A stretch of DNA of 64,000 bases from the NCBI GenBank assembly GCA_963780185.1, contig CAWABA010000011.1, forward strand, positions 64,001-128,000. The letters run 5' to 3'. Shown here piece after piece: positions 1-64,000 of the stretch. Positions within the stretch are counted from its first letter, which is position 1; the number at the start of each line of letters is the position of its first letter. Under the pieces are notes generated by a model. It did not search any database and was not told the origin of the DNA. It saw nothing but the letters and a program-made list of their open reading frames with translations. Source of the stretch: Candidatus Bathyarchaeota archaeon (GTDB lineage Archaea; Thermoproteota; Bathyarchaeia; Bathyarchaeales; Bathycorpusculaceae). A program made the position numbers and the translations under genes.

Positions 1-183
1 GTCCGAAGACGAGTAGTACTTAGCGGAGGAGCAGGCTTCACCCAGAATAAAAAGGGAGAAAGAAAACGCAAAACAGTCCGCGGCAGCACAATAACCGACG
101 AAATCGCCCAAATCAACATGAAAATCGTCGAAAAACCAGGCGCAAAAGCCTCCGAAGCCAAGCCTAAACAACCCGCAAAATAA
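1..183 (+). CDS. rps6e: 30S ribosomal protein S6e, 3' part (truncated by window edge)
   Basis: Frame 1 reads VRRRVVLSGGAGF...GERKRKTVRGSTITDEIAQINMKIV...TAA (181-183); typical S6e C-terminus, upstream of aIF2gamma as usual. Confidence 0.92.
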   Translation, partial: VRRRVVLSGGAGFTQNKKGERKRKTVRGSTITDEIAQINMKIVEKPGAKASEAKPKQPAK

Positions 184-273
184 GCCGCAGTTTAGTAGAC
201 TGCCATGCTTAAACCTTATAAACTTCCATAGTTCTTTCATAATTCATTAAATTTATTTAGAGAAGAGAAAAAC

Positions 274-1527
274 ATGAGTGAAGCGACAAAAGCCCTGCCT
301 AAACAGCCAGAAGTCAACGTTGGCACAATAGGCCATGTAGACCACGGCAAAACAACTTTGGTGCAAGCGTTAACAGGCACATGGGCTTCCAGACACAGCG
401 AAGAACTCAAAAGAGGCATCACCATCAAACTCGGCTACGCAGACATGCCGATCTACAAATGCCCCAAATGCGAACCGCCCAACAACTACACCCACAAACC
501 TTACTGCGAAAAATGCAATTCACCTGCAGAATTTGTCCGAGCCATAAGTTTTGTTGATGCACCCGGACACGAAGCGTTGATGGCTACCATGCTCAGCGGC
601 GCAGCCATAATGGATGGCGCAATCCTCGTGATCGCAGCTGACGAACCCTGCCCTCAACCACAGACAAGGGAGCATCTTGCAGCCGCGGAAGTCAGCGGAA
701 TCAAAAACCTGATTATTGTACAGAACAAAATTGACATTGTAGACCAGAAAAGAGCAATGGAAAGCTACAATGAAATCAAAAACTTCATCAAAGGCACCGT
801 CGCTGAAAAAGCACCCATCATCCCGATCTCAGCTCAAAGAGGCATAAACATCGATGTACTGCTTAACGCCATTGAAACAATAATACCCACGCCTAAAAGA
901 GACGAAACCAAACCGCCGCTCATGTACATTATTCGCTCCTTCGACATTAACAAGCCTGGAACAACCATCGACGGCTTAGAAGGCGGCATCATCGGCGGAA
1001 CAATAGCTCAAGGAAAATTCGTTGTTGGAGAAGAAATAGAAATCCGCCCCGGCATCAGCGTTGAAAGAGAAGGCAAAACCTTCTATGACCCGCTTATCAG
1101 CGAAATAGTTAGCCTGCATGCGGGTGACCAAACCGTGAAGGAAGCTACATGTGGAGGACTGGTCGGGGTAGGAACTTTGCTTGACCCATCTTACTCAAAA
1201 GCGGACGGCTTAACAGGAAGCATCGCGGGAAAAGTTGGATTGCTTCCGCCGACGCTAACAGAGCTCACCTTAGAAACCCATGTGTTGGAGCGGGCAGTGG
1301 GAACAAAAGAGCTGTTGAAGGTTGAGAAGTTCAATCCTGACGAGCAACTTTTGCTTCACATCGGAGCCGCAGTGAACGTTGGCAAAATCATCTCCATAAA
1401 ACAAAACGTGATAAAAGTAAAGCTGACGAGACCGATCTGTGCATTGCCAGGTTCACGAGTTGCCATAAGCAGAAAAATCACGTCGCGTTGGAGACTTATT
1501 GGACACGGTCTAATAGTTGCGAAGTAG
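274..1527 (+). CDS. eif2g: Translation initiation factor aIF2 gamma subunit
   Basis: GHVDHGKTT, DAPGHE, QNKID, zinc knuckle, C-terminal WRLIGHG. Confidence 0.97.
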   Translation: MSEATKALPKQPEVNVGTIGHVDHGKTTLVQALTGTWASRHSEELKRGITIKLGYADMPIYKCPKCEPPNNYTHKPYCEKCNSPAEFVRAISFVDAPGHEALMATMLSGAAIMDGAILVIAADEPCPQPQTREHLAAAEVSGIKNLIIVQNKIDIVDQKRAMESYNEIKNFIKGTVAEKAPIIPISAQRGINIDVLLNAIETIIPTPKRDETKPPLMYIIRSFDINKPGTTIDGLEGGIIGGTIAQGKFVVGEEIEIRPGISVEREGKTFYDPLISEIVSLHAGDQTVKEATCGGLVGVGTLLDPSYSKADGLTGSIAGKVGLLPPTLTELTLETHVLERAVGTKELLKVEKFNPDEQLLLHIGAAVNVGKIISIKQNVIKVKLTRPICALPGSRVAISRKITSRWRLIGHGLIVAK

Positions 1528-1532
1528 ACGCA

Positions 1533-1970
1533 TTATTCTACTGGTTTTATTATTCCTTTTTTCTTGATGAAATCATGCGCCTTTTGCAGCACGTCTTTAG
1601 AGTTCTTGAAACTTAACTTCTCCAAGGCATGCGCGTAATCAAGCCAAATGTAACCCACATGTTCAAAAGACAACTCTACCTTATCGGTGAAAGCCTCCAT
1701 AACAAAGAAAACAACCTCTTTATGGATAGTTAAGCCCTGACGCCTATAGAAGTAAGCGATAGCTTCCCTGAAGTCATCTATGAACTGCGCTCCAGTTATG
1801 CTTGTTTCTTCTTGCAGTTCACGCACAACCGTCTGTTTCTCGTTTTCGTTAGCTTCCATGTTGCCTTTAACGAAATCCCAATGCCCAGCGGCATAATTCA
1901 AAAGCAGATATTTTGTGGCATCATCTTTCCTTATGAACACCACTGCGCCACAGGATTTCTCGCGAAGCAT
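1533..1970 (-). CDS. NUDIX hydrolase (Ap4A hydrolase-like)
   Basis: Nudix box KGNMEANENEKQTVVRELQEET; EKSCGAVVF start; LSFEH. Confidence 0.88.
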   Translation of the reverse strand: MLREKSCGAVVFIRKDDATKYLLLNYAAGHWDFVKGNMEANENEKQTVVRELQEETSITGAQFIDDFREAIAYFYRRQGLTIHKEVVFFVMEAFTDKVELSFEHVGYIWLDYAHALEKLSFKNSKDVLQKAHDFIKKKGIIKPVE

Positions 1971-2128
1971 GCATTCACCTAACCGCTGGTCAATTCACCT
2001 GTTCAAGGTATTTAAGTTAATTGTTAATTCAGGAGCATGTTAAGCAAACCCGATCAAAGCAAGCCAAGTGAACACAATGTTTTAAGCAGGCAAAAAGCAA
2101 TCTTTTCAGGAGCCGGGAGCTGCGCCAT

Positions 2129-2551
2129 TTGTCAAATTCACCCAAATCAAAAGAACCGTTGAAGGTTATTTTAGATTCAAACGCGCTTTTTGTCCAACTC
2201 GAATTGAAAATAGACGTCTTTGAGGAAACAAAACGCCTGCTAAACAGAAATCTTGATTTTATTCTGCTCTCGCCCGTGAAACAGGAGCTTGAGCTGCTTG
2301 CAGCCAAGGATTCGCCTAAAACACGTAGGGAAGCCATTTACGCTTTGAAGCTTGCCGAGAAATGCAGGTATGTTACGGTGGAAAACTCTGAAAAATTGTC
2401 GATTGACGATGTTATTGTTAAAGTTTCTAAAGCTTGGAATTCACCTGTGTTTACCAATGATAGGCAGCTGCGGAAGAGGCTAAAAGATATAAGTGTGCCA
2501 GTGATTTATGTGAGACAAAAATCGCGCCTAGATATTGACGGATTGATATAA
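2129..2551 (+). CDS. PIN-domain protein (Fcf1/Utp24-like rRNA processing)
   Basis: VILDSN, VFTNDRQLRKRL, PVIYVRQ; conserved position before rpo7. Confidence 0.88.
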   Translation: MSNSPKSKEPLKVILDSNALFVQLELKIDVFEETKRLLNRNLDFILLSPVKQELELLAAKDSPKTRREAIYALKLAEKCRYVTVENSEKLSIDDVIVKVSKAWNSPVFTNDRQLRKRLKDISVPVIYVRQKSRLDIDGLI

Positions 2552-2555
2552 AACT

Positions 2556-3143
2556 ATGTTTAAGCTCATAACTCTTCAGGACACTATCCGCATTCCTCCA
2601 GAAACCTTCGGCAACCCACTGGAAAAGGTAGGCCGTGAACAGGTAAAACAGAAGTATGAAGGCGTCGTCGACGAGGAATTAGGATACGTCATTGCAGTCA
2701 CAAGCATTGAAGTGAGCCCTATAGGAAAAATAATCCCAGGCGACGGAGCAACCTACCACAAAGTATCATTCTCCTTACTAACATTCTACCCAGTTATTCA
2801 GGAAATCGTGGAAGGCGACGTAGTAGAAATCGCAGATTTCGGAGCTTTCCTACGCATAGGACCAGTAGATGCCCTACTGCACGTGTCACAACTCATGGAT
2901 GACTACATCTCCTACGACGAAAAACAAGGAGTGCTACTGGGAAAAGAAAGCAAAAGAAAGCTAACCTCAGGCGACCAAGTCAGGGTAAGAATAACTGCGG
3001 TTTCGCTTGGACGCGCTGGAAGCTCAGGAAAGATCGGTGTTACAGCCAGGCAACCATTCTTAGGTAAGCTTGATTGGTTAAAGGAGCCACTTGGGCTGCC
3101 TGCGGAAAAGAAACCAGCGGAACCCAAAGAAAAAGCAGATTAA
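2556..3143 (+). CDS. rpoE1: RNA polymerase subunit Rpo7 (E')
   Basis: IRIPP, IIPGDGA, S1 domain FGAFLRIGPVDALLHVSQ, RQPFLGK. Confidence 0.96.
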   Translation: MFKLITLQDTIRIPPETFGNPLEKVGREQVKQKYEGVVDEELGYVIAVTSIEVSPIGKIIPGDGATYHKVSFSLLTFYPVIQEIVEGDVVEIADFGAFLRIGPVDALLHVSQLMDDYISYDEKQGVLLGKESKRKLTSGDQVRVRITAVSLGRAGSSGKIGVTARQPFLGKLDWLKEPLGLPAEKKPAEPKEKAD

Positions 3144-3153
3144 ACAGGAGTGA

Positions 3154-3345
3154 TTGGGATTGAGTGAGAAAGCTTGCGCTAACTGTCATTTTATAACCAA
3201 AGAAAACGTCTGCCCAAAATGCAGGTCTACAAGTTTCAGCGAGGATTACAGCGGCTTAGTCGTTATGTTTGACCCAGATACCTCAGCTATCGCCAAAGCC
3301 ATGAACATTAAAGAAAAAGGCAGATACGCGTTAAAAGTACGCTAA
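3154..3345 (+). CDS. spt4: Transcription elongation factor Spt4 (RpoE2)
   Basis: ACANC...CPKC zinc ribbon, GRYALKVR. Confidence 0.95.
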   Translation: MGLSEKACANCHFITKENVCPKCRSTSFSEDYSGLVVMFDPDTSAIAKAMNIKEKGRYALKVR

Positions 3346-3391
3346 ACAATTTTATGGTAGCACGCTAAACGGCTTAAGAGACCCCAATTCT

Positions 3392-3904
3392 TTGGGTCAC
3401 AAGGTTGAAATGATGACTACAGAGTACACCATAACACCTGAGCTCAGAATCAAACTCAAAGAACCATTCGGCACCCTGATTCAAGGCACATTCGACGAAA
3501 CCATGAACCAAATGAAGAAGCTAGTTGAAAAAGAGAAGCCGCCAAAAATAATTTCTGTGGGAGACGTAGTTTCCCTCAACCTTCATGAACACAACATTCA
3601 TCCGCAGCTTACAATTATCGACAACAAATCCCTCAGAAACCAAACAATGCCGGAAAGGGCAAAGGTCGAAAAAACTGTCTGTGTCATTAACCCTCAGGGA
3701 ACGATAACTAAAGAAGCAGCTGCGGCAGTCAAGGAAGCCATAGATGCAAACGAGCACACGCATATCGTTGTTGACGGCGAAGAAGATTTGCTTACGCTAA
3801 TCGCTGTTTTGTATGCACCAGAAAAAACGTTAGTGGTTTACGGACAACCTTACAAGGGCATTGTTGTCGTTAAGGTTACAGCGGAGAAAAAGGCCGCACG
3901 TTGA
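3392..3904 (+). CDS. GTP-dependent dephospho-CoA kinase (DUF359); true start probably ATG ~3410
   Basis: LKEPFG, SVGDVV, VDGEEDLL, YGQP motifs; canonical position between spt4 and rps24e. Confidence 0.9.
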   Translation: MGHKVEMMTTEYTITPELRIKLKEPFGTLIQGTFDETMNQMKKLVEKEKPPKIISVGDVVSLNLHEHNIHPQLTIIDNKSLRNQTMPERAKVEKTVCVINPQGTITKEAAAAVKEAIDANEHTHIVVDGEEDLLTLIAVLYAPEKTLVVYGQPYKGIVVVKVTAEKKAAR

Positions 3905-3986
3905 AAAACTCTTAAAATCCATGGAACCCTTAGAAAAGCTAAATAGGAAGAAAACTGTTTGAACTAACCGCTTCAAGTGAACATTT

Positions 3987-4298
3987 ATGCAGATAAAAGT
4001 AGAAACAACCAAGGATAACCCGCTTCTGAAGCGAAGAGAAGTAGGCTTCACCATAATTCAGGGTCCAAAAGAGAAGACTCCGCCGAGGCTTCAAGTCAAG
4101 ACAGCTCTAGCCATGGAGATGAGAATTGGGGACGACGTGGTCTTCATCAAGAGGATGCATACAAAAACTGGAACAAACATCACAGTGGGAGACGCAAACG
4201 TTTACCAAAAAGCTGAACAGGCTAAACTAGTTGAGCCTGAATACATCCGCAAACGTAACAGTCCACCTGAGAAACCCAAAGAAGAGGCGACAGCATAA
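3987..4298 (+). CDS. rps24e: 30S ribosomal protein S24e
   Basis: NPLLKRREV, TPPR, EPEYIRKRN. Confidence 0.94.
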   Translation: MQIKVETTKDNPLLKRREVGFTIIQGPKEKTPPRLQVKTALAMEMRIGDDVVFIKRMHTKTGTNITVGDANVYQKAEQAKLVEPEYIRKRNSPPEKPKEEATA

Positions 4299-4583
4299 TG
4301 TCCAAGAAACCGCCAGTAGCAAAGAAGGAAGAGGCGCCTAAGACAGCAGCAGCCAGCCGCAGAAGCAGCCGCGCCAGCGCCGGCAAAAAAGGCTGAGAAA
4401 GGAAAGCGGGAAAAGAAGCATAAAGAGGAAAAAGGCGTCAAAGCAATGTACAAAGTCGAAGGCGACAAAGTTTCCAGAGCACGCCCGACTTGCGAGCGGT
4501 GTGGACCAGGATACTTCATGGCAGACCACCATGACAGGTACACATGCGGTCACTGCGGCTTCACAAGGTACAAGCAGAAATAA
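4298..4583 (+). CDS. rps27ae: 30S ribosomal protein S27ae with Ala/Lys-rich N-terminal extension (one frameshift ~4350, probably sequencing error)
   Basis: Not in ORF track; 4446-4583 reads MYKVEGDKVSRARPTCERCGPGYFMADHHDRYTCGHCGFT; ATG 4298 overlaps the rps24e stop but is one base out of frame. Confidence 0.9.
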
Positions 4584-4632
4584 GCAGTTTTAAATCCTGC
4601 TTGAACAATTAGGTTCCTTCTGATGACCCCTA

Positions 4633-5061
4633 ATGCTTAGAGTAAACGTTGTCATAACAAGCATTTCTGCTGAACGCTTCTGGGATATGAGGAAGCCTAT
4701 TCCGCCCATTCAAATCAACACCAACATCAATGTTGTCGGCATGGAAAAGAAGCAGGATGAATCTTTAGAAGTCCCGTTTGTTCTTTCAATCACCTTTAAC
4801 CCCTCAATCGCTCAAATGAGCCTGAAAGGAAACGCCTACGTCGCAGGCGAAAAAACCGAAGTCGACAAAGTCCTCAAAGACTACGACCAGAAGAAACCGC
4901 CAGCCCAAATAATAATCCAATCAATATCAAACGTCGTCTTCATCGAATCAGTACTCATATCAAGAATACTGAACATCCCGCCGCCAATCCCCCTACCTCA
5001 GATAGCTGAAACTGGGAAACCGCCAAGCTCCAAACCAGAAGGAAGAGACTACAGCGCATAG
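4633..5061 (+). CDS. Conserved archaeal hypothetical protein
   Basis: 142-aa clean ORF with beta-strand pattern and C-terminal NIPPPIPLP motif. Confidence 0.75.
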   Translation: MLRVNVVITSISAERFWDMRKPIPPIQINTNINVVGMEKKQDESLEVPFVLSITFNPSIAQMSLKGNAYVAGEKTEVDKVLKDYDQKKPPAQIIIQSISNVVFIESVLISRILNIPPPIPLPQIAETGKPPSSKPEGRDYSA

Positions 5062-5233
5062 CAGCTTTCCGGGATAGTTATTTTTATTTTTTTCACCCCT
5101 TTCTAGCAACCTTGTTGTATCTCACCCTCCTTCGCGTGGCGTAGCATTCGGCTAATCGGGTTGAGCCTTGGTAGAGTCAAGATGGCGGCTAGATTTATCA
5201 GGAAGTATGTATACATTATGTATGGTGTTGGAA

Positions 5234-5461
5234 ATGGCAAGGCAGATTTCAGTCTCAAACGAAGTCTACGAACTACTCTTGGAAAGAAAAGGCAAGAAGA
5301 GCTTTTCAGAGGTAATCAAAGAGAGCCTCAGCCCAAAAGAAAAACGCGGAGACATCATGAAGTTAGCGGGCATCCTGAAAGAAGACAAAGAAGATCTTGA
5401 ACAGCTAAAAAAACAGATAGAAGCCGAAAGAGAAGCAAATTACGGAAGGAAATTTGAGTGA
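5234..5461 (+). CDS. vapB: VapB-type antitoxin (copy 1)
   Basis: MARQISVSNEVYELL...KKSFSEVIKE...IMKLAGIL; overlaps downstream PIN toxin (GTGA); ATG 5234 matches the start of copy 2. Confidence 0.88.
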   Translation: MARQISVSNEVYELLLERKGKKSFSEVIKESLSPKEKRGDIMKLAGILKEDKEDLEQLKKQIEAEREANYGRKFE

Positions 5462-5832
5462 CGCTTCTCGATACAAGCGTCATAATAGATTACTTAGCAG
5501 GCGACCAAAAAATTGTCGCTTTAGTAAAAGAAATCTTGACTAAAGAAGATGCCAAGACTACAACCATAACCGAATATGAGTTGCTCAGGCACAAGTCAAG
5601 AATAAGGAAACAAGCCGCTGAACGATTTCTATCCAGCGCGACAGTCTACGTATTTGACAGAGCAGCCGCCAAAGAGTCAGCAACTCTCTTTCAAGAACTG
5701 CAAGATTCGGGCAAAATGATAAATGAAAATGACATACTTATCGCTGGCATCGCCCTGGCTTATGGCGAAGTGTTGCTGACAAGAGACCGAAAACTCGCCA
5801 GCATAGGAAAAGCCAACATAAAAATCATCTAA
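5458..5832 (+). CDS. vapC: VapC PIN-domain toxin
   Basis: LLDTSVIID, ITEYEL, NENDILIAGIA, LLTRD. Confidence 0.93.
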   Translation: MTLLDTSVIIDYLAGDQKIVALVKEILTKEDAKTTTITEYELLRHKSRIRKQAAERFLSSATVYVFDRAAAKESATLFQELQDSGKMINENDILIAGIALAYGEVLLTRDRKLASIGKANIKII

Positions 5833-5858
5833 TTACCAGCCGCATCGTTTGGGAGGCT

Positions 5859-5946
5859 GGTGTGTGGGTTGTAACCCGCCTTTACAGGAACCCTTGAATC
5901 TTTTGGCAACAGCATCCGCAATTTTTAGTTCCACGGAAAAAGAAAA
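5859..5946 (-). repeat. Diverged copy of the 3' end and downstream flank of the radical SAM gene (11083-11171)
   Basis: Reverse strand reads FSFSVELKIADAVAKRF(K)GFL-stop (one base missing) vs FSFPIELKLADAVARRSKGFL-stop; shared GGTGTGTGGG flank. Confidence 0.88.
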
Positions 5947-5988
5947 CCGCCGACCCCCAAACCAGAAGGAAGAGACTACAGCCAATAG
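5944..5988 (+). repeat. Diverged copy of the 3' end of gene 4633-5061
   Basis: KPPTPKPEGRDYSQ-stop vs KPPSSKPEGRDYSA-stop; exact CCAAACCAGAAGGAAGAGACTACAGC at 5030-5055 and 5957-5982. Confidence 0.92.
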
Positions 5989-6146
5989 CTGCCCTTTTAG
6001 ATAGCAATTTCTTTCGTTTTTTTTTCACTTACATTAACCACTATTTTACAGCCTTGTTGCCATTTTAGGGTTAATTTTTTGGGGAAATATAAAAAAGCGG
6101 GCTAGATTTTATCTGGAACGCACGTATACATTACGTATGATTATAG

Positions 6147-6380
6147 ATGACACGACAGATTTCAGTCTCAAACGAAGTCTACGAACTACTCCTAAAACGA
6201 AAAGGCAAAAAAAGCTTCTCCCAAGTCATAAAAGAAAGCCTCACCTCAACCGAAAAGAAAACCAACATAATGAAATTCGCCGGAATCATGAAGGACGAAA
6301 AAGAAAAACTTGAACAACTAAAATTGCAAATTGCCGCTGAAAGAGAAGATAATTACGGCAGACCATTTGAAGAGGAATAG
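6147..6380 (+). CDS. vapB: VapB-type antitoxin (copy 2)
   Basis: Paralog of 5234-5461 (RQISVSNEVYELL identical); similar upstream GGCTAGATTT(T)ATC and GTATACATTA.GTATG motifs. Confidence 0.88.
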   Translation: MTRQISVSNEVYELLLKRKGKKSFSQVIKESLTSTEKKTNIMKFAGIMKDEKEKLEQLKLQIAAEREDNYGRPFEEE

Positions 6381-6381
6381 C

Positions 6382-6465
6382 CCGTTAATAGATACAAGTG
6401 TTATAATCAATTTCATCGCAGGAGACGAAAAGCTTGTTTCATCAGTAGAAGAACTCTCCAGCTAA
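6382..6465 (+). pseudogene. Truncated vapC remnant
   Basis: PLIDTSVIINFIAGDEKLVSSVEELSS-stop aligns with the VapC N-terminus (LLDTSVIIDYLAGDQKIV); no start codon, rest missing. Confidence 0.8.
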
Positions 6466-6625
6466 ATCGTTGGAAAGGTTTTCTGTTGAGTTGTAACTCC
6501 TTAGGGCTTAGTAAATTTACTTGTTCATTTTGTTCAATTAGTCTCACTGTTTATAATTGATCTGGCGTAATTAAGCGTCGAAAAAAATCTCTTGAAGTTT
6601 AGCGATCAACTATTTGTCTGCGAGT

Positions 6626-7612
6626 TTACAAACTTTCTACTTTTTTGAAGTCATGTTCTTTTTCTAAAGTGCCTTCATCGAAAAACCGAAACATTGAGCT
6701 TTCCAGATAGCAGCTTTCCAACTCGATACTTAGCCATTGGCGATTCCATTTTTCGGCGGCTTCTCCGGTTACATTGCTACCGGCAAATGGGTCTAAAACT
6801 ACATCACCTTGGTCTGTCAAAAAATTAATAAAAAATTCAGGCAGTTGAATAGGAAAACGAGCTGGATGAGGTTTCACTCCGTATTGCCTACATAGCTTTG
6901 AGTATTTACTATTCGATTCTGTATTGGAGTATTGTAGGAGATTATCTGGTTCCTCAACGTTTGAAAAATCTAAGAGATTGGCAGGAATAGAGCCACCCTG
7001 CCCATTGTAAAAATTGTCAGAAATTTTGTATCCCGATGGTCTCAAAGCATTTGGCTTGTAATAGTTTTTATCGCCCAAAAGCATTTGCATTGATTTACTA
7101 TACTGCCTTAGCACTCGCCTATTATCTGCTTTGGGATTGGGTGTTTTTGATAGCCAAAAAATTTGGTCAACTGCATCCTTCAATCTCAATCCTTTAACGG
7201 TAACATATTGAACAGGTGACGGCAACTTCGCTTTATTAAACCAGTAAATATCTTGGTCAAGATAAAATCCTAGCTCAGAGCACATGCGTAATAAAAGCTC
7301 GTATTGGTACAAGTTTTTTGTCGGGGTGCCCTTAGTCCAACTACCGCCTATATCTATTACAATGCTTCCGTCATCTTTAATGATTCTTTTGAATTCCTTG
7401 GCGAAGGGCATAAACCATTCAACATATTCATCAGGCGCCTTGTTACCATATTCTTTTTTCTTCTGCAGGGCAAAAGGGGGGGAGGTCATAATTAATTGAA
7501 TGCTATCAGATTCAAGGTCTTTCATAAGGTCTAAGGAGTTACCAACGAATGCGGCACCCAGTTCAGTACTGTAAAGAGGTGTAGAAGCGCCTATTTTTTT
7601 GAGAATGCTCAT
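6626..7612 (-). CDS. Beta-class amino DNA methyltransferase, M.PvuII-like (N4-cytosine family)
   Basis: TSPPFALQKKKEYGN (motif IV) precedes DPFAGS (motif I); AKLPSP, GGSIP, HPARFP as in M.PvuII. Confidence 0.93.
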   Translation of the reverse strand: MSILKKIGASTPLYSTELGAAFVGNSLDLMKDLESDSIQLIMTSPPFALQKKKEYGNKAPDEYVEWFMPFAKEFKRIIKDDGSIVIDIGGSWTKGTPTKNLYQYELLLRMCSELGFYLDQDIYWFNKAKLPSPVQYVTVKGLRLKDAVDQIFWLSKTPNPKADNRRVLRQYSKSMQMLLGDKNYYKPNALRPSGYKISDNFYNGQGGSIPANLLDFSNVEEPDNLLQYSNTESNSKYSKLCRQYGVKPHPARFPIQLPEFFINFLTDQGDVVLDPFAGSNVTGEAAEKWNRQWLSIELESCYLESSMFRFFDEGTLEKEHDFKKVESL

Positions 7613-8376
7613 TATTGACCTGCCGTTGGGTTAAGTTCAGATGCATTCCGTTTGATTAAACGCGATGTTACTTTGTCGATATGGCAAGATAACAAACCTT
7701 TTCTTAAAACCTCCGAAACGCACTTTTCTAATTTATCGTGTGACCATTCTTTGGAAAGGTCGCCATATTTACCAGGCAACTTGAGATAGGAACAAAACTC
7801 ATCGAAGTGTTCACTTATTTCTGCCAAACGCACCGCTTCAAAACTCGAAATACAGCCAAAAGAAATCCCGAAAAAAGATGCTAACATATGTGCAGATGCC
7901 AGCAAGTCTCCGTCGTCACTTAAAATGAACGGTTCATAGTGAGTCTTCAAGCGAATCCAATAAGCGTTTGCTAAAAGATTTATGTCAGTAGTTGAAATTC
8001 CAGAATCCAATTTCTTTAAAACTTTAGTCAGAGTTTCTGATTCTGTCTCAATTTCTGACAACGCTACATTCAGCCCGTCTGAGAACTTTTTTAGAAAAGC
8101 GTGATAAACATCATTATCAAGGTCAATTTTTGCTTTCCAAGCCATTAATGCAGCCGTGTCCAATTTTCTGTTTCTATTTAGCTTTGATTTGATGTTTTCC
8201 GATACCATATCTGTGGCGAGGAACACTCCGATTTTAGTTCCAATCTGCTCAAGCGCACCTACATCAATTTTAAGCTTTATCCACATCTCATATACGGTTT
8301 CGTCTGAGATAATTACGACTGTCCGCTTAAGTTTTTCAGGATTAGTATAACTTGATTGCTGGGCTATTTTTTTCAC
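7612..8376 (-). CDS. Divergent PIN-domain protein
   Basis: Acidic PIN-like motifs IISDET, STTDINLLANA, ILSDDGDL; GTG start follows the ATPase stop directly. Confidence 0.6.
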   Translation of the reverse strand: MKKIAQQSSYTNPEKLKRTVVIISDETVYEMWIKLKIDVGALEQIGTKIGVFLATDMVSENIKSKLNRNRKLDTAALMAWKAKIDLDNDVYHAFLKKFSDGLNVALSEIETESETLTKVLKKLDSGISTTDINLLANAYWIRLKTHYEPFILSDDGDLLASAHMLASFFGISFGCISSFEAVRLAEISEHFDEFCSYLKLPGKYGDLSKEWSHDKLEKCVSEVLRKGLLSCHIDKVTSRLIKRNASELNPTAGQ

Positions 8377-9557
8377 CTATTTACCGAGCTTTTCGGTAAG
8401 CTGTTTCATGACTTCATCGGAATACAGCGTGTTATTCTGTTTTTTATATATTGTCGAATCAATTACCAGTCTTTCAGGTTGTTTAGCTACCGCATAAGAA
8501 TCAACGAATATCTTCATCATTTCGCTGTTAATCATTCTAAATGTGAGACTGCTTCCTAAAAGTGGTGATCAGTGAGTCGGCGATACCAGAAATAACTTCT
8601 TGAGTTAGCACTGTATAGGGATCAACCTTACATCGCTTTGAGATACACTCGTAGATATATTCTCTAACTACTTCGGCGGTCTTGACATAGGAAAATTCGA
8701 TCTTGTCCTTGATTCTCGTCAGAAAAGCTTCTTGTAGCAGATCTTCTACGTTTGCGAATGAAGCAAGAGTAAATATCAAGAACATTGTCCAATCATTAGG
8801 AATCTTTTCATGCATTTTTCTCAGAAAATCGCTTATCATAAATCGCTCTGTGGCAGTAGCGCGGGAGAGATTTTCAAGCTCATCAATTGAAATAACAACC
8901 CTTGAGAATCTCTTGGCAAGAATAATGACAAGAATTCTCATAATCTCGACCATGTCGTCAGTATCGCTTAGTTTTCCAATTTTACTCTTGCCTTGAGTTA
9001 AGAAATTGTATCCATCTATGTCCTCAAGAGGAGCAATCAGTAATTCACCACCGATCGAGGGATGAATGTTGCTCTTAATATCGCGAAAAGCTTTCCTGAT
9101 GTTGCCTTCGCCCAAATCTTTCTGAGCACATAATATCTTCAATAGCAGCTGGTCTTTTTTAATTTCTGCAAAACAAGATTCGACCATTTTTCTATGCAAA
9201 GAAAGTGTTAATTCTCCCGTTCTTCGAGGCACTATAGCTGTAATACGAAAATTAAATGTTTCAATTTGTGGTTTGTCTAGCACATTAAAAATTGTTTTTT
9301 GTACGTCCGAATTGGCCAAATATTGTATAGCGAATGTTTTCCCAACCCCTGCGGGACCATATAATACATAAATAAAGGGTGAAGCAAACATTACAGAATC
9401 CAATTGTACTCTAACCATTTTTTCCCAAACTGCATGGTTATCTGCCCAATAATCCACTGAAACTGGTGGGTCTAGCGGAAACGGATCTTTATCCCTTAGG
9501 TAACCCCAAAGCATTCAAGGCATGGTTATATTTTTCCCTTTGTTGCTCATCAGACAT
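8377..9557 (-). CDS. AAA+ P-loop ATPase (~390 aa, rebuilt across frameshifts near 9497, 8553 and 8440)
   Basis: Walker A GPAGVGKT, Walker B ISIDELE; N-terminus MSDEQQ...LGLPKDKDPFP from ATG 9557; C-terminal frames LTFRMIN and ...KLGK-TAG at 8377. Confidence 0.8.
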
Positions 9558-10487
9558 TTATTTCATACTTCCAACTTTTATGTAACCCGAATTTGCCAGA
9601 TTATCCCAATTAAACGATGAGTCATAATTGTTCGCTATCTCTTTTAACTTTTTTACTAAATCCGGAACAGTCACGACTATATTATGCTCCATTACCAACT
9701 GGATTTGTATTTCAAGAACTAACGGGTATGCTGAGAACAAGTAATTGTCTACTTCGCTTCTTGCATTTCGCCCAAGTTTATTTATCGCTTGTTTCATCAG
9801 CGACCAAAGACTGTCATCGGAAATGTCAAGACGAGTAGAAATATTCGTTGACAGAAGCAGTTGAACGTATTTTCCGTTAATAGCTTCATTTTGGTTAAGC
9901 GCTTCCCGCATTTGATAGCCAATGCTCGTAAGGGTGAAAGAACCGAAACAAGTCTTTTTAGGTCTTAGTATTCCGAGATCAACCAACCATTCAAAATAAG
10001 ACTCAACAAAATGTTCTGAAAGGTGTAATTCGCTTACATAATCCTTAATGTAATTATTTATTCTCAAATGACAGATTAGTTCCCGAAAATCCTTTAAGTT
10101 AATTAATCTTAAAAAGAAAGAAATCTTTTCCTTCTTTGTTAGAAAAAAACTTTGCTTATCATCAATGTTCGCCAGGAAAACAGTATATCCATTAGGTATT
10201 ACAATTCTACCTTCTATTCTCAGAAAATCGAGCCAGTCTGCAAATCGAAGGTAATTTCTTGCCACCGCTCTTGACCTTAAAACGCCTGTGTTTCTGATAT
10301 ATTTTAATAATTCTGGATTAATCAATTCGGATGCTTTCAAGAGCTTCTCTATAAAAAGATCCATGTCGATGGAAGGCGACTCAAGAAGTTTAGAAGAGAT
10401 CAGCACAAAATATCTTAGCCGCCTGGCTTCTCCAAGTGGGGAACGCTTAGTATCTACAACCTGTGGCTCAATTCCGTCCATTAACAA
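9558..10487 (-). CDS. Hypothetical protein with probable tandem winged-helix domains
   Basis: 309 aa; ARNYLRFADWLDFL...IPNGY and YFEWLVDLGIL...FTLTSIG are wHTH-type signatures. Confidence 0.6.
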   Translation of the reverse strand: MLMDGIEPQVVDTKRSPLGEARRLRYFVLISSKLLESPSIDMDLFIEKLLKASELINPELLKYIRNTGVLRSRAVARNYLRFADWLDFLRIEGRIVIPNGYTVFLANIDDKQSFFLTKKEKISFFLRLINLKDFRELICHLRINNYIKDYVSELHLSEHFVESYFEWLVDLGILRPKKTCFGSFTLTSIGYQMREALNQNEAINGKYVQLLLSTNISTRLDISDDSLWSLMKQAINKLGRNARSEVDNYLFSAYPLVLEIQIQLVMEHNIVVTVPDLVKKLKEIANNYDSSFNWDNLANSGYIKVGSMK

Positions 10488-10539
10488 GTGACCCTTTTTA
10501 TTTAAGTAGACTCAATAAGAATTTAAATCCTACCGTTAG

Positions 10540-11044
10540 TTGAATCCGTTTATGCAAGTTAAAATCGGTAATGTCTCATTTGAGGTTCCACTTCTTCCGT
10601 TTCGTTTAGAGGGAAATGATGAATACATATTACTCGATACCAGCTGCTTGTTAGATATACTTCCAAAAACTAAACCCTTCTTTTTTACTAGTGAAGAAAA
10701 GAAATCTAAAGATAGCTATCCTCGAAAAAACTATTCGCGAGGTTGAAGAGCACTTGACAAAGTCACTTATAACTCGCCAAGAAGAAAATGCCTCAACTTT
10801 CGGTATTGAAAGCGCCGGCAATTGCCTTAGAAAAATACTAATGGATACCAGAATAAAGAAGATATCCAATCCAACGACCACCGACAAAAAACTAGCAAGT
10901 TATGAGAAATTTGCTGAAGATAAAATACTGGCTTACGCATTATTTGAAGGGAAATTCAAGGCAATTTCGACAAAGGGGGACACAGCTTTTTCAAATCGCC
11001 TAAAAGATAAACATATTTCAGTTGATAAGATTCTTAAACCCTGA
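10540..11044 (+). CDS. PIN-domain protein split by a frameshift at a T6 run (10681-10686)
   Basis: Joined frames give ILLDTSCLLD...IAILEKTIREV...EDKILAYAL...ISTKGD. Confidence 0.62.
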
Positions 11045-11105
11045 TACGATAGCGTCTTATTCCAACGCTTTGCATAGGACTCGGTGTGTGGGCGCAACGC
11101 TCCCT

Positions 11106-12665
11106 TTATAGGAACCCTTTGGATCTTCTGGCAACTGCGTCTGCAAGTTTCAGTTCAATTGGGAACGAGAAGGATCTGTGTTTCCATCGGTACTTCTCAA
11201 TTTTGTTCATCATTGTGTAAGCTGTTTTGAAGGCGAAGTCGCGTTCTTTTATTCTTGCTTCTGGGAGAAACGCCAGACGGGTAACGGCTGAAATCGTGTG
11301 GAGTTTTGCAATTTGTTTTTTGCTGTGCCAAGGCGGGTCAAAATGGAAAACTTGGATGCTTCCCCACGCCTCAAGCGACTGAGGCGGAACAAAACCCGAT
11401 GGCAAAACATTGGCTAGCGGGCTCGGGAACGGGGTGTAGACGAATATGCCGTAGTGCTGGGTTTTCGGGTTGACTTCGGACATTTTATCCATCAAGTCAA
11501 AGGTTTGGTTTAGGTCTTGGTCTGTTTCGCCTGGTAAGCCGCTCATCCATGAAACGTAGGGCTCGATGGATGGCGCCCAAGCCTTGAGGTTTGCAACGGA
11601 TTGGAGCATTTGGTCCGCTGTCACGTCTTTGCAGATGAGTTCCTGCAGACGCGGGGACCCTGATTCGCCTCCGAAATCAAGCTCAACGCAGCCCGCCCGC
11701 TCCAAAAGCCCGAGAAATTCCCTGTCGTATGTTGATAGGTAATCGAATCGGCAGTTAGCCCGCCACTGAACATGTATTTTCCTGTCGATGATACCTTGGC
11801 AGATGTCTCTAACGCGCTGTTGATCCACAAAAACGTTGTCGTCGATGGGGTCGATTATTTTGACGTTTGGAAATTTTTTGAGGATGTATTCTATTTCGTC
11901 GAGGACGCGGCTTGCGCTTTTGCCTCGCCACCTTTTTTTGTTGAACAGGGTGTTGTAGCAGAAACCGCATCTGTGGGGGCAGCCTCTGCTGGTTTGGATG
12001 TGGAACCTGCCTGATTTTACGGATGGGTAGCGGTCCATTTGGAGGAGGTCGTATGGCAGGTCGATGGGTGTTGCGTCTAAGTCGATTATTTTGCCGTCAG
12101 GGTTGCTCTTCACTGCGCCGCCAACGCGGTAGGTTATGCCTGCAACGCCCTCAAGCGGCTGAGCTGACGCAAGAGCATTCGCCAAGTCCTTGACTATTAG
12201 TTCCCCTTCTCCGCGGACAACCACGTCCACGAGTGGGTGGCTTGCGGTTTGTTCAGGCAGAAGCGTTGGGTGTACGCCGCCCCAGACCAGCGGGCAGGAC
12301 GGGTTTTGCGTTTTCACGTAATGGGCGAGTTCCAACGCGTACTTGATTTGTAGGCCGCTCATGCAGCTTATGCCCACGAAGAGGGGGTCGCCGACGTTGA
12401 AGCTGCGGTAGTCTTCGAGACGCATGTCGAGGACGCGGACACAAAAGCCTTCCTGACGGAGAGACGCGGCTATGTAGAGGAGGGCGAGGGGGACTTGGGG
12501 GTCGGGTGCCTTGAATTTTCCTGGGAAAACAAGCAGGACCTCTTTTTTGCCTTCGGCGGGGGCGTTGTTAAGGGGGGAGGATGGAGTCTGGGTTGAAACC
12601 ACGCTTGCAAAACCTCTATAAGAGGTAATTGAACATGTGTTTTTAATTGTTTCTGAAACAGCCAA
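11106..12665 (-). CDS. B12-binding radical SAM protein (class B methylase/BchE-like); true start may be ~12602
   Basis: PLALLYIA, WGGVHPT, RGEGE, SRGCPHRCGFC, GGESGS. Confidence 0.9.
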   Translation of the reverse strand: MAVSETIKNTCSITSYRGFASVVSTQTPSSPLNNAPAEGKKEVLLVFPGKFKAPDPQVPLALLYIAASLRQEGFCVRVLDMRLEDYRSFNVGDPLFVGISCMSGLQIKYALELAHYVKTQNPSCPLVWGGVHPTLLPEQTASHPLVDVVVRGEGELIVKDLANALASAQPLEGVAGITYRVGGAVKSNPDGKIIDLDATPIDLPYDLLQMDRYPSVKSGRFHIQTSRGCPHRCGFCYNTLFNKKRWRGKSASRVLDEIEYILKKFPNVKIIDPIDDNVFVDQQRVRDICQGIIDRKIHVQWRANCRFDYLSTYDREFLGLLERAGCVELDFGGESGSPRLQELICKDVTADQMLQSVANLKAWAPSIEPYVSWMSGLPGETDQDLNQTFDLMDKMSEVNPKTQHYGIFVYTPFPSPLANVLPSGFVPPQSLEAWGSIQVFHFDPPWHSKKQIAKLHTISAVTRLAFLPEARIKERDFAFKTAYTMMNKIEKYRWKHRSFSFPIELKLADAVARRSKGFL

Positions 12666-12737
12666 AACAGTCTGCTATCTCTAACGCATATTCAAAGGCA
12701 GATTGTGTCTCTAAACCAAAAAAGCAGCTTGAGGCAA

Positions 12738-12872
12738 GCCCTTCGCGGTAGGGCCATCGGGGGAGGGGGTCTAGTATTTACATCAAAAATCAACCACAAA
12801 TACTAGTCAACCCTGAAAACCAAAATGGGCCCCTACCCCCATTTTTACATCAAAAACCCATTGTAAAAATGG
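12738..12872. repeat. Structured intergenic element: hairpins with a repeated 13-mer
   Basis: IRs CTAGTATTT/AAATACTAG and CCATTTTTACA/TGTAAAAATGG; TTTACATCAAAAA at 12777 and 12844. Confidence 0.6.
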
Positions 12873-12950
12873 TTTCCCATGGACTGAAGAAATAACCCTA
12901 AACTTTTAAGAAAAACAGAAAACAAAAAGGCAGGATGAAGAAAAGGAAAG

Positions 12951-13355
12951 TTACTTCAGCGGCACATACATTGAAGATCTTGACGCGCCGATACCTGGAG
13001 TTCCATGACGGACAGGCTTGTTCGTTATCGCGAACTCGCCGAGGTAGTGCCCAATCATTTCAGGCTTCATTTCAACCGCAACGAATTCTTTGCCGTTGTG
13101 TATCTGGATTTTTACTCCAACCATTTCCGGCAGGATAATCAGGTCGCGGACGTGAGTTTTAAGGTTGACTTCTTTTCCCTGTTTTTGTGCCTCTTTAGCT
13201 TCACGCAGTTTCTCTAGCAGTATGCGTTGTTCCGCGGTTAAGCCGCGTTGAAGGCTTCTTCTCTGTCTCGAAGGAAGCAAATTGATGAATTCATCCATAG
13301 ACATCCCTGTTAAACTGACCAAGCTGTGTCCGCGGTAACTAAATTCTTTCGGCAT
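12951..13355 (-). CDS. rps19p: 30S ribosomal protein S19P
   Basis: [32 protein letters not shown]. Confidence 0.97.
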
Positions 13356-13409
13356 TTTTCATCTTCACCTTAAACTCTTCTTAAACGCTATAAACCTTCT
13401 GCCCTACTC

Positions 13410-14150
13410 TTAGCGGATTGCCCGCTTCTTCTTTTGTCCCGGTCCTCTTGCAGCAATCAAACCGACTTTCTGTCCTGGAGGAGCGCCATGCGAAGTTGTT
13501 GTGCATCTGCGAGAGCTTCGTTTGCTGCTTCCATAGGGGTGAACTGCTGGAACCATTTTGCGTCCGCTAGTTCTCGGGTACTTGTGACCTTTAGCTTTCA
13601 TCCAATGAAACATCTCGCCTGCCTTAAGGAACGGCTTCTCGATTCTTCCAGAAGCGGAAACTACGCCGACGGTTGCTAAGCAGTAGTCGTCGACGTACCT
13701 TGTTCTTCCGGAGGGCAGCCGTATCATTGTGCCTTGCGGAGTGTGACCGACAACGGTTGCGTAAGCGCCTGAAGACTTCGCCATTTTGCCGCCGTCGCCT
13801 GGACGGAGCTCTATGCCGCAGACGATGGTTCCTTCAGGGATCTTCCCCAGTGAAACGATGTTGCCTATTTCGGCAGGTGCTTTTCCACCGTAGGTGATTT
13901 GTTGCCCCATAAAGACGCCTTCGGGAACAATCGAGTAGAATGACAATCCGTTCTCGAATTTGATGAGTGAAAGGGGTGAGCCTCGACCTGGATCATGCAT
14001 TAGTTCTTGCACTGTGCCGCATAGTGAGGCGTCAAAGGATTCTTTCGGTGTTATCGCAGGGTACTTTGCTGGAGCAACTCGTTTATGAGTGGAAGCTCGC
14101 CAGTTTCGACCGCCGCGACCGCGTCTCTGAACACGTATACGTTTTCCCAT
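13410..14150 (-). CDS. rpl2p: 50S ribosomal protein L2P
   Basis: MGKRIRVQRRGRG, HDPGRG, PPGQKVGLIAAR. Confidence 0.97.
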   Translation of the reverse strand: MGKRIRVQRRGRGGRNWRASTHKRVAPAKYPAITPKESFDASLCGTVQELMHDPGRGSPLSLIKFENGLSFYSIVPEGVFMGQQITYGGKAPAEIGNIVSLGKIPEGTIVCGIELRPGDGGKMAKSSGAYATVVGHTPQGTMIRLPSGRTRYVDDYCLATVGVVSASGRIEKPFLKAGEMFHWMKAKGHKYPRTSGRKMVPAVHPYGSSKRSSRRCTTTSHGAPPGQKVGLIAARGPGQKKKRAIR

Positions 14151-14170
14151 AAGTCATGCATCCAATTAGT

Positions 14171-14431
14171 TTATAGTATTCCTAGTTTGATTGCGACGTC
14201 TGAAGCCTTGAATTCGGGGGTTAGCTTCACGAAGGCTTTTTTCACGCCTTGCGGAGTGATAAGCAAGTTTACTTTGTTTACTTTAACTTCGTAAAGTTCT
14301 TCAACGGCTTTTTTTATGTCGCTTTTTCCTGCCTTGATGTTAACGACAAAGAGCAGTTTGTTATCTTTCTCAACCATTACGCTTGCGGATTCCGTCATTA
14401 ACGGGTAACGTATTACATCATTGTTATCCAT
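14171..14431 (-). CDS. rpl23p: 50S ribosomal protein L23P
   Basis: YPLMTE, KKAFVKL, ASDVAIKLGIL. Confidence 0.97.
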   Translation of the reverse strand: MDNNDVIRYPLMTESASVMVEKDNKLLFVVNIKAGKSDIKKAVEELYEVKVNKVNLLITPQGVKKAFVKLTPEFKASDVAIKLGIL

Positions 14432-15224
14432 TATTCTGTTTCCCCTTTGCTGTAAAGTTTATCTAGACTTTCAATTGCGCCGTTGGTCCAAACCGTTAAT
14501 CGACCGGGATGAGTTCCTGGCGCTAACATTTCAGTGTTAAGATTCTTAACCGTGGTTACCTGGACACCTGGAACGTTGCTTGCAGCGTTAGTTAACCCCT
14601 TACCGTCAACAACTACAATTAGCGGCCCTACGGCTTGCTTCATTTTTCTGCCTCTGTGTTTGCCTTTGCCTGCGCGGATTTTTCGGCTGTTTCGAACTCG
14701 AGTAATGTCGCTTAGGACACCGAGTTTTGTGAGGGCTTCCTCGACTTCTTGAGCCTTTGTTAAGCTCTCGATTGCGTTATCAACAATTAACGGTATGTCG
14801 ACAACCGCTTCGATTTTGTGTCCTCGTAAAGCTACCGTTTCTTTTTGCGCTGTTGCCGCGATCGCTGAAAACAACGCTAATTTAGCCTCTTTCTTCGGGA
14901 TGCTTTTGAGGATTTTCTTTTCGGCTCTCGGAGGGTGAGGCTGTCTTCCTTTAACTGTGCTTGGAGCAAAAGCTGCTCTTCCACTGCCGCCTTTTATGCG
15001 AGGAATTCTTGCGGTTCCGCTGCCTGTTCCACGTGACTCTGCGCTCGTTCGTTTCCCAGCCATTGGGTCTCTGCCTTGCGGCTGCAACCTGCTTGACTGT
15101 ATGGCTAGACTGCACGTTTTATCACGTCAGGCCGAAGAGGTGTGGAGAATACTGATGGAAGGGCAATGTTGCCTGTTGATTCGCCTTGTAAATCGAAAAT
15201 TTTCGCGGTTTTTTGCTGTGGCAT
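14431..15224 (-). CDS. rpl4p: 50S ribosomal protein L4P (frameshift ~15108, probably sequencing error)
   Basis: ATG 15224 gives [15 protein letters not shown]...[17 protein letters not shown], continuing in the frame [17 protein letters not shown]...[11 protein letters not shown]. Confidence 0.94.
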
Positions 15225-15236
15225 AACTTTTCAACC

Positions 15237-16250
15237 TTACTTCCCTTGTGGTGATTCCAGCGACACATATGTTACTTGTGGTGGGGCTTCCGGTATTTCT
15301 CTTGGTGGACGTGCTGGAACGCGTAGGCGAATTTGGCGTTTTTCTGTTCCTGGGATGCTGCCTTCCATGAGGATGTATGGTCCTTTTACTTCGCCGTATC
15401 GGATATATCCGCCTTTGACGGTTACTTCTTTGCCGTCTTTGCCGATTTTGAGTATGCGTTTGTTGAATTCTATGCGTTGGTGATATCCCATTTGTCCTGC
15501 TCGCGGAATTGAGTACATGAGGTGGTGGGGGTTCCATGGTCCCAAGGTTGCGATGCCTCGTTTGGTTTTGCGGCCTTTATGCTGCAGCTTGGTTACTCCC
15601 CAACGTTTTACTGGTCCTTGGAAGCCTTTTCCGACTGTGACTCCTGCGACGTCTATGTATTGTCCGTCTTTGAAGACTTCTTCAGGCGTCACTGTTTTGC
15701 CTAAGAGTTGTTTGGCGTAATCGAGTTGCTGGGCGATTGTGCCTCCGCCGATTTGAACTTCACATGCGTCAGGCTTCTTCTTTGAGAGGCTTGTTTGGGT
15801 GGGTTGAGTTACCGTGATGACTCTGACGGCTGTTGTATCCTCTAGGTGCTGCTGGACTTTTTCAAGCATTTCTTCAGTGTTAAAGGTCTCTGGGAGAACC
15901 ATCAGCCTGTCGAGGATTGCTGGTGGATCTTTCATCCATGCCTCGCTGATGTTTTGTAGCCCATAGGGTGTTTTGGTATAAGTTCGAATGCCGCAGATAA
16001 GAATCGGCGGTGTTTCCAGTATGGTGGCTGCATGCATGACTTCTTTGCCGAAGTTTGGTGAACGTTTTCGGTCTTCGATGGCAAAAACATATGTCATGCC
16101 TGCCTTGTACGCTGAAAAGGCCAGCAGTTTTGGAGAATCAGAATTTATTTTTGGCCAATATCGGATTCGCGCAACTGGACTTTTAGCGCGTTTCCTAGGT
16201 AAATAAGCAAGTGAACCATGCTTAGGAGCGTGAGTTTTACGATGTCCCAT
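15237..16250 (-). CDS. rpl3p: 50S ribosomal protein L3P
   Basis: HAPKHGSLAYLPRKRA, GKGFQGPVKRWG, AGQMGYHQR. Confidence 0.97.
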   Translation of the reverse strand: MGHRKTHAPKHGSLAYLPRKRAKSPVARIRYWPKINSDSPKLLAFSAYKAGMTYVFAIEDRKRSPNFGKEVMHAATILETPPILICGIRTYTKTPYGLQNISEAWMKDPPAILDRLMVLPETFNTEEMLEKVQQHLEDTTAVRVITVTQPTQTSLSKKKPDACEVQIGGGTIAQQLDYAKQLLGKTVTPEEVFKDGQYIDVAGVTVGKGFQGPVKRWGVTKLQHKGRKTKRGIATLGPWNPHHLMYSIPRAGQMGYHQRIEFNKRILKIGKDGKEVTVKGGYIRYGEVKGPYILMEGSIPGTEKRQIRLRVPARPPREIPEAPPQVTYVSLESPQGK

Positions 16251-16837
16251 AGATTATCCGCTTCGCGCCATTAGCAAATATAAAGAGAGGTTATAAACAT
16301 TACCGTCAAAAACATCAAAGTGACCGCCGATATGGACTTTTGTGTCTTTCTCGTATAGACGCTTTGTTTCGTTTGATTATGGTATGGTTGTTGGGTTATT
16401 TCATTTTTGTGGTTGGTTTTTGGTTGATTTAGGTGTATATTTTTAAGTTGAGACTTTTGTTTTGGTGAAAGTTGAGACTTTCCACCGTGGCTTTTGATGT
16501 TTTGGGTTGTTTTTTTGGTTTGGGTTGCAGGGCTACGTTTGTTGTGCCCATTTGGGATGGGCGGATGCGACTTTCCATGTTGACTCTATGTTGAAGTTAT
16601 TGTCGGTTATGGGCGGAGCGGGGCGGCAGGTTCAGGTTTGCTTTGGCTTATTTTCCAATTTGGGAAACTTGAAGGCTTTGCCAGACGGCGACTTCCGCCA
16701 ATGGTCGGCTGGATAGAAATTGCTGTTCGAGTTGAGTGGCTTTATGCCGGGGTTCACCACCACATTACTGCACCCTCGCAGCCGACAGCTTTGGTTAGAA
16801 AACGTTTTTACATGCCAGACACAAATCCTATACCTGC

Positions 16838-16961
16838 GCCGGGGTGGCGGAGTGGTTAACGCGCCAGCCTCGAGATCTAACAAAAAAGAGGGCTAAGCCA
16901 AAAGGCAAGTTAGCTGGTGGGCTTCGCGCCCGCAGGGGTTCGAATCCCTTCCCCGGCGCCA
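16838..16961 (+). tRNA. tRNA-Ser(CGA) with ~37-nt intron at 37/38 (16875-16911) and encoded CCA
   Basis: Acceptor GCCGGGG/CCCCGGC, discriminator G, anticodon stem CCAGC/GCTGG, loop CT-CGA-G|A, long variable arm, GGTTCGAATCC T-loop. Confidence 0.9.
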
Positions 16962-17171
16962 ACTAACATGGGACATGTGGATAAGGGGGTGCTTGTCAAT
17001 GAAGAAATTTGAAAGTATTTCTTTTGTCCATTAAATTAGGCAATAAAAGCGCGTTAAATTATTTTCGTCTTTTAGTACATTTTTAAAAGGTCTAAAAAGA
17101 AAAGAGAATGGATTGAATCCACTCAGATTTAATTATAAATACTAAGAGAGGGTTATTAGGGATTACAAGAA

Positions 17172-17609
17172 GTGTTAACGTTGGAATCTTTAGAAGTTAC
17201 AATAGTTTGTTCGCAAGAACAATCCCTGAAAATTCCGAAAATTCTTGATGAAGTTAAGAAGGAACACGAAGGCATTTCCTATGCGATTGAAGACTCTTTC
17301 TCTTTTGCCCCGGTTTTCAACGAAAATTCGATAAAAATCGTTCTTTCAGCAATCCAAATCTCCGGCATTGCAGTCCCTGTTCTTACATCTTTAATGGAAA
17401 AGCTTCACAAGAATGATATGCGAACTGATTATAATGACCGCTATAAACTGGCACTCAGAACTCTTAAAGACAAAGCCCCTTTAATATGCGATCAGTTGGA
17501 AGATACTCCGTTTTTTAGTCAGTATAAATTTACTACAAAGTATGGGAAATATGTCTGGACATATAATAAAGGGAAGATTTCAATGAACCAAATTAAGGAG
17601 AAAGAATGA
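17172..17609 (+). CDS. Hypothetical protein, coupled to dcd
   Basis: 145-aa ORF whose stop directly abuts the dcd start. Confidence 0.65.
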   Translation: MLTLESLEVTIVCSQEQSLKIPKILDEVKKEHEGISYAIEDSFSFAPVFNENSIKIVLSAIQISGIAVPVLTSLMEKLHKNDMRTDYNDRYKLALRTLKDKAPLICDQLEDTPFFSQYKFTTKYGKYVWTYNKGKISMNQIKEKE

Positions 17610-18206
17610 TTGACCGTTCTTTCCGACCAAGAACTGAAAGAACTTATTCGCAAAAAGGATGTAGTCGTCCACCCCATTTTATCTGAAAAGCAAATTCAGT
17701 GTGCCAAGATTGACTTGAGACTAAGTAACGTAATTTACATGATAAAGTATTTTGAACATGCTTGTTATGATCCAAGAAAGGAAAATATTGACTACGGTGA
17801 AGAAAGAAAAATTGATTTCAATGAAGCTTTCATACTTCATCCAGGAGACTTTGCGATGGCACCACTCTTTGAAAGAGTAAAGCTTCCCGCGAATATAGTA
17901 GGTCGTTTAGATGGTCGAAGCTCCTTTGGCAGATTGGGCATAATAATTCACGCGACTGCTGGAGGCATAGACCCAGGTTATTGCGGGAAAATTACTTGCG
18001 AACTTTCTAATCTAGGGAAAGTTCCTGTTGAACTTTATCCTTTGACACGAATCGCGTCACTAACATTGGAGAGACTTGACAAACCTTGCGAGAAAGCTTA
18101 TTGTAACAAACCCGATAGAAAATATAAGTCCGTTATGTCGACAATGCTGTCTGATGATTATGAATTTAAGGATAAATTGTTTGAAAAGCTAGCAAGCCGT
18201 TTATAA
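17610..18206 (+). CDS. dcd: dCTP deaminase (trimeric dUTPase-like family)
   Basis: VLSD, IDLRL, FILHPG, GRSSFGRLG, AGGIDPGY, ELSN. Confidence 0.93.
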   Translation: MTVLSDQELKELIRKKDVVVHPILSEKQIQCAKIDLRLSNVIYMIKYFEHACYDPRKENIDYGEERKIDFNEAFILHPGDFAMAPLFERVKLPANIVGRLDGRSSFGRLGIIIHATAGGIDPGYCGKITCELSNLGKVPVELYPLTRIASLTLERLDKPCEKAYCNKPDRKYKSVMSTMLSDDYEFKDKLFEKLASRL

Positions 18207-18207
18207 T

Positions 18208-19539
18208 TTAAGAGACTTCGAAAAGACCATTCCATTCTTTCTTAATTTTCCATTTTAGAATGCTATCGCATATAACCTCAAAATGTCTATCAGAAGAATA
18301 TCTTTGATTTTGAGCCATTACGACGTTCAACAAAATCCTTGTGTCCAAAGCCAAAGAAACTTCACTATCAAAAAAGAGATCAGCAATATCAATAAAGGGA
18401 TAAATTGGGTCAGTAAATATTTTTTCGTTTTTCGCCGAACTGGTTTGGAGTTGATACTGTTTTAAGGCAATTCGAAAGGAGCATATTTTTGACTTATCAA
18501 ACCAATCGGAAATAACCGCATATATTTTAATAATTTTGTCATCTGTCTCATTCGAGAATTTATCAGCTTCAAGCAAATCTTTAATTTTATCGCCAATCAT
18601 TGCAGAGCCACACGACTTACATTTGTCAAAAATATCTGTATATGATATATCGGCATCATTCACATACTGTTGTACAGCTCTAAGGCGGATTGCCATTTCA
18701 GGATGATCAAGGGTTTTATGGTAAGGCAATCTCTCGTAATAATTTACAAGTGATAATAGATACATTGGACCAAAGTACTTAGCCGAGAATATGTCCATGA
18801 ATATTTCTGTAATCCATTTTGAGTTGGTTGCTTTATCTTCACTGAGTGTTGGCAATTCAGGGTTAGCATAAAATAAACTCTTAACAAGGTTCTTTTCCCT
18901 GTCCAAAATATGGAATAACTCATGTATCAAAATTGGCCATAGAAGAACGTTTTTGAATTCCCCCCGAATGTACGATATAACATATCCATGCGAAATTTTG
19001 TATCCCTCAAAAATATCCGAAACATCAATCTGAGCCAAGCTACCTGGTTGTGTTATACCTGCTCCAAGCTCTAATCCTACAGAAAGAGGTTCAATAATAG
19101 TTTCCTTAAATGAGTGATTAATAAATTGATTACTTGCTTCTATTATTATTTTTACATCCAAATTTAAATCATCTAAAATCGATTGAACCCAATAATAGAT
19201 TTCAAAAGGTACCATATCTGTTGTTTGATTATTAAAATTCAAGTTGAACCTTTCAACAAGGTTGTAATATTCAACAACTTGCTTAGTCCAGTATTTTCTA
19301 ATAACATCTTCAATGCTAATTTTGCCTCCTCTCTTTTCGATAGTTTCTTGAATATTTGTCGCGGGTTTGATGACAGTTTTCGTTAAAATATTCTTAATAA
19401 TTTTTAGGCCATTTTTGTGGTTATTGGCAGATAAAATTAGATTATTTCTCGCTTGAGGATAAACTACCTCAGCGCTCTTCCATTCATCAATTTCTTTTAT
19501 AATAGAGTCTATGTGATCGCGAAGCGAATCGAGCGGCAT
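18208..19539 (-). CDS. Putative HEXXH zinc metallopeptidase
   Basis: ILIHELFH, distal WITEIFMD..GPMY, HPEMAIRL (M48/gluzincin-like pattern). Confidence 0.7.
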   Translation of the reverse strand: MPLDSLRDHIDSIIKEIDEWKSAEVVYPQARNNLILSANNHKNGLKIIKNILTKTVIKPATNIQETIEKRGGKISIEDVIRKYWTKQVVEYYNLVERFNLNFNNQTTDMVPFEIYYWVQSILDDLNLDVKIIIEASNQFINHSFKETIIEPLSVGLELGAGITQPGSLAQIDVSDIFEGYKISHGYVISYIRGEFKNVLLWPILIHELFHILDREKNLVKSLFYANPELPTLSEDKATNSKWITEIFMDIFSAKYFGPMYLLSLVNYYERLPYHKTLDHPEMAIRLRAVQQYVNDADISYTDIFDKCKSCGSAMIGDKIKDLLEADKFSNETDDKIIKIYAVISDWFDKSKICSFRIALKQYQLQTSSAKNEKIFTDPIYPFIDIADLFFDSEVSLALDTRILLNVVMAQNQRYSSDRHFEVICDSILKWKIKKEWNGLFEVS

Positions 19540-19551
19540 CTTAGTTCGGTC

Positions 19552-20076
19552 CTAAAAAGGAACCGCTACGGCTTTGGAAACATCATAGACTTTGCCAATC
19601 AAATCATGAAGGTCGGTTAATTCCATAATTATCTTATCAGTTTTTTCTTTAGTATTGTTTTTGGAGTCGAAGTGCGCCATTTTTTCCATTATTTTTGTAT
19701 ACGATTCCCTAATACGATCATTATCCCTTTGCGTTAAAGCCGAAGGGCCCATAGCGCTTACTGACAAGTCATGCGGTTCTTTGCAAAAGTTTATGAAATA
19801 TTGTAATTCTGTCGATTGAATTTCATAATCATTTAAAAGTTCCAATCCAGTGATTCCTGTTGACAGTGTGAATAGGAATCTCTCTAATTTGGGTAAAGAT
19901 GCCATAGACTCATCATCCTCGATAGTTACTAATAGTTTATTTTCGGTATACACCGTTAAACCAATTATTAAAGGGTGCACTTGGGATATAACAATTGCTA
20001 TGACTCTTTTACGGACAAAATTAAACAGATAAGAAATCCTAATAGCAATTTTTTTGCTAATCTTATCATAAGTCAA
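19552..20076 (-). CDS. Hypothetical helical protein
   Basis: 174-aa ORF ending 12 bp before the HEXXH gene start; own start uncertain. Confidence 0.55.
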   Translation of the reverse strand: MTYDKISKKIAIRISYLFNFVRKRVIAIVISQVHPLIIGLTVYTENKLLVTIEDDESMASLPKLERFLFTLSTGITGLELLNDYEIQSTELQYFINFCKEPHDLSVSAMGPSALTQRDNDRIRESYTKIMEKMAHFDSKNNTKEKTDKIIMELTDLHDLIGKVYDVSKAVAVPF

Positions 20077-20185
20077 AAATTACCAATCTTTAATTAAATA
20101 GAGAATAATGTTAATTTAGCGAATTATGTTTGCCTCATGTTATGACGGAATGCGGGAAAGAGTCTTATGTAGCAATTTCAAGAAT

Positions 20186-20230
20186 CTGGTGGATCGTGCT
20201 TGCAGGGGTTCGAATCCCTTCCCGGCGCCA
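20186..20230 (+). repeat. attR: copy of the tRNA-Ser 3' half
   Basis: CTGGTGG...GCAGGGGTTCGAATCCCTTCCCGGCGCCA matches 16914-16961 with a degenerate variable arm. Confidence 0.92.
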
Positions 20231-20283
20231 ATCGCTATTTCCACTGTTTCTAGTTTGAATCGACTTTGAGACCGTAGATTCTG

Positions 20284-20604
20284 TTAAGACTGTGGCGTGA
20301 GGGATTCTGCCCATTCTCGGATTGTGTTGAAAACGGGGAGAAATGCTTTTCCGTGCGGGGTCAATGCGTATTCGACTCTGGGCGGCACTTCGGGGTACAC
20401 TGTGCGGGTTATGATTTTGTTTTCTTCAAGGTCTCTCAGATGTTTGGTTATGGTTTTTGAGTTGACGTCGCCCATTCTTCTTTGGAGTTCAGAAAACCTG
20501 AGTTTACCGTCTTTGAGGCTCCAAATGATGAATAGGTTCCACTTGCTGCCTATGATTTCCAGTACTTTGTTGAAGTGTAAATGTGCCTTGTTTTCTGATT
20601 CCAC
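20284..20604 (-). CDS. HxlR-family transcriptional regulator
   Basis: IGSKW, LRFSEL, YPEVPPRVEYALT. Confidence 0.93.
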   Translation of the reverse strand: MESENKAHLHFNKVLEIIGSKWNLFIIWSLKDGKLRFSELQRRMGDVNSKTITKHLRDLEENKIITRTVYPEVPPRVEYALTPHGKAFLPVFNTIREWAESLTPQS

Positions 20605-20831
20605 TTGATTTTCTCCTTTAGTTACTTATTGGAAACAGCATTACAAATTGCCTACTATGTTACTATTTCACGTCTGGGGTACTTAAGTATTCCCAAGGTC
20701 CATGAAAGTAGCTGGCTAAGCAAAGGTGCCAAAATGATTGTACTAAACAAAAAACCCAGAATTCAACCAACCTACCCCAAGAAAAGTCAACGTCAACCAA
20801 CGACACAATCATTGACAAGAAGGCACCTCAT

Positions 20832-21680
20832 ATGACAGTTGACATATACTATTTTTCAGGAACAGGCAATTCGCTAGCTGTCGCCAGAGACATTGCAGAA
20901 AAAACCCATGGAAACCTGATATCCATACCCTCAGTCATGAATAAAGACAAGATAAGAACCGATGCTGAGGTCGTCGGAGTTGTTTTTCCCGTTCACGGAA
21001 TTTTCCGCATTCCTTCAATAGTTGAAAGATTTGTTGGGAAGCTGGACGGCGTCGGTTCAAAGTACATTTTTGCGGTCACCACGTATGGGAACATGGCTGG
21101 CGGGGTCATCAAGAGTTTTCGTAAAGTGGTTGAATCTTGCGGCGGCAAGCTTTCAGCCGGGTTCGCGGTGCATATGCCCATGAACAACATCACCATTCCC
21201 TTCTACAGCGGGATGGTTGGAGATAAAGAACAAAAGTTATTCACAAACTGGCGGGAAAAAAGCGGTTTCATCTTTGAATATGTGAACGCTCGGAAAGAAG
21301 GCAGGTTTGAAGCCACCAACAAGCTGCTTGTTTCCTTGTTTTATCCTCTTGACAAAGTATTTGCCCGGTGGTTAATTGAAAGCAAATACAACAAACTTAC
21401 AAACTCGCATCTAACCAAAGATGAGCTCTGGCCTATGATGGATGTCAGCTTCCACTCTGACGAGAAATGCGACGGCTGCGGCGTATGCTCAAGAATCTGC
21501 CCTGTGAAAAACATAAAAATGGTTGACGAAACACCCGTGTGGCAACGTCACTGCGAACGGTGCATGGCATGTTTACAATGGTGCCCGAAGGAAGCTATAG
21601 AATTTGATAAGGATTCTGTTGGCAGGGAAAGGTATCATCATCCAGACGTAGGGCTCTCCGACATGCTGCAGGATACTTAA
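20832..21680 (+). CDS. EFR1-family flavodoxin/ferredoxin protein
   Basis: YFSGTGNS flavodoxin start, two CxxCxxCxxxCP motifs, RYHHP. Confidence 0.9.
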   Translation: MTVDIYYFSGTGNSLAVARDIAEKTHGNLISIPSVMNKDKIRTDAEVVGVVFPVHGIFRIPSIVERFVGKLDGVGSKYIFAVTTYGNMAGGVIKSFRKVVESCGGKLSAGFAVHMPMNNITIPFYSGMVGDKEQKLFTNWREKSGFIFEYVNARKEGRFEATNKLLVSLFYPLDKVFARWLIESKYNKLTNSHLTKDELWPMMDVSFHSDEKCDGCGVCSRICPVKNIKMVDETPVWQRHCERCMACLQWCPKEAIEFDKDSVGRERYHHPDVGLSDMLQDT

Positions 21681-21731
21681 TGTCACCTCACTATTTTTGA
21701 AGCGCATTCTTGCCGTGAACCAACTTGAATT

Positions 21732-21977
21732 ATGGTTAATTTTATATCTAAATTGAATATTATTTTTATTATGAGCGGGCTAGGCAAGATGGAAAAGATT
21801 GCTGAAGGCGTCAGTGACTTTGGTGATTTTAAGGCTGCTTTGTTTAGGACATCTGACGGCCGCTATTTTGTACGTTTTGAGCCTTTGAACAGCTCGGAAA
21901 AAGCGCATGTTGAGTGGTTGCCCGGCGACGAATATTTGGAGTGGCTCAGATGCTGGGGCGAATGCGCCGCAACATGA
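21732..21977 (+). CDS. Small hypothetical protein (start may be 21771 or 21788)
   Basis: Short ORF, LFRTSDGRYFV. Confidence 0.5.
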   Translation: MVNFISKLNIIFIMSGLGKMEKIAEGVSDFGDFKAALFRTSDGRYFVRFEPLNSSEKAHVEWLPGDEYLEWLRCWGECAAT

Positions 21978-22046
21978 AAAACTGAAAAAGTAAGTTGGCT
22001 CGAAAAAAGCCGAGCGCTGCAAGAAGCTTGGTTTGAGTCGTAGATG

Positions 22047-23901
22047 TTATTCTGTCATGTATGTGATGTCGTCCCATGGGTGCCTGTAGAGTCCTTGTTT
22101 TAGCCGTTTCTGGTCCAAGTAGTGCCCTGTCATGCCGATGGTTCTGCCCACCACGAACAAGCCGTTGAGGGCGCCCATCTTGATGTATTCGTCGGCTTCC
22201 TGCTTGGGCATCTCGTTCCGTAGCATGTCGACAAAGCAGATTCCGATGCATCCGTCAACGTTTAGGATGAGGTTGTCTTTCTTGGCTGGTGGTGATCTTC
22301 TCGACTTCAAGTGCGTAATCCAGAAGCGGGGTAGCCTTGAAATGTTTCTTGGCGTACTCCTTCATGATGGTCACGCGCATGTCAGGGTTATTTATGCTCT
22401 TTATGAGGTGCCCGATGCCTTGGATGTTTTCGCCCTTCCGCTTCATCTCCTCAACGAAGTCGGCTGGACTTAAACCCCTGTCGTATGCGTCTGAGAAGCT
22501 TTGGGCTGCTCCGTCGATGGCTCCTCCGAACCTTGGGCCGATGGTAAGCATGCCGCTTGCAACTGAAGAAATCAGGTCCTTGCCTGCCCTCGCTGCAACT
22601 ATTGTGTTGTGGGCGCCTGAAACTGCGGGTCCATGGTCAGCCGTAACCATTATCGCCATCTCGATGAACTTGGTTGCGTAAGCTGGAAGCTGACGTTTGA
22701 ACCATAGGATGCTTAGTACGCCGCCGATTCCAATGTCTTTTTTGAAGACCTCGGAGATAGGCATGTTGCCGTAAAGCAGTTCTTCGCCTCGGTCGTCGGA
22801 TATGGTGCAGATAAAGTTAGAGGGCTTCCTGATTACGCCTTCCTTTAGCGCCTTCGCGTAATCCATGGGGATTCTGGGCGCGGGCGGTTCAGACTTTGGC
22901 GTTATAACGCCTTCCCGAACAAGCCTTTGGTACGTTTCTTTTATCTTTTGGTCGTAGTCGTCGTATGAGTCGGGAACTATTGCGCCTGCCTTCTTAAGAG
23001 CTGCATTTTTTGCGTCAGCAGTTTCTGACTCGCAGCCTGCTTTCGCGCCGGCGTGTCCGAATTGAACTTCGGTTTTGAATGCTTTGGAGCAGGTTCCTGT
23101 AACCCAAATCACCAGCGGCTTTGTTATCTTCTTTGTTTTGAGAGCCTCGGCAATCTCGTATTCGCCGCTGCCGCCCACTTCGCCTAGGCACACAAGCATC
23201 TTGATTTCGGGGATGCTTTCGAACCTGAGAAGGTGATCAAGCAAGGTGGAACCGGGGTAGGTGTCGCCGCCGATTGCGATGCCTTCGTATAAGCCGTCCG
23301 TGTTTCTGGCAATGATGTTGTATGCCTCATTGCTCAAGCCGCCTGATTTGGAAACGAACCCCACGGAGCCTGGCCTGTGAAGTTTGGATTCAACGATGTT
23401 TTCAAGGGTGCCGCCTGCGTTCCCGATTTTGAAGCAGCCAGCTTTTACTCCTCCGACAGTCGCAGGTCCAATGATGACTTTTCCAAGAGCTTTAGCCTTG
23501 GCGGTAAGCAGTTTCATCCGCCGCTCTGGGACGCCTTCGGCGATTATCACGACGGTTCGGATCTGCGGTATGGCTAAGGCTTCCTCAGTTGAGGGCGCGG
23601 CTGACCTAAAAGACGCAAAATTTATCATCACGTCAACTTTTGGGTGCATCTGCGCCGCTTTCTCAATGGTTTTGTACATTGGTATTAGGATTTCCCGTTT
23701 GCCGAAGAAGAATTTTGAGTAGCTGTCTGCGCCAGTGGGGTTGATTATTGCGGCGACGGATGGTTTTGCGCGTCCTGACGCGTAGTCAAAGTCCAGCATT
23801 CTCTGTGTTGCCGCGGCTTGATTATTGTAGATGAATGATTGGGTTTCTTTGTCGAATAGTTCGTTGGGGTTTGTTTTTTTGGCTGGGTCTGTTTTGGGCA
23901 T
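22047..23901 (-). CDS. aclA: ATP citrate lyase alpha subunit (frameshift ~22288)
   Basis: [21 protein letters not shown] phospho-His, [13 protein letters not shown]; second frame NLILNVDG...LYRHPWDDI. Confidence 0.93.
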
Positions 23902-23902
23902 T

Positions 23903-25222
23903 TCATTTTGCTCCTTTCAGCGCCATCGAAACGATTTTGGTCATGTGGGTTTCTGGCCCATAAACTTCAATGGGCACTCCGAGTTTTTCGCCGAGTTCCC
24001 TCATCTGGCATAGACCCTCTTGGTAGTTGGGTCCGCCTCTGCGCACGTAAATCTTAACCTTGTTCTCCTGCAGGTTCTTCTGGAACTCTTTGAGGGCTTT
24101 GATTATGCCTTTGAACGTGGCGGCGACGTCGGTGAAATTCGCTATTCCTCCGCCTATAAGCAGGAACTTGCCCTTCGGATGCGGCTTTCGGGTCATGAGG
24201 TCAAGGATTGTTTTCGCATAAAGATACGTGAATTCCTCGCTTGGGTCCCCTGAGTACTCGCCGTAATTAGCCAATTCATTCATGAAGCCAAGGTCGGTGA
24301 TGGTGTCGGCGTAGATGACTGAGGCGCCGCCGCCTGCAACCATTGTCCAGACTCTTCCTTCGGGGTTGAGAACTGTCAATTTGAGGGAAGCCCCCGTTTT
24401 TGAGTCCAAGTCTTCGATGAAGGCTTCTTCTTTGCTTAAGGCTCTGCCGAAAGGTGCTGGAAACTCGATGTTGCCCCATTTTGAGCCGCTTTCAAACTCT
24501 GCTGTGCTGTCCAACTTTGCGGCAAGGTCCAAGGGGACGATTGCATTCTTTGTTACTACAAACGGGTTAATCTCTAGGTAAGTGAAGTTTAGGTCCGCGT
24601 AGAATTTGAAAAGCGCTTCGATGAAGCCCGCAAGGTGATTTTTGCAGTTGGCGGATACTTTTTCTAGGAGTTTTTTCTGGATTTCCGCGGAGCTTGGATA
24701 TGTGCCGATTGGTACTTCTAGGCGCGATGCCTTGCTGTCCACGTCTCCGACGTTTACTCCGCCTTCATGGTAGAACAAGATGGTGTCGCCGTTCTTGTTG
24801 GCGGTGATGGCAAGGTAGCATTCATCTGAATCTTTATGCGGCGTCATCGGCTCGATGATGAAGTGTGTCAGTTGCCCCACGGTTCCTTTGCCCACGGGTT
24901 TGCCGTCGGAGTCAAAGCTGCCGTAGACAGTTATCGGTTCTTTGGATTTTTCTTCTATCCACTCTTTGGCTTGGTTGAAGTCTGCGTTGATAAGGATAAG
25001 CTTGTTTTTTCCTCGGCGTTTTATCAGCTGGTCGGGTTTAACAACCAGCTTTTCAGTGTTCAGCCACCCATATTGCTTGGGCAGCTTAGCCAAATCCGTG
25101 CTGGGTCCTACACTGATTATTTTGTCTGAGACCGAGTATTTTCCTTCAGAGTAATCTTTGAGCAGACGTGCAAGCATGCATTTTCCGTCAGCCTCTCGGA
25201 TTGCTTTATGAGCCATTCCCAT
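23903..25222 (-). CDS. aclB: ATP citrate lyase beta subunit
   Basis: KPDQLIKRRGK, AGGGASV, NYGEYSG, GGIANFT, RRGGPNY. Confidence 0.95.
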   Translation of the reverse strand: MGMAHKAIREADGKCMLARLLKDYSEGKYSVSDKIISVGPSTDLAKLPKQYGWLNTEKLVVKPDQLIKRRGKNKLILINADFNQAKEWIEEKSKEPITVYGSFDSDGKPVGKGTVGQLTHFIIEPMTPHKDSDECYLAITANKNGDTILFYHEGGVNVGDVDSKASRLEVPIGTYPSSAEIQKKLLEKVSANCKNHLAGFIEALFKFYADLNFTYLEINPFVVTKNAIVPLDLAAKLDSTAEFESGSKWGNIEFPAPFGRALSKEEAFIEDLDSKTGASLKLTVLNPEGRVWTMVAGGGASVIYADTITDLGFMNELANYGEYSGDPSEEFTYLYAKTILDLMTRKPHPKGKFLLIGGGIANFTDVAATFKGIIKALKEFQKNLQENKVKIYVRRGGPNYQEGLCQMRELGEKLGVPIEVYGPETHMTKIVSMALKGAK

Positions 25223-25229
25223 CTCCCCT

Positions 25230-26444
25230 TCATTGAAGCTTCTTTAGTCTTTTGGCAACCTCAGCTATAAACTCCTCTGTGTACACCTGACGGTTACTCG
25301 GATTGGGTATGACAACCTGCATCAAATCGCCAGTTAAAACCCCGCTTTCAACCGTCTGCAAAGCAGCTTTCTCAAGTTTCTCCGCGAACGCAACAACTTC
25401 GGGCGTCTTGTCAAGTTCGCCTCGCTTTCTTAGGCATCCGCTCCAAGCGAATATCAGCGCCATGGGGTTGCTTGATGTTTTTTCGCCTTTAAGGTACTTG
25501 TAATAGTGTTTCTGGACGGTGCCGTGGGAGGCTTCAAACTCGTAGTATCCCTGTGGGCTAACGAGGACTGAGGTCATCATTGCCAGGCTGCCGTAGGCTG
25601 AGCCTAACATGTCGCTCATGACGTCGCCGTCGTAGTTTTTGCATGCCCAAAGGAGTCCGCCTTCAGACTTCATTATTCGGGCAACTGCGTCGTCGATCAA
25701 CGTGAAGAAGTACTGCAGCCCCGCCGCTTCAAACTTGCTCTTCCAGCTCTTCTGGTACTCGTCCTCGAATATTTTGCGGAACTCCCCGTCGTAAGTCTTG
25801 GAAATCGTGTCTTTGGCGCCAAACCACAAATGAAGCTTCTGGTCGTATGCGTAGGTGAAGCATGCTTTGGCGAAGCTTTCGATGGATTTGTCGGTGTTGT
25901 GAATGCCCTGAATCACGCCTGGACCCTTGAAGTCCTGGATTGTTCCACGGAACAGCTCCTTGCCCGCCGCGTTTGTGAACGTCAATTCGGCTTTTCCTAC
26001 TTCTGGAACCCGAAACTCAAGGTTCTTGTACACGTCGCCGTAGGCGTGTCTGCCGATATGGATGGGTTTTTTCCATGAGCGAACCGCAGGCGGAATGGTG
26101 CTGACAAGGATTGGCGCCCGAAAAACCGTGCCGTCCAAGGCGGCTCTGATTGTGCCGTTGGGGCTGCTCCACTCTTTTTTGAGGTTGTATTCTTTTACGC
26201 GGTCTTTGTTCGGGGTGATGGTGGCGCATTTGACGCCGACACCGTACTTCTTTATGGCTTCTGCCGCTTCAAGGGTTATTTTGTCGTCTGTTTCGTCTCT
26301 AACTTTGAGTTGCAGGTCGTAGTACACGAGGTTCATGTCTAGGTACGGTTGAAGAAGTTGATCTTTGACCATTTTCCACATTACGCGGGTCATTTCGTCT
26401 CCGTCTATTTCGACGATCGGTGTCTTCACTTTTATTTTGGCCAT
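25230..26444 (-). CDS. icd: NADP-dependent isocitrate dehydrogenase (type II)
   Basis: DGDEMTR, KCATITP, SPNGTIR, KNYDGDV, EASHGTV. Confidence 0.96.
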
Positions 26445-26459
26445 TTTAACTGTTCTCCT

Positions 26460-28398
26460 TTAGTTTTGCTTGACTGTGTATGGGAGCAAGCCGCCCGCGA
26501 AAAGAATGTCCTTCTGTCGCTGGGAAAGGCTGTAGGCAAGCGGAATTTTCAAGTTCTTGGTTTTGTCAACTAGAACCATGGGTTCGCTGTTTTGGAGTTT
26601 CTTTTTGAGGTCTGGAATTTCAATTTCGTCGCCTTGACTCAGCTTGTTGTAGTCAGCCATGTCTTTGAAAGATAGAGGGATTATGCCGAAGTTCACTAGG
26701 TTTGCCGCGTGTATGCGCTCGATTGATTGGGCTATGATTGCTTTGACGCCGAGGTACATTGGGCACAGTGCAGCGTGTTCTCTGGAGCTTCCTTGACCGT
26801 ATGATTCGCCGGCAACTATGACGGTGTGGAGCCCCTTCTTTTTTGCTTCCATGGCTCTTTTGGGGAACGCTGGGTCGATCGGTTCAAAGACGTACTCTGA
26901 ATATTTGGGCACGTTGGATCGGTACTTTAGTCTGGCTCCTGCAGGCATTATGTGGTCAGTTGTGATTTTGTCCCCGACTTTTATGCCGACGACGCCTTTG
27001 ATTTGATCGGGCATTTCGTCGTTAGTTGGAGGTGCGCCGATGTTTGGTCCCCTTGCGATTTCGACGTTTTTGTCGGCGTCTTTTGGGAAGATAAACATGG
27101 AGTCGTCAACGAGGAATTTGCTTGGCATGTTAACTTTGGGGTAGTCGATGCCTGCCGTTCTTGGGTCAGTGAACTTACCTGTGATTGCCGCGACAGCTGC
27201 CACTTCAGGGCTTACAAGGTAAACCTGCGCGTCCGCTGTGCCGCTTCTGCCTTCAAAGTTTCTGTTGCTTGTCCTCAGAGAAACGCCCGTTGACTGGGGG
27301 CTTTGGCTGTTGCCGATGCAGAAACCGCACGCTGCCTCAAGCAGTCTAGCGCCGGAATCCAGCAGGTCAACGATGTAGCCGTCCCTTGCCGCCATCTGCA
27401 GGACCTGACGTGAGCCTGGCGCGACGCCGAAAGAAACGTCTGGGTGAACTTTTCTGCCTTTCATAATCTTGGCGACAGTGGCTATTTCTTTGTAAGAGGA
27501 GTTGGTGCATGAACCAAGCATGACTTGGTCGACTTTGACGTCTTTCATGTCGCTGACGCGAACCACGTTTCCCGGGCTGTGCGGCGCTGCAGCTAAGAGG
27601 CTCCAACTCACCAAGGTCAAGGTCCACGACCCTGTCGTATTGTGCGTCATCGTCGGCTTTGAGTTCAACCCAATCGGCTTCTCTGCCCTGCGCTTTGAGG
27701 AACTTTTTCGTCTCCTCATCCGAGGGAAAGATAGAGGTGGTGACGCCCATTTCTGCACCCATGTTTGTGATTGTGGCTCTCTCGGGAACCGTGAGGCTCT
27801 TAACTCCGGGTCCAGCGTACTCCATGACGACGCCGACGTTGCCTTTTACCGTGAATATTTCAAGCATTTTTAGGACGACGTCTTTGGCGGTGACCCATGG
27901 TTTGAGGTTGCCCTTCAGGTTTATCTTGTAGACTTTTGGGCAGGTCAGGTAGAATTCGCCTCCGCCCATCGCAACCGCAACGTCTAATCCGCCTGCTCCA
28001 ATCGCCATCATGCCGATGCCTCCGCCTGTGGTTGTGTGGCTGTCAGAGCCGAGAAGGGTTTTTCCAGGCTTACCGAACCGTTCCAAGTGGACTTGGTGAC
28101 ATATTCCGTTTCCAGCCTTTGAATAAATGATGCCGTATTTGGCCGCTACAGTTTGCAGGTACTTGTGGTCGTCGGCGTTCTCGAAGCCTACTTGAATGGT
28201 GTTGTGGTCGACGTAGCTTACGGAAAGCTCGGTTTTGACCTGTTTTAAACCCATTGCTTCGAACTGCAGGTAAGCCATTGTCCCAGTGGCATCCTGTGTG
28301 AGGGTTTGATCAATTTTTATCCCTATTTCGTTTCCCGGAACGTACTCGCCTACTACGAGGTGCTTTTCAAGTATTTTTCTAGTAAGGGACTTACCCAT
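26460..28398 (-). CDS. acn: Aconitate hydratase (frameshift ~27594)
   Basis: QDATGT, GICHQ, DSHT, GSCTN, CGFCIG, NRNFEGR, TTDHI, GSSREHA. Confidence 0.93.
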
Positions 28399-28644
28399 AG
28401 ATGACTCGTCCTATGGAAAGGTTTGTTTTTCTTATGTGTATATAAAGGTTGTCAATTTATGGGAGATCAGCATTCGCGTATTTACTTAAACCGAAATTCC
28501 CCGCATTAATCGCGACTTAAAAAACGCCGACCCGAAAAACGAGCTGAACCAGCGTTCAGGACTTTTCTTAAGGTTCGGAGGCGCCCATTGGACGGCTCCT
28601 CAGCAAAAACTAAATTGTAAGGATGCGATTATGTCACAGACATC

Positions 28645-29835
28645 TTGGTGAAATGGATGAAAGTTCTGCTGAACGACGGGATGGATGAAGAAGGAGTAAA
28701 ACTCTTCAGAAACGCAGGAATCGAGACAGACAACCGTAAGCGCGACCCTAAAGCTCTTGTTGAGCAAATCGGGGAATTCGACGCTTTAGTGGTGCGAAGC
28801 GCAACAGTGGTGACAAGAGAGGTTATTGAAGCCGGCGTCAAAGGCAATTTGAAGGTCATCGGCAGAGCTGGAGTCGGCACAGACAACATAGACATCAAAG
28901 CGGCGGTGGAAAACGGTGTGATTGTGAAGTCAGCGCCGTTTGGGAACACCAACGCCACGGCGGAACTGGCTCTTGCCTTGATGTTAAGCGCTTCAAGAAG
29001 GGTGGCGCAGGGACATTACTCTCTGAAAAGGGGCGTTTGGAGAAAGAAGTGTTTTGAAGGCACCGAGCTTTCCGGCAAAACCTTAGGCATCATCGGCTGC
29101 GGAAGAATCGGGCAAAAACTAAGCGAGCTCGCAGTCGGGTTCAACATGGAAACAATAGGGTACGACCCTGTTGTCAAGGTCAGTTCAAGGATAAAACTTG
29201 TCTCGAAAGAAGAGGTTCTTTCACAGGCTGATTACGTAAGCATCCATGTGAACGGCAACGTAAATGTGATAGGTGAAAAAGAATTGTGGCTCATGAAGCC
29301 CACAGCATACTTAATCAACACTGCCCGCGGACACAACGTCGATGCGAAGGCACTGTATAAGGCGCTAAAAAGCGGCGGCATAGCTGGGGCAGCTCTGGAT
29401 GTTTTTGAGGATGAACCCGCACAGGAAGATGCCGAGTTTAGAAGTGTGCTGCGGCGGCTGGATAACATTGTTTTTACTCCTCATTTGGGGGCGTCCACGG
29501 TGGAGGCTCAGATGAAAACGTCGGTGGAAATGGCAACTGTCGTCATGGATTACCTGCTGCGGGGGGATTTCTCAAACGCGGTGAACGTTGGTGAAAGCAT
29601 CGAGTTCGAGGAAAAGCCATTCTACCCATTGTTTGTTTTTCACGTTGATAAACCAGGCATGTTCGCCAAGATCGACAAGGTGCTTGCCGACAACGGAGTA
29701 AACATCAGGGAGAACCCTTCTAGGCAAATCGGGGAGGGATGCGCCATCGCCATCTACCTCGTGCATCAGAGAGTGGGGCAAGCCGTCATAGACGAATTAA
29801 ACAAGCTTGAAGGCGTCATCAGAGCCCAAAGCTAA
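28645..29835 (+). CDS. serA: D-3-phosphoglycerate dehydrogenase with C-terminal ACT domain
   Basis: RAGVGTDNID, GIIGCGRIG, INTARG, TPHLGAST, DKPG ACT. Confidence 0.88.
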   Translation: MVKWMKVLLNDGMDEEGVKLFRNAGIETDNRKRDPKALVEQIGEFDALVVRSATVVTREVIEAGVKGNLKVIGRAGVGTDNIDIKAAVENGVIVKSAPFGNTNATAELALALMLSASRRVAQGHYSLKRGVWRKKCFEGTELSGKTLGIIGCGRIGQKLSELAVGFNMETIGYDPVVKVSSRIKLVSKEEVLSQADYVSIHVNGNVNVIGEKELWLMKPTAYLINTARGHNVDAKALYKALKSGGIAGAALDVFEDEPAQEDAEFRSVLRRLDNIVFTPHLGASTVEAQMKTSVEMATVVMDYLLRGDFSNAVNVGESIEFEEKPFYPLFVFHVDKPGMFAKIDKVLADNGVNIRENPSRQIGEGCAIAIYLVHQRVGQAVIDELNKLEGVIRAQS

Positions 29836-30295
29836 AGAAAAAGCTTCGAAACCCAGCCTAATTCGCCCTACCTGAACACTCTGACCCCGCCCAACCTCTA
29901 TTTTTGTTGTTACCGCCAGATACCACAAAGAAATATTAGCGGTTCCGAGAGTTTTTTCTTGTAGAAACCCATAAAGCCAGAACGTTTCCCGATTTCGAAT
30001 TTTTGTTGACACATTTACTGGCTTGGTGGGCGTGAGCACCATTGACGCAGATTAAAATTGCGGTTAAACAAATTTTCGACAATGTTGATTCAATCATATT
30101 TGATGCAGCTTTAACCCTGAACGCTATCGAAACTCGAGACAAACAGAAGGAATATGTAACCTAACCTGCATCAGAAATCGGGCGGAGTCTTTATTCTCAA
30201 ATCACTAAATGTATATTAGCTACTTGGTTTCCTCTGCTTATCAAAATTCAATGTTCTAACTTGGATAACTCTTTCCAAAAGAGGGGGCACGAAAT

Positions 30296-30835
30296 TTGGG
30301 ATGGAATTCAGAGCAAGAAAATAACGCTATTTGGGTAAGCAGAGAGTTTTCAAAATGCAGCGGCTGCCGAAAATGCGAAATCGCGTGCTCGCTTGAAAAA
30401 GAAAACAAGATTTGGCCTGAGGCTTCTAGGGTTCGCGTTTTCATGTTGGTTCCAGGCGCCGAGTTTCCTCATCTTTGTACTCAATGTGAAGATTACCCTT
30501 GCGTTGGAGCCTGCCCGTTTAAGGCTCTGGGCGTGAACAAGGATACCAGCGCCGTCACGGTTGATGCTGAAAAGTGCGTCGGCTGCGGAAAATGCATAGA
30601 CGCTTGCTCTGGGAAAGTCCCGCATATTCATCCCAAAACCAAGAAGATTTTGATTTGCGACCTCTGCGGCGGCGACCCAAAATGCGCCAAAATCTGCCAA
30701 GAAGGTGGCTGGAGCTGCCTGAAAGTGATTAAACGAGGAGACCGTGAGTTCAAGCTTTATTCCCGAACTCCTGAAGAAACTTCCAGAAACCTTGCGACAA
30801 AAATGTACGGCGAGAAAGCGGAGGAATTCACTTAA
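30296..30835 (+). CDS. 4Fe-4S dicluster electron-transfer subunit
   Basis: Four Cys clusters (CSGCRKCEIAC etc.); overlaps AOR start. Confidence 0.9.
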   Translation: MGWNSEQENNAIWVSREFSKCSGCRKCEIACSLEKENKIWPEASRVRVFMLVPGAEFPHLCTQCEDYPCVGACPFKALGVNKDTSAVTVDAEKCVGCGKCIDACSGKVPHIHPKTKKILICDLCGGDPKCAKICQEGGWSCLKVIKRGDREFKLYSRTPEETSRNLATKMYGEKAEEFT

Positions 30836-32703
30836 TGCTGGGTTACGCTGGAAAATTCCTAGAAGTTGACCTTTCAAACTCAAGCTTCAAAGACACAGTG
30901 CTTCCTGAAGAATGGCTAAGGGACTACATGGGCGGCAGAGCGCTTGCAGCAAAAATTTTAAGCGAAAGACTGATTCATAATTGGGAAAAAGTGGATCCTT
31001 TAGGCTCTGAAAACCTGCTGTTTTTCATGACAGGCCCCTTCCAAGGTTATTTTCCAGGCGGCAGAACATGCGTCACGGGTAAGTCGCCTCAAAGCAACGG
31101 TATGGTGGGGTCAACGGTCGGCGGCGAGTTCGCGGTGGAGCTTCGATGCGCAGGCTACGACGGCATAATCGTGTCGGGCAAATCTGAGAAACCTGTTTAT
31201 CTTTTCATTAAAGACTCAGATGTTGAGCTTAGGGACGCCGGCGGCGTTTGGGGCAAAGACTGTAAGCATACGGATGCGTTGTTGAACCGTGAATGCCGAC
31301 AGCTGCTAGCTGAACGTTACCCGCATGTTGGTGTTTGGAAGCAGCCAGCTAAACTCTACATTGGACCAGCCGGAGAAAAGATGGTTAGGCCATCGGCGGT
31401 CATAGCCAAATGGACTCATGCAGCAGGATACGGCGGCTACGGCGCGGTGATGGGGTCAAAAAATCTCAAGGCGGTCGCGGTTAAAGGGACAGGCCCGCTT
31501 CCTGAAGTGGCTGATTTGGAGAAGGTCAAGCAGATGATTGATGACGTCTGCAGAGGCTGCTACGGAAACGTGATGTGGCGCAGGTACGGCACAGGCGGAG
31601 GAGGCTACAGCTTCGGGGCAGAAACCAGTTCTGAGCCTATCCGCAACTGGCAGGAAGAGTGGCATGATCAGAGAAGCTACGGTGTGGACCAGTTTGAGAA
31701 TAAGGTTTGGGTTAAGCCAGCATGGAGCGATTTCGGTTGCCCGACTAACTGCTTGAAAATCAGCTGTATACGCGCAGGCAAATACAAAGGCGCCATAAGT
31801 GACAATCCTGACTATGAACTGCAGGCTTTTTTGGGTCCCAACTTAGGTTTGTTTACCCCTGAAGAAAATGTGTATCTTTCTTCGCTTATCGAGGACTTAG
31901 GAATGTGCGGCATCCAAGGCGGCAGCGTCTTAGGCTTCGCCGCTGAACTTTACCAAAGAGGCATCCTAACCACGAAGGATCTTGACGGCCTCGAGTTGAA
32001 ATGGGGAGACGCAGACGCCTTCGCCGTTTTAGCAAAGAAAATTGCGAATAGGGAAGGCATAGGCGACATCTTAGCGGAAGGAGTCCATCGGGCGGCAATT
32101 AAACTTGAAAAAATGAAAGGCAAAAACCTTCTACCCTACGCCGTCACCAGTAAAGGAATCAGCATCGGCGCTCATGGAATCCGAAGCGGCAGAGACTTTT
32201 CACGTGAAATAGGTTACGCGTGCAGTGTGCAGGGTGGCGACCACACTTCCATGACGGATTTGCCGATTGACGGATGGGGCAGCGAGATTTGGACGATTTT
32301 TAACGATTCAGCTGTTATGTGTCTTTTCACCTCTTTCAGCCTGTCACCCACGTTCCGATACGAATTCTACAACGCGCTCACAGGCCAAACCTTAACCCGC
32401 AAGGGGTGGCTTCACGGCGGCGGCATGAAAACGCTGCAGATTCAGCGGGCTCTTCTACTTCTAGGTGGACCCGACTTGACCTGGAACCCTAAAGCTGACG
32501 ACGACAACCCGGAGAGGTTCTATGAACCATTGCCTACGGGTCCCTGCAAGGGGCAAGCCGCGGACAGGGCAAGCGTTAGGGAAAAAGTGATGCAATATTA
32601 TGAGCAGGCAGGATGGGATCAAAACGGCGTGCCAACCTCGGAGATGCTGACTAAGCTCAAGCTGGAACACGTTGACGAGAGCTTGAAAAGACTACGGAGT
32701 TAA
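30835..32703 (+). CDS. Tungsten aldehyde:ferredoxin oxidoreductase family protein
   Basis: GYAGKFLEVDLS, KSPQ, IGPAGE, GAVMGSKNLKA, YYEQAGWD. Confidence 0.92.
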   Translation: MLGYAGKFLEVDLSNSSFKDTVLPEEWLRDYMGGRALAAKILSERLIHNWEKVDPLGSENLLFFMTGPFQGYFPGGRTCVTGKSPQSNGMVGSTVGGEFAVELRCAGYDGIIVSGKSEKPVYLFIKDSDVELRDAGGVWGKDCKHTDALLNRECRQLLAERYPHVGVWKQPAKLYIGPAGEKMVRPSAVIAKWTHAAGYGGYGAVMGSKNLKAVAVKGTGPLPEVADLEKVKQMIDDVCRGCYGNVMWRRYGTGGGGYSFGAETSSEPIRNWQEEWHDQRSYGVDQFENKVWVKPAWSDFGCPTNCLKISCIRAGKYKGAISDNPDYELQAFLGPNLGLFTPEENVYLSSLIEDLGMCGIQGGSVLGFAAELYQRGILTTKDLDGLELKWGDADAFAVLAKKIANREGIGDILAEGVHRAAIKLEKMKGKNLLPYAVTSKGISIGAHGIRSGRDFSREIGYACSVQGGDHTSMTDLPIDGWGSEIWTIFNDSAVMCLFTSFSLSPTFRYEFYNALTGQTLTRKGWLHGGGMKTLQIQRALLLLGGPDLTWNPKADDDNPERFYEPLPTGPCKGQAADRASVREKVMQYYEQAGWDQNGVPTSEMLTKLKLEHVDESLKRLRS

Positions 32704-32811
32704 AAACGCAACATTATTTTCGTGAAAATGCGTTCAAACGTGACACTTTCTCTTTGAAAGCGCCTTCCTCTTCATTTTTGCCCGATTGTATTAGGTCAAA
32801 ACGACGAAAGC

Positions 32812-33108
32812 TTAACCCATTATTGTTGGGTGAGCGTTCTCGTCCTTTATATGATGCATGACATGCAAGGCTAATCCAGTGGCGGCGCCAGCTGAAAGCC
32901 CAATAAGCAAATCGTTGAGGGGTGCATAGTTTTCAACCAACCCGAAAACGACTAGAACGTCGAAGACAACTGCTACCGCCAAGTAGCCTACGCACCACAT
33001 CTTCATACTCATTCCCCGCGGCTTTTCGATACCGATGCCGCCTAGAACCCCGAACATTATTAGGAAGCCCACTAACGCGTAGATCCAGTCGAAATTCAAT
33101 GTTTCCAC
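32812..33108 (-). CDS. Small membrane protein (3 TM)
   Basis: Three hydrophobic segments in 98 aa. Confidence 0.7.
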   Translation of the reverse strand: METLNFDWIYALVGFLIMFGVLGGIGIEKPRGMSMKMWCVGYLAVAVVFDVLVVFGLVENYAPLNDLLIGLSAGAATGLALHVMHHIKDENAHPTIMG

Positions 33109-33210
33109 CTGATAAACTGGCTATGTTAGGTTAGCGCCTTATTAGGTTATCGAAGAAAATGCATCGTTACATAACGTGGGCAACACCGCTAACCTTTTTT
33201 ACATCAACCC

Positions 33211-35325
33211 ATGAATCAATACCACCTCAAGGACGTGGATGCATTAACAAACTTCGACCCCAAACAATGCCATAGATGGGCGCACCTCCTGCTTCTTAGG
33301 CGGCAGAAACTTAACCAAGCGCTAGCCGCAATAGAGGAAGGAAATTTTGACTCTGCGAAGCGTCTCTCTTCCGAAATTTTCTCGGGAGTAAACGGCAGGC
33401 AAGCTGACCCTGGAATGGCAGGTTCGCTGCTTTACCATATGGCTATGGTTACAAAGATGGAGTCGGAGACCCAGATGCTGCTTAAAGAGTTGCAAGTTGG
33501 GTTACCCGACGTATCCCTCAAACTTGGCAGCATTTACAGTGACTTTCAAGCTGACGCCAAAGAGCTCACCAAAGAAATCACCCCTTTCACGTTAAACGTC
33601 CAAGAAATAGAGTCAACGGCACAGCTTAACAGCGCAGACAAAATCACCCTTTTCAACAAGCTGAAGAAAGAAAGAAAAACCGTTGAAAGCCGCATAGTCA
33701 ACAAGGATCCAAAGGCGTCTGAAGCCCTAAAAGAACTATTCACTTCCTGGGCGAACCAAGTCATAAGAATGCGGCTGATCCAAGAGTACGAAACGATTAA
33801 GGGTTTACTGGTCACGACTAAACTGGCGGAGGATTTCGGCTTAGCTGGGCTTGAAGCCGCGATGAAGCGTGTGCAGGAAAGGTTTGGTCAAGAAACTGTT
33901 GAAATTGCTCTTGACGTGACGCTTAAAGTTGGGATGCGAAGAGAAAAGCTCCAGTCAATCATGCTAAGCGACCACGTAATCAATTACACCATGAGCACTG
34001 AAACGCTGGATGGGCACATGGAGTTCATGAATTGCCCGATCTTTGGAAGCCACAAATACGCCGAGGAAAAATACGGCGTCAGCGCTGAGGCAGCATCACT
34101 TTTCTGCACTCACTTCTGCTTTGCCCACGCCAAAGCCATGCTGGACACCGTTCTCCCATTCCCATTTACCCTTTGGCAACCCAAACGAATAGCAACCCAC
34201 GGCAACTGCGAATATTACCTCAAACTGGCTTATTCCCCTCTTGCCAAAAAACCAGAACGGTTTGTTCCGCTTGTTATGTCCTGGAACGTAACCCGTGAAT
34301 GCAACATGAAATGCGCCCACTGCTACATTAACGCCACAGACAAAAAACTCGACAACGAATTGACCACGGAGGAAGCAAAGAACTTAATGGATCAAATCTA
34401 CCAGGTTAGCCGACCCCTCCTAATCCTTAGCGGCGGCGAACCACTTTTGCGCCCCGACATTTACGAACTCATCAAATACGGCTCAAAGATTGGTTTGAAG
34501 ATGGGTTTAGGAAGTAACGGAAGTCTCATCGACGAGGCTGCGGCTGCGAAACTTAAGGATGCGGGGATAACTACCGTTTCAATCAGTTTAGACTCCAACA
34601 TTGCGGCTCAGCATGACGAGTTCCGAGGAGTAGTGGGAGCTTGGCAAAAGGCAGTTGAAGCCTGCAAGTTCCTGAGAGAAAACAACGTGCTTGTTCAAGT
34701 AAACGCGACCTTAACCCAGCAAAACTACAATCAAATAGACGATATAATGTCGCTTGCTGAAAGCATCGGCGTGGAAAATTTCCACCTGTTCTTCCTTGTT
34801 CCAACCGGGCGAGGAACCAAATTAGCCGACATTTCCCCAGTGCAGTACGAGGAAATGATAACGAAAACTTTTGCGAAAACAGCCAATCACACGCTTAACG
34901 TAAGACCTTCATGCGCGCCCCAATTTATGCGGATCGCGAAAAGCATGGGTATGGATATGAGGCAGTGGATTCGCGGCTGCATAGCGGGACTGTACTACTG
35001 CCGCATTTATCCCAACGGCGACGTAACACCGTGCCCCTACTTGCCGATTAAGCTTGGAAACGTGCGTGAAAAAAGTTTCAAAGACATATGGTTCAACTCA
35101 GAAGTCTTCAAAGCCCTAAGAGACCCAAACATGCTCAAAGGCAAATGCGGCGCCTGCGAATACCGAACATTATGCGGCGGCTGCCGAGCCCGCGCCTACG
35201 GCTTATCCAACGACTTCATCGATTACTGCGGCGACCTCCATGAACCCACAGAACTAAAAAGAGACTACTTAACCGAAGACCCCTGGTGCGTTTACCAACC
35301 GAAAAACAACTCACAGAAACCTTAA
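33211..35325 (+). CDS. NirJ/Ahb-like radical SAM-SPASM protein with ~350-aa N-terminal extension
   Basis: WNVTRECNMKCAHC, SGGEP, SPASM GCIAG...CPY...CGAC...CGGCRARA...DPWC. Confidence 0.88.
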   Translation: MNQYHLKDVDALTNFDPKQCHRWAHLLLLRRQKLNQALAAIEEGNFDSAKRLSSEIFSGVNGRQADPGMAGSLLYHMAMVTKMESETQMLLKELQVGLPDVSLKLGSIYSDFQADAKELTKEITPFTLNVQEIESTAQLNSADKITLFNKLKKERKTVESRIVNKDPKASEALKELFTSWANQVIRMRLIQEYETIKGLLVTTKLAEDFGLAGLEAAMKRVQERFGQETVEIALDVTLKVGMRREKLQSIMLSDHVINYTMSTETLDGHMEFMNCPIFGSHKYAEEKYGVSAEAASLFCTHFCFAHAKAMLDTVLPFPFTLWQPKRIATHGNCEYYLKLAYSPLAKKPERFVPLVMSWNVTRECNMKCAHCYINATDKKLDNELTTEEAKNLMDQIYQVSRPLLILSGGEPLLRPDIYELIKYGSKIGLKMGLGSNGSLIDEAAAAKLKDAGITTVSISLDSNIAAQHDEFRGVVGAWQKAVEACKFLRENNVLVQVNATLTQQNYNQIDDIMSLAESIGVENFHLFFLVPTGRGTKLADISPVQYEEMITKTFAKTANHTLNVRPSCAPQFMRIAKSMGMDMRQWIRGCIAGLYYCRIYPNGDVTPCPYLPIKLGNVREKSFKDIWFNSEVFKALRDPNMLKGKCGACEYRTLCGGCRARAYGLSNDFIDYCGDLHEPTELKRDYLTEDPWCVYQPKNNSQKP

Positions 35326-35634
35326 ACCGCCAGCCCTTAAGTGAACGCCAAAAGCAAAACCGCTTGCGTCGGAAACTATTTAAGACATCAATGTCCTTCA
35401 GGAACTTTAATCGGCAGTTAAAACGGCTTTGGCAGCCCGCACGCTACTCTGTGACTGTGGACAGCCAAATCAAAAGGGTGATGGCGAGAAAAATGCGAGG
35501 AGTCCACAAAACAAGAAATTCAAGAATTGACCGCGAAGCAGCCTCTTTATTGAAAGAAGCAGCGAAGCAATGCAGTCAACGCTAAGGAGGCAATCAGGAT
35601 CTCAAATGGCAGCCTTTCTAGATCTTTCTGTGGG

Positions 35635-36813
35635 ATGTTTAAGCAAACATTACTTGCTTACTTGTTTGACATAGCGGGGCTAATCGCTGGTTTTCTGATT
35701 GCTTATCAACTTGACGTATTCGAGCATTACCCATGGGCTTTGGCGCTTTATCCTGCACTGATAAGTACAAGGATAATCAACGGGTTACTTAGCGGTCGCT
35801 TAAGCACGGGTCTGCATCTTGGAACAATCAATCCCCAGTTTATGGGAAACACCAAAATGTTCTACAAACTGATCCACGGAATCATTGTTTTAACTTTGGT
35901 AACAAGCCTAAGTGTCAGCGTCATATCGCTCCTTTTCGGCAACTTGTTTTTAGGCATCAGACTTGCCGATTTTCCAGCTATTCTCTCCGTCATCGTTTCC
36001 ACCTTGGCGATTGGTCTGCTTTTTTCCGTGGTCACAATTAAAGTTGCTTTCGTTTCTTTCAGGAAAGGATTAGACCCCGACATCATCGTCTACCCCGTTA
36101 TTGCGACGTCAGCCAGCATTTTCATAACACTCTGCTATGTTGGAGTGTTGAAGTTGGCGACCTTTTTACCCGGCGTCATATTGATTACAACTATCGGTTT
36201 TGTTCATGTCTTTTTGGTTTTGTTCTTGTTGTTAAGGGATATGAATGACCGTGAATTTCTAAGAACCATACGTGAATCCTTCCTGATGCTGATGCTTGTA
36301 GCCTTAATTGTCACTTTGACAGGAACAATTTTTGGAGGATTAACAAGGTTCACACAGAAAGAAATCGTTATGATTTACCCCGCTTTACTCACCGCTTACC
36401 CAGCCTTAATCAACAACATAAGCAATGTCGGCTCAGTTGTAGGCTCCACCGCCAACACAAAACTCGCTTTAGGCATGCTTAAACCAAACTTTAGCTCAAT
36501 AAAAAACCATGCCAAAAACATAACCAGCGCTTGGCTTGCGTCGTTTTTGATTTTCGTCGTTTTAGCGTTAGGCTCTTTAGCGATTAACCGCGTGTCCTCA
36601 TTGGATACCTTTGTTGATGTGATAGCGATAATCTGGGTGTCCAACGTAATAGCCGTCATAGGCATAGTCCTCGTATCCTACAGCATAGCGATTGAAACCT
36701 TCAGAAAAGGATTCAACCCTGAGAATTTCGTCATCCCACTTGAAACATCCTTGGCAACCATCATAATGTCAACGGCTCTGTTGGTGACCATGCTTCTGCT
36801 AACTTTGCATTGA
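35635..36813 (+). CDS. MgtE-family divalent cation transporter (duplicated membrane domain)
   Basis: GRLSTGLHLG, GLDPD, GFNPEN, many TM segments. Confidence 0.85.
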   Translation: MFKQTLLAYLFDIAGLIAGFLIAYQLDVFEHYPWALALYPALISTRIINGLLSGRLSTGLHLGTINPQFMGNTKMFYKLIHGIIVLTLVTSLSVSVISLLFGNLFLGIRLADFPAILSVIVSTLAIGLLFSVVTIKVAFVSFRKGLDPDIIVYPVIATSASIFITLCYVGVLKLATFLPGVILITTIGFVHVFLVLFLLLRDMNDREFLRTIRESFLMLMLVALIVTLTGTIFGGLTRFTQKEIVMIYPALLTAYPALINNISNVGSVVGSTANTKLALGMLKPNFSSIKNHAKNITSAWLASFLIFVVLALGSLAINRVSSLDTFVDVIAIIWVSNVIAVIGIVLVSYSIAIETFRKGFNPENFVIPLETSLATIIMSTALLVTMLLLTLH

Positions 36814-36844
36814 GGGCATAATTAAAATAATTCAAAACGGTATC

Positions 36845-38065
36845 TTGTTTGGAGACCTCTGGGCTATGCCAAAATTCGAAAAGATAGAGTACAAACCCAT
36901 CCCTGTCAGGAAACTTTTGCTTGAAATGAAAAACCTATCTGAACTAATGATTGACTTAGCCTACTCTTCAGCGCTCTACAACGATAAAGACCTCGCGGAA
37001 GACGTTTTGGTGCTTGAAAGCCATGTAGACACTTTAGCCTACCTTTTAGAAATGGAAATTATGGTGGCTTCAAGAAACCCGAAGGAAGCAGAGTCAATGG
37101 TTGGGATTTCCAGGGTAGCTTCCGCCACCAATAAGATTTCGGACGCAGCAGCGGACATCGCAGCAATCGTAACCCGCGACATTGGTGTTCATCAAATTGT
37201 GGGGAAGTTTTTTGAGCAAGTGGAAGAGCATTTGATGAAGGTAACTGTTAAGCCTAACTCAACGATAGTTAAGAAAACCATTGAGGAGCTTGAACTAGCC
37301 CCAACGATGGGTATTGACATAATTGCGATTCGCCGCAATAAAGATTGGATACTTAACCCGAAGAAGGAAGAAAAAATCTTTCAAGGCGACGTTTTAATCA
37401 CGCGTGGAGCCCCAACAGGGATTGAAGCGTTCAAAGACCTGGCGGAAGGGGAACTTGCTAAACTGAACGTTGAAGAACGCGCAAAATTCGAGGAAATCGG
37501 CTCCAGATTCGTCGAGCTTAAAGACACCTCAGAGTTGATGCTGGATTTAGCCTACTCAGCAGTCATGTTAAACAGCAAAGAGTTAGCTGAAGAAGTAGAA
37601 CGCCTAGAAGAGCAAGTTGATCTTTTACACACGGAATTTGAGTTACTTGCCCTCAAAAGTGACTTCAAAAAGGAGGAAGCCTCAGGGTTCCTCGGGTTGA
37701 TTAGACTAGGCGTTGCGACAGAAAAAATCGCTGATGCAGCCGCAGACATAGCGGAAGTTGTGCTGCGAGGCATTGAACCTCACCCAATCTTGAAGCTAAC
37801 AATTAGCGAGGCAGAGGAAACAGTGGCTCAAGCCTGCGTCACAGCGGATTCCGCGCTTGTGAACAAAACTTTGAAGGAAGCGCGGGTTCATGAAGGAACA
37901 GGCATGTGGGTTTTAGTGATTAAAAGAGGCGAGAAATGTCTGCGTCCCCGTGCTGATTCAAGGATCGAGGTTGGTGATGTGCTGGTTGCTTCAGGATACG
38001 CTGAGGGAGCTGACGATTTAAAGAAGCTTGCTTCCCCTACTCAATCATGCAGCATCGATAGTTAA
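36845..38065 (+). CDS. PhoU/TrkA-C tandem-repeat regulatory protein
   Basis: Repeated MKNLSELMIDLAYS / LKDTSELMLDLAYS and TrkA-C IIAIRR / VLVIKR. Confidence 0.88.
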   Translation: MFGDLWAMPKFEKIEYKPIPVRKLLLEMKNLSELMIDLAYSSALYNDKDLAEDVLVLESHVDTLAYLLEMEIMVASRNPKEAESMVGISRVASATNKISDAAADIAAIVTRDIGVHQIVGKFFEQVEEHLMKVTVKPNSTIVKKTIEELELAPTMGIDIIAIRRNKDWILNPKKEEKIFQGDVLITRGAPTGIEAFKDLAEGELAKLNVEERAKFEEIGSRFVELKDTSELMLDLAYSAVMLNSKELAEEVERLEEQVDLLHTEFELLALKSDFKKEEASGFLGLIRLGVATEKIADAAADIAEVVLRGIEPHPILKLTISEAEETVAQACVTADSALVNKTLKEARVHEGTGMWVLVIKRGEKCLRPRADSRIEVGDVLVASGYAEGADDLKKLASPTQSCSIDS

Positions 38066-38159
38066 CCTCTGTATTTGGGATTCATCAACACTATAAAGCA
38101 GCAAACACAATCTCTAAACACACCAGCTTATCATTCGCCGAGACGAAGAAGGAAAACAA

Positions 38160-38489
38160 ATGGTTACCTGTCCGAATCCTTCATGTGCAAGAGTTTTCGC
38201 TATACCACTCAAAACCTTGAATTTACAGGATTCAACGGGACCCTACCCAGCTTGCCCATTCTGCTTAACGCGAATAGTACCAGAAATTAGCAAACCTGAA
38301 ATGCAAGATGAATGTCGCCCAGCTAAAGAAAAAAAGGATAAAAACGGCAAGGAAAAGCCTCAAGCCTGCCATTATCACCTTGGTTACTTAAGTGAAAGGA
38401 AAGACAAAGAGCAAATTCCAGAGGACTGCATCGTTTGCCGAGTTCTCGTAGATTGCATGCTGCAAAAAATGAGAAATAGTCCAACATAA
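38160..38489 (+). CDS. Cys-rich zinc-binding hypothetical protein
   Basis: CPNPSC, CPFC, CHYHLGYL, CIVC..C. Confidence 0.75.
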   Translation: MVTCPNPSCARVFAIPLKTLNLQDSTGPYPACPFCLTRIVPEISKPEMQDECRPAKEKKDKNGKEKPQACHYHLGYLSERKDKEQIPEDCIVCRVLVDCMLQKMRNSPT

Positions 38490-38556
38490 ACGGCAAAACA
38501 AGATGAAGTTAGAGATTTAAAAAAAACAAAGAATTGTTTTTTAGAAAAGTGAATTT

Positions 38557-38889
38557 TTATTTCTTTTTCTTAGCGGGTTCGGTGGCAGGCGTTTCTGTTG
38601 ATGCTGTTCCTTCTGCTTTAGGCTCTTCTTTCTTCTCTTCTATTTCTGTTGTGATTTCTTCGATTGGCTTCGGAGGCGGTGTTGTTGCCATTGTCCAGCC
38701 TATCCATGCACCGATCGCTAGAATAGCGATGAATGCTATAGAAACAAGAATCAATACTGCATCTAGCCGAGCGTTGGTCGTATTCAAGCTAAACAAGCCT
38801 GGATCAGCCACTAAAACTAGGTAAGCTACAGCAACTATAACGCAAACAGCGAGTATTGCTCCACCTATTCCTTGATCTTTGCTAACCAT
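38557..38889 (-). CDS. Conserved 2-TM archaeal membrane protein
   Basis: MVSKDQGIG, WIGWTMATTPPPKPIEEI. Confidence 0.8.
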   Translation of the reverse strand: MVSKDQGIGGAILAVCVIVAVAYLVLVADPGLFSLNTTNARLDAVLILVSIAFIAILAIGAWIGWTMATTPPPKPIEEITTEIEEKKEEPKAEGTASTETPATEPAKKKK

Positions 38890-38969
38890 TTAAGTCACCA
38901 CTTTATAGCCATGTATATTCTCAAACAATTTAAAGTTTGTCATGCTTTTGAGATTGCGCTTGCTTGTTT

Positions 38970-40226
38970 CTATGTTGTTCCCATTTCCCATGTGGACAAA
39001 TATTTTTTCTGTTCATCGGTAAGTTCGTCGATTGCGACCTTCATTGATTTCAGCTTTAAGTCAGCTACTTTTTCGTCGATGTCTTTCGGAACCGTGTACA
39101 CTTTAGGCGTTAAGTTTGATGATTTAGCGATGTATTCCGAGCACAATGCTTGATTGGCAAAGGACATGTCCATGACTTCTGAAGGATGCCCTTCTGCCGC
39201 TGCCAGATTCACCAATCTGCCTTCTGCCAGCAGATAGAGTCTTCTGCCGTCTTTCAATGTGTACTCTTCCATGTTGGGCCTAATAGTCCGTTTGCCCTTC
39301 GACAGCGATTCCAAGTCTGGAATGCTGATTTCCACATTAAAGTGTCCGCTGTTAGCAAGAATGGCACCGTCCTTCATCTTCTCCATATGCTCCTTTCGGA
39401 TCACATGAATATCACCCGTCGCCGTAACAAAAATATCTCCCAACGCCGCCGCTTCAGACATCGGCATAACTCTCAAACCATTCATGGCGGCTTCTAACGC
39501 GCGGGTAGGCTGAACCTCGGTAACTATAACGTTTGCGCCCATACCTTGCGCCCGCATTGCGATGCCTCGACTGCACCAGCCGTAGCCCCCGACAACAAAG
39601 TTCTTTCCTGCAATCAAAACGGAGGTCGCCCGCAGGATGCCATCCATGGTGCTCTGCCCCGTTCCATAGCGGTTATCAAAGAGGTATTTTGTGTAAGCAT
39701 CATTTACAGCTACGATAGGATATTTCAAGCTGCCATCCTTTTCCATCGCTCTTAGGCGGATGACACCAGTCGTGGTTTCTTCAGTTCCACCCTTCACAGT
39801 CTTCAACTGAGCTGGGCGTTTGCTATGCAGCGTTCCGACTAAGTCTGCTCCGTCATCAAGAGTAATCGATGGTTTATAATCCAGCGCGTAATCGATGCAT
39901 TTGTAGTATTCTTCAGTGTTTTGTCCTCTCCAAGCAAAAACATGAACGCCACTATCAGCTAAAGCAGCTGCGACGTCATCTTGAGTTGAAAGAGGGTTCG
40001 AGCCGCACAACGCAACTTTGGCGCCGCCGGCAGTTAACGCCTTCACCAAGACAGCTGTTTCTTTCGTCACGTGAAGGCAAGCGCCTAAAGTTAAGCCTTT
40101 AAACGGTTTTTCTTTTTCTAACCTGTCTTTTATCAGCTTAAGCACGGGCATATGACTCGTTGCCCATTCGATTTGCAAATGACCTTGAGGAGCCAAACTT
40201 TTGTCTTTAACCAGGAATTCTTGCAT
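38970..40226 (-). CDS. ahcY: Adenosylhomocysteinase
   Basis: [36 protein letters not shown]. Confidence 0.97.
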
Positions 40227-40347
40227 GATTGTACCTTCTTTTCAGAACAATGTAATCTTCAACCTATTTAGAATTTTCTTCAACCAGCATTCTGCTTTGG
40301 AAAAAGTTTTAAGTGCAACAAGCGCAAGCCTAGGGTAAGAAGGCAAT

Positions 40348-40956
40348 ATGATGAAGGAACCTTTCTCCAAATTCATCGAAGCCAATTTAGGCGCAAAAAC
40401 CTTACTTATAACAACGGGGTTGCCTGGAACTTGGAAGACAGAAACCTCTGAGGAAACCTCGAAAGTCAAAGGATACCCCATTCTTCGAAGCGACATAATC
40501 CGTTTGGAAGTTCTCAAGAACGAAGATGTTTTCGACGCGAAAGTTGCGGGAAACATGAATAAGCGACTGTCCGTTTACGACGAGGTCTTCCGAAGAGCAG
40601 ACGACATGGCGCAGAAAGGCACCCAAGGAATGATTTTAGACGCCACCTTTGTCACCCAAGATTTGAGACGCCGAGCAGCTGAAATTGCGGCGAAACATGG
40701 AATGACCTTCGTAATTTTGCAGACAAGTTGCCCCGAAGAGGTCTCGGTCGCCAGAATTCAGCGCCGCACCAAAGAAAACTACGAATCAAACGCCCTAACC
40801 GTAGACGCATATCTTGCTAACAAGAAAAAGTTTGAACCCGTAGACATCGGGGACCTAAAGAAAAAGTATCCAGCACTTAAAATACTCCATTTAACGGTTG
40901 ACACGTGCCGCGACAACCCTGAAGGCTGGTACGTTATCGGAATGGAAAAAGCCTAA
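40348..40956 (+). CDS. P-loop kinase (AAA_33-like)
   Basis: TGLPGTWKT, RSDIIR, ILDATF, RIQRR. Confidence 0.82.
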   Translation: MMKEPFSKFIEANLGAKTLLITTGLPGTWKTETSEETSKVKGYPILRSDIIRLEVLKNEDVFDAKVAGNMNKRLSVYDEVFRRADDMAQKGTQGMILDATFVTQDLRRRAAEIAAKHGMTFVILQTSCPEEVSVARIQRRTKENYESNALTVDAYLANKKKFEPVDIGDLKKKYPALKILHLTVDTCRDNPEGWYVIGMEKA

Positions 40957-41839
40957 AGGACACGCTAAAAAATTGATAATCGACCTGCATATCCACTCCA
41001 GTGCTTCAGACGGGAAACTTTCCGTTAAGGAAATATTCAGGGAAGCAAAAAATCGAAACATCAGTTTCTTAGCAATCACCGACCACGATTCAATCGGCTG
41101 TCAAACCCAAGCCATTGCCAGGGCTAAAAAAGAAGCCATCCGCTATGTTACAGGAGTCGAGCTAAACGTGGCTTTTACTCATCCAAAGTATCATGAAGGC
41201 AAATCTGTTTCGCTGGATTTCTTAGGTTACCAGTTCGACGCCTCCAACAATGCGTTAAACAGCAAACTTGAAGCAATGGCAAAATACAGGGAAGAAAGAG
41301 CAGCAAAAATCCTTGACAACCTAAACAGGGAATTCAAAAAAGAAAACATCCAGGAACTGACCAAGGATGATCTTAGGCAGATTGAAGAGTCGGTTGACGG
41401 AGTGCTCGGCAGACCCCACATTGCAGATTACCTGGTTAAGAAAAATATCGTTAAAACGCGGCAGGAAGCATTCGACAAGTACCTTGTCAAGTGCGATGTC
41501 CCAAAGTACCCGCTTAGCATGGAAGAAGCATCAAAGCTCGTTAGGAACGCAGGAGGAAAACTGGTTTTAGCGCACCCCAACGACCCCCACGGAACCTCCC
41601 TGGTAGCATTAACTAAAACGTTAGCCCAGCAAACAGACATAATCCAAGAAAAAATGCTCCCTCAAATAGACGGCGTCGAATGCTGGCATTCAAGAAACAC
41701 ACCGGAGACCACAAGTCATTACGTAGCCTTCGCAAAGCAACATAAGTTAATGATGACTGGCGGAAGCGACTGCCACCAGAAACCAATCGTCATGGGCACG
41801 GTTAAAATTCCCGATTGGGTAGCTGATCAGTTCGCTTAG
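40898..41839 (+). CDS. PHP-domain phosphoesterase (start probably ~40972)
   Basis: DLHIHS, ITDHD, GRPHIA, LAHP, GGSDCH. Confidence 0.92.
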   Translation: MTRAATTLKAGTLSEWKKPKGHAKKLIIDLHIHSSASDGKLSVKEIFREAKNRNISFLAITDHDSIGCQTQAIARAKKEAIRYVTGVELNVAFTHPKYHEGKSVSLDFLGYQFDASNNALNSKLEAMAKYREERAAKILDNLNREFKKENIQELTKDDLRQIEESVDGVLGRPHIADYLVKKNIVKTRQEAFDKYLVKCDVPKYPLSMEEASKLVRNAGGKLVLAHPNDPHGTSLVALTKTLAQQTDIIQEKMLPQIDGVECWHSRNTPETTSHYVAFAKQHKLMMTGGSDCHQKPIVMGTVKIPDWVADQFA

Positions 41840-41843
41840 GTTT

Positions 41844-42851
41844 CTACATTTTTTTGGCGTAGTCGACGGCTAATTTGAAGTAGGCTTTTGCGTCTTTGGT
41901 TGCGTCTGTCTTTTCCTTGTCGCTGACGCTTGGATCGTCAAGTTTGAAGCTGATGACTTTGCCTCGAACGTAAGCTCTGTAGCATTTGTAGAACGAAAGC
42001 ACCTTCGTCAAATCCTGATCTTTCGAGTACGCAATGTATCGCTCTATGAGGAAATCGGCCAAGTCGGGGCTGTGCTGAAAGTCAAGATCCATAGCTAAAA
42101 AGGCGACGTCTGAAGCCACGTCTGAGTACCTGAAGCGGTCGTTGAATTCTATAGCGTCAAAGATGCAGATTTTATCCGTTATGAAGATGTTTCCCGAATG
42201 CAAATCGCCGTGGCAATCCCTAATTTTGCCGCCGCTAACTCTGCATTCGAAGAGTGCATTGTTCGCTAGCATGAAGCTACCTATCTTATTCTCCAAAAAC
42301 TGATAATCAACCTTTGCGATTGTTTGGTCGACGTATTTTTTGGTTTGTGAGAAATTTTCGTCCCAGTTGATTTTGATAAGCTTGAGGGAACCGAACTCGT
42401 TTATTGCACTGCTGCTCTGGGCGGTAGAGTGGAAACGCGCGATTGTTTTTGCTAACTCATCGATCGTTTTGTTGCCCACTTTGTTCTCGCTGAGAAGCCT
42501 CGTCATGATTGCTTCTTGAGGCAGACGCTTCATTTTCAAGGCGTATTCGACCGTTTCTCCGCTGCCGTCTATTCTGATAGTTTTTGACTGGTTAATCGGC
42601 ACGACTTTAATGTAAATTTCTGGGCAAAGCCGTCTGTTTAGCTCCAACTCTTTTTCGCAGAACACGCGGCGTTTTTGCAGCGTCGAAAAATCAAGAAACC
42701 CAAAGTTCACCGCTTTCTTGACCTTGTAAACGAAGTTTTCTGTTAAGAAGACGAAGGAGATGTGGGTTTGGATGAGTTCGATTTTGCCTGTTTTTTCTGG
42801 GTAGGTTTCGGGGGTCAGTAAGGCGTCGACTACTTGTTTCTGGGTTTGCAT
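41844..42851 (-). CDS. Aminoglycoside phosphotransferase-like kinase (Rv2004c N-terminal type)
   Basis: QTHISFVFL, YKVKK, CHGDLHSGNI, FDAIEFNDRFR. Confidence 0.88.
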   Translation of the reverse strand: MQTQKQVVDALLTPETYPEKTGKIELIQTHISFVFLTENFVYKVKKAVNFGFLDFSTLQKRRVFCEKELELNRRLCPEIYIKVVPINQSKTIRIDGSGETVEYALKMKRLPQEAIMTRLLSENKVGNKTIDELAKTIARFHSTAQSSSAINEFGSLKLIKINWDENFSQTKKYVDQTIAKVDYQFLENKIGSFMLANNALFECRVSGGKIRDCHGDLHSGNIFITDKICIFDAIEFNDRFRYSDVASDVAFLAMDLDFQHSPDLADFLIERYIAYSKDQDLTKVLSFYKCYRAYVRGKVISFKLDDPSVSDKEKTDATKDAKAYFKLAVDYAKKM

Positions 42852-43035
42852 GCGAGTTTTCTTCCTTTGAATGTTATATTTTGCGAGCCGTCCAATAAAT
42901 GTAGAGTAGTTTTTTAAGGCTTGCCTGCTTAAGGCAATAGTGGTGGGATGTTATGGAGAAGGAAAGTTTCGTAGAGGACCTAAAGAAAACTCTCTTACGG
43001 TATTGGTTATTCAGCCAAGGTTGTTGAGAGAATAC

Positions 43036-43670
43036 TCAAGTGGTACTCTTAGCCGCTTGAAACCCTTTCACGTAAGCCAAAACCTCATCTGCCTGCTCTT
43101 TCGAAATGTGCTTGCCGCTGAGCGATTTCACTAGGTCAGACACTTTAGCTAAAGCATGCACCTTAAAGCCCATCTTCTCCAGATTCTCCTTGCCGCCCTG
43201 CTCACGATTAACGACAACAAGAAAATCGTTGACGATCGGCGCCGAGTTCTTGGAGAGGCTTGATTCCTTCAATTTTGGATAATCCTTCGCTTATGACGTC
43301 ATCGAAGAAAAGGACTCTGTCGCCTTTTGCAACGTCTGCACCGGCAATTCTTCCCGTTACCCCATAAGCTTTCTCTTCTTTCCTGACTATGATGCAGGGC
43401 AGGTTAAGTTTGCAGGCTATGCTTGGCACGATCAACGCGCCTTTAAGCTCAATAGAAGCCAACTTGTTTATTCCGTCGGCAGCCACTATCTTCGCTGCCT
43501 GCTCAGCAGCCGCATCAACGACAGCGCACATTTGCTTTGGCGCAGCCAGCAGACGGGCAAGATCAATATAGTAGGGGCTGATTGCTCCAGACTTGATTTT
43601 GAAGCTGCCAAATTTTAGGCAGCCCGACACATAGAGAGCGTTAGCCACTTTATCGGTAGTACTTAGACAT
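43036..43670 (-). CDS. pyrE: Orotate phosphoribosyltransferase (frameshift ~43238; start uncertain)
   Basis: FGSFKIKSGAISPYYIDL, RKEEKAYG, FDDVISEG; second frame VVVNREQGG. Confidence 0.88.
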
Positions 43671-43738
43671 ATCCGTTACCTGTGTTGTGAATGTAAAAAT
43701 GGAAATTTAACCCTTTACCAACACAAAAAAGCCAAAAA

Positions 43739-44714
43739 CTAAGCGACCAAGTCTGCGATGTCTACACTATGTTCGTAAATTTGTCTCAAAAAAGATGCTG
43801 CAGCCAAAATTTGAGGCATCAAATCTACTGAAGACCCCTTAGCAACTCTTTCGATGCTTGCAGTGGTCGCGTCAATTTCCACTCGTCGGCTACGCACGCT
43901 CGCTGCTAACGCGATATCCTTAGTTACAAAAGACTTCAAAGCTTGTTCATGAGCATCGTAGCAGATAGTTTGCAATTCAACCAGCAGCTTTTGCAATTCG
44001 CCTGTAAACTTGAATCCGTTTAGAGCGATGGCTTTTGCTGCAACCTGAACACATGCGTCGCCTATGCCCTCAATTAAGCTCGCTGCTAAACGGTAATCTA
44101 TGCATTCAATCGGGGTAATCCCAAGCTTCTCGTTTAACCGTTGATTCTGAATTATCGTACGCAAAATCCTAACTAAGCAGGAAATACAGCCTGTTACTTT
44201 CGTCGTCCCGCGCAATGACGTTCTTAGCCAACTCAACATCCCCGTAAACAAAGGAGCTTGCTGCGTCACGAATCATCCCCGCCACGATGGCGTAGTTGCG
44301 CTGCAGGATTTTTTCCGGCGAAGTGGAAGGCTGCTGCTGCATTAAGCTATGAAGTGAAATTTTTGAGCTGGTTTCCTCAAAAATCTCTAGCCCAGACAGG
44401 GAGCTGGCAGTCGACTTAACTATACTTCTAGCCGCCGAGTCTATGCGGTCTTTTGCTTCAATGTTGATGGTGTCGTAGCCCAGAAGGTAACGACCTACAA
44501 TCTCCCGACTAAGGTAAGGACCGACGGCTAAAGAGGTGGTTCGGGTTGGGGGTTCAGCGTTATATTCGGCGTCAACAACAAGTTTGTCGTCGCTGGTTAC
44601 ATCTAAACAGACCAGCGCGCCTTTTTTCAGCCCTTTCTTTTTAGCCCAATCTCTTGGTAAGCAGACAAAAAAGGTGCCCGTTGGCGTTTGTTGAATCTTA
44701 CGTAGATCAGCCAT
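43739..44714 (-). CDS. AbrB-PhoU phosphate-uptake regulator (frameshift ~44173)
   Basis: RKIQQT..TFFVCLPRDW AbrB N-terminus, YLLGYD, RDDESNRLYFL, EGIGD. Confidence 0.85.
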
Positions 44715-44957
44715 AGTAATGCCTCAAGCAGGATATAACACATCTAATCAACAATCCAATTATATAAACTGAAACGGTTTTGACTAATGAATAATTTGAC
44801 TTTTGAAGCTTCAAAAAGCAGTGGCATAGGTTTTGCGAGATTTTAGAGACCGTTGTGACCCGATCAGCAAAATTGTTTTCAAACGAAAAACGGTAAATAA
44901 GTCATAGACATAAGAGAGTATCATAAAACAGTTCAAGCCGAAGGCAAGCGAAGCGGA

Positions 44958-46541
44958 ATGAGCGGGCAGGAAAAAATTCAAAAAGCAATCCAAGCCATAA
45001 TCGCAGCGGGCTACCAGTTAAACAGCGAAGCTTTCGAGTTTCTAAGCCAAAACGCAGACACAGCCGACCCAGTTGACATAATGGACTTAGCGCTTCAAAG
45101 ACTAGCGGACCTCCAGGAAAAACCATTTTTCATAGACAGAGTCTTTTTGGAAACGCTGGTCCAGCAGATAACAGTTCCAGCTGTTCAAGTCGCGGAACCC
45201 GAGCCAGAGCCAGAATCGCAGCAAAACGCCACGGTGCAGCCAGCGCCGCCCTTAGTGGATCAGAGCGGCTCGGTTGAAGGTTTTTTTTACCCTTACGCCA
45301 AGGACATTAAGGCTGAGATTGCCATTCTGGAAGACGCCACTGGCAAACTTAGCTCCAATGGCACTCTTGAAGAATACCTCCTGTATTTTCAAGATAGGTT
45401 TAGACGGATCGAAAAACTGTTTAGGCAAAGAATCGACGTGAGAGCTGCAACGCCGATACTTGAGGCTCTTAAATCGCCTGCTAAAACAAAGCTCAAAATA
45501 ATCTGTATGGTAAGCGAGAAGAGGGATTCAAAAAACCACATTATTCTCTCAGTTGAAGACCTACAGGGCACTGCGACCGTTTTGGTGCCTCAAAGAGCAC
45601 CTGAAGATGTCCGTAAAAAAGCCCTGATGCTTATGCCCGACCAAGTCGTTTGCTTGGCAGTGATCAAGACACGAAGCAACCTTTTCATGGCGGAAGACAT
45701 CATTTTTCCAGAAATCGGCAAAAAAACCCAGCAAAGAGCACAGGAACCAGTTTACGCCGTACTGACTTCGGATCTTCACATCGGCAGCAACAAATTCGAA
45801 AAGGAAGCCTTCAAACGGTTCATATTGTGGCTTAGAGGGAAATACGGCGACGAGCAGATGAGGGACATAGCGGGGAGGGTAAAGTACCTCTTGATTGCAG
45901 GAGATATAGTTGACGGCGTAGGCGTGTACCCGGGGCAAGCGAAGGAATTGTCGATAAGAGACGTTCATAAACAATACGACTTCGCCTTCAAATACATCGA
46001 AAAAATCCCAAACTACATCGAAGTAATCATTTCCCCAGGCAACCACGACGCCGCCCGCAAAGCCCTACCTCAACCAGCCATACCCGAGGGCTACCTAAAG
46101 GGGATGCAGGGAAAAAGCAACATCCGCTCAGTCGGAAGCCCATGCCTCCTAAGTCTACACGGGGTAGAGGTGCTGATGTACCATGGCCGCAGCTTAGACG
46201 ACATCATCGGCGTAGTGCCCGGGATGGATCATGATCACCCAGAAAAAGCAATGAAGCTACTCATGCAGAGCCGCCATCTGGCGCCTTCCTACGGCGGGAA
46301 AACCATGCTTTCCCCCGAAAACCGCGACTACCTAGTCATTGACAGAGTGCCAGACATCTTTCACGCGGGGCACATTCACGTTTTAGGCTACTGCAACTAC
46401 CGCGGGGTGCTTGTTGTGAACTCAGGCGGCTGGCAAAAGCAAACTGAGTACATGGAAAAACTGGGTTTGGTTCCTACCCCAGGAAAGGTTCCAGTAGTGA
46501 ACCTGCAAACACTCGAAACCACGATACTCTCATTCATTTAA
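44958..46541 (+). CDS. DNA polymerase D small subunit DP1
   Basis: SDLHIGS, AGDIVDG, PGNHD, YHGRS, RHLAP, HAGHIH. Confidence 0.95.
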   Translation: MSGQEKIQKAIQAIIAAGYQLNSEAFEFLSQNADTADPVDIMDLALQRLADLQEKPFFIDRVFLETLVQQITVPAVQVAEPEPEPESQQNATVQPAPPLVDQSGSVEGFFYPYAKDIKAEIAILEDATGKLSSNGTLEEYLLYFQDRFRRIEKLFRQRIDVRAATPILEALKSPAKTKLKIICMVSEKRDSKNHIILSVEDLQGTATVLVPQRAPEDVRKKALMLMPDQVVCLAVIKTRSNLFMAEDIIFPEIGKKTQQRAQEPVYAVLTSDLHIGSNKFEKEAFKRFILWLRGKYGDEQMRDIAGRVKYLLIAGDIVDGVGVYPGQAKELSIRDVHKQYDFAFKYIEKIPNYIEVIISPGNHDAARKALPQPAIPEGYLKGMQGKSNIRSVGSPCLLSLHGVEVLMYHGRSLDDIIGVVPGMDHDHPEKAMKLLMQSRHLAPSYGGKTMLSPENRDYLVIDRVPDIFHAGHIHVLGYCNYRGVLVVNSGGWQKQTEYMEKLGLVPTPGKVPVVNLQTLETTILSFI

Positions 46542-46556
46542 AGCGCGTCTTTTGAG

Positions 46557-47804
46557 CTACGGTTGAGGGGCGTTTTTTCTGGAGCCTTGGGGAGAATAAT
46601 TGATTAGTTGGCTAAAGCGAGCGTCGTCTGTAAACACGTCTCGAATTAGGCCCCTTGCTATTTCAAGCCGGATCTTTTTGGTTCTGCCGTATCTACCCAT
46701 GCTGACAACCTTGGCGTTCACCAGACCCATCGAGTCAAGCTCATTGATCAAAGTGCCTAGCCGACGCTGTGTCAGAAGACCCGCGCCGAATTCGCCGCAC
46801 AACTCGTTGTAAACATCGTATATTTCGCCTGTAGTTGCGCTTGGCTTGTTAAGATGGTAAACGCTTAGAAGCACAAGTTTCGAGTGAAGCGTTAAGTTTT
46901 TGAGGGCTTCAATCACACGGTTATGTTCAATGTGTTTTTCAGCTAAACGCACATGCTCCTCCGTTATGATGCAGACGCCTAAACGTTCAGCAACTTCTCC
47001 TGCCACGCGTAGCAGATCCAGAGCGCGACGTGCATCGCCATGTTCGGCGGCAGCCAAAGCCGCGCAAATGCTCAGTGCCGGCTCAGACAAAACGCCATCT
47101 TGGAAAGACAACTTTGAACGTTCTGAGAGGATGTTTCTGAGTTCCGAAGCGTCGTATGGCCTGAAAACCAGTTCTTCCTCGCTGAGCGAACTGAAAACTC
47201 GGGGGTCCAAGAATTCCTTCAATCGAAGATCATTGGAAATTCCAATTATTGAAACTTTACTCTTAGTCAAGGTTTCATTGATTCGGGTTAACTCGTACAT
47301 GAAGGCGTCTCCCCGATCTTTTATCAGGGCGTCGATCTCGTCAAGCACTATAATGAAGATTATTCGGGAAGAATCTAGGCCAGCTCTGAACCTGTCAAAA
47401 ACTTCACCGACGGACAAGCCAGTGAAAGGGATGGTCATGCCGACGCTTTGGCTTAAAGCCGCGAAAACCCGGTATTCCGAACCCGTCATTCTGCAATTTA
47501 TGTAACAGAATTTTACCTGGGCGCCGTACTCTTTTGCCTTAAATTCAAGATGACTCAGAACATGTTTTGCTACCGCAGTTTTGCCTGTTCCTGTTTTTCC
47601 ATAGATAAAAATGTTGGAGCACCTTGCATCCTTCAGAACTGGAGCAACTGTTTGACCCAGCAGCTTTATCTGTTCTTCTCTGTGGGGCAGCTTCGAAGGA
47701 ACATAATCGGTCCTAAGGACTTCTCTATCCTTGAACAATTTAACCCCATTAACGAAACTTTCGAACACTTCATCTAACACATTTGGATTCGCCATTCTTC
47801 CCAC
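46557..47804 (-). CDS. cdc6: Orc1/Cdc6 replication initiator
   Basis: LPHREEQI, GKTGTGKT, LDEID, HGDARRALDLL, GRYGRT. Confidence 0.97.
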   Translation of the reverse strand: MGRMANPNVLDEVFESFVNGVKLFKDREVLRTDYVPSKLPHREEQIKLLGQTVAPVLKDARCSNIFIYGKTGTGKTAVAKHVLSHLEFKAKEYGAQVKFCYINCRMTGSEYRVFAALSQSVGMTIPFTGLSVGEVFDRFRAGLDSSRIIFIIVLDEIDALIKDRGDAFMYELTRINETLTKSKVSIIGISNDLRLKEFLDPRVFSSLSEEELVFRPYDASELRNILSERSKLSFQDGVLSEPALSICAALAAAEHGDARRALDLLRVAGEVAERLGVCIITEEHVRLAEKHIEHNRVIEALKNLTLHSKLVLLSVYHLNKPSATTGEIYDVYNELCGEFGAGLLTQRRLGTLINELDSMGLVNAKVVSMGRYGRTKKIRLEIARGLIRDVFTDDARFSQLINYSPQGSRKNAPQP

Positions 47805-47941
47805 TCCCCAGATTACAGAGGTACAACCAATATTTCGAGTGGAGCAGATAAAGGATGTAGTACAAAAAACTGGTTGTGAAACACAATAATCCTAAAAATC
47901 AATGGATACCCAGCATAACAAGCAAGTAAATCCACGTGAAC

Positions 47942-48413
47942 ACACACCCCAAAGTTTCTACTGGAAAAAATGAAAGCCGATAAGAAAAAACTACTATTTA
48001 TATTATTTATAATATATACTCTGAGAGGTAAGTGGCAAATAAGTATATTAAGAATGTTGATTCAGGATTTTAGATTAAAGATCTGTAAAATTTTTTTAAA
48101 AAGATTTTGAGCTTCTTTTTTGCCCAAAAGCTTCGAGAGGAAACATAGGGGTGTGTCTTTGTCGAGTTTTCCATGGAAAATCAACCATCAAAGACGAAAA
48201 TTGAGTTTTCTAACAACGTTACATAAAGAAATTTATCCATTGAGTTTTCTTGCCTCGGTGGCTTTCCTTCACAAACCCGTTTTCCGTTCACAAAATTGTG
48301 AATACATGTGAAATAGCACTGTATTTGTCGCTTAATTGTCCTTGTTTCTTCTGAAATTACCTTTTTCCTGTCTTTTTACAGTGAACGAGGCACCCCTACG
48401 CTTCCTCTGGAAA
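47942..48413. promoter_or_regulatory. Replication origin (oriC): three ORB boxes and an AT-rich unwinding element
   Basis: TTCCAGTAGAAACTTTGGGG (-, ~47947-47966) and TTCGAGAGGAAACATAGGGG (+, 48132-48151) are inverted around AT-rich ~47985-48120; third TTCCAGAGGAAGCGTAGGGG (-, ~48393-48412); upstream of cdc6. Confidence 0.88.
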
Positions 48414-48604
48414 AGCATAACTGAGCTATAACTACAATTTTTCAGCCGTTCCAATTTCATGTGAAGCCAGTTATGATGAATCGAATGAAGAATAGGCTTG
48501 TTTCCTGAAAATAAGCTCTGTAGCGAGTTTTTCTTTTAACCGCTTTCACCATAACAGCTATAAGGTGTGAAGTGTAGAGTTGTGAACCCTTAAGGTGCAC
48601 GCTG

Positions 48605-49036
48605 ATGCCAGCTCGAAAAATGCGCGTGGAGCTTTTTGACAACGATGGCAACCGATACACCATCGCTTTTGAGGGCCAAGTGACCCGAGATAAAGCTCTG
48701 CGACTCTTAGACCTCGTGGAACTGCTAGGCGGCGCACCAAGCGAAAACCCCAATGCAAACTCAAATTCTGCACTAACAAATACTCTTCTTTCACGTTTTG
48801 AGAAGGTCCAGGTGGTGATACAGAAGAGTTTTCCACTCATTTGGTTTTCTACAAAGGATATTCAGTCGGTTTACGAGCAGGAGCTCAAAGAGCCGATAGG
48901 CCTGAGCACTGTGTCCACTTATCTTGCGCGAATGACCAGCAAAGGTATGTTGCTGCGAACAGGCGGTTCAAATAACCTCAAGTACAGAAGTGCGCCAAAT
49001 ATTCCGCAAGCGACCCTAAAACAAACAATAAAGTAA
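48605..49036 (+). CDS. Hypothetical protein with C-terminal winged helix
   Basis: FSTKDIQSVYE...LSTVSTYLARMTSKGML. Confidence 0.8.
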   Translation: MPARKMRVELFDNDGNRYTIAFEGQVTRDKALRLLDLVELLGGAPSENPNANSNSALTNTLLSRFEKVQVVIQKSFPLIWFSTKDIQSVYEQELKEPIGLSTVSTYLARMTSKGMLLRTGGSNNLKYRSAPNIPQATLKQTIK

Positions 49037-49053
49037 ATGTAAAAGCCATGCTT

Positions 49054-49767
49054 TTAGGCTGGTGGGTTGTTTTCGGTTTTCTTCAGCAGCTTCTCCATCT
49101 CCGCTTTGATGGTGTACCTGAACGGTATTTTTCCAGCTTCTCTCTCCACGTAGCCGCCTTCGTAGAGTTTCTTCATCAGTCTAGCTGTGTGCTCCCTGCT
49201 TAGGTGTACCTGCTCTTTTATTTCGGGCGCCGTCTTGGGCCCTTCAGAAGCCAACTTTTCCAGCACTTCTATCTCAGTGTCGGTTAGAGCAGCCATTGCT
49301 TTGTCACGTTTGATCGGCATGACCGGCATGAATGGTTCAGCCTGGATTTCTGGGGCTGTGGTCAACTTTTGGATTTGTTCTTCGAACCCCGCGATTCTCA
49401 CTTTCACAGCTTCTTGGGCCACTTCGATATCTTGGATCTTTGTTTCTAATCCCGTCAGACCCGACAGAAGGCTTGTACTGGTTTGCCTAAGGCTCTGCGA
49501 CACAGCGTTGATTTGGCCTTCTATAGGCGCCAGCTTCTTTTCGACTATGTCTGCCTTTTTGACGCCTTCGTCAGCCCTGGCAAAGCTTCCCTCAATCTTG
49601 AACGCCACAAGATCCAGCTTTTCGGCTTCACGTTTAAGTTCTCTATGAAAACTCATAACAATATCTTGAACAGTGTTCTTCGCTTTTTCATATTCCCGTT
49701 GCGCCTTCCGTATCTGCCTATAGTACTCTGCTGAAGTAACTACTGTAACTGCTGCCAAAACCGCCAA
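49054..49767 (-). CDS. Membrane-anchored coiled-coil protein with C-terminal wHTH
   Basis: Hydrophobic N-terminus, long heptad region, LTDTEIEVL...TAPEI...SREHTARLMKKLYEGGYV. Confidence 0.78.
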   Translation of the reverse strand: MAVLAAVTVVTSAEYYRQIRKAQREYEKAKNTVQDIVMSFHRELKREAEKLDLVAFKIEGSFARADEGVKKADIVEKKLAPIEGQINAVSQSLRQTSTSLLSGLTGLETKIQDIEVAQEAVKVRIAGFEEQIQKLTTAPEIQAEPFMPVMPIKRDKAMAALTDTEIEVLEKLASEGPKTAPEIKEQVHLSREHTARLMKKLYEGGYVEREAGKIPFRYTIKAEMEKLLKKTENNPPA

Positions 49768-49788
49768 GATTACTAACGTAAAGTCAAA

Positions 49789-49914
49789 CGTGATATGCCA
49801 ACCCTGTGACGCATACGTGATTTAAGGGATTGCATCACACATCACAGTCCTCCATGGACTTTTTAAGGTTTGCGGTGATATGTGCGCATGATAACTATGA
49901 CATCACATATCACA
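49789..49914. repeat. GTGAY/RTCAC motif cluster 1
   Basis: 8 copies: 49790, 49806, 49817, 49834, 49841, 49875, 49902, 49909. Confidence 0.75.
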
Positions 49915-50072
49915 CTCGCTTTTCCTCAAAACGCCCCTTTCCCAGCCCCCTCAAAAACGACAAAATTTAAGCCTATTTTCCGAGAGAGGGCTTTAATTCG
50001 CCTTATTAATTATGTTCTTTTGTCCTTCCTCTTTTGCTTCGAAAACTTCTTCTCCAGCCGTGATTTGTGACG

Positions 50073-50552
50073 TCACATCGAGCCGTTTGATGGACTAGAA
50101 AGCCGTTTTAAGCTTGTTTCTAGCTCCTGGCGGATGATTTCTATGACTTTTAGATGGTCTTTTAGCTCTTCTTCCTTGCCTGGCATGTCCTGGTGTGCCT
50201 CCACATAATCGTGCAGTTTACTGGCGATTTCGAGATACGGGTCAAGAGTTGTGCTCTCAAACACCCCCAAATAACCTAGAAGTAGCACCGTATAGATGGA
50301 TTTTATTACGTTTTCTTTGGACTGCTGTAATGTCCTATTAAACGATCCTCGGCTTATTTTAGCCTTAGTTAGCCTTAAGTTGGCTTTTTCATCGTATTTC
50401 AGCTGGTTCCCCGATAGATTTTCAGCTAATACGTCTATTAATAGCGTTTCGAGCTGTGTTTTAGTTAATTGACTGTTTTTGGCGAGAATTTGCACTATGG
50501 GGTCGTTTAAAGCGCCATTTAACCATGTTTGTACGCCGTCTTTTAGCTTCAA
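50073..50552 (-). CDS. Conserved hypothetical HTH-like protein
   Basis: NSQLTKTQLETL...ISRGSFNRTLQQS. Confidence 0.75.
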   Translation of the reverse strand: MKLKDGVQTWLNGALNDPIVQILAKNSQLTKTQLETLLIDVLAENLSGNQLKYDEKANLRLTKAKISRGSFNRTLQQSKENVIKSIYTVLLLGYLGVFESTTLDPYLEIASKLHDYVEAHQDMPGKEEELKDHLKVIEIIRQELETSLKRLSSPSNGSM

Positions 50553-50880
50553 ACTTCGTATTCCTCCGTATATCTTAATGAATACGGTTTTGTATACTGG
50601 CTCGAGTTTTTAAGGCTTGTTCATCCAAAAACACAATAATTTGATGCTAAAAAACATGTTAATGTGACTGTAACAAGCAAACAAGTGTGTATTGTGCTCC
50701 TTTTATAGATTCAAAACTATAAGCACCATTTTTAGTAAATAGCGACAAAAAACGCGGTGTTTGAAATGAAGACTTTATTGGATTTTAGACACAAACTGAT
50801 AGTTTTGACTTAAGGTGTCCTCGTATTTTTAGACCAAACAGTAGATTTGTAACTTCCCATTAGGTCCTTTTTCCATCCAC

Positions 50881-51014
50881 TGTGATAATGTGAACATGCC
50901 TTTTTAGCTCCTTCAATGGACGTGACGTCATTAATATCACGTTAAAATCACTGTGATTTCCAGCTGAAACCCGTTACATCACATTGTGTGATGGTGCTGT
51001 GATACGTTTGTGAT
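50881..51014. repeat. GTGAY/RTCAC motif cluster 2
   Basis: 9 copies; TGTGAT at 50987, 50998 and 51009 spaced exactly 11 bp. Confidence 0.78.
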
Positions 51015-51040
51015 TCAATGGGTTTCTGTGGCCTAGCAGC

Positions 51041-51874
51041 TCAGAGAAGCTCTGCGGCTTCTTTTAGTTTGTCGAAGATTTCGGGTCTTAGATCTCTAAG
51101 AGACGGGATGAAGGTTTCTGCGTTTCTTAGGTCGCCAAAATCCACATCGCATGTTATAAAATCCTCTTCGTCATACTTTGCCTTAGCTAAAACGTCCCCG
51201 TTTGGGTTAACAAGCCTGCTTCCTCCCCAGAATTGCAAACCATCCTGGACACCTGCGAGGTTCACGTAGGCTACGTAAGCTGTGTTTTCGATTGCTCTTG
51301 CACAGGTTAACGTTTCAAAGTAGCTTCTGCGGACAGCTGGAGACGCCGATATGCAGACGATTAACTGTGCACCCTTTAAGCGGATGAGTCGGGTTACTTC
51401 AGGGAAGAAAATGTCGTAGCAAATGCATAAGCCGATGTTGCCGATGCCTGTTTGGAAAGCTGCCGTTTGGTAACCCGGGCGGTAATATCTTTTTTCTTCA
51501 AAGACGCTGTGGGTTGGCAGGTACATTTTACGGTATTTGCCGATTAAGCCTTTGGGGCCCACGAAGACGGCGGTGTTGAAGACTGTTGCTTGGGTGTTCT
51601 CGCTTAACTCCGGCATTCCGAAGATTAAGTGCATCCCCGTTTTCTTCGCTAAAGCTTCCGCCTTCTCAATCGTTGGTCCAGGGATAGTCTCCGCCAACTC
51701 GTATACTTGGTCATGAACCACGTAGCCAGTGAGCGACATCTCTGGGAAAATAGCCAGCTCTGCCCCTTGCTCTTTGGCTTTAACCGTTAGCTTCTCGATC
51801 TTCTGAAAGTTCGCTGCTTTGTCTTCTCGTTTGCTGCTTATTTGGGCGAGGGCAATTTTGATTTTATCTTTCAT
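51041..51874 (-). CDS. Carbon-nitrogen hydrolase (probable glutaminase partner of NadE)
   Basis: FPEMSLTGY, YRKMYL, ICYDIFFPE; directly downstream of nadE. Confidence 0.9.
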   Translation of the reverse strand: MKDKIKIALAQISSKREDKAANFQKIEKLTVKAKEQGAELAIFPEMSLTGYVVHDQVYELAETIPGPTIEKAEALAKKTGMHLIFGMPELSENTQATVFNTAVFVGPKGLIGKYRKMYLPTHSVFEEKRYYRPGYQTAAFQTGIGNIGLCICYDIFFPEVTRLIRLKGAQLIVCISASPAVRRSYFETLTCARAIENTAYVAYVNLAGVQDGLQFWGGSRLVNPNGDVLAKAKYDEEDFITCDVDFGDLRNAETFIPSLRDLRPEIFDKLKEAAELL

Positions 51875-51888
51875 CTGTTTTTCACTTT

Positions 51889-52731
51889 TTAATAGTTGTT
51901 TCTTGGAAGCCTAAAATCTACTCCTACCGTTCTGTAACCGATCTTAGGTGCAATCGGCATTCTGCGTTTATGCTCATTGTTCAGCCATCTACGCTTGACT
52001 AATTCAACTGTTGATTTTTCCATATCCAACTGGTTGGCAATCTCTTCGGTGGTCATGAACCGTTCTAAGCCATATAGGATGAGGTCTAAGATTTCGTATC
52101 TGATGCCGAGTTCTGTCTCCGCCATCTGCGTTGGCCAAAGTGCTGGTGTGGAGGGTTTTAAGGCAAGTTCGGCTGGGATTCCTATGTGGATGGCAAGCTT
52201 GCGGACCTGCGTCTTGTAAAGATCCATAATCGGGGTTATGTCTGAGGCGCCGTCTCCCCACTTCGTGAAGTAACCCATCATCGTCTCCGACTTGTCTGAG
52301 CTGCCGCAAACAATCTTGTTGAATTTGTTCGCGTAATAGTAAAGGTAAATCATTCTGGTTCTTGCCTTAACGTTTCCTTTGCAAAGCCTGTCTTTCGAGT
52401 CGAATACTGGAATCTGCTTGTAGAAGCATCGCATGACCTCTGTCATGTCACAGACACTGGTTTCCAGTTGAAATTGTTTCGCTACTGCCTTCGCGTCGTC
52501 AATATCTTTTTGGCTAAAGTTTTCCTCTTCAGGAAGCATCAGGGCTAAGACGTTTTTTCCGCCAACTGCAACGCTGGAAAGGGCGGCTACGGTGGCGCTG
52601 TCGATTCCGCCGGATAGGCCGAGGACTATTCCTTTGGCTCCAGCGTTTTCAACGTATTCTTTGATGAAGCGGCAGATTCTGTTTTGTGTTTCCGAAAAAT
52701 CTATGTCGAAGACAGAGGGTGTAAGTTTCAG
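51889..52731 (-). CDS. nadE: NAD+ synthetase (extended upstream of the ORF-track start)
   Basis: In-frame upstream sequence contains LGLSGGIDS; GNVKARTRM, GYFTKWGDG, HKRR. Confidence 0.93.
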   Translation of the reverse strand: MKLTPSVFDIDFSETQNRICRFIKEYVENAGAKGIVLGLSGGIDSATVAALSSVAVGGKNVLALMLPEEENFSQKDIDDAKAVAKQFQLETSVCDMTEVMRCFYKQIPVFDSKDRLCKGNVKARTRMIYLYYYANKFNKIVCGSSDKSETMMGYFTKWGDGASDITPIMDLYKTQVRKLAIHIGIPAELALKPSTPALWPTQMAETELGIRYEILDLILYGLERFMTTEEIANQLDMEKSTVELVKRRWLNNEHKRRMPIAPKIGYRTVGVDFRLPRNNY

Positions 52732-52830
52732 TCGGCTTCACCAGCCCATATACTCTTGGTTTGTAGGCAAGTATTTAAGGACAAGCATAAATATTACTCA
52801 ACAACATCGGCGATTTGAAGGCTGTTTAGT

Positions 52831-53100
52831 TTGGGTCGAAGAAGAAAGAAAGTTGTTCATATTCCAAAGAAACGTTTGCCAAAGTTCTTTTCCTGCCCAA
52901 AATGCGGGAAAGAAACTGTTAAGGTAGAAATTTCCAGAGAAGAAGGCGGTCACTCCGTTGCGCAATGCAGTAGCTGCGGGCTTAAGGAAGAGTTCCCCGT
53001 TAAACCAGCCCAAGGAGAAGTCGACGTTTACTGCATGCTAACCGACCGCGTTTACGGCACTGGTAAAAGAGCGCCGCTGCCAAACTTAAAGAAAGAATAA
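52831..53100 (+). CDS. elf1: Transcription elongation factor Elf1
   Basis: MGRRRKK, FSCPKC, CSSCG, VDVYC. Confidence 0.88.
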   Translation: MGRRRKKVVHIPKKRLPKFFSCPKCGKETVKVEISREEGGHSVAQCSSCGLKEEFPVKPAQGEVDVYCMLTDRVYGTGKRAPLPNLKKE

Positions 53101-53119
53101 GAATCGAAGGATTACCGGC

Positions 53120-53872
53120 ATGCTAGGGCCTACCGAAAAATATTTAATGGAAAAAATAAAAGCTGAAGGCTCCATCCACCTAACACTTATTGACCCTGAA
53201 AAAGTGACGGCTCAAGATGCTTCACGTATAGCTGAAAACTCCAAGAACAGCGGAACAGCCGCCATCATGATTGGAGGCTCCACTTTTATTTCCCAAACAC
53301 ACCTCGACGACGTGGTTAAAGCCATTAAGTCCCGCGTGTCTCTTCCAACAATACTTTTCCCGAACAACGTAACAGGCATAAGCAGCCACGCAGACGCCAT
53401 ATGGTTCATGTCTCTTCTAAACTCGGTTGACCCTTACTTTCTCATCGGGGCCCAAATCTTGGGTGCTCCGCTTATCAAAAAATACCATTTAGAACCCCTA
53501 TCCATGGGATACATAATCGTCGGCGACGGGGGAACCGCTGGCATCGTGGGAAAAGCAATCTCCGTGCCCTACAACAAGCCTGAACTTGCGGCAGCCCATG
53601 CTTTGGCTGGCCAATATCTTGGTATGCGCTTTATCTATCTTGAAGGCGGCTCAGGCGCGAAAGACCCGGTGCCTCCCGAGATGATTCATGCTGTCAAACA
53701 CGTCCTTGAAATTCCCCTAATAGTTGGTGGCGGAATAAGAACTAAAGAGCAAGCAGTAGCCGCGGCGTCTGCAGGTGCTGACATCATAGTCACGGGCAAC
53801 GTTACTGAGACAGCAGATTCTAAGCAAAGAGTCGCTGAAATCATCACGGCAATCAAAAACATCAAAGCCTAA
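53120..53872 (+). CDS. Geranylgeranylglyceryl phosphate synthase
   Basis: TLIDPEK, MIGGST, YLEGGSG, VGGGIR, VTGN. Confidence 0.94.
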   Translation: MLGPTEKYLMEKIKAEGSIHLTLIDPEKVTAQDASRIAENSKNSGTAAIMIGGSTFISQTHLDDVVKAIKSRVSLPTILFPNNVTGISSHADAIWFMSLLNSVDPYFLIGAQILGAPLIKKYHLEPLSMGYIIVGDGGTAGIVGKAISVPYNKPELAAAHALAGQYLGMRFIYLEGGSGAKDPVPPEMIHAVKHVLEIPLIVGGGIRTKEQAVAAASAGADIIVTGNVTETADSKQRVAEIITAIKNIKA

Positions 53873-53948
53873 GTTTGCACCGTTTCCGTTTTTATTTTTT
53901 AAGTTTAGTTTTAGAAAGGCAAAATAACCTATCATTGTATATGTTGCC

Positions 53949-56900
53949 GTGGGAAGCTGCTCTTTGAAAATTAGCAAAGGCTATCGAAGTTACGTTGACG
54001 AGCTTGAAAGCGAGCTGAAGCGTCTGTATGCTTTGAGCGATAGCGCAAGATCGGTAGGCTTGGATCCCGCCTTGAAAACGGAATGCATCGTCGCCCAGGA
54101 CATCGCTGACTTGGTGGAGGGGCTGGTTGGACCCCCGCGAGTGGCGTTAAGCATCAGGGACTTGAGCACTAAGATGCAGAGAGAGGAAATAGCTTTCAAA
54201 GTCGCTGAAGAAATCGTCCTGGGCAAATTCGGCTCAAAAGACCCTGAGCAGTTGGCTGAACAGGCGATTAGGACGGCTCTTGCAATTTTCACTGAGGGCT
54301 TAACGGCGGCGCCGATTCAAGGAATCGCTCAAGTTAAAATAAAAATCAACGCCAACCGAACCCGATACTTAGCCATTTACTTCGCGGGTCCAATAAGGTC
54401 GGCGGGGGGAACAGATCAAGCCTTAACTTTGGTTGTAGGCGACTTCGTGAGGCAACAGCTGGCGTTGGATAGGTATAAGCCCACGGAGGAAGAAGTTTCC
54501 CGTTTTGTCGAAGAACTCCGGCTCTACGAACGCTCCGTAGGCCGCTTCCAGTACCATATACCCGACGACGAACTAAAAAAAGCGCTTAACCTGATTCCAG
54601 TCGAATGCACAGGCACCGAATCCGACCCAGTTGAAGTTTCATCTTACCGAAACCTTCCCCGAGTTGAAACAAACCGAGTAAGAGGCGGTGCACTCAGGGT
54701 CGTTAACGACGGCATAGTGGGGCGCGCCCAAAAGGTTTTCGTTATCATCAATAAAATCGGCTTTCAAGGTTGGGATTGGCTCAAAGAGTTCAAGAAGAAG
54801 TCTGAGAAGAAGTCAGGGGGCTTCATGGATGACGTGATAGCTGGGCGCCCCATCTTTGCTTTTCCCTCAAGACGCGGCGGTTTCAGACTTCGGTATGGCA
54901 GGTCAAGGAACACAGGCTTGTCCGCTGTCGGTATTCATCCCGCAACGATGCTTGTGCTTGAAAACTTTCTTGCAGCAGGCACGCAGATGCGGCTGGAGCT
55001 TCCTGGAAAAGGCTGTGTCACCCTCCCCGTGGACTCGATTGAATCCCCAGTTGTTCTGCTCAAAGACAACTCAGTCGTCAAGGTTACAATGCAAAATTTC
55101 CCCGAGGTTAAAGGCAAAATCCAGAAAATCCTGTTCCTAGGCGACATCCTCATCAGCTTCGGAGACTTCCTCTACTCAAACAAAAGCCTTCCCCCCTCAG
55201 GATACGTTGAGGAATGGTGGGCAAAAGACCTCCAGAATCAAATCAAGAACAAATTCAACTCAGACATCCAGACGGCAGCTGAAGCCGCGGAGGTTTCTCC
55301 GGAAAAAATCAAGGCTTTTCTAGATGACCCCTTCTTTTGCAAACCCACCGTTAAAGAGGCAATCCTCCTCAGCCAGCACCTTGAAGTTCCATTGCATCCC
55401 ACCTGCATTTTCTTTTGGACAAGCCTATCGTCAGCACAGGAAGTTGAACAACTACGAAGTTGGCTTTGTTCCTCAAAAATTACGTTGGCTGAAGGCGTCG
55501 CATGCAGAATTGAAGGCGAACTCAACCAAGATGTCGTGGCCTTGTTGAGGAAGATTTTTGCTCCACACAAATTAGTCGGCGATAAAATCATTTTTGAAGG
55601 GGAAAATGCTGCCGCTTTCGCCTTCAGTCTCGGCTGCGGCTCCGCTGGACCGTTGGATGTTGCCCAACCTTTGGCCGTGATGGCTGCCGTCAGCGGACTT
55701 GCCGGGGTGAAAGTTAAAGATAAGGCTCCTACTTACGTTGGCGGACGCATGGGGCGACCTGAAAAGGCGAAGCATCGCGAGATGAAACCCAATGTCCACG
55801 TTCTTTTCCCTGTAAGTTTGGCAGGTGGCTCGCACCGGGATCTTTTGGAAGCTGCGAAGCAAGAGCATGTTTTCATTGAAATGGTAAAACGCAAGTGCCC
55901 CAACTGTAAGACTTACACTCGAAGGGTAAAATGCCCGAACTGCGGCGGCGAAACCTTGGAGGAAAAAAGTTGCCCCCGATGCGGAAAACCTTTGAAGGAC
56001 AATCCATGCCCAGTCTGCAAGGCTGACCCTATCTTGTACCAGCGGCAGTCAGTGAACTTCAGGGAGCTGGTTGATGACGCCTGCAAATCTCTTGGCTACT
56101 CCGCTCCAAAACAGCTGCGGGGCGTTAAAGGCTTAACGAACCTGAACAAGACCCCTGAAATTGTTGAGAAGGGCATTTTGCGGGCAAAGTACGATTTGTC
56201 CGTTTACAAGGATGGAACAATCCGTTTCGATGGCACAAACGCTCCGCTGACACATTTTACTCCTGCAGAGGTCGGTGTGCCTGTTGAAAAAATAAGGCAG
56301 CTAGGATACGACTGCGACACGCATGGGTTCCCCTTGACGGATCCCAATCAAGTCTGTGAACTCAGAGTTCAGGACGTGGTGATTCCGTGGAAAGCAGGAG
56401 AATACTTCCTTCAGATCGCGGCGTTCATCGACGATTTGCTCATTAGAGTCTACAAGCTTCCTCCTTACTACAACGTTAAAAAGGCGGAGGATCTTGTTGG
56501 GCACCTTATTTTCGGTTTAGCCCCGCACACATGCGCTTGCATTTTGGGACGTGTCGTCGGCTACACAGACCGTAACGTGATCTATGCGCATCCTATTTGG
56601 CACTCGGCGAAGCGGCGTGACTGCGACGGAGACGAAGACGCGATTATGTTGGCGTTAGATACTCTTCTGAATTTCTCCCGCGTTTATTTGCCAGCTCAGA
56701 TAGGCGGAATCATGGATGCTCCGATACTTTTGATTCCGTTTGTTAACACTAAAGAGGTGCAAAGGCAAGCCCACGACTTCGACGTCGACCAGACTTACCC
56801 AGTTGAGTTCTACCTGAAAACTTGGGATAAAGGCGAAGCTGGACCCATAAGCTCAATCATGGACGTCATCAGCCACAGGCTTGGAACCGAAGCCCAATTC

Positions 56901-57377
56901 GAAGGCTTCCAGTACACAACACCCGTGACCAACATAAACCTCGGCAACGCCAACAGCTCATACAAAGAATTCAAATCCATGATTGAAAAACTCAACATGC
57001 AGCTGGGGCTGGGCGAAAAAATTGATGCCGTGGACGTTAAACGGGTCGCCTTGAAGGTTTTAACCACGCATTTCCTAAGGGACATAGCAGGCAACTTGCG
57101 CGCCTTCTCCACGCAGGGCTTTCGATGCAAATCATGCAACAAAAAGTTTCGGCGGCTGCCTCTTAAAGGAAAATGCCCGTTCTGCGGCGGAAAACTTACC
57201 CTGACTGTTTACCGGGGCGGCATCGAGAAGTATCTGGAGGCGGCTCAGACACTTGTCGATACATACGGGTTGCCCAACTACTACACGCAGCGCCTTGACC
57301 TCATAAAAGAGGAAATAGCTTCAATGTTTGACAACAAAAAACCTAAACAATCCAAACTTTTCGATTTCGGTAGCTAA
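53949..57377 (+). CDS. polC: DNA polymerase D large subunit DP2, no intein seen
   Basis: AGPIRSAGGT, GGFRLRYGR, KRRDCDGDED, C-terminal zinc finger. Confidence 0.97.
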   Translation: MGSCSLKISKGYRSYVDELESELKRLYALSDSARSVGLDPALKTECIVAQDIADLVEGLVGPPRVALSIRDLSTKMQREEIAFKVAEEIVLGKFGSKDPEQLAEQAIRTALAIFTEGLTAAPIQGIAQVKIKINANRTRYLAIYFAGPIRSAGGTDQALTLVVGDFVRQQLALDRYKPTEEEVSRFVEELRLYERSVGRFQYHIPDDELKKALNLIPVECTGTESDPVEVSSYRNLPRVETNRVRGGALRVVNDGIVGRAQKVFVIINKIGFQGWDWLKEFKKKSEKKSGGFMDDVIAGRPIFAFPSRRGGFRLRYGRSRNTGLSAVGIHPATMLVLENFLAAGTQMRLELPGKGCVTLPVDSIESPVVLLKDNSVVKVTMQNFPEVKGKIQKILFLGDILISFGDFLYSNKSLPPSGYVEEWWAKDLQNQIKNKFNSDIQTAAEAAEVSPEKIKAFLDDPFFCKPTVKEAILLSQHLEVPLHPTCIFFWTSLSSAQEVEQLRSWLCSSKITLAEGVACRIEGELNQDVVALLRKIFAPHKLVGDKIIFEGENAAAFAFSLGCGSAGPLDVAQPLAVMAAVSGLAGVKVKDKAPTYVGGRMGRPEKAKHREMKPNVHVLFPVSLAGGSHRDLLEAAKQEHVFIEMVKRKCPNCKTYTRRVKCPNCGGETLEEKSCPRCGKPLKDNPCPVCKADPILYQRQSVNFRELVDDACKSLGYSAPKQLRGVKGLTNLNKTPEIVEKGILRAKYDLSVYKDGTIRFDGTNAPLTHFTPAEVGVPVEKIRQLGYDCDTHGFPLTDPNQVCELRVQDVVIPWKAGEYFLQIAAFIDDLLIRVYKLPPYYNVKKAEDLVGHLIFGLAPHTCACILGRVVGYTDRNVIYAHPIWHSAKRRDCDGDEDAIMLALDTLLNFSRVYLPAQIGGIMDAPILLIPFVNTKEVQRQAHDFDVDQTYPVEFYLKTWDKGEAGPISSIMDVISHRLGTEAQFEGFQYTTPVTNINLGNANSSYKEFKSMIEKLNMQLGLGEKIDAVDVKRVALKVLTTHFLRDIAGNLRAFSTQGFRCKSCNKKFRRLPLKGKCPFCGGKLTLTVYRGGIEKYLEAAQTLVDTYGLPNYYTQRLDLIKEEIASMFDNKKPKQSKLFDFGS

Positions 57378-57418
57378 AGCTTTTCAACCTAAACGCCAAG
57401 TATTCTAACGGTGACTCT

Positions 57419-57671
57419 GTGCATCCTAACGCTTACCTGAAAAATACAAGAAACGTGAAGAGCGGTCTTAGGGCAAGAAGCAAAATCTTGGAGACTCTGG
57501 AAGACAAGACATGCGGCGCCCCACGGTTAGCCAAGGCCACAGGGTCTTTCTTACAAGGTTGTGACGCATCATCTTCGTCTTCTCAAGAACGAAGGCATAG
57601 TATCCCGAAATCAACACAGACCCTACTATTGGGCAGCTACTGGTTTAGGGCAGAAGCGCCTGCAGGGTTAG
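57419..57671 (+). CDS. ArsR-like HTH protein (frameshift ~57542)
   Basis: ARSKILETL...LAKATG then shifted frame LSYKVVTHHLRLLKNEGIV...PYYW..TGLGQKRL. Confidence 0.78.
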
Positions 57672-57958
57672 AATGTGCATTGGCAGGGTGATTGTTGGCA
57701 TTTTGGGCATTTATGGTTGTATTTGTTGAGGGCTGCCTGTTCAAGGTCGATTCCCATTATGTTTGCGAGGGAAGCTAGCCATGCGATGACGTCTGCGAAC
57801 TCTTTTTCGGTGGCTTCCCTGTCGGTTCCTTTTTTGATTTCTTCTCCCAGTTCTCCGACTTCGTCTACAAGCCAGTTGAAAGTTCCTTCTACTCCACGTT
57901 CTGAGTCTCTTTTGAAGTACAGTTGACGCATCATCTGCTGGAATTCACTAATCTGCAT
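57668..57958 (-). CDS. MazG-like nucleotide pyrophosphohydrolase
   Basis: WLVDEVGEL, EFADVIAWLASLAN, C-terminal CPKC..PCQC. Confidence 0.9.
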   Translation of the reverse strand: MQISEFQQMMRQLYFKRDSERGVEGTFNWLVDEVGELGEEIKKGTDREATEKEFADVIAWLASLANIMGIDLEQAALNKYNHKCPKCQQSPCQCTF

Positions 57959-58092
57959 AGGCTTCCCCGGTTTTAGAGTCCAACAAAGCGGACTTTAAAC
58001 ATTTCTAATCCAAACAAAAGCGGATGTTTCGAATTGGCAGCCTGCACAACATTAATTAATGGTTACGGTTACATGAGAAGGCAGGGATAATA

Positions 58093-58266
58093 GTGAGCAG
58101 TAGAAGAAAAAAGAAAGATACTGGTCCAATGCCTGCAGCAAGCGCAGGGTTGCTCAGATTCTTCGAGGAAGAAACTGAAGGCATAAAGATGAGGCCCGAG
58201 TTGCTTGTGATTTTCTCAGTTTCACTGATTGTCCTATCGGTGCTGGCTAAAGTGTTCTTCCCTTAA
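58093..58266 (+). CDS. secG: Preprotein translocase Sec61beta/SecG
   Basis: Not in ORF track; MSSRRKKK...SAGLLRFFEEETEGIKMRPELLVIFS plus TM helix. Confidence 0.92.
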   Translation: MSSRRKKKDTGPMPAASAGLLRFFEEETEGIKMRPELLVIFSVSLIVLSVLAKVFFP

Positions 58267-58274
58267 ACGCTTAC

Positions 58275-58571
58275 TCAGCGTCTCGGCGCAGTAGCGTGTA
58301 GAACTTCTATTCTTTGAACTGAATTCAAATGTAGAAATATCTCGCTTCTTTCTTCTCGGCTTGTAATCTGCGGGATGGGCTGCGCAATGGTTGACCTTAA
58401 AACGATGGCTTCAGATTCAGAAAGCCAGATTCCTGACGGCTCATGCGTCACCGCGGCTAAGGTGCCTTCGAAACCGTACGCTGGGTCAATGATTACCCTG
58501 ATTTTCTTGCCCACGTTCCTCTCCAACATGTGAAATATCGAAGGGGGCAAGTCTCTTTCCGACATAGCCAT
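58275..58571 (-). CDS. Sm/Lsm-like protein
   Basis: LERNVGKKIRVII...FEGTLAAV...IFLHLNSVQRIE. Confidence 0.68.
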   Translation of the reverse strand: MAMSERDLPPSIFHMLERNVGKKIRVIIDPAYGFEGTLAAVTHEPSGIWLSESEAIVLRSTIAQPIPQITSREERSEIFLHLNSVQRIEVLHATAPRR

Positions 58572-58819
58572 CGCAAACTAACACATAAGGCAAGTTAAAG
58601 ATAAAACAATTACCCCGAAACGGCATGTTCAATTTTCGCGTTGTAAATCGGAACTGCTCTTTTTTCATCTTAGCTTTAACTTCTACCTGCCAAAACAACC
58701 GTTGCCTCAGCTGTCTATTGCAGGAAAATTGTATTTCCTGTCTTGCGGCGCGGTTCAACTTCGCTAAATTTTAATAAGGCTCCCCGCCTCCATAAGAGAC
58801 TCAATCTTGAGCTGATGAC

Positions 58820-60638
58820 ATGGAAGACACAAACTCACTTAACCGCTCCATAGACGACGCCAAAAAACATTACTCATCCTTATTCCCTCTTCCATCACTC
58901 AAAATAGCACTCGCAGCCACAGCGGCTGTCTGCTTCTTAATAGGATTTTTGGCTTATGCCGCTCTCTCTCAGAGCTTATTCCGTGCCCTCCTTCTTGCAC
59001 TATCACTTTTTGTCATTACAGTTGTGTCTGATTTAGTCGTTAGCAAATTGGTTCTTCGAAAAGACGCGATTTTCGATCTACGCCGAACCAACGTTTTATC
59101 CTTGGTTGGGTTGGGTTTCTGGTTGCTCTTCATAGCAATCGGAGTTGCGTTAGGTCCTCTCTTTGGCTGGCAACTGTGGGAAAAGCTTGCCCTAATCGGT
59201 TTCGCCGCAATCGTAACGCTTAAAATTATTGCGTTTATGGCGACCTCGGGGGCAGATGTGTGGCGAAAAGGATTATCGGTTTTGCTACAGCCAACACTCT
59301 GCCTGGTTCCCTTCGTTGCCCTTTGGACTTCCAGCGGCATTCCACTTTTGCAGGTTTTACCCTTCATCATTATCTCTTCAGTAGTCGCTTTGTTGACGGC
59401 GGTGCTGTTTTTTTACCCCATCGATCGACTAGGAAGAACATACTCAATTTCTTCAATTCCCCTCTTCAAAGCTTTCATAGCCAACCGGGTAACAAACGCT
59501 AACGCACCTTTCGAAAAATTCCTTGAAGACATGGGAGAGGACGCAGATATCGAAGTTAACATCTTAAAGTTTGAATCATCCAACAAACCTAAAGCCGCAG
59601 TCATCGTTCCCTTCGTGCATCCTGGGCCATTCAAAAACATAGGCAGCAGCCTTTTGCCCTCCATGATGAAACATGAATTTCAAAAAGAGTACAACTGCGA
59701 AGCCTGCACACCTCTTGGCATTTTGGGGCATGAACTTGATTTGGCGTCACAAATGCAGAACCAAAAAATCGTGTCTCAAGTGATTTCTTCTGCAAAGTTC
59801 AAAGCATCAGCGAATTTGGCGTCGCCCTTCGTGAGAGTTTCGGAGGGAGTTGCTTCGGCTTCCTGCCAAATCTTCGGCGACACCGTTTTTCTCAGTTTTT
59901 CGTTGGCTCCAGAGACAACTGAAGACCTTCCTCAAGAGTTAGGGCGCATCGTAAGAGAAGAAGCAGCAAAATACGGGTTGAAACACGCCATAGTAGTTAA
60001 CGCCCACAACAGCCTAACCGACATAGTCGACGTTCAAGAGCATTTAGATGCTCTTACGCCTTGCGGCTTCAAAATGCCTCAAAAAAGCAGTCGAACAGCC
60101 AACCAGCCCGTTCAGAGTCGGAGCCGCCAGCATCTATCCTGCAGAGTTTTCTTTGAAGTCAGGGATGGGAAGCGGCGGAATCACAGCTTTAATTGTTGAG
60201 GTGCAGGAGAAGAAAACCGCTTACGTGGTGATTGACGGGAACAACATGATTTCTGGTTTACGAGAGAAGCTTCTTGCCGCTTTGGGTTCGGCTGGTTTTA
60301 GCGAGAGCGAAATCTTCACCACCGACACCCACGCAGTGAGCGCGATCGTCACTAGCCGTCAAGCCCATCACGGTTACCATCCTGTGGGCGAAGCCATGGA
60401 CCAGGAGCTGCTGACACGAATAATCTGTGACGTTGCAAAGAAAGCCGCGGAAAACTTGGAACTCTCAAACGCAGGCTGCTTGCAACTGGTTGTTCCACAA
60501 GTGAGAACTATCGGGGAAGAAAGGTTAAAGTCGATGACTACGCTGGTTGATCGGGCAATCCAAAAAATCAAGCAAACAGTAATCCCCGTCTTCGCGTTGG
60601 AAGGGCTAATTTTAATCTTGATTCTAACGTTTCTATGA
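58820..60638 (+). CDS. DUF2070-family membrane protein (frameshift ~60055)
   Basis: Multi-TM N-half, VHPGPFKNIGSS, VNAHN, IDGNNM, TTDTH. Confidence 0.85.
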
Positions 60639-60671
60639 CTCAAATGTCCTTTTTCAGTGCGGCTAAGTCAG

Positions 60672-61223
60672 CTACGTATGCACATTTTTGACGGTTCTAC
60701 GTGGCTTTCTCTTTAGTTGTGTGCCGCAGACAAGGCACTCTTTGGACGCGCAGTTAGCAGGATACTCTTTGTGGCAGGCTGGGCAGTACCTTATCCACTC
60801 TAAGAGCCGTTTGATGCCGAAAGTTGCCAACGCCAAAAATTCAACCCCCATCTTAGTCGCCACATTCTGGATTGAATAGTCGTCGGTTACTATTTGAGGC
60901 GCGTAGCCTTCCGCTTTCAACTCCAACGCCAAAGCCAAAAGCTGAGTGTCCGCCTTCGACAGCAGGTATGAGTCGCCGAGTTTGCTTGCAAAAACTTTGG
61001 CGCCATCCAAAAACTCTTGGCGGGGCTCTCTAACCTTGATTTTTCCGCTTTCGATGGCTGTCCTAAACCGTGTGACTATGATGGAGTTCCTTATTATTTC
61101 CTCTTCTACGCTGGGAACGGTTACTTGTTCTTCGCTCAACGAGAAGGGGTCAAAACCTGCCAGAAAAGCAGAGGTGTCCAGAACTACGATTTTTCTGCAT
61201 GGGCTTTCTTTTTGGGTTTTCAT
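60672..61223 (-). CDS. nob1: Nob1 endonuclease (PIN + zinc ribbon)
   Basis: VLDTSAF, LSKAD, TDDYSIQNVA, CPAC...CLVCG. Confidence 0.92.
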   Translation of the reverse strand: MKTQKESPCRKIVVLDTSAFLAGFDPFSLSEEQVTVPSVEEEIIRNSIIVTRFRTAIESGKIKVREPRQEFLDGAKVFASKLGDSYLLSKADTQLLALALELKAEGYAPQIVTDDYSIQNVATKMGVEFLALATFGIKRLLEWIRYCPACHKEYPANCASKECLVCGTQLKRKPRRTVKNVHT

Positions 61224-62071
61224 TGTGTTCCCTTGAAAAGTAGCCGATTTCTCAGTCGATCGTAAAAGTCTCCTTCAAGCCTGATAAACGATGTTTCGTT
61301 TTTTGACACGGTGACTTTAAGCATCGGCTCGGCGTCGCTTACGATTTTACGGTATTTTCCGTCAATCGAAACCAAAACTTGCTTTGGGCTGAAGACGTTG
61401 AATGTGATGGTTGAGTCGGCGGGGAAAACAAGTGAAGGAAAAGCGGTTAACGCGCAGATTGGTGTGACAACAAAAGCATCTACCGTGGGGTCCAAAACGG
61501 GTCCTCCCGCGGAGAGAGAATAGCCCGTGGAGCCTGTGGGGGTCGCGACGATTAATCCGTCTGCTTGGCATTTAAGAATGGGTTTTCCATCCTTGCATAT
61601 CTGCGCCTTGAGGATGCTTGATGGTTCGCCAGCGGAAATAACCACGTCATTTAAGGCATCAGGGACGTGTTCGTTGCCTGCCGCAACAGACAGCTTTACA
61701 CACTTTTCTATTTTATATTCGCCTCTCAAAATTTTGTCTGCTGCTTCGCAGGCGTTTTTCGGTTCTACTTCAGTTAAGAATCCTCGCTCACCCATGTTAA
61801 CGGTTAAAATCGGCGGTTCAGGTTTTGGCACGGTCATGCAGGTTCGCAGGATCGTTCCGTCTCCGCCTATTGTTATTATGAAGTCAGTTTGCATTTTGGC
61901 AAGAGAAACCATCTCTGCCTGTGGCGCAGTGACCTTTCCTGCCAAGGTATCTTCCAGGTAAACTTTCAATCCTTTCTTTGCAAGATGCTCCGCCAACTCT
62001 TCAGTAAGCTTTAAGGCTGCCTTCTTATCGTAGCGGGCAACAAGTCCCACAGTTTTGAACAATAAATCCAC
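61220..62071 (-). CDS. nadK: NAD kinase
   Basis: GGDGT, ALND, DGLIVATPTGSTGYSLSAGGP. Confidence 0.95.
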   Translation of the reverse strand: MDLLFKTVGLVARYDKKAALKLTEELAEHLAKKGLKVYLEDTLAGKVTAPQAEMVSLAKMQTDFIITIGGDGTILRTCMTVPKPEPPILTVNMGERGFLTEVEPKNACEAADKILRGEYKIEKCVKLSVAAGNEHVPDALNDVVISAGEPSSILKAQICKDGKPILKCQADGLIVATPTGSTGYSLSAGGPVLDPTVDAFVVTPICALTAFPSLVFPADSTITFNVFSPKQVLVSIDGKYRKIVSDAEPMLKVTVSKNETSFIRLEGDFYDRLRNRLLFKGTQ

Positions 62072-62234
62072 GGCTCAGCTAAAATAGCGTCACCTCACTC
62101 TATATTAACCCTTTCAGTGCCCAAAACAAACTTTATCTTCCCGCATTTCCCTTTTGCCGCGGATATCTTTGAAGGCGTATTCATCACGTGCGAAGAGGTT
62201 CAATAAGGTTAACACGCAAGTCGACCCTAAAGCC

Positions 62235-62606
62235 TCACCAATCAGATTTTCTCTTCCAAACGTTCATCGTACATTGACCCCAACAGTAAGAACTTGCCTT
62301 AAACTGGCAGCCGTTGCATCCAATGCCCGTGAATTTCGGTACTGCTTCATGTTTGGAGTGGACTCGGACGAAAACCTTCTTCGGTTCAGGCGGAGTTGAA
62401 GCAGTTGCAGCGACTCCTTCCTTTTGATTCTTTATGCGTTGTGGACATTTCACGTATACAGCGGGATCAGAAAAGATAGAGTAAGCACAAGTCGAACCTG
62501 AACATTCACGAACACTTAATTCAAATTCGCCAAACCCAGTCTCGGCTTTAGCGTATTCACAACAGGGCGCCTTTCCCTCTTCTTTCTCGTCGTCAGCTTC
62601 GGTCAT
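62235..62606 (-). CDS. Cys-rich hypothetical protein
   Basis: 123 aa with two Cys clusters. Confidence 0.5.
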   Translation of the reverse strand: MTEADDEKEEGKAPCCEYAKAETGFGEFELSVRECSGSTCAYSIFSDPAVYVKCPQRIKNQKEGVAATASTPPEPKKVFVRVHSKHEAVPKFTGIGCNGCQFKASSYCWGQCTMNVWKRKSDW

Positions 62607-62733
62607 TTGTGTTATCCTTCAAATCAATGTTTTCTGCTAACTTTGTTAGTGAGACGCGACCTAAAGGCATTTGCGATGAATCCCTGATGAAGACCTCTCT
62701 TTGCCTTTTCTGGGCGACGATACGGTGTTCCTT

Positions 62734-63848
62734 TCAGGTTAAGATGCCTTTTCTCATGATTTCTGATGTTCCAGTCAGGTACGTAACGGTGATTGTTGGT
62801 TTGTCAATTAACATGTCTACGTGGCATCTGACGTTGCCTGGAGCCAGATGACAGGTGCCCAACAGTTTTTCATCTTCCAGCATGTTCCCCGTTACTCTTG
62901 CCTTTTCGTTCAAGCCTATCCCAACTTCCTCCAGAACCGTCGGCAAACCATATTTCTTCTCAGAAGCCAAAATGTCTTCCCGAACGCAGTCAAGCGCCCG
63001 ATCCTCGCATTGGAAATCCTTCAGGAAGCCATTTTCGAATTGAACCGTTATGGGTTTTTTAGGATTAATTTTTCCTTGGTAGCCGCCTACCGTAACGTCA
63101 CAGACCACTTTGCCATTTGCTTTCTGCTTCACAGGATAGTTCTGGGTCTCTTGCTTTCCGGTTTCCTTGTTCAATACTCTGATGATTTTCCCCTTCTGCG
63201 ACCACACTTCGCCCACGGGCAAGTTGCCAAATTTTCCGGGTTCACCGTAAACGTTGGGTGGAACAATCACGCAGTCCGTGTCAAACTTCACTTGCCGGGA
63301 GACCTCTACTTCTATGTCGGTTCCTCCATGCGCGGTTATGTGGATTTTCTTTATGTTTTGCAGTTTTCGAAGGATCTTATCTGAGTCTTCAGCCATTTTT
63401 CTGTAGTTGCATTGCAGAGGTCCATTTACCGCCATGTCTAACGTTATGCCTGGTGAATGAGCCCAGCTTATGGGAACCTGCTCAATGGTCTGATGAAGCA
63501 ACTCTATTCTTGCTCCGACTTCTTGCAGGTTCCAGTCTGGATTTTGGCTATAGTCAAAAAGACCTAACCCCGCTTTGGGGGTTCTATCCGAAGTAATGTG
63601 ATGAGTTCTTGCGGAAAATGCTGGTAGGGTTTGTTTGCTGTCAAGTCGAAGGTTCTAACGCTTAGTCCACAATTTTCCGCGGCTTTATGCGCGGCTTTTG
63701 CGAGCACTGGCGAGTTTCGGTTGACGATAAGGTAAGTGTCATGGGGTTTTAGTTTTTGGCAGTACTGCATGAATTCTTCAAACTTGCCGACAACTTTGTT
63801 GAGGTCTTCCGCATCTATTTTCTGCATGTTGTCATCCTTTGCTGGCAT
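62734..63848 (-). CDS. M29/leucyl aminopeptidase-like protein (split by frameshift(s) ~63500-63570)
   Basis: AHSPGIT, GTDI, GNLPVGEV, EVGIGLN, LEDEK.LGTCHLA. Confidence 0.8.
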
Positions 63849-64000
63849 AACAGGGTAATTGGCATCTCCGCAGATAAAATGTTCGCAGCATCTGAAGCGA
63901 AATAGCGTCTAAATTAGATGATGCGCCGCCCATGTAGAGGAAAAACGCAGTTGGGCGATTATTACTTTTTGGCGTTTGTGAACCACTGGCTTAGGTCGGA

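Follow-up and report, generated by a model that had tools for sequence, protein, structure and literature searches.

At positions 6626-10487 of the window (the whole 64,000-nucleotide stretch that was analysed) lie four tightly coupled minus-strand genes, encoding in map order a DNA methyltransferase, a 254-aa PIN-fold protein, an AAA+ ATPase and a 309-aa winged-helix protein, which we term W309 (Table 1). The W309 stop codon TAA (9560-9558) abuts the ATG at 9557, the TAG at 8379-8377 that ends the ATPase gene abuts the GTG of the PIN gene at 8376, and the PIN stop and the methyltransferase start share one base, 7612. GC content in this region is 0.36-0.39, against 0.466 for the genome. An earlier note on this DNA had described a four-gene operon of coupled, AT-rich minus-strand genes. 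The open reading frames and junctions agree with that description as far as these four genes go, but the note overlooked a fifth, a small PIN gene that lies divergently beside the operon and is frameshifted in the assembly. The interval between the two transcription units is presumed to be a promoter region that they share.

Table 1. The cassette and the insertion that carries it, in window coordinates
Feature	Position	Strand	Basis
Predicted DNA methyltransferase, beta-class N4-cytosine, M.PvuII-like, 328 aa, intact	6626..7612	-	Pfam, PADLOC, PDB 1boo, SPPF motif IV
254-aa PIN-fold protein with long helical insert and C-terminal extension, presumed effector nuclease	7612..8376	-	AF2 model, fold search
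AAA+ ATPase gene, ~396 aa in relatives, in three frames here	8377..9557	-	Alignment of relatives, DNA read, Pfam AAA_22
W309, 309-aa triple winged-helix protein, presumed DNA-recognition subunit	9558..10487	-	AF2 model, fold search
Divergent intergenic region, 52 nt, AT-rich, between operon and small PIN gene	10488..10539	.	Sequence read
Small VapC-like PIN gene, split 10540-10746 + 10691-11044	10540..11044	+	Homologues in equivalent divergent position, Atlas model, DNA read
Low-GC insertion, 6 kb, with the cassette, a VapBC pair and a second VapB with vapC stub	5062..11105	.	tblastx

The insertion is missing from G402 and G362, genomes of the same genus; by tblastx, window position 5060 abuts 11106. 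Within it we found duplicated remnants of the flanks (5859-5895 and 5944-6020) and the vapC stub (6382-6456), while the VapB genes at 5168-5461 and 6147-6380 were assigned to other, older modules and not to the small PIN. In 400 further genomes from the class, no member of the W309 family was found. Our conclusion is that this archaeal cassette is rare and horizontally acquired.

Frameshifts in the window copy

As assembled, the window ATPase is not an open gene. Alignment to full-length relatives places it in three frames (9557-~9495, 9514-8537 and 8535-8377), with two +1 insertions, in keeping with the indels that had been flagged earlier. The small PIN gene, whose product is ~165-180 aa in relatives, is broken in an A-run near 10700. 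These three frameshifts (two in the ATPase gene, one in the small PIN gene) fall within ~4.6 kb, compared with at least six in the remaining ~58 kb, a density about six-fold higher.

Such clustering is what might be seen if the frameshifts were real and the restriction half of the system were dead in the source genome, leaving an orphan methyltransferase and relics, and losing the restriction part while keeping the methyltransferase is a common fate of restriction-modification systems. We nevertheless consider this unlikely. At least six conserved window genes are split likewise relative to a same-genus genome, including one that occupies the uL4 position in the ribosomal operon, one for a subunit of ATP-citrate lyase and the aconitase gene. 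The assembly is therefore prone to indels and, because those genes are split in the same way, the frameshifts in the ATPase and small PIN genes are probably assembly errors rather than decay. Furthermore, the ATPase fragments retain every invariant and near-invariant column that they cover (30/30 and 34/34, respectively), and one of the island frameshifts is the one in the A-run.

Predicted proteins of the cassette

The earlier note had proposed an M.PvuII-like beta-class methyltransferase, an AAA+ ATPase, a multi-winged-helix protein and a divergent PIN protein, and profile and structure searches bear out these assignments. The methyltransferase matches Pfam N6_N4_Mtase (E 2.1e-41; 142.7 bits against a curated cut-off of 26.7), PADLOC MTase_II PDLC03323 (2.7e-111) and M.PvuII in PDB entry 1boo (E 2e-93), to which residues 11-318 (~308 residues) align with roughly half of the aligned positions identical. 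Its TSPPF motif, at about residue 44, precedes DPFAGSN at about residue 271, which is the beta order; SPP[FY] we take to be motif IV, placed ahead of the AdoMet motif in beta-class enzymes. Judged by its sequence, the protein is a stand-alone, SPPF-type enzyme like M.PvuII.

The window ATPase carries Walker A (GPAGVGKT) and Walker B (ISIDELE) motifs, and G67-K73, D225-E226 and R281 are invariant in its family. Pfam AAA_22 is matched by 47 of 48 family members (P0043 at 37.5 bits, with a cut-off of 27). There are also weak matches to PADLOC BrxD in 29 of the 48 (best 8.6e-5), to Pfam BrxC_BrxD in nine (best 1.9e-4) and to AAA_5 in one, and two members match ORC-CDC6-like models. When the ATPase profile was compared by hhalign with the window's own Orc1/Cdc6, the Walker A region alone aligned. 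A place in the ORC/Cdc6-BrxC/BrxD clade of AAA+ proteins is at most tentative.

The AF2 model of W309 (pLDDT 91, pTM 0.89) contains three tandem winged-helix units. In structure it comes closest to the recognition domain of FokI (2fok_A; Z 10.9, 174 aligned residues, rmsd 4.1), over residues 14-205, and further VIA matches are N.BspD6I (Z 9.1), BrxA (Z 7.9), SspB (Z 7.3) and BpuJI (Z 7.0); the third unit, residues 218-309, has matches among the winged helices of ETS and ORC proteins. Against a FokI recognition-domain cluster, its Atlas features reach a score of 0.90. None of 41 family members matched Pfam FokI_D1/dom_2/D3, BpuJI_N, DUF4007 or BrxA, four matched the generic HTH_45, and PADLOC returned nothing relevant for the family. 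As modelled, the winged helices are arranged like those of the FokI, BspD6I, BpuJI, BrxA and SspB recognition modules.

Assignment of the 254-aa protein as a PIN rests on structure, because no Pfam PIN family matches it up to E 0.1; searches of Pfam, PADLOC, NCBIfam and PHROG gave no match of any kind. Its AF2 model (pLDDT 81, pTM 0.77) superposes on VapC (6ifc_A; VIA Z 11.8, 131 of 132 residues aligned, rmsd 3.0), and among 48,161 chains searched without bias, ranks 1-38 (Z ≥6.1) were all PIN-domain entries bar the cyclodehydratase RohQ, which confirms the PIN fold of the model. Its nearest structural neighbours (VapC toxins, PAE2754/PAE0151, Nob1, Utp24 and HARP) are almost all RNA nucleases. 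DNA 5' nucleases of the FEN type, with ExoIX at Z 6.1 and T4 RNase H at Z 4.7, fall below the VapC-type structures (Z ~11). Among 11-13 family members Asp25, Asp131 and Asp155 do not vary and Glu148 hardly does, and on this evidence the protein appears to keep its catalytic or metal-site acidic residues. Conserved within the family are an insert and a C-terminal extension of its own, neither of which VapC toxins have. Nor did the 254- or the 309-aa protein prove to be an ordinary type II restriction enzyme, a concern raised in the earlier note: one has the PIN fold, and the other is a FokI-like module with no nuclease domain.

We modelled the complex of W309, ATPase and 254-aa PIN from locus L004 in three runs, with the PIN scored. 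Its median ipSAE was 0.70 (runs 0.72, 0.00 and 0.70), against 0.01 for the best of three controls; in the tool's calibration the mark was attained for 58 of 80 solved complexes as against 2 of 110 mismatched pairs, which is only a rough guide to a complex of three chains with self-supplied alignments. Contact agreement between runs was at least 0% and partner pLDDT at least 69. Every confident PIN contact is with the ATPase, joining PIN residues 25-30, 54 and 59-73 to ATPase residues 112-118, 188, 195-202 and 234-243. The interface includes the conserved ATPase residues R112, G114, D198 and D243 together with PIN D25, and it flanks the invariant W67. The PIN is accordingly modelled as sitting on the ATPase.

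The small PIN accompanies half of the loci: homologues occupy the equivalent divergent position in L003, L004, L005, L006 and L012, and L011 has a truncated copy. In its Atlas model, the L004 homologue reaches TM 0.60-0.65 against PIN_2/PIN_3 clusters. In the six loci with a full or split gene, no VapB-type antitoxin lies upstream, the neighbour there being the divergent W309.

Conservation and genomic context

The earlier note had asked whether the neighbourhood recurs elsewhere, and it does. The order wHTH-ATPase-PIN is kept in all 12 loci that have enough DNA: the ATPase gene comes next after W309 wherever there is DNA beyond W309 (15/15), the PIN gene comes next after the ATPase wherever there is DNA beyond that (12/12), and adjoining genes for the most part overlap or lie ≤8 nt apart. 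A methyltransferase gene of the SPP[FY] type adjoins the module in 11 of 18 loci, the window counted, and these are all the loci with a visible flank; the remaining seven end at contig edges, and none of the 18 in which both flanks are visible is without one. Its placement is downstream and convergent in six loci, downstream on the same strand in one, upstream on the same strand in three and upstream and divergent in one. Three methyltransferase subfamilies are represented, and all ten enzymes that have an N-terminus carry the motif, as SPPF in eight and SPPY in two.

Across nine loci, pairwise methyltransferase identity correlates with that of W309 (rho 0.74, Mantel p 0.0025), of the ATPase (0.64, p 0.009) and of the 254-aa PIN (0.64, p 0.0055), correlations that could come partly from shared host ancestry. 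L013 and L014, with a different methyltransferase type, form one W309 clade (support 93/96). On these comparisons the cassette genes travel and diverge together. As for what surrounds them, L001 adjoins a Type III restriction-modification system and a UvrD + PD-(D/E)XK pair, L014 adjoins a Type I/IIG-like methyltransferase and an integrase, and L011 lies amid genes for phage cement and tail-tube proteins and a ThaI restriction-modification system. The contexts of the family are defence islands or a provirus.

Proposed function and relation to known systems

We propose, with a probability of about one half, that these five genes form an archaeal methylation-gated, ATP-dependent, restriction-like defence cassette. 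The methyltransferase would put N4-methylcytosine into host DNA as a mark, possibly at CAGCTG, the PvuII site; its level of identity to M.PvuII does not dictate the target. W309 would read the sites of the methyltransferase, binding solely when they are unmethylated, and its binding would nucleate or activate the ATPase on DNA, as in the loading of ORC/Cdc6-, TnsC- and BrxC-type ATPases. The ATPase, holding the 254-aa PIN by the helical insert of the latter, would switch it on. The invader would then be cut, most likely as DNA, and the PIN would thereby serve as the restriction nuclease in an enzyme split into recognition, motor and nuclease parts. The small divergent PIN would add a second, optional effector. 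The logic is the one suggested previously (methylation as self, wHTH and ATPase as sensor, PIN as effector), which fits the data and to which the modelled ATPase-PIN interface is now added. DNA as the substrate is the weaker half of this explanation, because the nearest structures are VapC-type RNases and the PIN effectors so far validated in defence are described as ribonucleases in the available text of PMC13092281.

A different outcome of the same sensing step, which we think rather doubtful, is that both PINs are ribonucleases that cut tRNA, rRNA or mRNA, so that the result would be growth arrest or abortive infection with no restriction of invader DNA. Beyond the structural neighbours named above, this would agree with DS-3 and DS-5, PIN effectors active in phage defence and described as ribonucleases (PMC13092281, available text), with the comparative genomics of PMC12839542 and PMC10853773 (available text), where PIN figures as a 'backup endoRNase' in BREX and Dnd loci, and with the second, VapC-like PIN in half of the loci. 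However, the module occupies the place of a restriction gene beside a stand-alone type II-like methyltransferase, with no other conserved nuclease. Both cassette PINs share the VapC-like fold, but they differ from VapBC modules: neither has a conserved antitoxin-like partner of the VapB type, and the 254-aa PIN has a long helical insert and C-terminal extension and is modelled on the ATPase.

Nor was the locus found to match an already named system in PADLOC, Pfam or NCBIfam, although its theme is not new. In the available text of PMC12839542 and PMC10853773, BREX, Ssp and Dnd-related systems (BrxA-BrxC, SspB-SspC, DndG) already combine a rapidly evolving triple (w)HTH protein and an AAA+ ATPase with a modification gene and nucleases. 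W309 is structurally like BrxA and SspB, and the ATPase is weakly BrxD-like. In contrast to those systems, PglZ, PglX, BrxB and BrxL are absent from the window ORFs and from the neighbours of 17 related loci, as had been claimed of pglZ and brxL, and neither an SspD/DndC PAPS reductase-like gene nor a cysteine desulfurase, that is, no phosphorothioation gene, occurs in the cassette or the scanned neighbours. Modification falls instead to a type II-like m4C methyltransferase, PIN is the sole conserved nuclease fold, and the cassette is far smaller (~4.6 kb). The wHTH, ATPase and modification theme is also known from MANTIS (Gao_RL), a four-component methylation-based defence of AAA+ ATPase, small co-factor with no known fold, methyltransferase and helicase-nuclease effector, whose alpha-class adenine methyltransferase requires the ATPase and the co-factor for methylation (10.64898/2026.09.23.753747, available text). 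The cassette likewise joins an AAA+ ATPase, a methyltransferase and a nuclease, but has a PIN and a beta-class N4-cytosine enzyme; PADLOC scans gave no sequence relation between the two, in a release (PADLOC 2.0) that may hold no MANTIS models. Given such likenesses, W309 and the ATPase might chiefly serve to load the methyltransferase or to license it, or else stop unmodified DNA from replicating but leave it uncut, with the PINs as accessories; this is very unlikely, given that M.PvuII, the close relative, is a self-sufficient type II enzyme, that the BREX proteins named above are missing, that the position, strand and subfamily of the methyltransferase vary by locus in a way unexpected for a subunit of a fixed complex, and that the loci keep the PIN gene as constantly as the ATPase gene.

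In concept the cassette also resembles McrBC and LlaJI-type systems, where a DNA-reading part and an AAA+ NTPase recruit and activate a separate nuclease subunit; LlaJI couples NTP-dependent restriction with protective methyltransferases. Here, however, the ATPase is AAA_22 and not McrB/AAA_5, and the nuclease is a PIN and not a McrC-type PD-D/ExK enzyme. A classical type II system of the PvuII type was rejected. The methyltransferase is its close counterpart, but there is no R.PvuII-like endonuclease or C protein, and no cognate PD-(D/E)xK, HNH, GIY-YIG or PLD gene; the neighbours have PIN, AAA+ and triple-wHTH folds. No ORF matched a PD-(D/E)xK or HNH enzyme in Pfam, PADLOC or NCBIfam, as the earlier reading of the sequence had it.

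Returning to the proposed restriction-like cassette, its more specific form is that the 254-aa PIN is a true restriction endonuclease, within a split type IIS-like enzyme whose FokI-like reader, AAA+ ATPase and nuclease are three polypeptides, the ATPase licensing cleavage of m4C-free DNA. We hold this form tentatively. W309 superposes best on type IIS recognition domains, but differs from FokI, N.BspD6I and BpuJI in having no fused nuclease, so that recognition, motor and nuclease would be separate polypeptides. FokI-, BspD6I- and BpuJI-type modules recognise asymmetric sites, whereas a single PvuII-like methyltransferase suggests a palindromic site, at odds with such a reader. Catalytic folds known for restriction enzymes include PD-(D/E)xK, HNH, GIY-YIG, PLD and half-pipe; if this form is true, the PIN restriction endonuclease of this archaeal family would have a fold outside that set.

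Gene order and conservation of the cassette

Reading of the DNA gives four abutting reading frames on the minus strand between 6626 and 10487, encoding a triple winged-helix protein of 309 residues (W309), an ATPase, a PIN protein of 254 residues and a methyltransferase. The TAA stop of the W309 gene (9560-9558) touches the ATG of the ATPase gene at 9557, the TAG stop of the ATPase gene (8379-8377) touches the GTG of the PIN gene at 8376, and a single base, 7612, is common to the end of the PIN gene and the start of the methyltransferase gene. These reading frames and junction coordinates confirm the four-gene arrangement with tight junctions described in an earlier note. A fifth gene, encoding a small PIN protein on the opposite strand, was absent from that note's list. 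The GC content of the stretch is 0.36-0.39, against 0.466 genome-wide. A scan for promoters and terminators of bacterial type found fewer promoter-like sites than in shuffled sequence, and was discarded because its model is bacterial and not applicable to archaea.

The earlier note had regarded the absence of this neighbourhood from other genomes as grounds for abandoning its proposal; the genes do co-occur elsewhere. A word-based search returned 38 clusters for W309 and 54 for the ATPase, the window's own protein counted in each, with many W309/ATPase pairs on contigs of equal length and named members from Jordarchaeaceae, Promethearchaeota, Nitrososphaerales, Nitrososphaera and Bathyarchaeia MAGs. 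We compared one locus from a genome and 16 from metagenomes, calling ORFs and scoring them with phmmer; L002 is an unrelated P-loop match. The ATPase gene comes next after W309 in 15 of the 15 loci that continue, and the PIN gene next after the ATPase in 12 of 12, mostly with overlapping junctions or gaps of no more than 8 nt. Of the 14 loci whose upstream side is visible, 7 carry the small PIN gene, always divergent from W309.

A methyltransferase gene adjoins the cassette in 11 of 18 loci, the window counted. The other seven are cut by contig ends, and none of the 18 that shows both flanks is without one. Its placement varies: in six loci it is downstream and convergent, in the window alone it lies downstream in the same orientation, and upstream copies share the cassette's strand in three loci and are divergent in one. 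Nine of the 11 are PvuII-like, while two, at loci L013 and L014, come from other N6_N4 subfamilies. At a further locus (L017:2497-2973) a different convergent ORF, of 158 aa, cut by the contig end and with no Pfam family, stands where other loci have a convergent methyltransferase. Across nine loci, methyltransferase identities are correlated with identities in W309 (rho 0.74, Mantel p 0.0025), in the ATPase (rho 0.64, p 0.009) and in the PIN protein (rho 0.64, p 0.0055). The main groups are common to the W309 and methyltransferase trees, and L013 and L014 form one W309 clade (support 93/96). The cassette genes co-diverge, and shared host ancestry could contribute to these correlations.

Predicted structure and relatives of the encoded proteins

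Sequence comparison places the methyltransferase within the M.PvuII family as an unremarkable member. It matches N6_N4_Mtase in Pfam (E 2.1e-41), the PADLOC type II model PDLC03323 (E 2.7e-111) and M.PvuII (1boo; E 2e-93 over residues 11-318), and its motifs, TSPPF then DPFAGSN, are in beta-class order. All 10 cassette methyltransferases with an N-terminus carry SPPF (8) or SPPY (2), the N4-cytosine signature. Depletion of the PvuII site CAGCTG was rejected as evidence, because other palindromes are equally depleted and the genome-wide figure for the window's own genome (706 seen against 921 expected, O/E 0.77, rank 4 for depletion among 64 palindromic hexamers) has no control genome beside it. 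Locally the site is not depleted, either in the window (23 against 25.5 expected) or in syntenic DNA of the same-genus genome G402 (14 against 14.7).

W309 has no family assignment in Pfam, PADLOC or NCBIfam. For a model built from 38 members (pLDDT 91, pTM 0.89), the top match in an unbiased structural search is the FokI recognition domain (Z 10.9, 174 aligned, rmsd 4.1), with further matches to N.BspD6I (Z 9.1), BrxA (7.9), SspB (7.3) and the BpuJI recognition domain (7.0); residues 22-115, 117-202 and 218-309 each match single winged helices. Protein-language features also link it to a FokI recognition-domain cluster (0.90), which we treat as a lead only. Sequence models of FokI, BpuJI, DUF4007 and BrxA match none of 41 W309 members, and the family profile found no relatives in viral contigs.

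The 254-residue protein has no match in Pfam, PADLOC, NCBIfam or PHROGs. The word-based search, with three matches, suggested an orphan, a view overturned by the 12 loci and by a profile search of 1.84 billion representatives, which found 51 proteins (46 at E <= 1e-10). Fragments aside, each stands alone and is about 210-250 aa long, with a weak 944-aa match as the sole exception. An AlphaFold model from 13 members (pLDDT 81, pTM 0.77) has PIN proteins as its top Foldseek matches, with weak E-values (best 9.4e-3), and aligns by VIA-align with VapC 6ifc_A at Z 11.8 (131 aligned, rmsd 3.0). Among 48,161 representative chains, VapC-type proteins come first (Z 11.5), and ranks 1-38, down to Z 6.1, are PIN-domain entries with the sole exception of the cyclodehydratase RohQ; the FEN-type DNA 5' nucleases score lower (ExoIX Z 6.1, T4 RNase H Z 4.7). 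Fold searches with this model and that of W309 list no PD-(D/E)xK or HNH structure, a listing that by itself does not exclude such folds. Asp25, Asp131 and Asp155 do not vary within the family, and Glu148 hardly does. Trp80, His163, Ser177, Glu180 and His232, in the helical insert and C-terminal part, are likewise invariant. The last four lie outside the canonical PIN acidic site and may form a second functional site.

In the ATPase family Walker A, Walker B and Arg281 are invariant and an N-terminal motif, DPFPxDPPxxVDYWADN, is strongly conserved. AAA_22 is matched by 47 of 48 members; matches to BrxC_BrxD (Pfam, 9 of 48) and BrxD (PADLOC, 29 of 48) are weak, and one member matches a phage clamp-loader PHROG (E 5.9e-7). 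Alignment with the window's own Orc1/Cdc6 by hhalign covers the Walker A region alone, and profiles of the ATPase, PIN and W309 families find nothing past Walker A among PDB sequences. The small divergent protein has a VapC-like PIN fold (Atlas model of the homologue at locus L004, TM 0.60-0.65 to PIN_2/PIN_3 clusters), and hhalign found no relation between it and the large PIN protein.

Insertion site and integrity of the window copy

The cassette family occurs once in the window's own genome, and a search of 400 other genomes of the class, 40 of the same genus among them, yielded no copy. In two same-genus genomes position 5060 directly abuts 11106; therefore 5062-11105 is an insertion between two convergent genes. 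Its order is left flank, VapBC, right-flank remnant, left-flank remnant, second VapB, vapC stub, cassette and right flank. It contains duplicates of the 3' ends of the two flanking genes, and vapB is present twice (coordinates are tabulated below). The cassette appears to have replaced most of the second vapC gene. The insertion has the look of a tandem join between two cargo alleles of one hot spot; the site resembles a recombination hot spot, and the layout is what one crossover with a circularised fragment of a related strain would be expected to leave. A second low-GC stretch (0.33-0.36) at 17000-20000, in which two ORFs adjoin a dCTP deaminase gene, is a candidate for a further acquired island.

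Coordinates of cassette genes, insertion features and frame-change sites in the window
Feature	Position	Strand	Remark
Methyltransferase gene	6626-7612	-	M.PvuII-like
PIN gene	7612-8376	-	254 aa
ATPase gene	8377-9557	-	not open; frames 9557-~9495, 9514-8537 and 8535-8377
W309 gene	9558-10487	-	309 aa
Small PIN gene	10540-11044	+	transcribed away from operon; split 10540-10746 / 10691-11044 at A-run near 10700
vapB copies	5234-5457; 6147-6370		match each other
Right-flank remnant	5859-5895, reaching ~5988		11083-11119 matches 5859-5895 at 76%
Left-flank remnant	5944-6020		5017-5093 matches at 77%
vapC stub, 25 codons	6382-6456		behind orphan vapB; 56% identical to start of intact VapC (5458-5832)
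ORF without Pfam family	18208-19539		443 aa
ORF without Pfam family	19552-20076		174 aa
Split gene	~15115		uL4 position of ribosomal operon; named by position
Split gene	~22300		ATP-citrate lyase subunit
Split gene	~27580		aconitase
Frame-change sites	~43230 and ~44176		two further sites
Split gene	~60100		DUF2070 gene

Elsewhere the cassette is found in defence or mobile contexts. In a Nitrososphaerales MAG (L001) a Type III-like R-M system and a UvrD and PD-(D/E)XK pair adjoin it, and at L014 its neighbours are a Type I/IIG-like methyltransferase, a NucS-like protein and an integrase. At L011 (1-20891) it lies amid genes for phage cement and tail-tube proteins, next to a ThaI restriction enzyme that has a methyltransferase of its own, and may be carried by an archaeal provirus; the small PIN gene there is a truncated version of 79 aa.

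Set against full-length relatives, which have about 396 aa, the window's ATPase gene reads in three frames because of one extra base near 9495 and another near 8545. Three frameshifts in about 4.6 kb (two in the ATPase, one in the small PIN gene) would, taken alone, suggest decay. Comparison with same-genus syntenic ORFs (53 queries with matches) showed at least six further conserved window genes to be split by frame changes, and in the ATPase fragments all covered columns are retained, both invariant (30 of 30) and near-invariant (34 of 34). Since other genes are split alike and the conserved columns are kept, the cassette frameshifts are probably assembly errors. The small-PIN fragments retain 26 of 34 columns, invariant as judged from only five relatives. 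One public run (share 0.05) gave two short identical contigs, 9116-9279 and 9833-10005, neither over the frameshift sites. The assembly seems indel-prone, and pseudogene calls in this genome therefore need read support. A NAD synthase match at 51889-52735 extends 144 nt upstream of the first ATG/GTG/TTG in its open frame (282 codons, against an ORF of 216 aa); its start codon is missing or unusual, possibly through a further sequence error.

Proposed mechanism and its significance

Beyond its methyltransferase, the cassette belongs to no named system that could be tested in Pfam, PADLOC and NCBIfam, and PADLOC, a check proposed in the earlier note, matches the locus to none. The same scans bear out that note's statement that a restriction enzyme, pglZ and brxL are missing, finding no restriction enzyme family, PglZ, PglX or Brx core; with the neighbour scans, they likewise turned up neither phosphorothioation genes nor proteins of McrB or McrC type.

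A three-chain model of the L004 proteins, with the PIN protein as scored partner, gave a median ipSAE of 0.70 (runs 0.72, 0.00 and 0.70; best of three controls 0.01). In calibration, 58 of 80 solved complexes attained the ipSAE mark, as did 2 of 110 mismatched pairs; these counts are only roughly valid here. The runs share at least 0% of contacts, and partner pLDDT is at least 69. Modelled contacts join ATPase 112-118, 188, 195-202 and 234-243 with PIN 25-30, 54 and 59-73, stretches that contain the conserved ATPase R112, G114, D198 and D243 and PIN D25, and that flank the invariant W67; the PIN catalytic Asp residues lie outside the interface. The model supports a PIN protein seated on the ATPase, and shows no confident contact between PIN and W309.

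Sequence and structure comparison, as far as it extends, supports the earlier note's interpretation, in which self DNA is methylated, the wHTH protein and ATPase sense unmodified DNA, and a PIN nuclease is the effector. A plausible mechanism is that the methyltransferase would mark self DNA, the triple winged-helix protein would read the same sites when unmethylated and then load or activate the ATPase, and the ATPase would license the bound PIN nuclease. We favour DNA as the PIN substrate, at a probability of roughly one half, because the module occupies the place of a restriction gene and no other nuclease is conserved. That the PIN protein is instead an RNase acting abortively is a less probable but well-grounded alternative: VapC RNases are its nearest structures, and PIN effectors validated in defence are ribonucleases by the description in part of PMC13092281. 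A role in licensing methylation, as in BREX or MANTIS, is improbable, given a methyltransferase of self-sufficient type whose position shifts among loci.

Coupling of a fast-evolving triple winged-helix protein to an AAA+ ATPase, close to nucleases and a modification gene, is well established in the parts of PMC12839542 and PMC10853773 that treat it, with such pairs in BREX (BrxA-BrxC), Ssp (SspB-SspC), DndG and related neighbourhoods. MANTIS, in a section of its preprint (10.64898/2026.09.23.753747), is an experimentally shown ATPase-driven, methylation-based system. The m4C R-M system of D. radiodurans was considered as a relative and rejected as unrelated, since it uses a GIY-YIG enzyme (PMC10855626, in part). 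Full-text searches of the literature, within its accessible portions, found no account of a PvuII-like m4C methyltransferase accompanied by a PIN protein, an AAA_22-type ATPase and a FokI-like reader that is a separate protein; such sets may be listed in the neighbourhood supplements to PMC12839542 and PMC10853773, outside this scope.

The cassette would add a compact (about 4.6 kb) archaeal member to the growing class of methylation-based, ATPase-driven defences. It combines, in a set not seen before, a type II-like methyltransferase of m4C type with a FokI-like reader that stands on its own, an AAA+ ATPase and a PIN nuclease. DNA cleavage by the PIN protein would extend the range of folds among restriction enzymes and make a naturally modular reader-and-nuclease pair available; RNA cleavage would show that missing DNA methylation can trigger an abortive response. 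Either way, three unannotated protein families, each of some 40-55 public clusters, gain a testable function.
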